The position numbers were made by a program, and so were the translations under genes. Positions 1 to 64,000 of a stretch of DNA of 64,000 nucleotides are shown here, one piece after another. The first letter of the stretch is position 1. Each line of letters begins with the position of its first letter. Under the pieces are notes generated by a model, which was not told the origin of the DNA, made no database searches, and was given only the letters and a program-made list of their open reading frames with translations. The DNA comes from Euglena gracilis. Taxonomy: Eukaryota. The stretch covers positions 24,502,954 to 24,566,953 of the forward strand of contig CP154954.1 of the NCBI GenBank assembly GCA_039621445.1, written 5' to 3'.

Positions 1-282
1 TGACATTGGTTTGCCCAGCTTGCTTGAACTCATATTTCATTATGCAATGATTTTCACTGTTTCAGTTTCTGTGTAGAACTGGTCAAAAACTTTGAATTTT
101 GCAACTTCCAGTTGTCTGGGAGTAGAGCTGTTTGCCTGCACCTTCCCCTTGTCCTTGACACGCCAAAATATATCGGGAAGGTGCAGTTGACGGGGGGGGG
201 GTGTCATGGACACACCGTGCCATATGTACTGTACCATAAAAAAATGGAATTTGGGTACGGGAAAATGCGGTTGACACGGGGG

Positions 283-736
283 CAAGCACCTATGATATGA
301 CTGGGCGTGACTGGGCGTGACTGGGTTCGAGGACCCTGAAAGGTGCGGTGACTTGACGTGACTGGGCGTGACTGGTTGATTAGATGTGCTTGAATAAATT
401 TCCTGTTTCTTCAGCCATTTCTAAACGCCATGCATCCATGCGTACTGTTGCTGATTGGGTTCTTTGGGCCCAAAATGAAGGATTTACTGATATTGTTGAA
501 GGTCCTCCCACACTGTCACCACAACATTTTTCATTGACCGCCATCTCTTTTCCATCAAACTGCATGACTGAGTTGCAGACCCGAGAGACCCTCACTTATT
601 TTGTTGCTTTGCAAAATTCTAGGCATCATGTCTGTTTGAAGCTTGGATGACTGGGATTTCTCTTAGCGTGACTGGGCGTGACTGGGCGTGATTGGGCGTG
701 ACTGGGTTTGGGATCCTGGATGACCATAGGTGCTTG
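283..736. mobile_element. hAT-like MITE, CAAGCACC family, with GTGACTGGGC subterminal repeats
   Basis: TIR CAAGCACCTATG / CATAGGTGCTTG; exact 8-bp TSD CACGGGGG at 275-282 and 737-744 (repeated at 1074-1081 by the tandem duplication). Confidence 0.85.
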
Positions 737-1084
737 CACGGGGGGGGGGGGTACTGTTGCTGCTTACTACATCCATGCGTACTGTTGCTGATTGGGTTCT
801 TTGAGCCCAAAATGAAGGATTTACTGATATTGTTGAAGGTCCTCCCACACTGTCACCACAACATTTTTCATTGACCGCCATCTCTTTTCCATCAAACTGC
901 ATGACTGAGTTGCAGACCCGAGAGACCCTCACTTATTTTGTTGCTTTGCAAAATTCTAGGCATCATGTCTGTTTGAAGCTTGGATGACTGGGATTTCTCT
1001 TAGCGTGACTGGGCGTGACTGGGCATGATTGGGCGTGACTGGGTTTGGGATCCTGGATGACCATAGGTGCTTGCACGGGGGGGG
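433..1084. repeat. Near-identical tandem duplication, 337-bp period
   Basis: 433-~751 is repeated at 770-1084 with only a few substitutions. Confidence 0.95.
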
Positions 1085-2639
1085 TTATGGACCAGCCGTG
1101 TCAAAGACAAAGGGGGGAAAGGTACAATTGCCCCCCAAAAATGTGTGACAAAATATGCAACAATTGCAAAAAAGAAGCTTTCCGCAAATGTTTCATTCTG
1201 CAAAAAAATCAAAATTTCAAAATATTTGAGTATTATGCAAAAGAATGGATGCAACGTGCATTTCCCTCCCCTGCTGTCTATCTGTTTCCATGTATAAAAG
1301 CTGGCCACCAGTTGTTTGAAAAGGTAGATGGGATTGGGACCTTGAGCAAACCAAGAGTCGGCTTGCTTCCAAAGTTGGCCAAAACCAAGAAGGGGCCAGC
1401 ACGCAAAAAATATATCAACAATACATGCTGGCGGTTGTATACCTCTTTAAGGACCCCAGGGGGTTTGTAGGGATGGACCTATGGTAGAAGTTTGGGCTGG
1501 TTAGCTCTCCCCTCTGCACCCATCCAATTGGGGAGGGGGTCCGGGGGGAGCAAACTCGAGAACTACTTTTGGGGGCTAACTAACTGAGAACCACTCTTGG
1601 GGGTCAATCTTGGGGTTCCAAAAGAAAATTTCCTGCGCTTCATGCAAAAAATAACAGAGGGCCTCACACCTCTGAGGGGGTCTGGCGAACCCACCCACCC
1701 TATCCCCTCCCCTGTCCCCCCCTCCCGGGGTTCCAACCTTTAAAAAATACCAGTACTCCGCATTCCAATCACTGTGACAACACCAAATGCCCTTGAAAAA
1801 CGCAGCCTTGATCCTCTTTTGAAGAAAAAAAATCTCAGCTGGGCTCCGCAAAGAGGGCTGGCCAGGCTTAATTTGACCAATCTGAGGGGGGGGAAGGGTG
1901 CCCCAGAGTGCCTGGGCAGGCAGGCACTAATGCCACGGGGGGGGCAGTGGCTGCCTGGCCATGGGACAAAGTGCGCGAAAACTGGGCTCGCCGCTAACTT
2001 TGAACAAGGAACCACTGGCTCATCATTTGGGTATTCAACTCGCAGACTCGTAAAATTCAACTCATAAAACATTCTCTGTCTCCCTTTCCCCATCAGGTTC
2101 AAGGGAAAGCGGGTAGGTAGTGATGTCCCTCATGAACAAAACGCTGTGGGGAATCACTGCGGGCGGCTTATTCGACCACCCCGGATCCCTGGGGGGCGGG
2201 TCCCCCCGGGGGCTAAAATATTGGGAATTATGAGAATCTACCACTCAACCAACGCTTCCCCATGGTCCCCCCTCCGGCGGGGTTTGGTCCCTGGTGACCC
2301 TGTTTTATCCCCCCCTTGTCCAAGGCACGAAATGTATTTGCCAAGGACGCCTTTCTGGGACACCACCCAGCGTTTGTTGTGAAGAACAGTGTCATGTAAA
2401 GCGCACCATTGAACCACCCTATTGCCCTATTTCAACGGTGAATTTGCTGTAGCATTCCAGTGCCTTGGGAGAGGTGGCGGATTTTTTTTGATGGGTTTCT
2501 GCTTGCTGTCTCATGTTACGTCATTCTAAAACAAAAAGTGTCTTTAAAAAAGAAGCATATTTATCAAGTTTTTGCCATACGGTTTTCGATCATGTTTCTT
2601 TTCAGTATTTCCCCGAACAAATCTTCTTTTCCCCCCAAA

Positions 2640-3460
2640 AAATCATAAATTGCTTGCCAATATATAGAGACAGTGTTTATGACAACTCATTGTCACTGGG
2701 CATTTTCGGAAGACCTCCACGTGATACACAATTTCCGGACCACGAAGGGGATAACACATTCCAAAGGCAGCGTTTTTGTTGATTTTTTTAAAGCTGTTTG
2801 TAGTGCCACAATCATTTTCCATATATATATACATATATGTATATATATATACATATATATACATATATATACATATATATATACATATATATACATGTAT
2901 ATATATTTTTTGAGGTTTCTGGAAGAGGTCTGGTTGAAAGTACTGCGTCGTTTGGAGATGATGGAAGGAACCCTGTGAAAATAAAACAGGAGAATGCAAA
3001 GAAGCCGTTTTCCGTTTCCGCAACCCAACAAAATCCCAAACCCAACTCAACAAAATAATTTTTGAACAGATCACTACAACAGAAGAAGGATACCACTGAA
3101 CAATCTGAATAGGAAACTACATTGCATTCACTGAAACATCAAACAGTCAAGAGAAGCAAATATTGAATGTTGGTGAGTTGTGCATTTTACACGTAAATTT
3201 TGAGGATAGGTGAGTGAGGCGAAATGTGCGAAAGCAATGACTGCTTGCAGGTAATTTCAGGATTTTCCCAAGGGAGCGTTTTGTATTTGTGAAGGATCTG
3301 ACAATATGTGGTGTACTTTTTTGCGGGGTAGAAGTGCAGGTGAAAAGTATCATCTTTGGTGGCTTCTTCCAAACACAAAGGTGTGCAAGGGGGTTCCTTC
3401 GCAAATACATTGATGTGCAAGCACAATTGGGCGAGGAGGAAATTGGTACGTGCTGGGGTG
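2640..3460 (-). repeat. Decayed dispersed repeat with coding-like remnants; second copy at ~63570-63830
   Basis: Shared CGGAAGACCTCCACGTGATACACAATTT and (minus strand) CATATTG(T/C)CAGATCCTTCA; interrupted by a TA-rich microsatellite. Confidence 0.6.
2821..2905. repeat. (TA)n/TACA microsatellite
   Basis: Direct inspection. Confidence 0.95.
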
Positions 3461-3574
3461 CGCTTTCATGGAGTGCAAAGGGGGCCAGCCGTGGGATTCA
3501 GCACAAAGAACTAGTGAAAGTGGTCAATGACACTTTATTCAATTTAGGCATATTATTAGGTTATTGGAATAGGG

Positions 3575-4180
3575 AAGCAGCCACCACTGGATGGCTCTGC
3601 TCGATGACCCGGAGCGCCGTGGGTGTCCCTGCCGCCGGAGGTGCCGGTGGCTGTGCTGGCAGCGGCAGTGCAGAACGCCATCTCTGCCCGACTCCCAGAC
3701 CTGCAAGCCCTCCTACGATGTCATCGGGCGGAGCGTTGCAAGCGGTTCAAGGCTGCGCTGCCCCGCTTGTGGAAGGAGGACCTGGGTGTCATCCAACGCT
3801 GGCTGCGGGTGCCGTGGGGCTCGTGCCCTGTCCTGGACGCCTTGGGGCAGCAGTGCCTCACCGCGGCGGCTGTGGATGGGGCTGTGCGCGCCTTCTGGGT
3901 CGACCAGATGCTGCGGAAACATGCGGGGCTAGATGAAGAGGAGCGCTGGAGGGCGTTCATCGGCTCGGCTTTGGTACTACAACCTGTCGCCACATGGCCC
4001 TCCTCACCCTGGACTGCAACACAGGTGTCTGCGGCCCTGCGTTTGATGCGGGAAGGTGCTGCGCCGGGTCTGGCCGGGGTCCCCATCGCGGTGTGGAGGT
4101 CGCTGCCACCTCCTTGGCCGCCGGCCGTCGCGCGTCTGCTGACGCAGCAGTGCTGGCCATCCTGCTGGCTCGATGCATAT
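3575..4180 (+). mobile_element. Non-LTR retrotransposon (LINE) ORF fragment: linker and N-terminal edge of the RT domain
   Basis: ORF 3623-4231 contains WTATQVSAALRLMREGAAPGLAGVPIAVWRSL...LLTQQCWPSCW, matching the T..EV..AL..M...KAPG.DG.....W...P..W pattern that precedes LINE RT cores. GC-rich island truncated at both ends; no YADD motif. Confidence 0.85.
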
Positions 4181-4620
4181 CATTTGTACATATCATTTGT
4201 ATTAGAAGGGGTTCGAATTGTTCAAACCTAACGAGTTACATTCGCGTTTACAATTTTTTTTTTCGGCGGGCAGGGTGCAGGGTCCCAGGGGTTTCGTAAA
4301 AATTGTGGATTTGCGTAGTTGCGCAAATTTCAAAAAAAACGTTTAAGTGCGAATCCGGCCGCCTAAGTGCGCACCCTGCTTCCAGAATGGAAATTGCGCA
4401 TTTTCACAAAAGCTACCATAATTTTGTGACTCAACAAGAAAAGTGCATTCCCTGTTGTCTAAGGAACTAATTTAGTTTGTTGTGAAGCGAGGGCACCTAC
4501 TGATGAAGAGCCATCAACAAGATGGCCCCTCTGGGCTTTTCACCACAGAAACACCGGATAGCGATGGATGTTTATGGTCGTTGGTCAACCATGGTGGCAG
4601 CGACGTCGATTTGCTTGGAC

Positions 4621-4641
4621 CCCCTCACCCCCCACCCCCAG
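4621..4641 (+). promoter_or_regulatory. Putative (trans-)splice acceptor upstream of paralog 1 ATG
   Basis: C-rich tract ending CCCCAG 11 nt before ATG 4653; same arrangement before ATG 24435 and ATG 38028. Confidence 0.5.
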
Positions 4642-4652
4642 GGTTGTCTGCC

Positions 4653-5050
4653 ATGGGCTGCGCCTCCTCCTGCGCCACCGTCGTGCCCCGCGCGGAGGCC
4701 CCGCCGTCTCGGGCCGCCGCCGCCGCCGCTGCCCTGAGGGCAGAGTCCAGCCTGCTCTCTGCCAACCCAAACCGACGTGACTGGTTGGAGCAAGTCGAGC
4801 GGTGGGTGGGGCAGGCTTGCCAGGGGTTGCGGGGGCACCATACGGTGTTTAGATGGGGTGTCTCCCCTCACGCCTCCCTCCTGGACCGGAGGGGGGTTCG
4901 ACCCACCCCTCTCCACCTGCCCTGGCATCGACCCCTGCCCATGACCGGCAGGGGGGCGGGACCGGGCAGCCAACGGTGAAGCCCCACGCCGCCGCAACCG
5001 CCTCGTTCGACCTGCTGGAGCAGGAGGAGGAGGAGCACTCCCCCAACCAG
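4653..5050 (+). CDS. Paralog 1, first exon(s): MGCASSC... low-complexity protein with predicted N-terminal acylation; contains a frame change (hidden intron, pseudogene or sequence error)
   Basis: GC-rich; starts MGCASSC; ends TASFDLLEQEEEEHSPNQ|GTTGCA, homologous to paralog 3 TVSFDGLEQVEEEPSPGQ|GCATTC with synonymous changes. The ATG frame stops at 4979. Confidence 0.6.
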
Positions 5051-5094
5051 GTTGCAAGGGCCGAGTAGTCAACGGGGTCAGGCCTCTTTCCTTA

Positions 5095-5230
5095 CCCCCC
5101 CCCTTGTTGTACGACCACCCCCATTTACGACCACCGCGCGGTCGCAGGTTGCAGGTTATGGGGGTGTTACGACCACCCCCCTGGTCACAGGTTGCAGGAA
5201 CCTGGTCGTACGACAAGGGGGGGGGGCGGG
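5095..5230. mobile_element. TA-target MITE, GGTCACAGGTTGCAGG family (copy 1)
   Basis: TA|CCCCCCCCCTTGTTGTACGACC ... GGTCGTACGACAAGGGGGGGGGGCGGG|TA; longer copies at 19119-19362 and 60426-60697. Confidence 0.9.
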
Positions 5231-5432
5231 TAATTGAAACAACTGTATCCTGTGTCGGGCTTTTTTGCCTCCAGCGCGTTGTGGCATTTCGATGTCGCGT
5301 GATGTGTCGTGGCGTGGTGTTGTGGATATTGTGTGTCTGTGTAGCTGTTTGTGTGTCCGGATGTTTGCGTGCGTGCATGGGTTTGTGCTTGTTCGTTGTG
5401 TTCGTGCACTGTGCCATCCTCAAGCCTCTCAG

Positions 5433-5627
5433 ACTTCCTCAGTGACTGGCCCTCTGGTTGCCCGGTTAAGTTCTGAGCCCCCGGGTCTGCCCCCGTCAGT
5501 TTCCGTACGCTGTCTGACGACGAGGACCTGACGGGCCCTACGGCAGCCTGCGCCAGCCCCCTGCCGCGGCGCCGCCCAAACGCCCTCCTCACGTTCCGTG
5601 TTCGGGCGCCCCCACGGACCCCCCAGG
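5433..5627 (+). CDS. Paralog 1, putative second exon (frameshifted)
   Basis: Acceptor CTCTCAG at 5432; GPLVAR and (other frame) PVSFRTL resemble paralog 3 exon SPVAQ...AVSFAL, with synonymous codon differences in VSF. 3' end approximate. Confidence 0.4.
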
Positions 5628-6415
5628 GCGAGAACGTGCTCACATCCCACCCACTGTTTGCTTTCATGGCCTGTGCTGCAATTGCACAGGTACACCCTGA
5701 TAAAGCGGCCTGATATTGTATGCCCAAGTAAACTACACCCCCTGCTGCAATTTGCTGCATTTCAGTGAAGGCAAATGATGTGCAAAATGAGACATCGGAT
5801 TGAAATTGCGCTCATTGCCTAAAAGATTGCTTAACAGATTGCAGATGAAATCAAACCACACACACATCAAACAGAGGGTACGTAAAATAATGCACGCTGT
5901 GGTTTGAAAACGTGAGATTTGTGGCAGGATTTTGAAATTTGGAGCATTCATCATGTCCTGGGCTTACCCCAAGCTTAATGTCTTTAAGCCCAACGTGCCC
6001 AGAAGGAAATACTGTAAAGGTTAATGAATTGGGCACACACACAGTGCAATTCTGACCCCTCGGCTTGCCCAGCGGGCAGCAGAGCCCATTTCCCAGTGTG
6101 GCCCGTCTGCCCATTGTAGCCCACTCCCCCAAGCCCTGGGCCGCGGAACACCGACCTCTGCCCCGCACCCACCGGGTCTCCCCCCTCCTCCCCCCGCGGC
6201 CCACTCGACCCCCCAGGGGCCTGCCCGCAGGCCGAAAGCTGCCGCAGCTGCAGTCCGGGATCTGGCTTGGGTGGCGCAGACTACCCCAATTTTTCTTTTC
6301 CCTCCCCAACCCTTCAGAGACAGATTTATTTGGTATTTCGCACTTCGTGAAGACGCCATCCTCCTCCCCCGAAAAAAAAACACAGCTACCCTCCTCAGGG
6401 GGGGGCAGGTTGGGT

Positions 6416-6629
6416 CAAGCACCTTCGGCGATGCAGGGCGATGCAGGGCGATGCGGGAATTTTGGAGGCGAAAGGTGGGGTTCCGATGCAGGGCGATGCA
6501 GGGCGACGCGGGGATTTTTTTTGGATTTTTTGGATGCGGGGATTTTGGATGGCTGAAGTGGGGTCCATATTTGGGCCCATACTGCTGGGCGATGCGGGGC
6601 CCAAAGGGGTGGGTGACCGAAGGTGCTTG
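6416..6629. mobile_element. hAT-like MITE, CAAGCACC family, with GGCGATGCAG repeats
   Basis: TIR CAAGCACCTTCGG / CCGAAGGTGCTTG; imperfect TSD (GGTTGGGT / GTTGGGGG); related pieces at ~23318-24210 and ~49570-49633. Confidence 0.75.
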
Positions 6630-7059
6630 GTTGGGGGGGAGGGGGCTGGGTGACAGGTTTACCGGGAAAGGGTGAAAAAAAAGCAGTTATTTCTGGGGAG
6701 GCTGACATAGCCGAAGATCGGGGGAGTAGGTACTCTGGCAGGCGGGGGGTGGGGGGGCAGGAGGGCATTTTCGTCGGTTTTGAAGTGGGTAGTGCCACAG
6801 AACACCCAGCGGCGCCGACCGAAGGTGCCAGGTGCCTGGAAATGGCTTTTGTAAAGGAAGATTGCTTGGTTTCCTAGGGCCGTGACCCAACACCAACCCT
6901 TCAGGTGCGGTATTAACAGGGAGCCTTCACATGGCCTGGCTGCCCCACAACCTCAAGCAGCGTTGATCTTTCCGTTTGAGACCTTTTTTTTGGTCTTCAG
7001 TGCCAATGGCCCTCACGGGCACCATCACCCTGATTTTGCAATCAATCTTCAGGTAACGT

Positions 7060-7205
7060 TACATACATACATACATACACACACACATACCTACCTACCT
7101 ACCTACCTACCTACCTACCTAACCTACCTACCTACCTACCTACCTACCTACCTACCTACCAACCTACCTACATACATACATACATGCACGCATGCATGAA
7201 TGCAT

Positions 7206-7240
<35 letters not shown>

Positions 7241-7531
7241 TCCGCGCAGGCAGGCAGGTATACATACATACATACATACATACATACATACATACATACA
7301 TACATACATACATACATACATACATACATACATACATACATACATACATACATACATACATACATACATACATACATACATACAATGTGTATACATACAT
7401 ACATACATACATACATACATACATACATACATACATACATACATACATACATACATACACACATACACACATACATACACACATACACAGTCATACATAC
7501 ATACATACGTACGTATGTACATTCATACATA
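7060..7531. repeat. Compound microsatellite (TACA)n/(TACC)n/(CACG)n
   Basis: Direct inspection; source of the spurious HTYI/MYVC ORFs. Confidence 0.97.
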
Positions 7532-7708
7532 CCTCCCCCCCTTGCCGTTGACACGGCGTGTCGTTGACACACCTCCCGTGTCAACGACACTTTTTGGGAA
7601 CATTACATATTGAATCACAGTGACATTGGCAGGGCGTGTCGTTGACACACCCCCAGTGTCAACGGAACTCTTTTGGAACATTGGCGTGTCAACGACAAGG
7701 GGGGGAGG
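7532..7708. mobile_element. TA-target MITE, GTGTCAACGAC family
   Basis: TA|CCTCCCCCCCTTGCCGTTGACACG ... CGTGTCAACGACAAGGGGGGGAGG|TA; decayed relative at ~20190-20345. Confidence 0.9.
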
Positions 7709-7715
7709 TACATAC

Positions 7716-8046
7716 CAGACAATTGCTTAAGCATTGACCAACCCCCCCCCGGGGGGGTGGGTGACTGGTTTTTTCAAAGTGACTGACTGGTTTTTGGCCC
7801 GACCCCCCCCCCCGGGGAGGGGGTCGGCCAGGAGTGGGCAAAAGTGGCTTGAGTGACCCCGGCGCCGGAAAAATTTTTTGGGCCTAAAATGGCCTAAAGT
7901 GACTGGAAAGTGGCCGTTTTTCTGAGTGGCCGACCCCCCCCGGGGGGTAGTGACTGGCTGGTTTTTTGAAAATGAGTGACTGACTGGTTTTTAAAAAAGT
8001 GGAGTGACCCCCCCTCCCCCCCCGGGGGTCGGTAAGCAATTGTATG
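7716..8046. mobile_element. hAT-like MITE, GTGACTGACTGG family
   Basis: TIR CAGACAATTGCTTA / TAAGCAATTGTATG; exact 8-bp TSD GTACATAC at 7708-7715 and 8047-8054; second copy at 45023-45803. Confidence 0.9.
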
Positions 8047-8479
8047 GTACATACCCCAGTAGTTAAACAGGTGGGATCAGACCCCCTGCGTTCATAAAGA
8101 GAAAGTTCGCCAGTTTTTTGCGCTATCCCGAACAAATTTGTAGTTTGGAAATATCCATATAGGATTTAGGATAGGGGCAGTGTTTGAGTTAGGGTTAGGA
8201 TTATTATTATGGTGAGAATTAGGGAAATGGTTATGATTAGAAAGTTTGGCTTGTTTCAGGGCCCAAAATTAGGCTAATTCAAGCGTACGTGTAAACCCAA
8301 TACTAATACCTTTCTTAGTGACAATCATTCTCCGCCTAAAAATGCTCAGGGACGGTGTATTTTGCGGTGTATTTCGACTCCCGAATGAGTTTCTAGCACC
8401 TGTACCAGAAAAGAACCAATGCCAGGCACTGTCACTGTCTAAACCATTGTGAAAAAGCGATCTAGACGAGCAAGGATGC

Positions 8480-8880
8480 AGTAACATACCTCACTTGCTC
8501 CCCAGGCCTCACCCGGACAATCTTTCCTTCCGACAAAATGATCTTCGACCAGTCGAACACCTGATGCTTCCTGGCGTACTCCAGTCTCTTGCGCTTGTTC
8601 GTCCAGGACAGCAGTGGCTTCTGCACGTCCCGAACGATGCGGCACCCCAGCCGACGCAACATGCGCTGCACCGTTGATTTTGAAGGGCGCGCTGGTATCT
8701 GCAAATGTATACAACAACACAGACAAGCCCCAGAAGCATTTGTACACTTATATCACAGTTCCAGGGGGTCGGTTGGTCAATGCTCCCAGCATGACGGCGT
8801 GTAACGCCAGCTGGGTCGCCCCCGAGAAAGGATGTTTGTTGGCGAGGCGGAACAGTGCGTTTTGTACCCGAGCATGCATA
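8480..8880 (-). pseudogene. Tc1/mariner (IS630-Tc1) transposase fragment: DNA-binding region up to the first catalytic motif
   Basis: RLANKHPFSGATQLA ... SKSTVQRMLRRLGCRIVRDVQKPLLSWTNKRKRLEYARKHQVFDWSKIILSEGK matches Tc1 S..TV.R.L...G......KPLL......RL.FA..H....W..V..SDE. Catalytic remainder absent. Confidence 0.85.
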
Positions 8881-11800
8881 AAAACATTGATTCACCCGTC
8901 AAAAAGATGGGAAATCACACCTCTGATGCCACAGGGGGACGCCCAGCACCAGTCCATGCGGCGATTTGTCCCGAATCTCGAATCTGCTTGACAATGGAGT
9001 GCACGGTGCTGTGGCCGAGGCGACGTCCCCATAGCTGGAGCTACCACAAAAGGAAGCCCAAATCCGGGCCCGCTGAGCATCATGCTCAGGGCTGGTTCGC
9101 TTGGGTGGAATTGTGCAGAAATGCTCTGCGGATACGCAGAAGCACATTTTATATTACCATGCCACCAAATGGGACAGGCGATATGGCAATATGCACGTCG
9201 TGCGGAAAATTTTTCCTTGGGGAGGGTGTACGAGTAGTTATGACCCTGTGCGAGTAGTTTTGACCTACTGTACCAGAAAACATCAAAGCATGCCATCAAA
9301 GCCCCATCTGCACATGTTTGAGGAAGTGGACCCCCGCCCCCCGACTAACGAATAGCCTCCTCTGGGGGCCGGTAATTAGCTGCTGCCTAAAATAATAAGC
9401 ACAAAGACAACAGCAGGCACCTAAAATCGTCGACAAAAACCCATCCAGTTGCATTTAAGACAGAGGACCTCTGCCATCCATAACGTCCTTCCCCCCCTTA
9501 TAAGACACCTTCAGCTGCTATTGCAGCTGCCGAAAATTGTCCCTGGGAGTACCTTGTTTTCAGCTTTCTGTTCCCTGTTGTAAATGTCTTTTGTATGTGC
9601 AAAAAATTTACCTGGCATTTTACAAGATGTTTTGCAAAATACGACAAAAGTGACGTTGAAGAAAGTATGATATTTCCTCGGCTTGGCTGTAATTTTCCGT
9701 CTGCTTTTCAGGGCGGTTTTCATTCGCTTTTCTGAAATCCCCCAAACGTGCCATATGTGAGAGGTGGTCCGAAAACACCCAAAGGGTTTCTTACGTGAGG
9801 GGTGCTTTATCCGACATACATCGGAGGGGCTTCTTGCTACGCAATGCACATAATTTGACACCTGGACGTGCTGAAATGTCTTGTCTTTCTTCCGCAGTTT
9901 TCGCATCCACCGCATGCTCAATTTCGGACCCAGGATGGTTGCTCCTCCAAAAGTTCTTGGAAAGGTTTGGTGTGGACAAATGAAATTGGATGGAAGTTTT
10001 GGGTCGTTTCGTCTCATTTTTATTTCTCGCAATTGTGTGAAGATTGTCTGTTTCGGGTGTAATTGATTCCTATTGTTATAAATATTGTTTTTGATGGGGA
10101 CGGACCTATGAAAGAGGTTTCTTTTGTCGACAGTGAGGATTAATTTCCTGGCCGAATTGGCACGCGCATCCCAATTTGCATTGTTAATGTCCTGCAGCAA
10201 TGCAAACCTTCCCCCTCGTGCATCGGGTTAATGGTTGTGGCCCCTCTTTTCCTCACCCCCCTGATTTTTGCAGTCACTACCCCTCACAAAGTTTTCCATC
10301 TGGGCTTTCAGGTAAAATACAGCTATTTTTTCAATCGAGTTTGTCCCCTTAATTGGGACGTTGCAGCCAATATGGTGTCCTAAGGCGTCCCCAAAGGCTT
10401 GTCCAAATGTTGGATTGCCCAGGCCAATGTATTGGCTGGGGGTATTAAATTTTCAGGCGGGGAATTGGTAACTGCAATTTTCCCACAATTTCCACAATTT
10501 TCTGCACCGTGCCACCCCGATCAATTTAACCCCCACTTGGGAAGCCAAATTTCCTGAAATTTTGGGGGAGTTATTTGATGGTTTTTTGGGTTGACTGCGA
10601 ATTTTGGCCTCCTAAAAGAGGACTGCCTTTGAAATTGAAAACAATCCATGAGAAAGCGTGCGCAAATCGGTTCTCAAGTGATGAGAGCAAGAAATGGATG
10701 ACGCCCACGACCATTTATGTTTCCAAATTTACTCAAAATTTGGCACTAAACCTGTGACTTTTTGAAGACAGCTTAGATTGACATCCTCTTTTTGGGCTTG
10801 CCACAGGATTCCTTTTTTATTTCCGTCCTTGCTGAAAATATATCTGTGATTGTCCGTGATTTTCCGTGAATTTTCATAAATTTTCTTTTTTTGAAACCCA
10901 ATGTTCACGATCGTGTGCAGGGGGGAAAAACCAATGAAAGATTGCCCAGATATCAGTCCAGTCATCAGATCCTATCCAAACCTGTAGGTGAAGTTGAAAA
11001 TTGTTCAAAATGGAGGGAAAGCACAAAAACAACTTTTTTGACCTCCTGAAGATGTTAAGTAGTGTCAAACTGCTTGAATGTCGCAAATGATTGTGTTTTG
11101 GTATGGTGGGGATCCCATGCTCTTGGCAGCAAACTTCTCCAGCAAGAACCTAAAGCCCAGGCACCTGGAGCTACATTTTAAGATTGATTTTTAGGTGCGC
11201 TTATAGGGGAGGTTAGTCAACCCCCCCCCCCCCCTAATAGAAGCACGGGGCCGCTACAAGCGCAGGGTCCAAATAAAAGCGCACCCCCCGCCGCCGAAGG
11301 CGGCGGTCCGCTGCAAGCGCACCCCCCATTTTGATGGATTCCTAAAGGAAATCAACAAAAATCACTCAAATTTCTGAGGTCTATTTTCAAATCAATCATA
11401 AGAAAAGACCACCAGAAGTCCATTTTGACCATTTTTTGAGTTCCCATCAATTCATCAAAAAAAATTTTTTTGAGTTTCCTATGTGTTTTCAAGGTCAACA
11501 TTTTCCAATGATTTTTCCCGTAATTTTTGTCTCTCTCTGTAATTGGAAGCGATGAATTGCACAGGTTATGATGCAGTTTTTTTGGGGACAAAAACGACCT
11601 AGAATTATGATTTTCAGAACCACCTCTTGGTTAAAATGCTAAAGTGGCTTTTAAATGGCCTAAAATGGGCAAAATGTTGGGCTTCATTATAGGTGCTTGC
11701 TCCCGGCCTGCGCTGCAGACCGTACATTTTTTCGAAGAAATGGTCGAAGTCCCTTAATCTCGGTCGTTTGGTCCGAATAGCTTGAGAAACCAATGCCCCA

Positions 11801-12509
11801 TGGGGGGCGGGGCGGGCGACCGGAAGTGCCTGGTTTTCAACTTTGATTTTTTGATTTGCTTCTCAAAATGGGAGACTGATCTTTCCAACGGGTGGCGAGT
11901 GATTACCCCGCCACTTCCCTGCCTGTGTCCCCTCCCAAAGCAGTGGACTCCCCCAGGTCCTGCCACACCTCTCTCCCCATTATCTTTTTTTTCCCTTTTG
12001 GAAGAGGGCCATAGTCCGCGCCGGTCCCCTCGCCAGGCACACGGCGTGCCTGGCTTCCTGTCCGGGTGTATGTCTCCCCTGCCTACCCCACGTGGAGCTT
12101 TATGGCTGTGGCGCTGTTCCGTCCCTGCTGGACCGCACTGACAGCAGTGATTGCCAGACATAGGGCCCATAAACCTCCGTTTTGTTTGGATGGTCTTTGG
12201 GACCTTTGGTAAAAGAGGTTATTTGGAGTTTGTTATTTGGATTTGGGTGTACGGAGTCTAAAGGCTCCCCTGTCGCCCAACTCAAAACTGTGGGGGCGCT
12301 TTGCGGCTCAGCCCCAGCCGCTACGGTGCCCTCCTGTTCTTTGCAGTGGCCCACCCAGCCGGTCTGGCTATTTATATATGAGATGAAGGAAGGGAGATTG
12401 CTTGTCCATACCAACCGCCTGTTTTTTTTTTGCTGAAGGATGCGTGCTTATGCCGACCATCCCACTGCCTTCTTCAAATAAAAATCGAAAAAGAAACTAC
12501 AAATGCTTG

Positions 12510-12635
12510 CATGATGATGACGGCACGATGATGATGGTGACGTCGGAAACGACGACGACGACAACGATGATGATGGCCATGATGATGGTGATGGCGATGT
12601 GGGTTATGATGGTGATGGCAGTGGTCATGGTGATG
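12510..12635. repeat. Degenerate (GAT/GAC/GGT)n trinucleotide repeat
   Basis: Direct inspection. Confidence 0.85.
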
Positions 12636-15502
12636 CAATTGTCTTCTGAACTGCATTTGCGCAACTTTTTTAACGTTGAAACCACATGGCTGAAGTGTAG
12701 ACCTCCCTGCGAGGATCGAATGGTGTCCGAGGACGAGGCAGCCCTGGAGCGAAACACGGCAGAGGGCGACCACCTGTGGCCTTGTTGGCAAGGCCACAAC
12801 AAACGTCACCCACCACACAGATCCCTTTTTTATCTTGTACTCAGAGTTCAAGCTGCAGCACTGAGAACCATACAACACCTGGCCGCTGTGAAGACCAAGG
12901 AAAGCACATATGCACACACTTTCTCCACACTCCATCCGCAATGGCTGCATTCAAACATGGCACATCGGGGTGAATGCGCACATGCGCATTCCCTTCCTGC
13001 GTCGCCCCTTAAGCACGCACGTGCCTTCTCATAGGCACCACGGCGTGTCTTGCACTCGAACCCGGTGCTAGCACAGCATTGTGGCAGGGCAACATCCATG
13101 GTGCACTGCTGGCCTTTTTGTTAGCGATTTCAGAGGCGTGTCATTGCACAGGTGGATGTGGGGTGATTCATCTCCCCCTCACACACCCATGTTCTGCAAG
13201 CCCAAAACCACATCATAACAGTGCACAACTCGGGTTCAGGGCAGGCAAACAACAGGACATACTCAGTGTGTCCTTCAACATCAATGCGCATGTGCACATT
13301 CTCCCTTCCCACAGCCTGTGTCCATTCCAGAAAAATGTGCTCCTGCGCATTCTTTTGGGGTTTCCAAAAAATGCACAGGTGCGCGTTCTTCGGCCTTGAC
13401 ACTCCATGAAAACCCTATTGTTTTGACCTCGGGAGGGCTGTGTCTCTATGGCTGCAAGGAGTTCCTTCCCATGCCGATCCCGAGTTCACCATTCCCAGCC
13501 TCTGGAAGCCATCAGCGCACATCAATGAACACAAGGTGACACACCCAGGTCCAGGTTTGCCTGCGTCGCCCGTGTTCCAAGTGTCGTGTAGAGTGTGCCG
13601 AGTGTGTGTCCAGCCATGCACTGTACCACAGTCATCGCGAAGGAGTTGCAAACAGCATGATATATAGTTGAAGTAGAATATGAGGGTGTGGTCTTTGTGG
13701 TCGTGTTAAATGCAAACAGCTCATTTTTGTGGTGTTTACCCCCAGTCTGTAAGAGGCACGCAACCATTCAGAATGTGCGCCTGCGCACTCCGCTTCCAGA
13801 ATGCGCGGATGTGAATTTTCATTAAACCTGCCTGATTTTTTGACTCAACGTGCATTCACGGCCGTCTAAGTTACTTTTGCATTATCAGGATCGCTGTGAA
13901 ATGTGCTTTCTATATTGGGGTCATTTGTGGGGTCAAAAAAAGCAGAAGAATCCTTTGCACAAAAAAAAGTCCGGAAATGGCCTTTTGACTGTTATTTGGG
14001 GGGGGGCGGGGGGGAATGGGGCGGGGTGGAAGTCCCCCCTTCCCCTCCCCCTGGGCAAATTTTTCGTATTTTCCTCCGCCCCATGCCCAATGAACGCCCT
14101 TGCCCAATGAACAGCGGGTGTTCGGACCATCTAGATTGTCACCTCATTGTTCATTGGGCTTGGGGGGCCATTTTTCAGGGTAAAGCCGTCGAAAAATGAA
14201 ATGTTCTCAAAAACTGGGAATGGTGAGTGAGGGTTAGCAGGGGGGCGTAAAGGGGTCTGGGGTGCAGTCCCCCCCGGCACAGCCAAAAATTCACATATTT
14301 TTGCCATCTCCCCGGGGGGGAGCAGTCGTTTGATGTTCACTTGGTGTGTATCACCAAAAAAAATTGTATCACGTGTACAATCAAAAAAATTGTGACCTGA
14401 TTTGTGTATCACCTCTGTATTACCAAAAAATGTTTTGTGCATCACACGTGCATAACCATTTTTTTGTGAATAATCTGTGTATCCCCAAAAATGACCAAAA
14501 AATCCATTTTTGTTCATAGAGAATTTTTTGTCCTTTGTGACGCTCACAATCAGGGGTTTATTGAAACGGAGGGGACCCTGCCCCCACGGGGGGGTTCAGC
14601 CAGTAGCACCTGTTTTCCACCTTTTTTGGGAGGGCACTATTTTTTCTTTTGTGCTATGAAACAAATTTGACTCAAATTTTTCATTTTTTGGCAGTTGTAT
14701 TTGTATGATTTATCCAGAATCTTCGTCATTTTACCACCAATTATTTGCCCTTCAGAAATTTTTGGATGAGCAAACTGTCCAAACAGCAAAGGGTGACGAA
14801 AAGATTTTAACTAACAGTTTAAGGACCATCTACTGTGATTTTGCATTGGATCAAATGTGTCTGGGACCAAAGCTGAATTTAATGGCGTGGCCGACCTCTC
14901 CCCCCGCCCGAGAGGCATTCCAAGATCCATCAGGGTGGCCAAATTCAGCCTGCCGAGACCAGGTTTGATGAGAAGAGATCGACCGGCCCACACAAAAGGC
15001 AATTTTTTCTTTGGGCACTTTGCGCCAGAATTTTGTTACAAGAATGTACAAAGGATGAATGTAGAATGGACCAAGTTGCCCAAATAGGAATCAATTTTCT
15101 CAGGTTTTCTCCTGCTTTATGAATGTATTCTTACTTCTTTCTTTCTTTATTTCTTCATTCATTCATGTATTTATTTGTTTGTTTGTTTTCTGTATGTTTA
15201 TTATTGTGGAGGATTATGGAGCAGTTTGATTTTTTGTTGGATCTAGCTACAATAACAAATAATTTATGGGGGCACGGTGGGTGGGTCCGCTAGCCAGTCT
15301 GCAGAAAGCATAACGTTCAAGGAATTTTTAGGGGTAGGGTGGGTGGGTCTGCCGGACCCCCTCTCCCCGGAGGTTACCCCCAAGCCGCCAAAGCCGCCAT
15401 CTTTGTTGTTGTTTTTTTGGCATAAAGCGCCAAAAATTTTTGACCCCGAAGTTGACCCCAAAAAGTGGGTACCCCGGACCATATATTCAAATCAATAAAT
15501 CA

Positions 15503-15590
15503 ATGGTGGTGGTAGTTATGGTGGTGGTGGTGGTGGTGGTGGTGGTGGTGGTGGTGATGGTGGTGCTGGTTCTGGTGGTGGTGGTGGCGG
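15503..15590. repeat. (GGT)n trinucleotide repeat
   Basis: Direct inspection. Confidence 0.9.
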
Positions 15591-15834
15591 CGTTTTGTTA
15601 CTGTTATTGACGTCGTCGTGTCGTTGCTCTTGTTATGCCATGAATCCATATATTGTCAGGATTTTTTTTAAGAACAGGGTCCCCCCACCCCCAGGGGGGT
15701 TCCTGGGACCCTAACCGCCCAATCTTGAAAATCCACCCACCCCCCCTGGGGGGAGAAGGGTCACATACACAGGTTTGATCAGCTTTGTTATCTTTTCTTT
15801 CTTTTATATGGAGGATTTTTTTGATTATTGGTAC

Positions 15835-15910
15835 CCCCCTGCGCCCCCCCCCCCCAGGTGCTTGGCCCCCTTCCTCTTTACATGCAAATTTGGCCCCCCT
15901 AAAGTTGGTA
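15835..15910 (+). mobile_element. CATGCAAACTTGGCCCC MITE family fragment; other copies at ~37490-37665, ~56425-56606, ~58420-58515, ~59830-59928
   Basis: Shared GGCGCTTGGCCCCC..CATGCAAACTTGGCCCCC core; fuller copies end GGGCCAAGCGCC(C)GGGGG..TA, the inverse of the start. Confidence 0.75.
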
Positions 15911-17771
15911 AGTAGATGGTCGAAGTCACCATCTCAATGGAATTGAAGTTGAAAATTGTTGCACGGAGGGAACTCTCCCAAAGGTCTACTCCTTCTTTTG
16001 CTCAGTGCAGGAACGGCATGCAATGCTCATTTGTTTTTATATCAGTTGCAAGAAAACCAAAAAAAAAACAACGGAAAATATGAGGGAAAAGAGGAAATTT
16101 GAATGTGGAGATATCAAAACGCTGTTAGGTTTTGAAAAGGGGGGGCATCTCCTCCCTTCGCAGGCAAGGGCAAACCGTCACGTTTGTGGCAAAAGAACTT
16201 GTTGCAAATATTTTGTTGCACGGGCAGCTCCACGTTCTGTCTTTATCTGCCGCTCCTCTGCATTTCTCTGCTGTCAAATATTTTCTCAATGACAGTTTTT
16301 TGAATTAACAGGTGGAAGTTTCACCAAGTCCACCATCTGCAAAGTGGAGGTATGCTTTTTTTTTTTTTTTTTTTCATTTGGCAGTGTGCTGGCAACAGCT
16401 GCAGCGCTGTTATGGAGGGCCTTGGACACCATGTGATTGACCCAGGATCCACAGCCCAAAATCAAAAATTTTCTGGACATTTTTGTTTTTACCTGTGCAT
16501 TTCCCCAAGGCTCTTGTAAACAAGCTGGATCAATGGTGATCGATTTCCACCGAGATCCGAAACCGTTTCTTTTCCCCAACCATCACACAGCATCAAAGTG
16601 TATTGTTAGGGTTCGCCCGACCTTTGCCAGCACAGGTATTTTTAAACCCTGAAACCAGATTTGCCCCCCTTGCCCCGAGGTAACCCTGCTTTGTGGCATA
16701 CCCACCCAGGGCAAGGGCTGCTGCCTGCCGCTGAGGGGCTATCATCCACCACACTTCCTGCGGCTGCCCGGTGCCCATTGCGCCGGACGCTGCCAGCCAT
16801 CGTGGCTCACACCCATCGGTTCATTTAACACCTGCGTGACCGCCCGCCTGGGGGTTTTTCGAGGGTGGGTGGGTGGGTGTTGGGCCGCTGGACCCCCCCC
16901 CCGCCAGGGAAAAATTTAAATGGATTTCAGCCGATTTTTGGTGGGTTTTGGACGGGTGGATGGGTGGATGGGTGGTTGACCCCCCCGGGGGGGGGGGATC
17001 GTGGGTGGGTGGGTGGGTTTTCAAAGAAATATGGATGGGTGGGGTCGGGCCCAGAGAAAAGTGCCCACCGGGGTAACTAAGTGAATCTGTGCTCAGACCT
17101 CTGCGGTGGCGACGTGCCGGTGTGGACAGCGAGCTGCTACCAGAAGTATTCAGTTTGATTTCCCCAATTTCTCCCAGAAGCAGCATCTCAGTGCCTTAGA
17201 AAACTGCGAGGTGGGATTTCTTTATTTCTCTATTTCACACGTTAGGAAGAGAGGTCGGCTTCGTACACCCAGCCAGGGTGTATGAAGGTGAGCCCCCCCT
17301 CCCCCCCGGAATGTTGTCTTCTGAATAATGCAACCTGAAAGCAAAGAGTGGAGTGGAACCCACTTGGACTCCCCTCCTGATCTTCATATCTTCCTAGGGG
17401 AATTTGACTTTTTTGGTGTTTTTATCTTTTGCTTGGCAGGGTCCGGAGATGTATATCCTTGCAGTTATCTTCTCATTTTGGTTCGTTTGAGGTACCAAGC
17501 CCCAATCGCAGATGCACTCATTTTGAAGGTCTTAATCTGGACTGCATGTGTTTTTCATAATTTCCCAATGGAAAAAGTTGGTCGTGTACGGGGCTTGACG
17601 CCACCGACGCTTTCACTTGAACGAGTCGCAAGGTGCGCAGGTTCGCTGGGCTGGTTTCTCTCTCTACATGCCCGATCTACCCCATCTGACACGCGTTATG
17701 AATGGCCGCTGTAGATGAACGGGGGTTGGTGTGCTCTTTACAGGGCCTCTGGGAATACGGGGGGTGGGGGC

Positions 17772-18255
17772 CATACATCTCTCTAAGGTTTTGCGAACCC
17801 CCCCCCGGGGGGGGCGGCTGCAGCCAGCCCCCCCAGCCGCCCCCCCCCCCAGCCCAGCCCAGCCGCAGCAGCACCCCCCCGGGGGGGGGGGGTGCTGCTA
17901 GCCCAGCTAGCCAGCCCCTTTTTTGGGGGTCCAGCCCAAAATTTTTCGGCGCAAAGCGCCGAAATTTTTTGAAAAACTGTGTTCAAAAGTGGCCAAAAAT
18001 GGGGTTTGGGGGGCGTTTGGGGCATTTTTGGGGGGTTTCAGATGCATCATTTTTTCAAAACTGTGTTCTGCAGGTCATTTTTGGGCATTTTTCCGATTTC
18101 AGTCCAGCTCGCCCCGGTTCGGGACCAGCCGGGACCCAGCCCCCCCCCCGCCCCCCGGGGGGGGGGCGGCGGGCTAGCCAGCCCAAATTTTTAGCCAGCC
18201 CAAATTTCTAGCCCTAGCCCAGCACCCCCCCCCGGGGTCCTTAAAGAGATGTATG
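17772..18255. mobile_element. hAT-like MITE, CAGCCAGCCC family
   Basis: TIR CATACATCTCTCTAAGG / CCTTAAAGAGATGTATG; exact 8-bp TSD GTGGGGGC at 17764-17771 and 18256-18263; decayed relative at ~55735-56020. Confidence 0.9.
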
Positions 18256-19118
18256 GTGGGGGCAGGCAATGGACTGACTGGAAACAGAGGTTGGCTATTT
18301 CTCCGTGTTGCCCAGCTCAGCCTTCTTTTGAGAGATTCAATATTCTGTTGTTTTCCAATGAACACTACATTCCCGAAGTTTTGACCCATGCAGGTTCGAG
18401 AAGTCTTCACCCCGCGCTTTATTGAACACATCAGTCGAATCATCCCCATGTGTTGACCCCACCTCCCGGCAAGAGCATATGAGCAATGGCAGCGGTCCCA
18501 AGAAGGTTACACCCAAATGCCTGCGGGCCCACCGGTTCGGGGGTGGCTGTTCAAGTAATGAATAAAAATGTGAAATCACGATCTTTTTGAGATGCCGCAG
18601 TGTGTCGTCGTGCTCCAGGCACAGAGTTGCCACCCTGCACGAAACACCATCACCAGGTCACAGTTGAGAATGGGAGAAGTAAGATGCAAATTTAATCTTG
18701 ATTGAGCGATGGAGAAAGCAGACATGGAAAGAAGATGACACGAAAAATTAAGGATGTGCAAAATTTTCAATTGAAAAGCAAACAAAAAGAAAAAACATTA
18801 CTTTTTATTTGGTAAGAAATGGAAGCACCGTATTCAACCGAATTTGCTCATTGATCTAATTGGCTTATTTTTGCTTTCCTGGGGGGAAGAGCACCACTCT
18901 GGCAGGCAAGAGAAAGGGAAAACCAGCAAAAGAAACATGCGAAGGGCCAACAGCCATGTTTCTGTAAGTTGCCAGGGCCTCAGACATCGTGTCTCACCTT
19001 CTTGGGTGTGGGCCATCGCTCATCCGCATGCGGCGTTGGTGTGCCATTAAAACGTGGGGTGATGATTTTCTGAACCTGAATGGTGAAAAATTTTAGAGTG
19101 CACATTTAATCATGCTTA

Positions 19119-19362
19119 CCCGCCCGCCCCCCCCCCCTGTCGTACGACCACCCCTCATTTACGACCCCCCCGGTCGCAGGTTGCAGGTCATGAAGGTGTT
19201 ATGACCCCCCCGGTCGCAGGTTGCGAAAATTTTAACACCACCTTACCTGAACCACCCCCTTATTTACAACCACCCCCGGTCAGGTTGCAGGTTATGGGGG
19301 TGTCGTAACCACCCCCGGTCACAGGTTTCAGGAACCCAGTCGTACGACAAGGGGGGGATAGG
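19119..19362. mobile_element. TA-target MITE, GGTCACAGGTTGCAGG family (copy 2)
   Basis: TA flanks; TIR CCCCCTGTCGTACGAC / GTCGTACGACAAGGGGGGG. Confidence 0.9.
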
Positions 19363-21740
19363 TAACATTCCAATGGAAAGTTGGCTTTATCGAATTTATG
19401 TACCAAGCGTTGGGTGGGTAGCAGTATAGCCGGCTGAAGGTGCTAAGCCCGAACAAGACAATTTTGAAGGGTATGAGCAGAAAGCCTCCCCTCCCCCGAG
19501 TTAGTCAAGAGGAAGCCCGGTTATTTTTTTTCCTTGTTTTTTTTTATGCAAGGACAGGGTCAGGGTTCTTTATAATGAGGCCGTATGGGTTTAGGTGGGG
19601 AGGCACCCCGCCCTCGTAAACCGGAGGGTCCGGACCACCCCCCACCTGCCAGGGGGGGTCCGGACCTGTGGGGTACCAGGGACCCCCCCCCAAAGGTCAG
19701 ATTTTTCCTTCCGCCGCTTCACGCCGAAAATTTATTGACAAAATTTTGCCCAAAAAGTGCCAAAATGGCATTTTTCGCCGGTTTGGGGGGGTCAAAAATT
19801 TTCGGCCCGGCGCGCCACTGTTTAGGTGGGGGTGTCCCCCCCCCCCCCCCCCCCCCCCTAGACTGGAGGGTCCGACCCCCACCCGCCTGCTTTTATATCG
19901 AAGCCTGAAGCAGCCATTATTAATGTTTGGTACGTACACGAGGGTTAGTAGATTTCGTCGCTCGCCGTTTTTTGAATGCCCAGTTCTTCTTGTGTCACAA
20001 TGGGTGCCCAATTCTCCTTGTGTCACAATGAGATCTGCGTGAGATATGCCGCCCTCAAATAAATACGCCATCAGAAAGTAATATTCTTTAAGATGGGGGG
20101 GGGTAACAGGCTCTGTCTGGGATGGGGGGGATAAGTTTCTGCTTTTCGGGAAAAGTCTGCCCAAAGTTGAAATGGCCGGGGCTGCAAACTACCTCTCTTC
20201 CCACTGTCCACGACACACCGTGCCGTTGACCCCCCCCCCGTGTCAACGGCACTTTTCCAGAACACCACCTCAGGCTTTTCATTGAAATACAGTGGCGTTG
20301 AATGCCGTGTCGTTGGCAAACACACCGTGCCAACAGCACATTCCCTGAAAAGAGGAGTTGAGGTATTTGAATTGCCTTTCTGGGCTATTTTGATTGTCTG
20401 ACGGCAAACGAATTCGTTTTTTTTTTTTTGTAGTTTATGACCCAGAGATGGGCATGCCCCAGCCCAACCTCCCAAGGGTTGCGGGGGGGGGGGGTCAGGC
20501 CAAGTGGATACCCCCTGGAAGGGATGGTTTGCTCTATTTTTGCCGTGAAGCGGCGGAAGTTTTAGCCCTCAAATCACCCCCAACCTGTGGTTCCCCTGAA
20601 CCTCCCCTCCGTTAACCTTGCAAAACAGGGGACCCGTCTGCCTTTTTGGGCCGTTGCTGAAAAAACCCAAGGGGGGGTCTAGTTTGAACGGTGCATTATA
20701 TTTTTTTTCGATTTTTGCTAAAAATTTTCAGTCAAAAAAAAAACACTTTACGGGATGTGTGTCCAAAATAAAGTCAAAATATAATTTTTTTTTAAAGCAT
20801 GAACAGGTCTTAAAAATGCCAACTAAAACTAAAAATACTAATCCCAAAAAAGGGCAACAATTCAAAATCCGCGAAAACACCTATTTTGGGGTATTTTCAG
20901 AGTACAGGAGTTGTCTGATGAAATTCAGGGGAGTTTGAGTGATTCCAATTTTCGGATTTTTGCTGACAATTAGTCGTTATTAGAGAGGGGAGGCTTATTT
21001 CGAGACCAGAGGCCAGGGGATGGCCGGGTAGGTGCTGAACTCTACACCGACTTTTTTTTCTTTAATTTGGCCCTACATGTGCATGTGGATCAAATAACAC
21101 CAAAATCGCAAAAGAGAGGGGAGTCCAACAATGATCATTTTTTGTTGTCTGTTCCGTTGACGCCATGTATTTTTTTTGTCACATGGACGCGGGAGAAAAG
21201 TTTTCTTCAAGTGTTTCTGTGCTTGAACACAATGGTGTATGTCACGTGTGGGAAGTTGCCGTCCACACGTTACTAGCTGGCGTCATTTTGGGACGGTGTG
21301 CCATGAGCAGTGTCCAGGCGCAGGGTGAAAATGTGCAGAAAAATGTTCCGTTTTTTTATCTGCAGATATTTTTGGTTTTCGCATTTTGTAGTTTTTTTTG
21401 AAACTGACTTTCCGCATATTTGTATCTGATATCTTTAATTTTGTTGTCATTTTCGCAAGTTTTTTGGGGGGATTTTTATTTGTGTTTCCGCAAACTTTGT
21501 GCCTTTTCTCTCTGATTTTGCACCCGAAAATGTGCATTTTTTGCATTTTTTTCTAAAATGCACGTTTCTTTACAATTTTTTTTCCGAGCCCCCCCTGCTG
21601 TGTGGCAATTTCAGCTGTGTCTCACCCCCATCAGAACCCTCCACTCCTCCTCAAACTCTGCACCACCATGCGGTGGGGAACGCTACACCGTCTGGTCTCC
21701 TCCTCCTCTCCACCTGCCGGGTGCTGTGAGTGTGTAGGGT

Positions 21741-21900
21741 GTGGCCCGCCCCTCCGCGGCTTTCGACCAGGAGGTCCTCCTCGCCGCAGTCATTGCTGCG
21801 GAGGGGCCGCCACGCTCCCTCTGCCATTCCTCTGCCCTGGCCGACTCTGCCCTGGCCCCGAGGGAGTCTGAAAGGTCAGTGACAGTTGCCAGCCAGTCTG
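21741..21900 (+). CDS. Paralog 1, downstream exon containing LAAVIAAEG
   Basis: PSAAFDQEVLLAAVIAAEG; homologous DNA at ~33805-33870 and ~62690-62760 with mostly third-position differences in LAAV(I/S)A. Exon borders uncertain. Confidence 0.55.
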
Positions 21901-24434
21901 GGCCCCAATTCTCTTCTGGGGGGGGGGATGTTGTGGGACCAATCCTCACCCACCCCGACGCCCCGTCCCAAGTTAGCTAAACCGCCCAATCTCCACCTGC
22001 TTCAACTGCTGCCCAGTCACTCAAAAGTCTGGATCACTCACTCAAACTTCAGGCTTCCAGCCACCGTTTTTTTTTCCGTTGGGGCTCCAGTCCCCTTCCC
22101 ATTTTTTTTGAGGGCTGTACAAAGCGTCACGGTTTTCGTTGCTATGTATGTATTTTTGTATTTATTTTTGATTAGGCCAGTTTTTACGAATACTGAGGGG
22201 ATGTTGGGGGCCGCGCCACGTGTCGGTTGATAAACTCTGACTGAAAAACATCCTGGCTTGGAGAGTTATTCTGGAGAGAATGGTTGGATGAAACACCCCA
22301 CAACCAGGGTGTACGGTCCGATGGGGTGCAGGCGCGGGCTTCCGCGACCCGGGTGTTGGACCCACGTGACCCCTGTGGTCAGCAGCGGGCCAACCCAGTG
22401 TCAGCGGACTGCCTGCTGGACGTGCAGGGACGCCGCGGGCGCAGCCTGCGGATCCCGGCGCTGGTGGTGCGGTGGCTTTGGGAAACAGCCAAACTCTCTC
22501 CCATCTCCTTCGACGTTTATCGCGCATCGTTCTCGTTGGGCTTTCTTGCACAGCATTCGATGATGGCGGGTGGATCCGCAAATGAAACATCCCAATGCAG
22601 ATGAAAACCCGTTCAGCTGCGTTGTTTTTTCGGTGTTTCTCTCCCGCCAGAGGTCGCCTAATCTTTCTGAAGCAGCAAGTCGTTTGACCTTTGAATGAAC
22701 AATGGCACCAAAGCAAATGATATTGTTATTGCTTTTCCCCAGCCAGCTTATTGTTTTTGTTTGCAAAAGAAATGGTTTTATCGTTCTGCCTTTACAAGGC
22801 TGGCCACCCTTGAAGAAGCACGTCAGGATGCTGTGCATTTGCACAGCAACGGTCTCAAAATTAATTTTGTTTTTTTAAGTTTAAACAGTGAAGTTACTGA
22901 GATAGGGGGAGAGTGGAAACACAGGGTATTGCACCGTACACCCCTCCTGAACGAGTAAACACTCCAATGGCAGGCAATGTATTGTACCTCATTTTTCGAC
23001 AAAATGACCCCCAAAATTTGACATCGGCATCTGAATGAACCAATTTTCACAATTGCACAAGTAGTTCTTTTGAGCAATTGCTCACAGGATACCCTTGCGC
23101 ACATGTGGGAACCGCCCGTTCTGCCCATCGAGCAAATGGACGCCTCCCACTAATGTGTATGTGGTCCATGTGTGAAATTGCGCAAACGGACCACCATTTT
23201 TTTTAATGTCAAAGCCTATGGTATCGTGAGGATTTGGTCTCACATGGCCCAAATCAGTCACCCAGCATCCCACGTTTGAGGCAGTTTGCCGTGTGCTGTG
23301 GAGCACCTTCTGCCATCCAAGCACCTCTGATGATGCTGAGCATCGCTAGGCGATGCTGAGCGATGCTGGGCGATGCTGGCTTGGAGACCAGAAGTGGTGT
23401 TCCGATGCCGGGCGATGCTGGGCGGTGCTGGCATTTTTTTTGTATATTTTGAAGATTTAAACACATTAAGATAAATTTCCCACAAATCTCCAATATTACA
23501 CCCATCTTGGCTATTTTGGATTAGTTTTTCTAATTTGGGGTCTATTTTGCAATTATTTGGACAAAATTTGTGCTGATTTGAGTCAATATGAGCGCGTTTA
23601 TGGCATTTTTGGCCATTTTATGTCATTTTTTTGATTTTGGGTTATTTTTCACATTTTTTTGTGGACATTGTTGGCATTTTTGGGCTATTTTAGGTTTTTT
23701 CAAGCCAATTTAGGTCATTTTTGTTGCTTTTGGAATACTTGATTAGTGCGGTGGATGCAGATACTGGATTGGCCAAAATTATACTGGATTGGTATAAAAT
23801 TGGCTTTGGCCGATGGTCTAAAATTGGTTTAAGGCCACCAAAATGGCCTTAAAGGGGCCAAAGGCAGTCAAAAGTGGCCAGAAAACAATCAGAAGCAATC
23901 AAAAGCATCAAGCAGTAGCCGCAGCCAAAAGCGGCCAAAGGTGGGTGAAATTGGGCAAAGTGGCCAAAGTGGCCAAGAGTGGTCAAATATTGCACAAGTG
24001 GGCAAATGACCAAAAGTGGACAAAAGTGGATGCAGATGCTGTAGTGGATGCTCTGGATGCGGGTATCTGAGTGGATGCGGGTGTGGGAGTTACCACCACC
24101 AAGGCTTTAAGGGCGATGCAGGGCGATGCTGGGTTGACCGACCTCTGGGGGGTGCTTTTTGGCTCAACCACAAAAATGGTCACCTGGGCTTTTGGCTGTG
24201 AAGGCTCCGCGGAGGCTGGCTACCAATTCCATTGAAAATTGAAAATTTCTTTTAGTCAATAAATGACCCCCAGACTAGCACAAGGCAATCAAGGTGCAGT
24301 CTGGCGGCTCAGAATTGCAGGCGGAGTGTAAGTTTGACCTTTGGGGTACCAGCAAGCACCTCTGGTCAGCCATGCTCTTGGGCCCCACAGGCTGCAGACG
24401 TCACGTGCCCTCTGCTCCCCCCCCCAGGCTGAGG

Positions 24435-24513
24435 ATGGGCTGCGCTGCCTCACATGTCACGGCCGCTGCCCGGCCGGGCCTACTCGCGGCCTCTCCGGCG
24501 GCGCACTCGGCAG
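24435..24513 (+). CDS. Paralog 2, exon 1 (MGCAASHVTAAARPGLLAASPAAHSA)
   Basis: ATG 7 nt after CCCCCCAG; GC-rich; ends at CAG|GCATGT (GC donor, phase 1) compatible with the acceptor at 32225. Confidence 0.6.
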
Positions 24514-24929
24514 GCATGTGCTCTACATTTGCACATGTTTTCTGTTTGCTCAATCTTCCTTGGTCTCATCCTCGCTGCTGTAGCAAATTTTCTTTTAGAG
24601 TTTGTGTTTTTTTTTAGAGTAGCACCACCTGATTATATTTCCAATTTAGTGCCGGAAGGCGATGAAATAGTATTGGAAAGAAATTTCGCTTTTTCCGTTT
24701 TGTTGCTATGTCAGAAATTCAACATTTTCTGTCTAAAGAATTGTGCCTGGCCTGTGACTTTGATTTTGAATGTGACACCATTCCAAGACGGTTGGTTGTA
24801 ATGCCAGGGTTACAAGACGAAAGCCCAAGGGCCTGAAGTTATAACGTTGTCGAGTAATCGCCCAGCTGCACTAATACCCCGTTTTCCACCAGATGTATTT
24901 CAGATACATCTGTACACCCCCCAGCAGCT

Positions 24930-25400
24930 ACAAAAGCGCATCCCGGCTTTTACACACACACCCTGGTTTTTTTAGCCAATATGGCCGTTCTGTACACTTT
25001 TTCCGATTTACCGTTTTGGGCCAAAAAAAAGTCGAAAAAATCGAAAAAAAATCGATTTTTTTTTGCCCAGAAGCATGTTTTTAAGGCCTCCCGGACCCCG
25101 AAAAAGTGTTTCCGAGCTGAAAACGAGCGTTTTTGTTGTTTTTTTTTGACCCCCAGCTCCCCGTTTTTGGCCCGAAACCAATTGACTTAGGGTGATTTTC
25201 GGGGAAAAAAAAGTCGAAAAAATCAAAAAAAACGAAACGATGTTTTTTTTGGCCTCCTGGGCCCGGAAAAAAAATGTTTTTTGGGCCGAAAATGAGTGTT
25301 TTTCGACCTGCCAGCCCCCCCCCCTCCCCGTTTTGAGCCGCCAACCCATTGACTTTGGGTCATATCTGGGTAATACCTACTCCCGAAATTCCAAAAAAAA
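24930..25400. repeat. Dispersed AT/poly-A-rich repeat; relatives at ~46040-46520 and ~58790-59310
   Basis: Shared GGCCTCCCGGACC..GAAAA and GCCGAAAATGAGTGTTTTTCGACC blocks. Boundaries approximate. Confidence 0.65.
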
Positions 25401-26633
25401 AAGTATTACCTGGCAATTTTTCATAATTTTTTTGGAAGAATCCTTTTGCGGGTTAGTTTCCTGATCTTAGGCAGCCAATTAGGACAGTGTTTTTTTTGCC
25501 ATTAGTGGCATGAATTTACGCTATGTTGTGCAGGTGTCTTTTTCAGGCATTTTAATTTTGTAACTGTTAAGTTTTACAGGGAGTTTGCTTTCCTAATGCT
25601 TCTGTGAATTGTTCTCTGTAGTGGAGCCCTCAGATTTGTCCATTGTTTCTCGCATGATATTGATGTTTGCTTGTTGGAAGGTGTGCGTTCTGTGAAGTAG
25701 TTCCGGATGTTGTTCTGATTTATGTCGCTTGTATGCTGAAATTGTGGTGTTTTGGCATACATTCTGTTGTTTTTGATTGGATTGTTGTCCAGGTGTAATT
25801 TCTTGTGGTTTTTTTGTTCCTGATGCGACATTGCCATTGCCCTCTTTTTTTTTCAAGGACCGTGTGCATTGCTTGTGGTTCGCTCGCATGTTGTTTGTGA
25901 ATGTCATTATATTTGATGGTGTTTCTCACAGTTGATGAATTTCTCTTTGTTTTAGTGGGGAAAATGTTCTTTTTTGATGTGTTGTTTCGCATTTCACCTG
26001 CTTCGGTATGTGTTTCTGAAAGGGTGTTGTTCCACTGGTGGCATAATTGAGCACTTTTTGAAGCATAAATTACTTTTTTATGCCACTGGGGGCATAAAAA
26101 AGGAAAAGGGATGTTCAAATGTGCTTTTTTTTTTGAGACTCCTCTTCTGTATGCTTGGTAGATGCTGTTTTTACAGTTACACACCTGAAAATGCTTATTT
26201 TTTGGCCAACAGCTGATTGTTTTTGCCACCAGTGTCAAAAGACGCTCTGAATGTCTGGTGACGTGTCTAACGGAAGGTGATCTGAAATGAAGTGTATATT
26301 TGTATATGTTTGCATTCGTTTGAATGAAGCCAGTGACGTGCGGTTTCCTGGTTTCCTTGCCAGAACGCATTCATCTTCATTTTCTACCTTGCAGGTGTGG
26401 TTCAAGGCCAGAAGTCCTTTGAAGACCCTTCCTCTTCTTCTTCAGCGTGGCCCAAGTTTCAAGCTCCAGTCTTCCATCCTGATCATCATCCTCACCTCCA
26501 GCTGAACAGTGTTTTGCAACACCTGGCTACCACACTCTCTGGTCTGAATATGTTTTTGCAGTGCATATGGTTGGCCCCTTCTGTTGCCCCTTTTTGGCTG
26601 CGTTGATAGTCTGTTTTCCCTTTTTCATCGTAG

Positions 26634-28620
26634 ACAGAAACCATAATGGCGAAATTTGTGTGAAATCCCGCACAGGTGTCTGCATTGACTTGCAACACGC
26701 TTTTGCAATTGCCAAGGATGCTTTCACGTGTGCTGTGGGTGGGCAGCACCAAGCCCCTCATTATGCGGTGCATAACTTCTTTCGTGGTGCATTTTACCTG
26801 TATTTGAGCCTACGGCGCCTCGTAATACCACGGGCCCCATTCATTGAGAATAGCGTCTCCCGTCTACCCCTCAGCCGGGCTGATCGACGTGTATTGGCTC
26901 CCACCGGGTTGGTGCCCTACGCCGCATACACTGTTGCACAGCAGGCAACTAATTCCCTCCTAGACGTTTGGGCTGAGATCAAGGGTAAAACCGTCGGAGT
27001 TTGGGTGGACAATTTCTATAAGCGACGCTTTGGGGTGAATCCTGGGAACACAGACACGTCTCTGAATAGTACCGCAGTTGCCGTCCTGCTTAACACTCCC
27101 ACGTTGGGAACGTGACAAGGTTATCCTTCTGTGATCACTCTGCTCCAGAGGGTCAACGTTGCCAGTTCTTCTTTCACCGTCTCTGACAAGGAGCTTATGT
27201 CGTTTGTACAGGGTGCTTTCATGGGTTTCACGGCAGAAGCAATTCGCGTTCCTCTAGATGTTCCGAGGGGCAAGATCCGTGGCCCCAAATGCTGTGATTT
27301 GTCGCTAGAACCCCATGGAACAGCTAGCCACGTGGATTTGCTCAAAACCCTCAAGGTGGTCTTCCAGGTTCAGCAGCACACTGAACATGTGATAACGTTG
27401 CTGTCGGATGAGAACATACACTCCCGTGTGATACGATGGATGTACAGCCGAACGTACCGTCATCTAGCCATTCGCGAGCATCTGCAAAGCTGTGTTTTGT
27501 TGTATGGGGTGTGGCATGCTTACAAGAATGTTTGCCTCCATCTGCACCGCGTGTTCTTTCACATTTGGATTTACCTGGACAAGGGCTTGGTGGTACCCAC
27601 AGACGCTGTTCCATTGCCTCGTGTGAACGGTGTTCAAAAACTCGGCCATATCGAACGTCTTGTTGCGACAATCTTGCTCCTGCCAATGTTTGACCAAGAG
27701 ATTGACCGCGTACGTGCTTTGTTTTATCGCGTGACACGGTCATCCACTGTCGGCCAAACAGGTTCTATGTCCTCAGACCAGTCTGTTGCACGAAAGGAGT
27801 TGTTGTATGCCTCGAGTTTGGCAGAGAATAAAGGCAAACGAGTTCGGTTGCTCCTGTACCAATTGTTGCAATTTTGGCTACTGATGACTGATTTCTGTCC
27901 AGCATTGTTTGTTATTGGATACAAGGTTCGTACATGCACATGGGACGGGCGTAAGCTGGGGTCGGGTGCTTGTGCTCGCCAAGCTCTTCAGTGGTCATTT
28001 TCTATGCTGATCCGGTTACATCCGACAGATTATTTAAGGGTCCGTCACGTGAAGACAATCACACAAGCACTCTTCTCTTATTCTGGAGGTCGTGGCACGA
28101 TGTGGCTCCAGGAGTGGTCCACTGTGAAGAGCCATGTGAGGCACACCTCAGCAAAGTTACACGAACAATGAGACGATTTGGTGCACATTTGGGCCAAGAA
28201 GACTACTCGAATATGTTCTTGCTCACACCACCTAGTAGGAAGATGAGGGAGCACTGTGCCAGCGTTCCGGAACGTGTCCGTTGTGTCGTTTGTGAACATG
28301 TCCTGGATTTCGTGAAATCATCATTTATCCTGCCTACTGTGCGATGGACATCAAATGGCTCGATTTCCATCCCGGACATCATGTCATACACCACAGAACA
28401 GCCCCTTGTTCCTTTGCTGAGGCCCGTAGCGGAGGAAAGCATCACGGCGTTGCTACGCAGTAACTTGCGAACCCTGGTGCAAGAGCATAAGGCAACATCT
28501 GCGTTTGTAAGCATGTTGTAATCAATGTTCCAAAGAAGGTTATTGGAACGAATACATGAGGAGGAGGAAGTGTTGCAGCGGTTGGAATTTGAGCTGCAGA
28601 ATACAGGTCCAAGGCTTTCA
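26634..28620 (+). pseudogene. DDE-type transposase pseudogene, Academ/DUF6589-like motif order
   Basis: ORFs 26561-27115 and 27131-28171 are in one frame split by TGA; frameshift near 28075 into ORF 27970-28521 and stop-separated 28525+. Motifs VWVDNFY, LLSDENIH, LYGVWHAYK and EEPCE fit DN / D / GxxH / E. Confidence 0.7.
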
Positions 28621-29158
28621 TGTAGCGACATCGAGCAGTTTCTCAGCCGCAGTGCTTGTCGGATGTGGTACAGCTGGCACGTATCGTGCCCGGACCTTCC
28701 ATTCCGTTCATGCAGAACGACGCAATCCTAGCCTGGTGTGGTCATCATATTGGTGTCCAACCAATGGTGAACAAAGGCTGCATGATCTTTGTGAGAGGGT
28801 TCTTCTTCACAATGGGATTAGGGCAATTTGTACAGTCAGGCTCATGCTATGTGGATCACCTTGTTTTCATCCAGTTCCGTCAATTTATGACTCTAGTGGA
28901 ATAAGTTGAACTTAGGACGCCATGTCCCATGCTGCTTTTTGGCGCACCACATCTTGAAACGTGTTGATTACTCCAGTTTCAATTTATGACATTAGTGGCA
29001 CAAGTTGACAGGATTTTGGATGGGGAATGTCATTGTCTGAAATGTCATACGAAAGGGAATGGATGGTCAGGCACTCTGTGCAAATCTGCTAGGTTGTTAG
29101 TTTTCATTGTAGATGCGCCATCATGACCATGCCAGTTCCTGCTGAAGTTACACACCTC

Positions 29159-31252
29159 ATGGCCATGGTCCCCAAGTTGCCCGCCGTCAAAGTGTCAACA
29201 AGGAAGTGGAAGCTCCCATTGATGGAACAGGACATGCTGAAGAGAATCCCAAAGGGGGACTAACTCCGCAAGGCCCGTCTGTGGACTGCAGAAGAATACA
29301 AGACTGCCCGAGATGTTCTCGGACGACCTCCCCTCCAGCTGGAAGTGCAGGATGATGGATGCATGACGAAGGTGGCAATAGCTGCCACAGACTCTGGCAT
29401 CAACATCTTCCCTCGAACACCAGCACTGCCCAAGACAATCTCCACACTGCCATTTCGAGCTGTCCTAATTGACCTGCGGTCGGTTGAAGCAGACGACGTG
29501 GTGTAGTGCATGGACAATGTGCCAAGGACTGTCTGTCCTTCCAGTCATTCTGTTCGGCAGGCCAGACATTGTGGATATGGCAACCCTGCGCCGCATCCAC
29601 GTGCTTGGGGAAAGCTGGAGTGGAGAGCGACGGACGTTCATCGTCTGGACTGCGGACAAGGATGCCATGCACACAGCAGCCCGCCGGCAGATCGTTATAT
29701 TCACGCCAGATGTAGGAGAGCTCCGTCGACGACAGCCTCACTATTTCAATATCGCACATGCCGAGCCACCAACCCTTGGATGGGTTGCCATCTTCGGATA
29801 CCTGCAGGCCCTGCTGCTGCCAGATAACAATGATGAGAGCACCTCCCAGAGCGCGGACTGGCTGTACGTCATCAGCGACGACGTGGCACTGGCGGTGTTG
29901 CTCAGCACCAGACTGGACAACACACCATCTGTAGCCCTCTGTCCGTTGCGCAGTGAGGAGTCCATCCCGGATATCGCAGGACATATGAGCGAGGCTCTCA
30001 AGGGGACCCAGAACATCCCGGTGTTACAGTGGACAAAGATCATGGAGCGGACCATCGCCCTGACACCGATCTTTGAGATGGTGCAGCAAGCAGATGTGGC
30101 AGAGAACCTCGACAGTGTGAGCAGTGACAGCGAGATCAACATGCCCTTCATGCTCTTGCCTCCCAACCCGAAGCCGCCTGCGAAACGCCGTGCGAAACCT
30201 GGTGCAGAGGGAACACCACTAAAGCCGTTCAAAGTACCACAGGCCAGACAGTGCAAAGAGAAAGAGAAAGAGGCGCCAAAAGACAAGGACCCAAGGAAGG
30301 ACAAGGATCAGGGGAAGAGGATGCAGACCACAGCGGAGCCCTGGCCAAGCGAGGAGCCGAAGCCATCGGCACCATCGTCAGGCACGCCAGCCGCAGCCCT
30401 CACTGCTTCTGAGTTAACACGGCGCTTGTCTGGCAGTGTCTTAAGGAAGCCCATCCACTAGCACGCCCCCGAGAGAAACGCAGCCATTCTGCACAAGTGA
30501 TGTTCCCGTGACATGCGCGCTGAACGTGAGTGGTGAGTGTTGTCCCCCCTCCATGAAACCCCTCCATTAATTTGGAAAAGAATGGCTGCGTGGGCCGAAA
30601 TGTGACAGCATGTTTGTGTGTGCCTGTGTGTGTGCGCGCCGCTGTCCCAATGGAGGGAAAGGGAAGGACCCAAGGGACACCCAAAGGGACTGCTGAAGAC
30701 GACCGTCAGGAATTTCTCTGTGCCACATGCTTCGCAGACAGATTGAAAGTTGGTATTCCAATGCAACCTTTCGTGTGCATGGATTTGACACAAATTTCTA
30801 TTTTGAATACTGCGCCACCCCCCCCCTTTTCGCACACTGCCAAATGGAGGCTAAAGGTGAATGTGGGACAATCCACTGAGCCTCAATACCATTTAGGCAA
30901 TTTGCAAGACCCACCCCATCAGTCAGGTTTTGTCCGCATTCAACAGTGAGTCCAGTACAGGACAATATATTGCCTGTGTAATCTGATCATCTGGGATGAT
31001 GGGACTGGGGAATTTTTTGGATGGTTCAGAATGTCCATGCACGGATGAATAATGGGAGAACACATTTTGGAGAGCAATCCGGAGCCTCGTGCTAAAACAC
31101 CAGTGTATGCACTCTTCATTACCGCGTGCCCTCCCCACTTTTTCATTCTTCTTTTCCATCACAGCTTCCAATCCCCCTCTGCATGTTCGCTGGGACGCAT
31201 TGCAACAAGTGCAGATGATCAAGGTATGCTCTGGTCCATGGAAACAGAGTGA
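29159..31252 (+). pseudogene. Transposon accessory ORF2 (disrupted): possible PIN/NYN-like domain, K/E/P-rich linker, Cys-finger-like region
   Basis: 330-aa ORF 29469-30461 with GC3-rich coding look, extendable upstream through stops/frameshift (RAVLIDLRSV) and downstream (EWLRGPKCDSMFVCAC, EFLCATC). Confidence 0.55.
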
Positions 31253-32143
31253 GCAGTGTCCTATGACCAGTAATTTCCCTTCCTGGGTTTATTTTTGGAG
31301 GCCTGGTGCAAGATGCATATTGGCGTGTAAAATCCCTTTCACAGAGAAAATGATGCCTACACAGAAGAGTATAACAAGAACGTACACACGAAATATGTCA
31401 CGCACATCGCCAAGAGGTCGCTTGTGAGTCAAAAACTTTATGCCACTAGTGGCATAAATTTTTGTACTAGTTGGCCGCCTAAGCTGATCTGTCTGGCTTC
31501 GAGGCATGGCACAAACCTGGGATCGCACTGAACACTAACCCCCCTGCCATATCTTACCATTCCCCTTCCTTGGGCCGTGGGTTTGTTGTGATTGGGGTCA
31601 GCGGGAGGTTTTAGGGATCCGCTGGGCGGGGAGTTGTGGGGAAATAAAAATACCGGTGGATGGGGCATTCCAAGGGCTTCAAATTAGGTCTCCGGACATT
31701 TCCTTTGATTTTGCATCATTTTCGAGATATGTTGAAATTTTTTGATTTTTTTTGCCCGAACTGGCAGAGTCCAAAGGGGGGGGGCAATCCTACCCAGTTT
31801 GGACCCCTTCGCGCGTGAATAACTCAGGCCTGGCGGGGAGTTCGGGGTCAACCCAGGGTGATTCAGAAACTAGGAATCCAGTCGCTCGCCACTGAAAAAA
31901 AAATCCGGGAACGGGGCCGGGATCAGGCGGGGCCGGGATCGTAAGGAAACCCTGATCTGGGTCAGGCTTGTGCTTAGTCGGGTGCCTACCCCACGGGGGG
32001 GGGGGGGGGCTAGGGGCAGGCACCGCATAGCACCCCTGCCGACCCCCCCGGGGGGATAGGGTTTCGGGGTGGGTTGGGCAGGCACCCATGTCTGCCGACC
32101 GATCACATTTTCTTTACCTTTTTGGCAAGGAGTGCTAGGTTTT

Positions 32144-32144
<1 letters not shown>

Positions 32145-32211
<67 letters not shown>
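32145..32211. repeat. (CT)n microsatellite, also the polypyrimidine tract of the acceptor at 32225
   Basis: Direct inspection. Confidence 0.95.
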
Positions 32212-32215
<4 letters not shown>

Positions 32216-32225
32216 CCGCACACAG

Positions 32226-32962
32226 CGGTAAAGGAGCCAGGCGGTTTCGGATCCAGCCGGGCTTTCCTTGTCGATGCCCCCGACGCCCGGCTGGTGGGGG
32301 CAGACCGCCTGGTGACGGGGCGCTCATGCTCCGCGGGTGGGCGCGTCATGGACCCCAAGGGTATGCGGACCCTCAGGGCCACCCACGGCTCCATCCAGGC
32401 GGGCGAGACATGGCCCCGTGGGCACCCACCTGGAGAGCGGCTCCGCGTGTTGCATGGCCCTCGGGTGCTGCCGTCACCCGAGGAACGGCCCAGGAACTCC
32501 GGTTGCCAGGAGCGGGGACCCTGGGGGCCACTCGCCCCACTCCTTGGCGTGAAGGTGGTCACCACTCTGGGATACTCTGGTCCACGGCCGGCGCCGATTG
32601 GGGTCCTGGCACCCCGTCAGCCCGCCTCCTTCACCCAGAGATGGGCCAGCCTTCCCGGAGCTACAGCCCGCGTAGAGCCACTTGCTTCGACCCCAAGCAA
32701 GGTATGGGGAGCCCGACCCGCGACTCACCAGGAGGGTCACGGGCTTCACCCACACGTGGCTCTTTCCTCTGTGCCGACTTGCACTGGAGGCTGTGCGGGC
32801 GGGACTTTGCGCTCGAGTCCTTGCAGGCCGAGAAGCACCACCTCGGTTGCTGCGTGGGGTGGCCTAGCTGATGTTAGTAAACCGCGTCAGCTCGCGGGAG
32901 CCCATATTCTTTTCGCCGTGGGCGGTGGCGGCGTCGGCTCACCCCAGACTCCTAGCCCCTAG
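32226..32962 (+). CDS. Paralog 2, putative exon 2 (Pro/Gly/Arg-rich); true 3' border may be an earlier donor
   Basis: CACACAG| acceptor after the (CT)n tract; phase 1 joins exon 1 in frame with GC-rich ORF 32069-32962. Confidence 0.55.
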
Positions 32963-33793
32963 CCGCCTTGGGCTGTGTGGGGAAGCGCTTCAGTCCCATG
33001 CGCCTGGCCTCGGAAGGCTCGCAAGCGCTAGGTGCCCGGAAGGAAGGCCGCGACTTTTGTTCCACCCGTTGTGTGGTGGTCTCTCTCTCTCAGTCATGTC
33101 TACTACAAAATGTGAATGTGGAATGATTGCCAACACCAATCTAATATTTGCCAAAATATATGGACCATTTTTTTGGCCGGTGGGGGGCATTGCCTCCATA
33201 CAGCTCGTTTTCTGTGACTGCCCCTTTCTTCCCCTCCCCCTTTTTTAGGTTTTTTAAAAGGACTGAGCTCTGCGCAGATGTGGCTTTTGTAATGGCCCCG
33301 GGTCTCTGCCCCTCACCCTGGCCCCGGGTTCGCAGATCCAACTCAATTAGGACTTTTTTCTTGACTTGGGCTTTGTGTTCAGCTGGTGGCTGTTCATAAT
33401 TTTGTGACCAACAGGGAGGTCGATAAACCCCATCTCGAGATTATTATTTCATGGTTTGATGAGACAAAAATGCTGGTTCCGGTTGGAACCCCCCCCTCCC
33501 CCGGAGCCGCTCTCGCCATTATATAAGCCTGTCCCCGGTACCCGGGAAATCGGCCATATCCTAGTTCTGGGCCAAAGAAGTCAGAGCACCTTCCTCCACT
33601 GACCAACGGAACCCCTGGAATGCCTGCAATGCAATGGAATTTGTCATGCACCTCAGGTTTTGGCGCTTGGAGTGTTTACAGTGGCTAGGTTTTCACTGGA
33701 AGGCAGGTGTGACTTCACCCACTGCTACATCAACCCGGCGTTGGTTTTCCTCCTGAAACTGGCCTGCGAATCGGGCCACGGGCGACGGCAATT

Positions 33794-33940
33794 TTGTGTG
33801 TGCCCCTGCGCGGCGTTGGACCGGGAGGGAGGGGCCCCACCTCGCCCCACCTCGCCGCCGTCATCGCCAGCCTCCCTTCCCTGCGCTGCTCTCCGCTGTT
33901 CGTGCCCAACCCTGCGGCTCGCTGCCTGGGTGGTGCTGGT
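33794..33940 (+). CDS. Paralog 2, downstream exon containing LAAVIAS
   Basis: CCTGCGCGGCGTTGGACCGGGAGG ... CTCGCCGCCGTCATCGCC, homologous to the 21750 and 62690 segments. Confidence 0.5.
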
Positions 33941-34200
33941 CAAGCACCTCCAGCGACAAATCCCGAAAATTCCCGACAATTCTGTTTGGACCACCCGCAG
34001 ATGGGGTTCCGACGAATCCAGGCAAATACCAACATATCCTGACAAATCCCGACAAAACCCTGACAAGTCCTGACAAATCCCGACGAATGACGACAAATTC
34101 CGACAAATCCCAAATCCCGAACAATTCCCAAATCTCGACAAATCCCGAAAAATCCGGCAAATCCCGACGGATCCCGACAAGAGCACCAAAATTTTTGTAA
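33941..34200 (+). mobile_element. CAAGCACC-family element left end with GACAAATCCC subterminal repeats; second short copy at ~42963-43075
   Basis: CAAGCACCTCCAGC(G/A)ACAAATCCCGA at both sites; right end not identified. Confidence 0.6.
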
Positions 34201-34329
34201 CAAGAGATGAAATTGCCCAGAGAAGATTGTCTTGGTCAGTCATTCGTTTACACAACCTGTTTTTTTTTTGCCATAGTTTTAGTCGATGATTTCAAACCCT
34301 TCTGCCAAGCTTCTTTCTGAGGTCTTGTA

Positions 34330-34511
34330 CATCCCCCCTTGTCCGTGATCCAACAAAGTATGGGGGAAATGCAGTTGACACACAATATATATTTGGAATA
34401 TGTTGGAGTATTTTGGCAGAAGGAGACCCACACCATTGCTCTTAATCACGGGTTTATAGGGTTTGACCAAAGTCGCCATTTTTTTTCTGCTTTATATGCC
34501 CTTTGGTCCAT

Positions 34512-34577
<66 letters not shown>

Positions 34578-34658
34578 CACACACACACATACACACACAC
34601 CCCGTGTCAAATGCATCTTCCCCGTACTTTTTCGAGTCAAGGACAAGGGGTGGGGATG
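34330..34658. mobile_element. TA-target MITE containing a (CA)n tract (34513-34600)
   Basis: TA|CATCCCCCCTTGTCC ... GGACAAGGGGTGGGGATG|TA; internal similarity to 141-280. Confidence 0.85.
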
Positions 34659-37600
34659 TACAAGGCTCAGAAAGAAGCTTGGCAGAAGTGTCCATCAAAT
34701 CACCGACTTGATGGATTTGCTTTGGGACTGCTTGAAATCCTCCAATTGTTTTGGGGCTTTGTTGCACCTTCGTTGTTCTCTGGCCCAGTGCTTGTCCAGA
34801 CATGAGGGGGAGGGCAGCTGGCAGTGTATGTCTCTTTGTGGTTTTGCAGACCATAAAGAGGAGGAGGTTGGGGAGGGTGTTGCCAGAAAGGTGCTGCGAG
34901 AGGGTACCCTCGGTGCCTCCGATTCTCTGGTGCCCAACAGTCATTCAGAAGGGTATTTTTCCTGGTTGGGACTCTGCCTGGACACAAACCTGACCCCCCT
35001 CCCAGGGTGGTCCTCCGCACCCAACGAGAGAGGTATTCAAATAACGAAATAGGTTCTCAACCATCGCCCATGCCCATGGTTTGCGTTGATGAGCCCTGTG
35101 TGCAACCTAGCAACTCTTTAGTGTGCCACGGGTGGCGATGCGCTGTCCCTCCTCTGCCTGTGAGAGGTGGTTGGCCTGTGCTGATCCCTGCTGTGACAGC
35201 AGGACACCGCGGTGCAGTTGCCTGTCGAGTTCAGGCACATCGCATGCAGGTTTTTCTCATTGGTCGGCATTTTTCCTGGACCATCCAGAATTGTGTTGTC
35301 GCAAGGTTGCTCTCCGTGGCCATAGATTCGCTTCACACCTGCGTGACCCCTCCGGGAGGATTTTGCGAATGGGTGGGTGGTGGGTCGCTGGACCCCCCAG
35401 GGGGGTGTTCCATGGGCAGGCTTCTTTTTTGGGGGTTTGCACCCCGGGGGTTGCCATGGGCAGGCAGGAGGGTAGGGGGTCATGTTTTGGGCGTGGGCAG
35501 TGCTGTAGCACACCCACCAAAAATTGGCTTGGTTGGCGGGCCCAAAACCTCCTCGGGGGGGGGGGGGAGGTACCTGCTTTGGGCAGGCACCCCATATCAC
35601 AAGGCACTCCCTCCCCCACATATGGCATAAAGTGGAGCCCCCACAGTTGAAATATGGGGTACTGTGGGGGGGTATGTGTGGGGTGTGGGGGGGGGTAGTG
35701 GGGGGTAGTGGGGGGTGTGGGGTGTGTGTGGGGGTGGGGGGGGTGTCCGGAAAGATTAGGTGTTGGATGCACAGATAAAGGATGATGCTATTTTTGTTAT
35801 GGGGGTCCGCCCCCCCAAGTAAGTCAAAATTTTAATTTATTTTTTATTTTTTGAAAAGAAATTTTATGTGTGGGGTATTGTGGTGGGTGTGGGGGTAGTG
35901 AGGGGGGTGGGGGGTGGGGGGGTGGGGGTTCCATTTTACGCCATCTCTCCCCCCCAGGGTTGGTAAAAGCAAGGCCATATGGGTCAGTGCCTGTCTGAAG
36001 CCTGGGCTGGAAAAACAGTTGTTCAGGTGTTTCAGCCAAGTTTGAGTGGGTTTTGGGTGGGTGGGTGGGGGAGACCGTGCATGGGTTGGTTTTCGAAAAA
36101 AGTGGGCGGGTTTGAGCCTGGAAGAAGAGCCCCCCCCCCCTGGCTCAGTAAGTGGAAATGGTCAGAATTTGTATCTGCAATGGGGATGGAGCTGCTGGCG
36201 TTGACGCCAGATGCCTTGATGCATTTCGACCCACAGGCAGAGGAAGAAGAGAAATCTTCAGCCAAAAATGAGAAATTCCGCCACAGCTCAGCCCGCTTCT
36301 TCCAGTTCACAGCGCACCATATGATGGCCTGAATACTAACCCGTGACGTGCAAACGGTTCGCCATTTCCGCACCTTTTTTGTTTCCATGTCGCTGCTTGC
36401 GATGCCCAGTTCGGGCTGGGTTGGAGGATCAATGCCACCAAGGGGGGTGGTGTCATCCAGCCTGCCCAAATTTTCAGCCATTTCTGCACCCCTGGCCCAC
36501 GGGTCCTCGTAGGGACTGTTCAGAAAGGGTCAGTACAGCCCGCTCAGAGGTTAGTATTCCATACCTGCCCCTGGGAAACGGCCTGCTACCCACTGTTATC
36601 GCTGACCTGCCTCATAGGAGCCTGCTGCAACGCTTGCACCCGCTGACTGTCTTCCATTAATCTTTAAGGATTTTATGCTTTTTTTTTGAAAAACTATTTT
36701 CCCAAGTCGAAAAAAAATTGCTTCCGTTTTTTTCCCTCATTTTGATCCCGATTTTCTGTGACAAAAATTGCCAATTTTGCCATTTTTTGCATTTTTTTGG
36801 TCAACAAATGGCCTTTTTTTATGCAAATGAAAATCTTTTCCTGGTGGAGGTGGAATTTCTTCTTCCTTTCCAGTAGAAAGTGCACATCCCGGGGAGCTCC
36901 TGAAGGATTTTCCATATGCAATTTTCTTTTTTTTTGCATTCTTTTGTGTTTTTTTTTGTGCCTTCTTTTTTGCGCCTGTGCGTTGGAAGAGTTGTTTTTT
37001 TTTGGCGTCGTGTTCTCCAAGGATCCATATGTTGCGTTCCCTCTCCCTGGTGGATGAGGCTGGTGGTAGGGTGGCCAGGTTTTCTGATAAACACATGATC
37101 GCAAATCAGCACAAAATTTGGACTTCCCAAAAAGACTTCCCAAAAACATAGGTAATCACAAATGACCACCAACAGCTGATTTTTTCCTTTTCTTTGGACG
37201 TCTGAAAATACCTTTCGATTCAGGATTAATTTCCCTATTCCGATAACTTATTGATGAATTCACCAAGCAGTGCCTGAGGAAGGGGGAAAATAGGTCGGAG
37301 AGAATTGGGCGTTGAAGTTGCAACGTGAAGTTTGGTGTGTTGAAATTATTCTGCCACCTGAGGATTAAATTTTTCCACAATTTCTCTGAGGACGAATTTT
37401 GGGAACAAACATTGAACACAGGGCTGTCTTTCGGAAATTTCCATCACATCCCATCACATTCAATGATCCTCAGGATAAAGTACCAACTACCTCCCCCCCC
37501 CCCCGCCCGCTTGGCCCCCCTCCTCCTTACATGCAAACTTGGCCCCCCTAAAATTGACCTTTAGCCTTTAGCACATGGCTGCTGAAATTCTTAATTTTTC

Positions 37601-38027
37601 AAACTTGGCCCCCCAAAGGATGGCCCCCTGGCCTTACCTTCAATCATGGCACGGGGAGGGGGAGGTAATTGCCTTTTGCCCTTTGTGTTTGGAAAAAGAC
37701 GAATTCTGTTGTCCTTGGACTTCCGCCCAATGCATCAAAACAAGCACGTTCCCTGCCCCCCCTCAGGCAGGGCTGGACGGGAATCCCCAAAATCTCAGGG
37801 TCATCCTGGGGGTAGGGGGTCCACCACCTGGGCCTTCCCTTTGTTTCCGGTGGTACCTTTACGTCCAACTTTTCTTCCGGCGCCTCGGTGCCAATGGAGT
37901 TTTCTTTGAACGGGTGCCACGGTGGGCGGGAGTTGACCCCCCCCCCAGGCCTTCCCGTACAGCCCTGCCCCCCAGGGCAACTGCCTGCAGGTGCTTCTTC
38001 CCCTGACCCTCCCTTCAGAGACAACCG

Positions 38028-38464
38028 ATGGGCTGCGCCACCTCGTGCCCCAGCGCCCCCGGCCCTGCGGAGGCCTCCCCGGCTCCCCCGGTCGCCGACC
38101 CCCCGACCGGGTCCAACGGCCCCACGCGGCCCCGCCTCCCGACCCGGCGGAACAACGAGGGAGGCGCCCAGGGACCGGAGGAGAGCGGAGGCCGGTGGGG
38201 GCGACGGTGCCGGAGGAAGCCGGGCGACCCCGTGGGGGACCGGCGCGGTTGACGCTGTGGTTTGACCCGGGTCGGGACAGCGGCCGGGCCCCGCCTCCCC
38301 CGGCGCGCCGTCCGCCGACCGCCTCGGCCTCGGTCCCTGGCCACGGCTCCGGCGACCCCGCCCGTTGCCGGCGCGCCGCCGCCCGGAATGGGCGATCAAC
38401 GGAGCGCCGCACCGTCTCGTTCGATGGCCTGGAGCAGGTGGAGGAGGAGCCCTCTCCCGGCCAG
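38028..38464 (+). CDS. Paralog 3, first exon(s): MGCATSC...; contains a frame change
   Basis: ATG 9 nt after CCCTTCAG; very GC-rich; ends RRTVSFDGLEQVEEEPSPGQ|GCATTC. The ATG frame stops at 38252. Confidence 0.6.
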
Positions 38465-39255
38465 GCATTCGGTCCCCAATGGGCCTGCCCCCCGCCGCCG
38501 ATACAATTTGGATTCCCTCCCCCAACAGTTTGCAAACAGTTTTTTTTTTGGTGAAAAGATGTTTTGTTGAAGGTCGATCGCTGTTGCGAGCATGTTTTTC
38601 ACTGGCCCACCTATTTGCGCCCAAAAATGCGACGCAAGAGAGGTTCGCTTTCCAGTGTCTTAATTTTAGACGCGTTTTCACCCTTGCATGGCTTCGCAAA
38701 TGCCATTTTTCTTCTGAGAATTGGATTATACAAGATCAATAGATCAATGTCCAACAGTGCCTTTCCAAAAAAATAATATAAAAAATAATAAATAAAATGA
38801 AAAAAAATTTCGAATGGAAATTAATTTCAAAGGGAATTTCCACAATTTGTTTTTATGGGGAGAGCCATATGCAGGCCTTGTCACTGATGCAGATGCCGAA
38901 ATGAGTGTAGAATCACAGCGATGACTCATCCTGATGCGGCATTTCATTCGTGTTTTTCTTTGGTGCGTTTTTTGTGTGTGTGTTCTGTAGAAAGTGATTG
39001 GAAGTCGCTCTGCAACAAGGTTGGGTTTTGTTTATTGCATTTCTGGGGAGGTCCCAAAAACAACCCAAAAAATTTAGTACCCCCTAAAAAACAAATTTTG
39101 GGATTTTGGATCAAAAAACCACAACAAAATGGGAAACTGGGGAAAATGAGGAAAATACCAACCTTGTCTGCAAAAGAAATTATTCCTCCAATTACTGGAT
39201 TTTTTAATCGTTTCGTTTTCCCGACGAACAGCATTCTGGTGGTGTGCCTTTGCGC

Positions 39256-39449
<194 letters not shown>

Positions 39450-39489
39450 ACCGCTTGCCTGTCCCATCAACCTCCGTGTGCTTCTCCAG

Positions 39490-39604
39490 GAGGAAACGGA
39501 GATGGTCCATTCCCCAGTGGCCCAGGGAAACCCTCCGCCAAAGGAGCGGCAGAAAGCCGTCAGCTTTGCCCTCCCGACGGAGCCCGGGCTCCCCCGCACC
39601 AAGG
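39490..39604 (+). CDS. Paralog 3, putative second exon (EETEMVHSPVAQGNPPPKERQKAVSFALPTEPGLPRTK)
   Basis: CTTCTCCAG| acceptor in phase 0, matching the donor at 38465; 3' border uncertain. Confidence 0.55.
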
Positions 39605-39749
39605 GGTTCTGCGACCCCCCGTTTGCCTTTGCCAAGGTTGCTGCCGTGGGCTTTGCTGCCAAAAACCTTGCGGGCCATTGGGTGCGCATGTGTATGTTTT
39701 TCCCCGGGGGGGCTCCTAAAGGATTTTGCATGCAATTTGTGTTTCTTTT

Positions 39750-39862
39750 GTGTGTTTTTTGTGTTTATTTGCAGTTTATTTGTGTGTTTTTTTTGTGTTT
39801 ATTTGCAGTTTATTTGTGTGTTTTTTATGTTTATTTGCAGTTTATTTGTGTTTTTTTTTGTG
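39750..39862. repeat. ~29-bp T-rich minisatellite (TGTGTTTTTTGTGTTTATTTGCAGTTTATT)
   Basis: About 3.5 tandem units. Confidence 0.85.
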
Positions 39863-40235
39863 TCACATTTTTTGAGGGTCGATGTTGCGTCCCCCTCCTC
39901 CTGTTGAGATTTGGATAATAGAGTATGGGTGGAACAGCCGAACGTCAAAAAAATTTCCATCAAACATTCTGCATTCCTGATGATGCACCCACACGCCGAA
40001 GCATGGGGGAAAAAGTGCTGAAAGAATTGGAAGAATTGGAAGAATTGGAAGAACTGACCCTGGAGCCGAAGGCGCCGGGGGCCCGGAAAAGGCCGTGAAT
40101 GAAAATTTCAATTCAAATAATTGAGTTAAAATTTTCTTGATCCCCCCTGGACCCCCCCCCCGGGGGGTGTGTCTGCTAGGGGCAGGCACCCTAAGGCACC
40201 CCCTTCCCCCCCGCAGACATTCATTTAGTGTGGTA

Positions 40236-40826
40236 CCGGGGGGGGGGGGGACTTGTACGGGAAAAAATGTTGTGGGAGAAATTCTGGACGAAAATTTGTC
40301 CAGGATTTTTCCCGCCTTTTTAAGGATCCGTCCAGGATTTTTCCCGGCAGATTTAAGGAAAGTTCAATTTCCTCCAGTGAATGACCCCCCAAAAAATCTT
40401 CGGCGCTGCGCGCCGATTTGCAGCAGGAATATTTCTTCCTCTCAGGAATCGGTGTTTTTCCCAACCGCCCCAAACCCCTTTGAAGCGTGCGTTAACCCAC
40501 AGCGCGAGGTCCGCCCCAAAGAGAGCCTGTGCATAAGTTGTGTGCCAGAAGCCGCTTTGTGTCTGTTAACACGGCGGTCTTATCACCCCAGCGGAATGAA
40601 CGCGTTCTGTTTGGTTTCACCAGTTTGCAGCCATGCTTTCTCATTCAATTGTTGGTCGGCACAAAACCTGGGCGGTTTTTTTTTCAGCTGTCTAATATTT
40701 TTTCCCACCTGGTTTAAGCGAGCGTTCAGGATTTTTCCCGGCATTTTAAGGATTCGTCCAATATTTTTCCCAGCAGAATTTTTCCCGTCGGCAATTGTTC
40801 CCGGTCAGATTTCCCCCCCCCCCCGG
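40236..40826. mobile_element. TA-target MITE nested in 40214-42389
   Basis: TA|CCGGGGGGGGG ... CCCCCCCCCCGG|TA; internal duplicated CAGGATTTTTCCCG block. Confidence 0.75.
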
Positions 40827-41223
40827 TACGCCAAGGTAGTCTTTTTGTGGTTCACCGTGGACAACAAGATTTTTGGTGGTTCACATATGGACACCAAAAA
40901 TTTTTTATGGTTCACATGTGTACGCCAAAAAAATATTATGGTTCACATGTGTGCCGCGGCAAAAACTCAATTGTGCGCCTCGTGCACCGCGGGAAAAAAT
41001 TTGCGCTGCGGAGCGGTGCACTAAGTGAAAGTCTGAAGTCAATGTTGCGGCTCTATGAATGTTTTCCAAAAAAGAAGGATTTGACAGTTGGGAAACGCTT
41101 CCATTCATCACGGTGGATGACATAGCACAAATGGCGATTCCCCAAGGAGTTCGGCGTTTGATAGAGGAGGCCAAAAAATTGATTGGTCCCACATCCTCCA
41201 CCGTTGTGAACCGTGTCTGGGAG

Positions 41224-41583
41224 CAGGCTTTTGCTTAAGGGCTTGCAGTACCCCCCCCGGGGGGGCTGGACTGCAGCTAGTCCAAATTTGGCCAGTGGGA
41301 TTTCTAGCAGACCCCCCCGGGGGGGTCTGCTAGCAGGGCTAGCTAGTGGAATTTTTTTTCCAGTGACCTCATTTCCACTCCGGTGCGCAGCGCCGGAGGA
41401 AAAAAATTTTTCCAGTGGGGGGGACCCCCCGGGGGGGGAAGGGGGGTCCTAGCTAGTCCATTTTTTCCAGTGTCTAGCCGATTGGCGAGCCAGTACCCCC
41501 CGGGGAGGGTACTGGCTCCTTAAGCAGCCAGTGCCTTTAAGCAAAAGGGTACTTTTGCTTAAGTACCCTTAAGCAAAAGCCTG
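41224..41583. mobile_element. hAT-like MITE, CTAGCTAG family; relatives at ~43990-44340 (inverted), 48804-~49330 and ~59560-59800
   Basis: Perfect TIR CAGGCTTTTGCTTAAGGG / CCCTTAAGCAAAAGCCTG; exact 8-bp TSD TCTGGGAG at 41216-41223 and 41584-41591. Confidence 0.92.
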
Positions 41584-44500
41584 TCTGGGAGCCCCAGGTT
41601 GAACCAGCCTGAACCGGCGTCTGGGACGCCAGTTCGGGCAGGAAATTTCGGCGTCCAGGTGAAACATTTGAATTTCGAAGAAAACAGGGTCGGAACGTGC
41701 GATCGCCGATTTTCAGAGCGCTGTGCATTGTGGCTGAGTTCTGAGGGTACCAAGCGAAAGGTCTCGATGAGAGCTTTCAATTGATATGCTGTATGGTTCC
41801 TGAGCTGGTGGATTTGACAAATTAATATGTCAAATTTTGGAATACACAATCGCTGAAAATAAGAGTTCTGTGCATTACGGTTTTATTCTGTGGACATTTG
41901 TCAAAAGCCCTTGACAAGAGCTTTCGATGGATGGGCAACCCCAATGTCCCAAACATGGGAATTTGGGGTGATTACTCAGACGCCGGTTCGGACGTGAAGC
42001 CAGATCCCCCTAGAAACGATTTCAAAAACTGTGTCCCAGGCACTGGCTTCATGCCCGAACCGGCGTCTGGGACACAGTTCTCAATATGGTAGTGGTGGAT
42101 GTTTCTAACCCATGTGAACCTCTCAATTGACCCTGGGATATGGGTGCCGCACATGCACTAGGGCTCTGCATGTACGGTACAAGGGAGTGGCGACCCTTCT
42201 CCAACCACAGCGGTGGGGTGTGATTGAGCCAGGGCCAAAGTTCACAATGTGACACGTGGCTGAGGTGCCGACAGATGAATCAATAAATTTTGTGGACACC
42301 AATTGTTTTTTTTTTGTGGTTCATTTGTGGACACCAAAAAAAATTGTGGTTCACACGTCTTTTTTTGACCCACACTAAATGAATGTCTGCCCCTCCCCCC
42401 GGTCGGTGAGCACAAGCATGGTTGCAGTGGGGAAGTAGTGAAGCCCCCCCCCCGTCCCCAGCACGGCCCACCCCCTTCTACTGCGGTGCACGTCCCACAG
42501 AAGTGGGCTGAACCACGCCCGCTGCCCCACGTCAGCCATCCAATAGCTGGAATATTGTTGGTATTCAGGACACACAGGTGGAGAAATGACTGACTGTTCC
42601 CTCCTATGCAGTCACTGACTGCTTTTTTTTTAATGCCTAGGGGTCCCTCCCCGAGCTTGAGTTTCCAAAGAAAGTAGGGCTCTTCCTTGACTTGGGTTGC
42701 CGCCTTTCCCACGCGGCATTGTGTTCCCCCCGGCGCAAGGTGCACGTGATTGGCGGATCACCCCCCGGTCATGCAAGCCGGCCCACCCGCCACCGGCAGC
42801 AAGTGGATGCCCCGCCCCCCCTGCCCTTGACGACCTCGCGTTGCCGCGGGTGCAGTGCTTGCTCTGAGGAGGCCTTGGACTGCTGCTGGCGGCTCAATGG
42901 CCCGGGCTGTTGTCCCCCCCCCCTGTTTGAGGGGAACCCCCACCCCCTTGCCACCTCCAGGCCAAGCACCTCCAGCAACAAATCCCGACGATTTCACCAA
43001 GGTTTTTGCAGCGTGGAAGAGATTGGGTTGTGATCCGGTCAACCACGACAAATGACGAATCAGAATTAATCTAAACTGGTAAACTGAGCGTAAATATGCA
43101 TCAAAAGTGGGATGCAGAGTGTTTTTTTTTTGAGAATGTGGAACGATTTGTAATCGCTCCTCCAAAACCTTTTGGATGTGCAGCTTATATCAGTCTGTCT
43201 CCGTGGTTCTTCCCCTAGGAGTGTTGTTTCTTTCCCTTCACTGGCATTTCTTTGTGGTTCTTTGAATGGCCCATCCTGTTTCTGTAAGAATATTACCCCA
43301 CCCTCAAATTGGCCACCAAAATCCTACATTGTTCACCGTCAGGGCTGTTTGCCCCTCTGACATGTTGACGTTTCCCCCAAAGTTAGCCCTCAACCGTGGC
43401 CCAAGCAAAGCCTGGGGACGGTTGGCTGATTTCAAGCCCTGGCACTCAACCACACATTCATTAAGCTTGGCAAGGTCCTCCCTCCTGGGTTTATTGAAGA
43501 CTTTTGTGTCGCTGGCACAAGGGACAATCTGGCCGGACTGTTTAATCTGTTTTATGGTTGCTAATGTTGTGGGTCGGTCGGATGGGTGGATCATCCTTCT
43601 GTTTAACTCAGCAGACCCCCCCTGGGGGGAGGGTGTGGGTGTCTGGGGCTGGACCCTCCCCACACCGCATTTGCTGGGAGGCAAACCTGAGCAGTGGCAT
43701 ACGTTTTGTGCTGTTCTGGCACAATGGGATTTTGTGGCATCAAGCGTAGCTGTAAAAGTTAATACTACCCACCCAAAACCTACCCCCTTTGTTGTACTGA
43801 GGCTTCAGGCCTGCTTATGGCCTGGCTTTGCCGCTGGTGGTGAGTGACCAGGTACCCCTACCAAAACCCCGCCCCCCGGGGGGGGATCGAAAATGCCCTA
43901 CCACCCTGCCCATAGCACCCTCCCGGGGGGGGGGGGGGGCGGGGACCCGAAAATGGCCATTTCAAAGCCTGGGTCGATAGGCACCTCCCCCCCGTGGGGG
44001 GGGGGGGGGGTCCAGGGGTCCCCCCCCACTGGAAAAAAAATTTCCTCCAGCGCTGCGCGCCGAGGTGGAAATGAGGTTTTTAATAGGTTTTTGGCTGATT
44101 TTGTTCCAAAAATTCTCAAAATGGCCAAAAACGGGCATTTTTGGCCATTTTGGGGGGTCCCAAATAAAATTTCCGGCGCTTCGCGCCAGCTACCGGAAAA
44201 AAAATTTCCACTAGCTAGCCCTGCTAGCAGACCCCCCCGGGGGGGTCTGTTAGAAATCCCAATAGCCAAAATTTGGATTAGGCAGTCCAGCCCCCCGGGG
44301 GGGGGGGGGGGGGTACTGCAATCCCTAAAGCAGAAGCCTGGCCCCCACCCTGCCAGGGAAGCAGGCCGGGTTGTTTCCACGGGGTTCGGCTTCGGCTCTC
44401 TACCGTCACCGTTGCCCGCCACAGGGTTGACGTCCTGCAGAGTGCTTGCTGCCGGCCCCCGAATCGCTTCCTGCCCCAGTTCCTTCTCTGTCCTTACCTT

Positions 44501-45022
44501 CACCTCGACCGTCTCCAGACGAAGAGATGTGTGGGCGGCCTCCTCCCAACCTAGCCCCCGATTGACGTACTCCCCTCTGTCACCCATGACAGCATGACAA
44601 TTATGTCGAGGTTCCGACCAGGCTGAACTTGAACGTGAGGTCGACTCCATCGTGGGAGGCCTGTTTGGACAGACAAACTTTTGGGGGAGTTGGACATGGC
44701 AAACAGTGGCCCAACCGTGGTCCAGGCAGTCTTGTGCCAGAGCCTCCAACAATAAATAATATTTTTGTGGCAATTTTCCGCCCAAAACTAGTTAGGAGCG
44801 ACCTGGTCCGACCAGTCCGACCCCCCCCCCAGGCTTTCCCGTATTCCCGTTTTTGGGGGGGCACCAATTTTTCAGGTCAAAGTTCTCCTTTGGCGCCAAA
44901 GGAGGCTTCTTTGGCCAGGTGCCGTAGTGGGTAGGGCGGTCCAACCCCCCCACTTCCTGCACAGCCCTGACGACCCCCCAAAAGTATTTGTGGGTGCTTT
45001 GTGCTTTGTGGGAGCTCCCCCC

Positions 45023-45803
45023 CATACAATCACTTAGTCACCAGGGGGTGACTGGTTTTTTTCAGAGTGACTGACTGTTTGTTTTCAGAGCAGGAGGGTC
45101 AAGAAAGAAACCACCAATTTTTTCGACTTTTTTTCCCGTTTTTGGTCAAATTCCCTTTGGATTCCAGAGTGGCCGACCCCTCCTGAGGGGGGGGGGTAGC
45201 AGGGATGGATGGGAAGCCCTTCGGTATTGAGGTAGGTGGTAGGGGGGGGGTCCCGACTCCCCCCCCCCCGGGGGGGTGAGGTGGTAGGGGGGTGTCCCGA
45301 CCCCCCCCCAGATGTTGGGAGGGGGGTCCGGACCCCCCACCCCCCTCCTCCTTGACAGGTGCCAAATATAGCAGAAAATTTTCAAATGAGCAAAAAAACA
45401 CCCCTTTTGCTGATTTTTGGCCATATTGCCCATTTTTTGATGTGTCGGTGTTTTCCCCCAAAAACATGTTCAAAAAAATTCAAAAAATGAGCGTTTTTGG
45501 ATCGATTTTCAAAGAAAAATCAGGGGGGTTTTGACCGATTCCGACCCGATTTCCGGCCCTTTGCCCATCCATGAAATCGAAAAAATTTCGCCTCCCCCCT
45601 CAGTTTCGAGGTAGGAGGGGGGGGTCCGACCCACCCCGCCCCTCCGTGTCGGGAGGGGGGGTCCGACCCCCCCCCTCAAGGCTTCCCATCCATCCCTGGG
45701 GGGTAATGACTGACTGGTTTTCTGGGGGAAAAAGTGAGTGACTGGTTTTTGGAAGAGTGAAAGTGACCCCCCTTCCCCCTGGGGGTCGGTAAATAATTGC
45801 ATG
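45023..45803. mobile_element. hAT-like MITE, GTGACTGACTGG family (copy 2) with a nested insertion
   Basis: CATACAATCACTTA / TAAATAATTGCATG; near-TSD GCTCCCCC / GTTCCCCC; colinear with 7716-8046. Confidence 0.8.
45200..45698. mobile_element. hAT-like MITE nested in 45023-45803
   Basis: TIR CAGGGATGGATGGGAAGCC / GGCTTCCCATCCATCCCTG; TSD GGGGGTAG / GGGGGTAA; empty site GGGGGGTAG|TGACTG in the 7716-8046 copy. Confidence 0.9.
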
Positions 45804-47235
45804 GTTCCCCCTCCGGGGGAATTGGTCCAGTTCGGCCTGATTCCAACCACCGTGATGGCCTCTCATCAGTTGTGGTGTACAGTGGTTGGGCAGATCCTTG
45901 GTAGGGAAAGGGTGCATACTGCAGCAGGTGTTTGGGGCCTCTGTCAGACCAAATATGTCCCTGGGGAGCTTATATGGCCCCCAGTCGCCGTTCTGGCCGC
46001 CGACCTATGTTCGAACTCAGTTTTGTGGTCCAAGACAGCATTTGGGGGGGGGGGGGCAAAAAAAAAGGTTGTTCCGGCGCGCTTTTGCGGCCCAAAACGC
46101 CATTTTGAGGTTGTTTTTTTCGATTTTTTTCAAAATACCTCGACAATGAAGCAAAATCAAAGAAATGTCCGAAGAGCAAAAATAAAGCCCTTGGAATGCC
46201 CTGTCCAACCATGGTTTTCTTTTCCCCCAACTCTTTGTGTAGCCCGAGTTACGGACAATTTTCGGCCAATTTTGGCCATATTGTGCAGTTTTGGCCTGTT
46301 TTGACTTGGCCTTTTTTAGGTCAAAAAATTCGAAAAAAAATACCCAAAACCATGTTTATTGGCCTCCCGGACCCAGAAAAGCCGTTTCAAGCCGAAAATG
46401 AGTGTTTTTCGACCCCCCCCCCCCCAGCCCCCCATTTTCGGCATGAAACCCATGCATTTTGGTTCACTTCCGGGTCAGAAAATTTCAAAAAATCGATTTT
46501 TTTTATACCAAAAGTCTCACCCTGGCAGAGTCGAAACTGGGACGGGGTGGTGAATCCCACAGTTTGGACCCCTTATCGGCTGAATAACTCAGGCCGGCCC
46601 GGGGGTCAGGGTCAAACGGAGTTGTTTCGGAAAGCCAAGACCCAGTCACACGTGACTGGAACAAAAAAATCCAGAATGGGGCCGGGGTCATGGTGATAAT
46701 CCATGGTTTGCATCACCCACCCCCCTTTCCCTTGGTGGTGAGCCCCACGCTTGCTCTGAAGAGATAAGAGCTCAGCGACCCCTCCCCCCATTTACACCCC
46801 CCCTGCACCTGACCAAACCAGCCAGACCTTATAAATCCCAGGGTGTTTATAAGTGGAGAGTGGGTAGTTTTTCGATAATTTCTTTCCAATACTGGAAATC
46901 TTCCTCGAAACACCACCAGAAAGTTCAGTTCAAAGCTATTTTCCCAGAGTGCAATATCCTTCCCTCCCAAATGCAGGATTCACAATGCTCATTGGGGATA
47001 AATGTTCTTGTTTACACCGTTCGTTCTGTTTCTCAGACACGTTGGAGTTTTTCCTTCATTCATTTCAACTTGTTGGACGTCATGGCTGTGAGCCATCCGG
47101 ATCGATTTTTTTCTGGTTCATCATTTTATGTTGGATTGAATCGCATCTGTATCGATGCTGTTGCCTGGACGTCGCCCAACCACTGCGTTTCTGGCCGCCC
47201 CATACCGCCCCCGCAGAAACCCCGGCCCACCTAAC

Positions 47236-47674
47236 CAGCGGTGTCGGAACAACTTTTTCCCGGGGGGGGGAGGAACCGACAAAATTTGGTGCACATCCTT
47301 TTTTTTCTTGGCGTGAAGCGCCGAGGAAATTTTTTCCTTGGCACAACCAAAACGTATTTTTTTTCTGTCCTCCCGGCCCCTTCGGGGCCGAGACGCTAAC
47401 ACTTTTTTGAAGTCCAATGCCCCAAAAATTGAACCAGAAAAGTGAGATCATGGGTAGAACCCTTCTGGAAACCTCCCAACTCAACCCAAATGTCGACTTC
47501 GCATGTCGAATTTAACTGGTATGGTAGCTCCCGAAGGCAGCCAAGACGGTGACGCCCTTTGAACCATTGAAAATGGCATTTCAAAGAAAAACACCACACT
47601 CATCCCTCAAACTTTTTCTTTCCAAAATCCCGGGGCGGCCGCCCCCCCCCCGACCCCCCCTTGTGACACCTATG
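47236..47674. mobile_element. hAT-like MITE interrupting a coding-like frame (candidate nonconventional intron 47233-47679)
   Basis: Imperfect TIR CAGCGGTGTC / GACACCTATG; exact 8-bp TSD CACCTAAC at 47228-47235 and 47675-47682. Confidence 0.8.
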
Positions 47675-49041
47675 CACCTAACGTGCATTGCCTCACCCCA
47701 GGCTATACCTCTCCTCGCAGCGACGCTTGCTGCCCCCCACACAACGTCCCGTCTGTGGTTGGGGGCAGGGGCCCTGCACCTGTATATGGTGACACGCTCG
47801 TCCCTCGTATTCATTCTTTATCGCCCCGCGCATGGTATATCCCTCGCGTGCCCAACTTCCACAGTTGCCGATTGGTTTGAAGCACTCTCGTCGACCAATA
47901 GCACAGCTTTTCATGAATTGTGCAATATTCCAATCCCGCAAAAATCACAACCTCATGTTCTCAATGCACAACATGGATCACAACATTGTTTGAGAATGTC
48001 GACATTGTTTGGAATATCCAGCTGCAAATGTTTAGCATTCAGGTCAGTGAGTGTGCAACAGCAAGGATTCCTCTAGCGGACGTCTATGAGGCAAGCCTTC
48101 CTTCCCAAGGAGAGTTGATTACCGACCTCCCACCCCTCCTTTCCCTAAGGGAGGGATCTCAGGACCCCTCCGCTCCATGACAAAGGGCAGGGGGGGGGGC
48201 TATTTTTTGGCCTTTTTTGCCGAATTTGGCCCACTTTGGACCATTCTGAGCCACAGTGGGCTATTTTTGAATCATTTGGGCCACTGTTGGCTATTTTTGG
48301 TCATTTTTGGCTACTGTTGGCGATTGTTTTTCATCTCATCAACTTTTTTTGGGGGGGGGTCATCTCGCCATTTTCTATCGCAGAATCGGAAAATGCAAAA
48401 TATTGCCGTTTTTGCCTTGTTTTTGACCATTCCTTGCCCACTTTTTTTGACTATTTCTGATCACGATTTTGCCCACTTTTGGTCATTTGAGATTATTTTC
48501 TCCTGCTTTGGGCTAATTTTGGCTATTGTGAGGCACTTTCTTTTGGCATTTTTTGGTGATTTTTGGCCATTTTTTGTTGTTGTTTTTTTTTTGCCTTTTT
48601 GGGCACGCCTTTGTTGGATTCGACTGGGTGATGTAGGTATTAGAGTGCATGCGGAATCATGGCATGTGGGAATTGGAGCGGATGTGGAATGCTGGTACTG
48701 GAGCGGACGCGATTACTGGAGCAGATGGGGATGTGGCTACTGGAAGCGGCGGATGCGGCCATTGAAGCGGTTGTGGCCACTGGAGCGGATGCGGCTACTA
48801 GAGCAGGCTTTTGCTTAAGGGGTTGCAGTGGGGGGGGCTGGACTGCAGCTAGTCCAAATTTGGCTATTTTTCTAGCAGGCCCCCCGGGGGGGGTCTGCTA
48901 GCAGGGCTAGCTATTGGAAACTTTTTTCCCAGTGACCGGCGCGAAGCACCGTAAATTTTTTTGGGACCCCAAAAAGTGGCTAAAAATGCCCGTTTTTGGC
49001 CATTTTTGGGAATTTTTGGAACAAAATCAGCCAAAAACCTA

Positions 49042-49208
49042 CCTACCCCCCCCCCGGGAAACTGTCATGCCCGAGAACCTGTCAGGGTCCCGCCCGGGAA
49101 ACTGTCAGGGTCCCCGGTACCGGCCAACCTGTCATGATAGGAAGTTGTCAGGGTCCCCGGTACCGGCCAACCTGCCAGGTGACAGTTTCCCGGGGGGGGG
49201 GGGGTAGG
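49042..49208. mobile_element. TA-target MITE, CTGTCAGGGTCC family; second copy at 52115-52278
   Basis: TA|CCTACCCCCCCCCCGGGAAACTGTCA ... TGACAGTTTCCCGGGGGGG..GTAGG|TA; empty site AAAAACCTA|TTAAAAACCTC in the inverted host copy at ~44070-44100. Confidence 0.9.
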
Positions 49209-49767
49209 TATTAAAAACCTCAATTTTTTTCCAGTTGGGGGGACCCCCCGGACCCCCCCCCGGGGTCTAGCTAGTCCACTTTTTCCAGTGTCTAGCCGAT
49301 TGGCTAGCCAGTACCCCCCCCCCCGGGGTCCTTCTAGAGCAGATGCGGTCACTGGAGCGGATGAGGAGATGCAATTCCATGGCTAGATGTGGGACGATGT
49401 GGGGATGCGGGTGCTGATGAAGATGTGCAGATACAGGCACTAGAGCGAAAATAGGGTTAAAATCAGCCAAAAAAGGTCCAAAAGTGACCAAAATTGGTCA
49501 AAAGTTGCCCAAAAGGGCCAAAAGTGGCAATGAGCAACAAAAGCAAAAAGGGCACTATTGAGGACCTCAAAGGCAATGCGGGGCGCTGCAGGGCGATGCG
49601 GGACCCAAAGGGGTGGGTAACCAAAGGTGCTTGCCTCTGGCTCAATAAAACTCTGGCAGCCTCAGAAAATTTTATTTGGTGCAAAGTGCCAAAAATTTTT
49701 GGGAAACGGGGCCAAAAAAAAACACCCAAAAATGGCATTTTCCTCAACCCAAAAGTTTGGCCGAAAG

Positions 49768-51930
49768 CAGGGGCAGGGAGATATTCCGGTCCGGAATAAA
49801 CCGGAATAAACCGGAATAGCGAAAACCGGAATAAACCGGAATAAACCGGAATAACCGGAATAAAAGCGCCAGCCAATGACTTGAAAATTCTGCAAGACAC
49901 AAAGGCAATGAAGGTGAAGTTTGACATATTTTCAGGTTTCAAAATCACAAGAGCAACAAAAGAGCGCAAGCGCAAGCGTAGCACAATCAGCACTTGATAT
50001 TAAGAGCACACCTTTCAGCACTTGATATTAAGAGCACACCTTTAGTTTGCCTGTTTCTCCCCCTGGTTGAATGCATTTTTTTTTGTTTGGATTTTCTCCC
50101 CACTTGTGGGACTGCATTTAGTGAACGTTTGTCCCTGAGTTCTTTCCAAAGGGACATGAACTAGGACAATATGAACACTGATTTTTGGGGGCAGGGATCC
50201 CATTGGACAAAGCGAATCATCCTTCAATCAGGGGATAATAACACTCTTAGGCGGCCTAACTCGTATTTAAGGTTTTGATTTTTGCATTGCTCTTAAGCGC
50301 AACGTTGCATTCTTTTTGAAACCTGGCAGTGAAACCCACCCTTTTGACCCTCTGGTTTCGCGGGGACCCTCCACGGTGACACCACGTGCATCATTTGCGG
50401 TTGTTGGAACCCAGGAAACAGGCCCCTTTGGTGTTTTTAAGCGTGTGCTCCATTTTAGAAAGGTCCAGACCCCCAGGTTTAAACGCCGGGGCACGTGAAT
50501 TTTCCCAACACCCCTGTTGTATCTCCCTCATTTTTGAAGCCTGGACTGTGTTTCCAAGATGGCGCTACATGGGCTAGGTGACTTTTGGGCTGTTTTTTTT
50601 TTTTGCTTGTTAGGCTCTGTGATCTGTGAAGGTTTACCTGCTGAGGTGCTCGTCGGCGCAACAGCCACGCTAATTTAGAATTTTAAGAATTGTATTTCTA
50701 TTGCGCCGTGGAGCAACATAACTCTTAAATTTCCATTCTACATGAGCTTGGTTGTCCAATTTTTGGATGCGTAATGAAACCACATGCTGACGCATGTGTT
50801 ATTATTATCGGTTAAAGCCCCTTTTCCCAAATGCGATTCACAATGCAGAAAAAATATCTGTGCCTCCGAAGTGGTGTGAAACCAGATGGTGTGAGGGCAA
50901 AGCTGTTTTTTTGGTAAGCAATGTTCTTTCCTCAGGTGTGGTTGGCGAGATTGCGCTGAGTGGTGGCTGGTGATTCTGTTGTGTTTAAATTCTACAAAAT
51001 ATCCCGCACTGAAGGATTTCCAAAGAGGTTGTTGTGCGCAGATGCGCAAACCGACCAAAATGTCTGTATTCGCATTTGCGCAAACCAACCATTTGTGCAA
51101 TTTTACAAACACGTCAATTGCAGCTGGCACACATGGCCCTTTTCACAGTTACACAAACGGTTGGTGTGCGCACCGTCCATTTGCCCATTTGCCCGCACCG
51201 ACCACCAAGTTCTCACACAGCCAAGTTTCAGGATATCGCTTCAGGCTTGGGCACGCCTCACCAAATCATTCAGTCGATATCCCAAGTTAATGAGACAGCC
51301 ATTGAAGGCAATCACACCTGCTGGGTGTTGTGTGTATTATATGCTGCGGTGATACCTGCTCTTAGGCACCTTATTTGCCAACGTCCCTGCTTTCATCTCC
51401 ACGTCCTGGGGCACCACATCGCATCCTGTTTACATTTTTTGGGGGTTTTGGGGGTATCTTGTCATTTTCATATAAAAAAATGCAAATGCGCATTTGCGCA
51501 CATCGACAAAGAAAAAAACTCAAGTGCGAGATGTGCCGCCTAAGATCAGCACTCGGCAGGACAATTTTTGAGAAGAAAACAGAAAGCAGTACCAGGGACC
51601 TGCCTCAAGAGAAAACCCTGAGCACCATTTTTTTATCAGCTTATTTTTCCCAAAACGGTGGACGTCTGTTGTGGTGCGGTCTGCACAGCATCTCCAAGTG
51701 CAAAGTGACCACTTGGTGGGGCTGGGCAACCAAGGAATGCATCGCCATTCCTGAAGCCGGGTGAGTGCCTCGGCCCAGTTGTGCTTCGAAAAAATCCTAA
51801 GTCCATTCAGACAGAAATTGACCGGAATAAACCGGAATAAATTCCGGAATAAACCGGAATAACCCGGAATAAACCGGAATAAAACACCGGAATAAAATTT
51901 TTGGCCGACCGGAATATCTCCCTGCCCCTG
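49768..51930. mobile_element. 2.16-kb non-autonomous CAG..CTG element with CCGGAATAAA subterminal arrays and 7-bp TSD
   Basis: TIR CAGGGGCAGGGAGATATTCCGGTC / GACCGGAATATCTCCCTGCCCCTG; CCGAAAG at 49761-49767 and 51931-51937. Confidence 0.85.
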
Positions 51931-52311
51931 CCGAAAGATGCCAATCCAGCTGGATTTGTATTTTTTGGCTTATTTTTGGGACACCTGCCAGGTCCAGCCG
52001 CCGGGCAGCCACACCCCCCCCCCACGGGGTCAGCAGTGTTTTTTTTCCAGCCAGCACGTTTTCCAGCTGGCCCGTGGGACCCCTGGGTCGTAAGAGAAAA
52101 CACCAAGAAGACTACCAATCCCCCCCCCGGGAAACTCTCATGCCCGAGAACCTGTCAGGGTCCCGCCCGGGAAATTGTCAGGGTCCTTGGTACCGGCCAA
52201 CCTGTCAGTATAGGAAGTTGCCAGGGTCCCTGGTATTGGCCAACCTGTCATGTGACAGTTTCCGGGGGGGGGGGTAGGTACCTGCTTGAGGCGTTGCTCT
52301 CACCTGCACAG

Positions 52312-52797
52312 GCTTTGGTTTGGTGTTCTTGGTTGCTTCCTCCTGCCCCCCACCCCCCCCCACCTCACTCCCTGAGCTGCCAAGTCTGCCTGTGGGGAGA
52401 GGGAGACTGGACCACCTCGGTGACCAGATATTTTTCTTCCGCAGCCCCAGCAGGATCAGCCTTGTCACTTGTTCCAGTTGCATTGTTTGCGTGGGGTTTA
52501 TCAGCGTCCGGTGCAGGTGATTGGGGGGCGTGGCCGTTGCCCCGCGAAGCGGCACGTGAGGCCCCCAGCACTGTTCTGCCCTGCAGCGAAGCAACCCCTT
52601 TCCTCGCTTCGGGTTATATACGGCCAAGCCCTTCCCCGGCCAGGAGCTGGGTGGACCGAGGACACACTGGATGAAAGTCAGCCGGATCTTGGCCTTGACA
52701 GGGAAAGTGTGTCAGGGATTTGGGGGGGGAGTTCCCTGCCTTTGACCATCGAGGGTCCAGCCCACCCTACCTGTCAGGTTTCCACCCCTGGTCCCTG
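52312..52797 (+). other. Exon-like GC-rich segment, possibly part of paralog 3
   Basis: CTCACCTGCACAG acceptor and CAG|GTTTCC donor flank non-repetitive GC-rich sequence, but no single frame is open throughout. Confidence 0.3.
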
Positions 52798-54781
52798 ACA
52801 CTATTTATAAAACGCCTCATAATGATAACCGTTTTCAGAAGTAATCAAAAAGAATGCTCAAATTGCACCTATTGATGATTTACTCTTTATGTGGAACTCA
52901 CTTAAGAGATAAGAGTCCCCTACCATAATCGAGAAAAAGAGGGGTGCATGCGGACACTTCGCACCGTCAATGAAGAGGAGGGGTGACCTTTTTTTTTTGA
53001 GGGGAACATCGGGTGTTTTCTGAGACCAGAGGTGATTATCCCCCCAAGGGGGGGGGGGGCAGTCATGTGCACATACAGAAAAGGACAGAGGCATGATGAA
53101 GGGCAGATTGTGGGCCGTGGCATCTGGTCGCGGAGACCAACGTGGTTCTGGACCCACTCTTTCAATTTTGTTTTCGCTTTGCACCGATAATTTTTTGATT
53201 CAGCTCGTCAGGCTGCAACCCGTCACCTTGAAGGACGGTCGTGGATGGGTTTGTCTGGCTGGGCATGTTGTGCCTTGCTTGTCTCTTATTGGACCGAGTT
53301 GTATGGCGCTCGCCTCTGCCATCACTGCTCACACGCTGACGCAAATAAATTTCAGGGTCGGGGTCAGGCAGAGCAAGTACCCCGACAAAGGCGGGCTTGC
53401 CTCTGTTTTTGGCACCGAAGGTTTTCCGGACCCCAAACTTGATGGCACAGTGTTCTAGTGCATCCCCAATTTCAGCCCTACCCAAATCCCCCCAGTGGGT
53501 GGGTGGAGGGACCCCTCCCCCTCCCCCTCACCGGGCAGGGCAGAAAGGGAAACGGCCTCATGGCCAGGGTGGTGGGTGGGGGGGGTCGACCATCCCCCCC
53601 ACCACCACCTCTTCCCGTTGTTTTGGTGGCACCAATTTTTGGACCCCAAAAAAATTTCCTGGCGCCTTCGGTGCCAGGTGTTTTTTTGACCCATTTTGGG
53701 ATCCATATACGAGGTCCCCCAAAAACCCCCCAAAACCCCATTTTTTCACACCTTCCAAAATATCAACATTTTCTCGAAATTTTGATTTTGGGAGGTTTTT
53801 GATGCAAAAACAACATTGAAAATCAAAAAAAATTCCAAGAGAAAAAATCTCAGTAAAATTGGACTATGCAAAAAATTTGTCCATTTTTTGAGCTTCGTTT
53901 TTTTTTTACCCCCCTCCTAAAAATTACCAACTTTTAACCTGAAAATTTTTGAGATTTTTTTTGTGAAAAAATGTGGTTTTCCATCAAAAAATCATGTATT
54001 TTGGGTTCGTTTTTCAAGAAAAAATCAAAATTTTCCCCCGGCCAACATCCCAGTTGGCCGAAATTGGTGAAAATGCTGTGGTGGGTTTGGGAGGTCGACC
54101 CCCCCACCAGGCCTTCCCGTTCTGCCCTGTCCCCGGGGATGAATGAACCAGCCCAAACTTCTAGCTCCATCCCTCCCCTGGGGTCCTTAAAGTGGCTAGC
54201 AACATGTATTGTTGATATCTTTGCTAATGAATGAACAAATGAACTGCTGAGCAAACCTGTGTGCAAATCATCCTTTGCGTGTTGGCCCCTTCTTGGTTTG
54301 GGCCAACTTTGGAAGCAAGCCGAATGTTGGTTTGCTAATACCCCATCTACCTCCCCAAACCACTGGTGGCCATCTTTTATACATGGAAACAGATGGACAG
54401 CAGGGGAGGGAAATGAAGTTGCATCCCTTGCATATTTTTTGCACAATACTCCAAACTCTAAAAAGTTTGCATTTTTACAAAATAAAGCATTTGTGAAAAG
54501 TTGTTTTTTTTGCAATTTTTGCATATTTTACCTTACCGATTTCGGGGGGGGGGGGCAATTATACAGGCAAATTGCTCTACTCCCAGACAAATGGAAGTTG
54601 CAAACTACACGGTTTTGGCCAATTTTACACAAAAAGTCGTTGCAAAATGAAATATCAGTGTGTGCAAACTGGGCAAAGCAACCATGTCACTTTGCAGGTG
54701 TGCACCACACCTTCTTTTGGTGTGCATTTTTTGTGCATTTTGTGCATTTTTTGGCATTTTTTTTCCTTTTTTTTTTCTTTT

Positions 54782-54817
<36 letters not shown>

Positions 54818-57247
54818 CCAAAAATTGTACAAGACACTGTTTTTTTTTTTTAATGCTTTTATGTGTTCTGTTAGAGAAAAGTCTGAATAATTGTCTGATT
54901 GTCCCAAACATGCACCGTGTTGCACACCAAATGCAGTAAAGTTGCGAACGGAATTTTTCGGAAGGAGATGAAAAGAGTCTTTAAGTCCTCTCCAACATAA
55001 AAGTGCATCTGCATACTGGCATGTTTTGAGGGGCTTTGTTGCATATCCCCCCTTTGCAGACAGAAAGACAGGAGGTGCACGTTCCTCTTTGGGCGGCAAA
55101 CAAATGTGGATCCTCGAAAATTTAGACCCTTCTGCTCCCTCCATTGAGTGTGTTTTATGCTAATTGCTCCTGGGACAACTGAGCACAGCCTCTTTTTAGC
55201 AGCAGCAGTGGCAGTGGCAGTGGTCGAGGTAGATTATTGTAGGGCACATGCATCTCTTTACAGTTTTGCAATTCCCCTCGGAGGGCTGATGCAGCCAGCC
55301 CCAGTTTTGGCCCAGCCCAGATGCAGTGGACCTCCCCGGAGCTAGCCCTGCTGACTCCCAAAAAAAATGACACCCCCAAAATAAGACCACCCAAAATAAA
55401 GACCTCTCCAAAAAGACCCCGCCTGAAGCACTGGGACGGATAATTTTTTCCCTGAAAAATTACCAAAAGCCCCAATTTCAGACACAAAAATGATGAAATT
55501 TTGAAGATTTGAAGATTTTGAAGTGCAAATCAACATACTAAATGTCTATGTGTGCCTATTTACACATTGCACGAAGCGCTGGAGGAAAAATTTTAGTGTT
55601 CAGAGAATCTGAAAATGATGTTTTGGGTTTTTTGGGGGTCAAAAAAAAAATCAGACCCCCCCCCATAAGTCAGTCCCCCTGTTTCCCCTGTTTCCAACAA
55701 CAGACCCAAAAATAAGAACTGGGTCTCATTTTGGGGCAGGTTAGCCAGCCCTTTTTTGCTGGGTCCAGCCCAAGAGTTTTTGGCGTGAAGCGCCAATTTT
55801 TTTTGGGGGGGGGAAATGTTCAAAAATGGCAGAAAGTGGTTTTTTTTTGAGCGTTTTGGGCGTTTTATTGGGAGTGTCAGATGCTCATTTCAGATCGTGT
55901 TCGCAGGTTATTTTGGTATATTTTTCCGATTTCGGCCCAACCTGGCCATCTCAGATCCAGCCAGGATCCAGCCCCCTCCGGGGGGGGGGGGGGCTAGCCC
56001 GTCCAAATTTCCAGCCCCATCCCATCAATCCCCCCTCCAGAGTCCCTAATGCGATGCAGGATAAAGCAGCCTCAGACTCAAACAACTGCCTTACGCGTAC
56101 AACAGGGGACTTTTTAGCCTGGAGGAGCCCACTCTTCGCCCAGCTGGCTGTGCCAAAATTTTTGGAAACAAGGGTCAAACGGGGCCAAAGGATGGTTTTG
56201 GGGGGCGTTACCTCGAAGCGTCGGCTTTCAATTTCCAACCCAACCATCAGTAGGGCTCCGAGCCAAATCCCAACACTTGGAACCCAAGGTATCCCGAATG
56301 GGAGGGTCAGCCAGAGCGGCCCAGGAGCCCCCCATCGATCAGGGCCGCCCAGCTCAAGTGTCGAAATATCAATATTTCACAGTTTGCAGTTCCTTGGGCA
56401 TTTTTTGCACTGCCTGGTTTTTTTGCCCCCCTCCCCCTCGGGCGCTTGGTCCCCTCCTCCTCACATGCAAACTCGGCCCGTTAAAGTTGGTTTTAGGTCC
56501 GTTGCGCATGGCCGCCTAAATTCTTGACATGCAAATTTGGCTCCCATAAATTGGCCCCCTGGCCTTACCTTCAATCCTGGCCTGGGCCAAGCGCCGGGGG
56601 TGGGGTGTCTTCAATCGTGGCCCGGGCAGGCCAAGCGCCGGAGGAATTTCGCAGTTTGACCCTCGCTGGGCCCAGTTTCAGTTGGGGAACCTTTCTTCCT
56701 GGCCCCCCCTCTCCACCCAGCCACTGAATTTTTCCAGTCCCTGAGCTGAACCCACCGAGGGTATTCACTAAGCGATGCCTGACCCTGAAGGGTGGTGATT
56801 TTTTATTCTCCCTGTAAAAAATGTCTGTGTCTTATCCTGCTGTGCTACTGTGGAAACACCGACGAGCGCTATGCGCCTCTGATTGTGGAAGCAGCCAGGC
56901 ACCTATGGCTAAAATGACCCAAAATGACGTTATGATATCCGAGGCACAAGGGTCCCAAAATGCCCCCCCACCCCTGTCCAAGACATACCATGTCGTTGAC
57001 AAACCGTTGTGTCAGTGACGCTTTCAGGAATGTTTCTGTGTCTTGGACAAGGGGTGGGTGGGAAGGGAAAACGAAATTATTGCCTGGATTAGTTGTAATA
57101 CGCGGGAGTTGTTGTTGTCATGAGTGGCAAAAATGGCACGAAATCTGAAAACACGTATTGACCGCCAAAATTGCCGTCAGGAAAAGTTGTGTTCAGCATT
57201 TCTCCCAAAGCTAGCCAGGGTAAGTTGGGTTCAAGGTACCTTCATTA

Positions 57248-57860
57248 CAGGGGGGGGGGGATTGGGCATAGATAAAATTGGTTCCCACAAAATTGGCAGC
57301 ACAAAAAATTGGGGACTTTTGTTGAAATGATCCAGAAATATTTGGGCACCTTCTTCAAAATGATGGGGAAAAAATGGTCGATAAAAATTCTGAACTGAGT
57401 CAAAATCAAACCCATGATCATCAAACCCACACACAGACGTTCCACCACTGAACCATCAGTACGATGGTGACCTCATTGATTATAACACAAAACAGGTTGA
57501 CCCTGCCAATCATTTAAAAAAGATGAACTCACAGATGAACGATTCAATGAATCTCAAATCGCAACAAAATGGAGTGACACAATCCCCAACAAATGTCGAT
57601 GCGTTCTTGTGTTTCTTGCTAGGCACAGAAGGAAGGAGGTGGGGGACAAGGGGGATAAAACGTTCATGGCAAACCACACCGCATCACAGCGCAAGCCATC
57701 CAAGCCAGCTTTGCCTTGAAAAAAACCCCAAATTTTCTTCTTAAAATTGTTCGGAAAAAGTTGGGCACCTTTCTTATTTTCATCCAGAAATATTTGGGCG
57801 ATTTTTGGCCACCAATTTTGTCCGAACCAATTCTATCTATGCCCAATTTCCTCCCCCCTG
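57248..57860. mobile_element. Tc1/mariner-like MITE
   Basis: TA|CAGGGGGGGGGGGATTGGGCATAGATAAAATTGGTTC ... GAACCAATTCTATCTATGCCCAATTTCCTCCCCCCTG|TA. Confidence 0.88.
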
Positions 57861-60425
57861 TAGAGGAGAACACCCCAGTTTCTGGCAGGGAGGGGTCTGT
57901 AACCTTGGATATGGACTCCGACTATGCCTGGCAGGTGCCACCCTAAGGACAATTTGATTGTTGGCCTGCACTGGGACCCAAACCGACCCCTTCCCCCCCC
58001 CTCCGGGGTTGTATATTGACCCCCCCCAAATTTAAAATCCCCCAAATATAAAACCCCCCTGAAGACCTTGAAATCCCGCCCAAATATAAAACCCCCTCTC
58101 CGGCGCGAAGCGACGGAAGGAAATTTTTTTGACAAATTCTCTCCTGAAATCGTGCTTTTTGGCAGACTTGGGAACACTTGGGACTAAAAACACCTGAAAC
58201 CTGCTCCTTCGCCCGAAAGTGAAATTTTTGGACCCCCAAGGGTGGGCATGTTTGTGATTTTGGACCGACCTATAATTGGAGGGGGTTACAATATTCGCAG
58301 CAGAAGGTCTTCTGTCAGGACTTCCTCCCAGGTAGGATTTTTGAACGTGAGTATATCCCTGCTTCCGTCGATACGTGTTCCCTTCTGATGAAATGTTAAA
58401 TATTTATGCACGTTTGATACCTCCCCCCCCCCAGGCGCTTGCCCCCCCACTTCTTAACATGCAAACTTGGCCCCCTAAAGTTGGCCTTTTCTGTAAACTT
58501 TCAATCCTGGCCTTTAGTGAAATTTCTTTCCAGAAAGCCGCCGGGACGACGTTTGTAAACACAAATACTGATTTTTTGGCAATTTTATGAGACTGACCAA
58601 CATCAAAAATGCCTTTTTTGACCAAATTTGCCAAAAATTGTCACGTTGGGGGGTTTCGGGGTCATTTTGGTCGGATTTTCACCAACGATTCCTTGACTTA
58701 TAAGCCAGGTTTTGAATAGTGCTGGCTCTTAATGGGACTTGCGCGCAACGTACGGCCGAAAAAAATTACCATTGCCAATTTTGCATAATTTATGATTTAT
58801 AAAATACACCTGTAAACAGTTTTTTTTTTTGACCCTCCAGAGCCCCGCTTTTGGCCCGAGAGGTTTTTGGTCAAAAAAGCTGGAAAATTTTGTAACTTGC
58901 ATAAAAATTACTGTTAGTTACGGTTTCGGGCAATTTTTTTCGATGTTTCTTGACTTTTTTTGACATAAAAATTACCCAAATCCACGAGTTTCGGGCCAAA
59001 ACCGGGGTGCTGGCGTGAAAATGAGCGTTTTTTGAACCCCCAGCACCCATTTTTGGCCCGAAACCTATGGAGTTTGGGTCAAAAAAAACGGGTCAAAAAA
59101 GGTCGAAAACAATTGAAATTTTTTTGGCCGAAAGGATGTTTTTTGGGCCGGAAAATGAGCGTTTTTCCCCCGCTCAAAAGCAGTTTTTCCAGGTCCGGGA
59201 GGCCTAAAAACATCGTTTTGGGCATCGTTTTGGACATTTTGTCAGACCGACACTTCCAGAAATAATGTACGTTTTCTCGAGGTATTTTCGAAAAATCGAT
59301 GTTTGTGATGCTTGTGGTGAGCTTCACCGGTGAAGTTCACCATTGGTTATGTGAGGGAGGGAAGGTGTCCAGGAACCCCCAATGAAGTTCCAAACAGTGA
59401 GCCTCACCACGGGGGGGGGGGGAGGTCCAAAATGGCCAATACTGCCTTATATCCTAGGCTGATGGCGGCCAGGAGTCCAAGATTCGACGGACAAAACTCT
59501 TTCCAAGCCGAAAGAAACCTTTCGGTCGCCTTCGGGTCGCTGCATTATGGGTGTGGGGCTGGCCTTTGCTTAAGGGTTCGCAGCACCTCCCCGGGGGGAG
59601 GGCTGGATTGCAGCTGGTCCAAATTTGGTTAGTGGGAATTCTAGGTCCCCTGGGGGAATCTGCTTGGCAGGGCTAGTTAGGGAGGGAAAGTTAGGGAAGT
59701 TTTTCCAGTGACCGGCGCCCCAAAATGGCCAAAAATGTCCATGTTTGGCCGTTTTTAAAAAACCTCATTTCCACCTTAGCTGCGCAGCGCCGGTTGGGGG
59801 GACCCTGAACACCCCCTCCGACGTTGGTGTCGTTGGCCCCTTCACGCTCTTAGCATGCAAACTTGGCCCCCCACGGTTGGCCCCCCAGGCTTCATGGCCT
59901 GGGCCAAGCGCCCCGGGGGGGGGGGGGGTATAGCATTGGTTTTGGAGAGCAACCCAGGTTTGGTCGAGATATTTTTTTTTGTGGAAGTGGCCCAAGGGCG
60001 TACTTAGGTGTGTGCCCCCGGCCCCCTCTAGGCTGCAATGCCGTGGGGGTTCCACCGTGTCGCCCATGTTGGCCCCTCCTGTAGCTCTGCAGTGCCTTGT
60101 GCAGCGTCCTGTCCCCCCTCCCTCGCCCCTCACGGTGCGTAGGCTTGCGCTGGTTGGCATTGCTTGCCAACCTGCTCGCAGGCTGTGTCGGCCCGCATTT
60201 GGGAGGTTCTTTTCTTTAAGTTTTATGAAAATGGTCTTTCTGGGCTTCAGACGCCTTCGGCCCCAAAGGCGCCTTGGCCGATGTGCTACCCCCCCCCTTG
60301 AGGGCGCGAAGCGCCGGGATGGTGAAAAATTTACCAGAAAACATATCGAAAACCCCAATTTCAGACACAAAAAAGATGAAATTTGTAAGATTTTCAGATT
60401 TTTGAAGTGCAAAAAAAACGTGGTA

Positions 60426-60697
60426 CCCGCCCCCCACCCCCCTAGTCGTACGACCACCCCTCATTTACGACCACCCCCCCCCGGTCACAGGTTGCAGGTC
60501 ATGGGGGTGTTACGACCACACACCCCGGTCACAGGTTGCAGGTTGCGAAAAATTTAACACCACCTTACCTACGACCGCCCCCTCATTTATGACCACCCCC
60601 CGGTCACAGGTTGCAGGTTATGGGGTGTTACGACTACCCCCCCCCCCCCGGTCACAGGTTGCAGGAACCCGGTCGTACGACAAGGGGGGGGGGCGGG
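60426..60697. mobile_element. TA-target MITE, GGTCACAGGTTGCAGG family (copy 3)
   Basis: TA flanks, TIRs and internal repeats as in 5095-5230 and 19119-19362. Confidence 0.9.
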
Positions 60698-62679
60698 TAA
60701 ATGTCAATTTATACCAATATACACATGACGTGAAGTGCCAAAGGATATTTTTTGATGTTTTTTAGGAACCTGGAAAAATTTCAGGCCCCAATCCAAAAAT
60801 AGGAGCCCCCAAAATAAGACCCCCCTGGAGGTTTGCAGCAACAGACCCGAAAAATAAGACCCGGGTTTTTTTGGGGGGTTTACCCCCAGGAGGTTGGGTC
60901 TGGGTGCCTTTGAATGCCTGCCCAGGCAGGTACCCCCCCCCCCCGGGTGGGGTTGACCTCACCTTGAAATTCAGCCTGGGGCTGGCAAGCTGGATTAGCA
61001 ACATCCCCATTGGGGGGGTTGCCTTGGCTGGGTTGGGCCGAAATTGGGATACCTTTTTTTATTTATTTCTTCCTCCTTTTTAATTATTATACATTTTTTT
61101 TAAAAAAAATTATAAATGAAAAGGAGGAAGAAATTCCTTTTTTGAATCCCCCATTTTTTTGTTTCTCATTAAATTTTCTTTTTACAAGAGGGGGTCCAGA
61201 CCAGGGGTTTTTTTAAAGGTTGGACCCCGGTGGGGAGGGGATAAGGTGGGTGGGTTTGCCAGACAATCTCCCGGCCTGACGCCTCTCACCGCCTTTCACC
61301 GCCTGGGGGGTACTCCAAGGGCCTTGTGGGCCCCTTCCAGAGGCGGGGGTTTGGGCCATTGCCGCTTTTTTTTTTTTGACCCTAAAAGTGACCCCCCAAA
61401 AAATGGTTCCCCTCCCCGAGTGTACCCCCTGGCTGGGTGGGTTGGGACTCCCCTCCCCCCCTTGGCCTTAAAAAAATCTCTTGTTGGGGCTTAGGGCTCA
61501 TTGAGCACCTCCGATTTGTTTCCCCAGCCTTCTGGCCTATCCCACAGTGTCAGGTCTTGATTGGCACCGCCAATGAGGTGCTTTCCACACTGGGTCTCTT
61601 GTGGGCAGGGTTGCTGCGATACCGATGGGTCGAGACCTGACCGGCGAATGGATGGATGGGACGGCCGCGTGCCTGGGTCATTTTCTGTCACACCCAAAAC
61701 GAGCTGGAGGTCAACCCAGTCACAGTGAGTTGTTAAAAGCAATGTCTGTATGTTTGCTCGGGGAAATGCTGAACTGGGGCCCCAGGGGGGGGTGTTATTT
61801 GGGGGGGTGCGTTATTCTTACATGGAAAACCAGAGGAAAACAGGGGGGGGGGGTGTTATTTGGGCGCTCGAAATTGGCCGCCGAGGGGGGGGTGTTATTT
61901 GGGAGGGGGTTTTACCTTATCCAACCCGCCCCCCAAATAGGACCCCCCCCCAAAAATAACCCCCCCCTGGGCCGATCGAGCAAAAATCCAAAAATAAGAC
62001 CCCCCTTACGGCGCGAAGCGCCGGAGATGGTGAAAAGTTTCCCTGAAAAATTACCAAAAACCTCATGAGGGACATCACTGCCAACCGCTTTCCGTCGAAC
62101 TTGATGGAGAAAGGCCGAGAATGCCCTGCGAGTTGAATGCCCGATTGATGTGTCGGTGGTTCTTTGCGCAAAGTCGAAACACTTTTTGCAACTCAGCTTC
62201 CCATCGGTGAAGCCATTGCAACACGTTGGGGATCGTCGCAACCGTTGCGTTGTGCTGGCGGGCGGCCCCACAACGCACCCGTTCCAAACCGCTGGCACAT
62301 GACTCATACAGGCGTGGGTGTCACTCTCCGCCTGACCAAAGGCCTCCCGCCCATTTCCACTCGCCCTTCGCCGACTGCCTCGGCTCGGAAGTTTCATCCT
62401 TTACATTCACCTGGGACGTTTCCCAAGGGGGGTTGGCCTTTTTGTCCCCAGTTCACTCATCTTGGCTATCTGGGGTCAGCCTAATTTTTTTCCCAAGGTT
62501 TGCACGTGGGCGGGTTGGTTCGAGTTTTGTTGGGGAGACCCGCCCAGGGGGGGGGGGGGAGTGATCCAGGTTTTAAAAACTTTGGGTGGGCTTTTGGTGG
62601 AGTGGATGGGTGTGGGAAGGTGGCAGGTGGCCTGCCTTGTGGAACTGCCCCTTCCCCGCTGAGGGCATCACCCATATGA

Positions 62680-62815
62680 ATCTCTGGTCCCCTCCGCGGC
62701 TTTCGACCGGGAGGCCCTCCCTGGGTTGCCTCGCTGCCGTCAGCGCCGCGGAGGGTGGATCTCTCCCGCCACCTGTGACAGCCCGTCGCCTGCATCTGTA
62801 CAAAATGTTGCTTGA
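62680..62815 (+). CDS. Paralog 3, downstream exon containing LAAVSAAEG
   Basis: CCCTCCGCGGCTTTCGACC shared exactly with ~21750; LAAVSAAEG vs LAAVIAAEG differ mainly at third codon positions. Borders uncertain. Confidence 0.55.
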
Positions 62816-64000
62816 AACTTTTTTCATTAATCTATTTGTTCATTTTCAAGGGGGGATTGGAGGTGTGTAATGGAGGTGATGAGATGATTCATTTCTATCT
62901 CCCCCCATTTCGCAGGTTTTAGCTGTTTCCCAGGTTTGCCGGCTTCTGGTTTGCTTTGACTTTCTTTTTCTTCACATTTTCCTGGGATTTCAAGTATTTG
63001 ACATATTTAGCTATCCTGATTGCTGAATGGCTTGAGAGAGTTAACAAAATCATGCCACAATGGAGTCTGTTTCGATCCGCAAGGCAAGCTGTGTGGCTGG
63101 CCGTTCCACTTTCGCCCCCAATGCTACCGGTCTGCAGCACCAGGCGCACCGTCAGGCAGGCACGGTGGTGGCCTGGCCCAGGTCTTGCGACCCCGTCCAG
63201 GGGCACCCGCTACAGGCGACCCCTCCCCCCACGTCGTGACCTTGCCCTCCCCCCCCCCTGCGCTCCTCACCTGTGTCAGGTGGCAGGGCATACCGTGCGG
63301 TGGCTTCTTTGGGACGTTCATTCCCCGGATTTCTCTTTGGCCTCGCTGTCCGCGAACATTGAACCCCTGAGGGGCATTTGTGCCCCCCCCCCCGAGGATG
63401 AAATCTGTGCTCGTTTATGTTGAGGGGAATTTATCCTGTCTGGAAGCGACGTGGCTGCAGCAAAAGAACTGAAGAGTTGAATTCAAAACTGAAGAAAAGC
63501 TGCATTACGAATGAACTCACTGATCCAATTACCCCCCCTCCACCTTTCTCAGGGGTTGTCATTTGGGCTCGGAAGACCTCCACGTGATACACAATTTTCT
63601 GATTGTGAAGGGGAGAACACGTTCAAAATGAAGTATTTTTTGTTGATTTTTCTGCTGTTCTAGCTGTTTGTAGTGCTTTTGGTGGGTGGGACACGATTTT
63701 TTGTTTTTTTTTCCTGTTCTCCCAGTGGGACTCTTTGGCACAATGCCTAAGGTGTTTGATTTGTAGGTGTCTGAAGGATCTGGCAATATGCAGTTTGTTT
63801 TGTGGCCACATTTGCACCCACACCTGGCCCCCTTTTCAGAGATTTGGTATTCCTTCGAACTGAAATGATTGATTGGATTTTGATGGTTGACCCCTTTCCC
63901 TTTTTTACCTGTTTTGGGAAGGTAATAATTATTTTATGATATTATACATTGTATGCGTGATATAGTTTATGTGATGGATATCATGCAGATATATTCTTCT

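Follow-up and report, generated by a model that had tools for sequence, protein, structure and literature searches.

We report a 6,018-bp terminal inverted repeat (TIR) element of Euglena gracilis, which occupies positions 25466-31483 of a 64,000-nt stretch of contig CP154954.1 (hereafter, the window). We regard the element as one full-length but dead copy of a class II transposon that occurs in multiple copies and belongs to an undescribed lineage, most likely allied remotely to the DUF6589/Academ-type transposases; this reading is given a probability of about one half. Two genes on the same strand would have encoded a DDE transposase of ~700 aa (ORF1) and an accessory protein of ~476 aa (ORF2). 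New superfamilies of eukaryotic cut-and-paste transposons are rare, and the element may represent a branch of DNA transposons that has not been described before. Approximately 20 superfamilies of these transposons are described (PMC9587614).

Both ends of the element were read directly as CTTAGG (25466-25471) and CCTAAG (31478-31483), and the same five letters, CTGAT, flank them as a target-site duplication (TSD) at 25461-25465 and 31484-31488. The left TIR (25466-25517, forward strand), which begins with CTTAGGCAGCCAA and has a palindrome within it, was delimited by end-to-end comparison and by the breakpoints of paralog contigs; the right TIR (31432-31483, reverse strand), which terminates in GGCCGCCTAAG, was delimited by comparison with the left end. 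The outermost 21 nt are identical at 18 of 21 positions in inverted orientation, and 39 of 52 columns are identical over ~50 nt with one 2-nt gap. The TIRs are genuine though imperfect, and the ~50-bp TIRs and CTGAT duplication proposed in the initial annotation are confirmed. By our own calculation, 0.004 pairs per window are expected by chance for inverted ends matching at 18/21 or more with a 5-bp duplication. Four further inverted pairs of at least 18/21 were found in the window by the same scan and represent other TIR elements. If the outermost base, or the outermost two, of the left TIR are included, the direct repeat extends to 6 bp (CTGATC) or 7 bp (CTGATCT), and 5 bp is the sole reading that leaves both ends symmetric. 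Paralog contigs cease to match at 25466 in two runs and at 25464 in one run, in agreement with a TSD of 5 bp, a length based on a single copy. The possession of TIRs with a flanking TSD places the element among the class II TIR (cut-and-paste) transposons. Rfam returned 0 matches in the whole window.

The window holds a single copy of the element, and a paralogous copy is represented by an 878-nt contig (run X6, record 17) that matches positions 25466-25744 and continues into 600 nt of different flank. Deletion joints were detected in DNA contigs, connecting 26338 to 28845 and 28168 to 31216 (two runs) and 26655 to 29989 (a third run), and these three joints look like internal-deletion derivatives. 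The paralog contig and the three joints supply the dispersed copies and internal-deletion derivatives expected of class II elements. Word depths, which are indicative and do not give copy number, reached 229-323 in paralog contigs versus 17.6 in the contig across the exact-locus junction (run X6), a 13-18x difference. No paralogous empty site was found within the window using a probe derived from the flanks. The contigs contained no clean empty-site joint; 'skips' of 6.36-6.44 kb link high-copy flank repeats and have short sides. Essentially no reads fell on ORF1 or ORF2 in ~5% of one RNA-seq run, and the three runs presumed to be RNA, which contain small shares of the locus, may be DNA.

ORF1 (26645-28590, forward strand) is a decayed DDE transposase gene, which was delineated by tblastn of 14 homologs, by the family HMM on three pieces and by translations. 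The three pieces match the family profile with E values of 1e-98, 1e-35 and 5e-28 and cover positions 65-617 of its 666 positions. Five motifs follow one another in the order given in the initial annotation for a broken ORF of ~660 codons, all on the forward strand: LAPTGLVPY, beginning at 26894 in the translation; WVDN (27002-27013), with the predicted first catalytic Asp at 27008-27010; SDEN (27404-27415), with the predicted second catalytic Asp at 27407-27409; GVWH (27506-27517); and EEPCE (28126-28140), the predicted catalytic Glu region, in the frame that follows the frameshift. Family conservation further revealed RVPLD (27245-27259), an invariant loop motif before strand beta3. All predicted triad residues (Asp, Asp and Glu) are kept in the window copy. 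The frame is interrupted by a TGA at 27113, a frameshift at ~28066-28085 and a TAA at 28519. The earlier view that the copy has few lesions did not stand: three or more disabling lesions are present in each gene, and the ORF1 start codon, ~64 N-terminal and ~50 C-terminal profile positions were undetectable with the family profile.

The structure was modelled by AlphaFold2 on P0006, an intact relative of 699 aa. In the model (pLDDT 91.9, pTM 0.86) a large helical insertion interrupts an RNase H core, and its order of strands and helices agrees with the RNase H fold. In the model, WVDN lies on strand beta1, SDEN directly past beta4, GVWH past beta5, and EEPCE in the first part of the helix past the insertion domain. 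In a wide structural search of 48,161 PDB representatives, ranks 1-29 were exclusively DDE transposases or integrases, and the P element came first at Z 8.9 over 339 aligned residues (rmsd 5.9). A closer comparison gave Z 9.3 for the P element (352 aligned) and Z 9.1 for Hermes (280 aligned), and Foldseek also returned the P element as the best match (E 4e-3, probability 1.00). These scores are middling (Z ~9; Foldseek E >1e-3). Transib and RAG1 scored Z 5.3-6.2 across the structural comparisons (HzTransib 6.2 and RAG1 6.0 in the closer one). On the basis of the model, the predicted ORF1 product is a DDE/RNase H-like transposase, with its acidic triad on beta1, past beta4 and on the post-insertion helix. 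The triad would comprise the Asp of W-x-DN, the Asp of D-E-N and the Glu of EE-x-CE, and the Glu helix would follow an all-helical insertion of ~200 residues, as in the architecture of hAT and P transposases. The initial annotation had taken the element for a DNA transposon that encodes a DDE/RNase H transposase, and this is supported; residues of the DN / D / GxxH / E pattern lie at the positions that the fold predicts for catalytic and signature residues. The RNase H fold itself, the absence of which had been named there as counter-evidence, is present in the P0006 model, and ranks 1-29 contain DDE enzymes only. Where the data allowed a check, none of the three kinds of counter-evidence listed there was encountered.

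A word-index search identified 14 homologs of ORF1 at 24-45% identity, and the family comprises 1,530 clusters (50% identity) at E<=1e-3, of which 997 remain at a cut-off of <=1e-10 and 377 at <=1e-30. Ten positions are invariant in the 54-sequence alignment A2 (R235, P237, D239, R242, D289, W324, H325, E366, G460 and R464), and W154, D156, N157, E528, E529 and E532 are near-invariant. Among the predicted catalytic positions, D289 is thus invariant, and D156 and E528/E529/E532 occur in at least 90% of the 54 sequences. Pfam searches of the 54 members at E<=10 returned no relevant family, including DUF6589 (PF20231), and scattered single weak matches at most. The same database gave 0 DUF6589 matches for seven pieces of the window at E<=1, and no relevant family for seven proteins at E<=1 and 44 proteins at E<=0.01. 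Comparison of PDB sequences with family profile A1 yielded nothing meaningful. No fused longer forms occurred among proteins of 1,505-4,295 aa, which is weak evidence. A metagenome scan for further loci produced one 3.1-kb contig without TIRs, and scans of viruses and prokaryote genomes produced none, each within the limits of the search patterns. The family members that were looked up are named only 'hypothetical protein' at source. The family has no Pfam model and these members carry only that name, and it is therefore invisible to domain-based annotation of transposable elements. In genomic and metatranscriptomic data from euglenids, and probably from other protists, it is expected to lie among the unclassified repeats or the hypothetical genes. 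The window copy provides the ends, target duplication and gene content for defining the family and for building an annotation profile.

The proposed alliance with Academ depends mainly on a language-model search (Atlas), in which 28 of 30 matches were DUF6589, with a top score of 0.90 and 173 of 256 features shared, a number within the Atlas range for true family members. The Atlas recognition value was 1694, under the mark of 2300, and a third of shuffled proteins also reach ten concordant top matches. The nearest DUF6589 clusters are from Basidiomycota and Mollusca, and Academ elements are described as abundant in Pucciniomycotina (PMC5751038) and in bivalves (PMC10294476). These shared taxa suggest that DUF6589 is probably the Academ-type core. 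In the literature consulted, no functional assignment was found for DUF6589, and nothing combined Euglena, Academ and transposon. The 'Academ-like' label of the initial annotation is supported only indirectly: the language-model nearness and the shared taxa favour it, whereas none of the 54 members matched the Pfam DUF6589 model even at E<=10, and its gathering score was not reached. Academ kinship is plausible but unproven.

According to its description, AcademX has a fused XPG nuclease and a 3-4 bp TSD, and AcademH has a helicase gene and a 9-10 bp TSD (PMC10045372). The Euglena element resembles Academ as a TIR cut-and-paste element of ~6 kb with a large DDE transposase and an extra protein; its length of 6.0 kb compares with a mean of 5,565 bp given for curated bivalve Academ elements (PMC10294476). 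It differs in its euglenid host, in its CTTAGG termini and in its TSD of 5 bp (at most 7 bp if read asymmetrically; one copy), a length found in neither AcademX nor AcademH. No XPG nuclease or helicase domain was detected by Pfam in the ORF1 pieces, in ORF2 and its relative P0017, or in the 54 relatives. According to the initial annotation, Academ ends typically start with TAG, and Academ transposases show a DN / D / GxxH / E pattern. We read the element as lying outside AcademX, AcademH, Transib, P and hAT, Academ being set apart by published descriptions. The misfit to the Academ and Transib groups claimed at the outset holds for AcademX, AcademH and Transib, and also for P and hAT as defined. 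If the Academ alliance is true, the element would represent a third lineage with another TSD length and another accessory protein, which bears on the proposal that an accessory enzyme sets the TSD length of Academ (PMC10045372).

A serious but less favoured alternative is that the element represents a separate new DDE superfamily with hAT/P-like architecture and no Academ/DUF6589 kinship, the language-model nearness reflecting fold class. The lack of any relevant Pfam match in the 54 members at E<=10, the profile without a PDB sequence match, the low Atlas recognition value and the ten concordant top matches given by a third of shuffled proteins are consistent with this view. The TSD, termini and accessory gene are also unlike those of the superfamilies compared by description (PMC10045372, PMC7204232, PMC9587614). 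However, 28 of the 30 Atlas matches fall in one family set and the 173 shared features are typical of true members, which speaks against a separate superfamily. The DN / D / GxxH / E pattern, given for Academ in the initial annotation, would do so as well.

Assignment to a superfamily that is already described is unlikely. Academ, Dada, Kolobok, Novosib, Sola and Zator had no Pfam models in 2017 according to PMC5751038, and the family could belong to any of them; a divergent member of the last five, or of P or hAT, is the alternative considered here. The best solved-structure matches of the P0006 model are the P element (PDB 6p5a/6pe2) and the hAT transposase Hermes (4d1q), which share with it an RNase H core, a large helical domain inserted after the second Asp and ahead of the Glu, and a His-containing signature past beta5. 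GVWH of ORF1 takes the position of the C/DxxH signature that is described for hAT, P, MuDR and Kolobok as well as Dada (PMC9587614), but its first residue is Gly and not Cys or Asp. Identity to P and Hermes is ~10%, and the termini are different. THAP, BED, P-element and hAT-dimerisation (PF05699) domains of Pfam were absent from the 54 members. The TSD length is about 8 bp in P and 8 bp in hAT. The element thus lacks the THAP and P-element domains and the TSD of the P superfamily, as well as the PF05699 domain, the CxxH signature and the TSD of hAT, and Atlas indicates DUF6589 and not hAT or P families. The TSD length of Dada is 6-7 bp, which coincides with the asymmetric readings of the direct repeat, but Rfam detected no small-RNA gene in the window that could have served as a target of the Dada type. 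Kolobok is described with a TTAA target (PMC9587614), in contrast to the CTGAT duplication observed here.

It is very improbable that the element is an ordinary Academ transposon within the diversity of AcademX or AcademH: the DUF6589 lead and a length near the bivalve Academ mean (PMC10294476) point that way, but the TSD is 5 bp and not 3-4 or 9-10 bp (PMC10045372), XPG and helicase domains are absent from ORF1, ORF2 and the 54 relatives, Pfam gave no DUF6589 match, and the proteins of 1,505-4,295 aa contained no fused forms (weak evidence). A Transib/RAG1-like element is scarcely credible, since the shared 5-bp TSD (PMC7204232), the DDE core with an insertion domain and the presence of HzTransib and RAG1 among the structural matches are outweighed by termini of CTTAGGC instead of the TIR consensus CACTWMC and CAC-type heptamers described for Transib/RAG (PMC7204232), by Z values of 5-6 versus 9 for P and Hermes, by the absence of a RAG1 Pfam match or any detected sequence relation, and by the different indication of Atlas.

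The second gene, ORF2 (29063-30461, forward strand), is a decayed accessory gene with a basic, NLS-like tail, and matches P0017, an intact relative of 476 aa, in two frames at 91-92% identity. Its lesions are a TAG at 29090, a TAA at 29261, a TAG at 29504 and a frameshift with 4 residues missing at ~29525-29528. P0017 was the only close relative found. Pfam returned no relevant family for P0017 and the L001 ORF at E<=10, and PDB sequences gave nothing meaningful against P0017. The single-sequence AlphaFold model of ORF2 was unusable (pLDDT 36), and the best lead in the language-model search was NYN (0.81), under the lead threshold. A short GERR motif in P0017, which we take to resemble ParB box II, gave the mere idea that the ORF2 product may be ParB-like.

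A search for the 22-bp palindrome gave nine matches at five sites, every one inside the element, where 0.24 were expected. Unit 1, TTTTTGCCATTAGTGGCATGAA, lies at 25493-25514, 27 nt inside the left end, and unit 7, at 31437-31458, lies 25 nt inside the right end and is perfectly palindromic over its 22 bp (TTTATGCCACTAGTGGCATAAA). Units 2 (26026-26047), 3 (26077-26098) and 6 (28983-29004) complete the set, and looser matching added two degenerate units, unit 4 (26217-26237; family D3) and unit 5 (28884-28905). Units 5 and 6 lie between ORF1 and ORF2. All seven sites are non-coding, and every non-coding stretch of the element has one. This combination of a palindrome array and an accessory gene may let the element recognise its own DNA. 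A comparable design is described for red-algal Plavaka elements, whose ParB-like PAG3 is proposed to bind the inverted-repeat arrays of its own element (10.1101/2025.02.11.637652), and the Euglena element likewise combines a second gene with its own short palindrome in non-coding DNA. It differs from Plavaka/CACTA in that the 54 members of its transposase family have no Transposase_21 match in Pfam, and from PAG3 in that ORF2 has no Pfam or PDB sequence match.

Within the preferred reading of a remote DUF6589/Academ-type ally, a more specific version is tentative and less probable. The lineage would be new at superfamily rank and sister to Academ/DUF6589, and the palindromes would be read, in a PAG3-like manner, by the accessory protein rather than by the transposase. 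The element, with its ends, 5-bp duplication, two genes and private palindrome array, would then be the first anatomically defined member of a group of at least 1,500 environmental protein clusters that have no database name.

In the transposition mechanism that we propose, transposase multimers would recognise the element by its CTTAGG termini and probably also by the 22-bp palindrome that begins ~25-27 nt in from either end. The ends would be paired and then excised, presumably by a two-metal DDE site. They would next be joined to target DNA cut with a 5-bp stagger, and repair would leave the CTGAT duplication. The initial annotation had listed neither the RVPLD motif nor ORF2 nor the repeated palindrome.

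The element at 25466–31483 (6,018 bp) is a genuine transposon, well suited as type specimen of a large transposase family that has no annotation. Its left end reads CTTAGGCAGCCAATTAGGACA and its right end, in reverse complement, reads CTTAGGCGGCCAACTAGTACA, with 18 of 21 positions identical. When the terminal ~50 nt of both ends were aligned, 39 of 52 columns matched with a single 2-nt gap, thereby supporting the ~50-bp terminal inverted repeats (TIRs) of the initial annotation, although they are imperfect. The target-site duplication (TSD) CTGAT was read directly at 25461–25465 and 31484–31488, immediately outside both ends. By a simple estimate, 0.004 pairs with such ends and a 5-bp duplication would be expected per window. 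Four other inverted-end pairs at 18/21 or better were found in the scan of the real window and represent other TIR elements; the window is therefore transposon-rich. A 6- or 7-bp reading of the direct repeat is also possible, because the left TIR starts with CT and the right flank runs CTGATCT, but the ends are symmetric only under the 5-bp reading, a length taken from one copy.

Public contigs from sequencing runs of the organism were aligned to the window to examine the distribution of the element. In one run (X6), a contig of the exact locus (record 16, 25344–25630, one difference, word depth 17.6) spans the left junction, and the element interior is covered by far deeper contigs (depth 229–323) with approximately 3–6% differences. 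A paralog contig of the same run (record 17) matches 25466–25744 and then continues into 600 nt of unrelated sequence. Two further paralog contigs cease matching at 25466 and 25464, positions that also agree with the 5-bp reading of the duplication. The joints 26338>28845 and 28168>31216 were both detected in two DNA runs, and a further joint, 26655>29989, in a third run; all three look like internal-deletion derivatives. Contig depths, the differing flank, match endpoints and deletion joints combined establish a dispersed multi-copy family whose common sequence stops at the CTTAGG terminus. Roughly ten to twenty copies are indicated, a figure that is only indicative since summed depth does not equal copy number. 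No clean empty site was seen in the window and the public contigs examined, and essentially no RNA-seq reads fell on either gene in ~5% of one run.

The transposase gene (ORF1) lies on the plus strand, where 14 database proteins of 326–859 aa align to ~26645–28590 in two frames. A profile of 54 family members matched three stop-to-stop pieces (E = 1e-98, 1e-35 and 5e-28) and covered profile positions 65–617 of 666; the first ~64 and last ~50 positions were undetectable with this profile in the window ORF1. The motifs named in the initial annotation were all present in the order given there, namely, LAPTGLVPY (26894), WVDN (27002), SDEN (27404), GVWH (27506) and EEPCE (28126), and the family-invariant RVPLD at 27245, absent from that list, was added. 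All three acidic residues of the DDE triad are preserved. ORF1 is disrupted by a TGA at 27113, a frameshift at ~28066–28085 and a TAA at 28519.

The profile of the first alignment was compared with 1.84 billion representative proteins, and 1,530 clusters were matched at E ≤ 1e-3, 997 at E ≤ 1e-10 and 377 at E ≤ 1e-30. Ten clusters were looked up (nine transposase clusters and that of the ORF2 relative P0017), only two of which have a named member, called 'hypothetical protein'; all ten derive from ENA, Logan or JGI assemblies with contigs of ~1–7 kb. Pfam searches of the 54 aligned members at E ≤ 10 returned no relevant match, and none to the DUF6589, hAT, P, MULE, CACTA, KDZ or RAG1 models. 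Numbered on the intact 699-aa relative P0006, residues R235, P237, D239, R242, D289, W324, H325, E366, G460 and R464 are invariant in the 54 sequences, and W154, D156, N157, E528, E529 and E532 occur in at least 90% of them.

An AlphaFold2 model of P0006 (699 aa) built with alignment input was confident (pLDDT 91.9, pTM 0.86). Its predicted elements run from strands 152–160 and 174–182 through a helical hairpin to strand 250–256, helix 263–280, strand 284–288, helix 290–301, strand 317–321 and helix 324–337, followed by ~190 residues of helices and helix 529–544. This succession corresponds to an RNase H-like core broken by a large helical insertion, in which D156 lies on β1, D289 directly past β4, W324–H325 directly past β5, and E528/529/532 where the helix returning after the insertion begins. 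In a wide fold search of 48,161 PDB representatives, every one of ranks 1–29 was a DDE transposase or integrase; the P element transposase came first (Z 8.9, 339 aligned, rmsd 5.9), ahead of Tn5 (7.8) and Hermes (7.7). In a second comparison, the P element (Z 9.3, 352 aligned) tied with Hermes (Z 9.1, 280 aligned), and HzTransib (6.2) and RAG1 (6.0) were clearly below; the best Foldseek match was again the P element (E 4e-3, probability 1.00). These scores are middling by the search tools' own scale. The assignment to the DDE transposases is nevertheless secure, because the match list is consistent and the conserved acids are correctly placed.

The family is most likely an undescribed lineage remotely allied to DUF6589/Academ, with a probability of about one half. 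In Atlas, a protein-language-model similarity resource, DUF6589 clusters were nearest to P0006, accounting for 28 of the 30 matches (top score 0.90, 173/256 shared features), with a low recognition value. These clusters come from Basidiomycota, Mollusca and Mucoromycota. The Academ link is supported by the same pattern in Academ-rich taxa, as Academ is most abundant among fungi in Pucciniomycotina (PMC5751038, excerpt) and among molluscs is bivalve-rich (PMC10294476, excerpt). By contrast, the Pfam DUF6589 model (PF20231) fails to detect the ORF1 family, and the window element, compared by description, lacks the defining Academ combinations of a 3–4 bp TSD with a nuclease or a 9–10 bp TSD with a helicase (PMC10045372, excerpt). 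A separate superfamily appears rather unlikely, and a divergent branch of some other described group less likely still; Dada, Kolobok, Novosib, Sola and Zator were also without Pfam models in 2017 (PMC5751038, excerpt). P and hAT share the architecture of the ORF1 family but not the accessory domains, TSD length or signature, the position of which is occupied by G-V-W-H. Among the well-known groups, Transib is the one that makes 5-bp TSDs; this assignment was rejected because its ends are CAC-type (PMC7204232, excerpt) rather than CTTAGG and its structural match is weaker. The initial proposal of a new Academ-like lineage with a 5-bp TSD is plausible, its duplication read at a single copy and its kinship resting on the indirect DUF6589 lead. 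The literature searched mentions DUF6589 only as enriched, with no functional assignment, and contains no paper linking Euglena, Academ and transposon.

A second gene, missing from the initial annotation, occupies 29063–30461 on the same strand (plus) and aligns in two frames with the intact 476-aa relative P0017 at 91–92% identity. This ORF2 carries stops at 29090, 29261 and 29504 and a frameshift near 29525. With three or more disabling lesions in each gene, the copy cannot be called lightly damaged, contrary to the few lesions first reported. ORF2 ends in a basic, NLS-like tail and is 91–92% conserved from copy to copy. It had no match in Pfam or PDB, its single-sequence structure model was unusable, and Atlas gave a weak NYN lead only. 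At residues ~195–205 of P0017, the short motif GERR follows a run of beta-alpha-like segments and resembles ParB box II, a likeness supported by no tool.

Units of a 22-bp palindrome, perfect at 31437–31458 (TTTATGCCACTAGTGGCATAAA), were found at seven sites (25493, 26026, 26077, 26217, 28884, 28983 and 31437). One unit lies 25–27 nt inside each element end, and the remainder fall in the 5′ non-coding region and the ORF1/ORF2 intergenic stretch, with none of the seven in coding sequence. The 15-nt core has nine matches (five sites), all within the element, against 0.24 expected from shuffling. At 26270–26272, paralog contigs are longer by 32 letters, among them a further palindrome-like unit (TGCCATTTGTGTCA), which indicates a small deletion in this copy. 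On a metagenome contig (L001), a remote member of the family (ORF of 657 aa at 233–2206, 24% identity) has its own, different palindrome (AGTCCGCGAGCGATCGCGGACT) three times, at 1596–1620, 2250–2274 and 2461–2487. One of these falls within the gene, at its 3′ end, and the other two lie downstream, a hint that the transposase family is accompanied by private palindromes.

The ends, the TSD, the DDE fold with its triad, and a multi-copy family that includes deletion derivatives are shown by these data. From them we infer that transposase multimers would bind the terminal sequence and probably also the subterminal palindrome, which would suit a dimer. The multimers would then pair both ends and excise the element, and integration would occur at 5-bp staggered cuts in the target. 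Excision could take either the hairpin route of hAT and Transib or the staggered-cut route of P. The ORF2 protein, rather than the transposase, may be the palindrome reader, an idea and not a result, by analogy with PAG3, a ParB-like protein that red-algal Plavaka elements carry (preprint 10.1101/2025.02.11.637652, excerpt).

Elsewhere in the window, a TIR element of ~2.17 kb at 49762–51936 is bounded by inverted ends that match perfectly over at least 21 nt (GCAGGGGCAGGGAGATATTCC); it contains subterminal tandem units (CCGGAATAAA) and shows a 5-bp duplication, CGAAA. It had no match to the ORF1 family and may be a non-autonomous element likewise making 5-bp duplications. Inverted-end pairs at 18–19/21 with 5-bp flanking repeats at 41284–44273, 41403–44041 and 40205–42398 are possibly nested TIR elements. 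The flanks of the two-gene element (25200–25418 and 31551–31750) are extremely high-copy repeats, with a summed contig word depth of ~0.4–2 million, compared with values from hundreds to a few thousand within the element. RNA-seq reads also map to these flank repeats, portions of which recur at 46128–46475.
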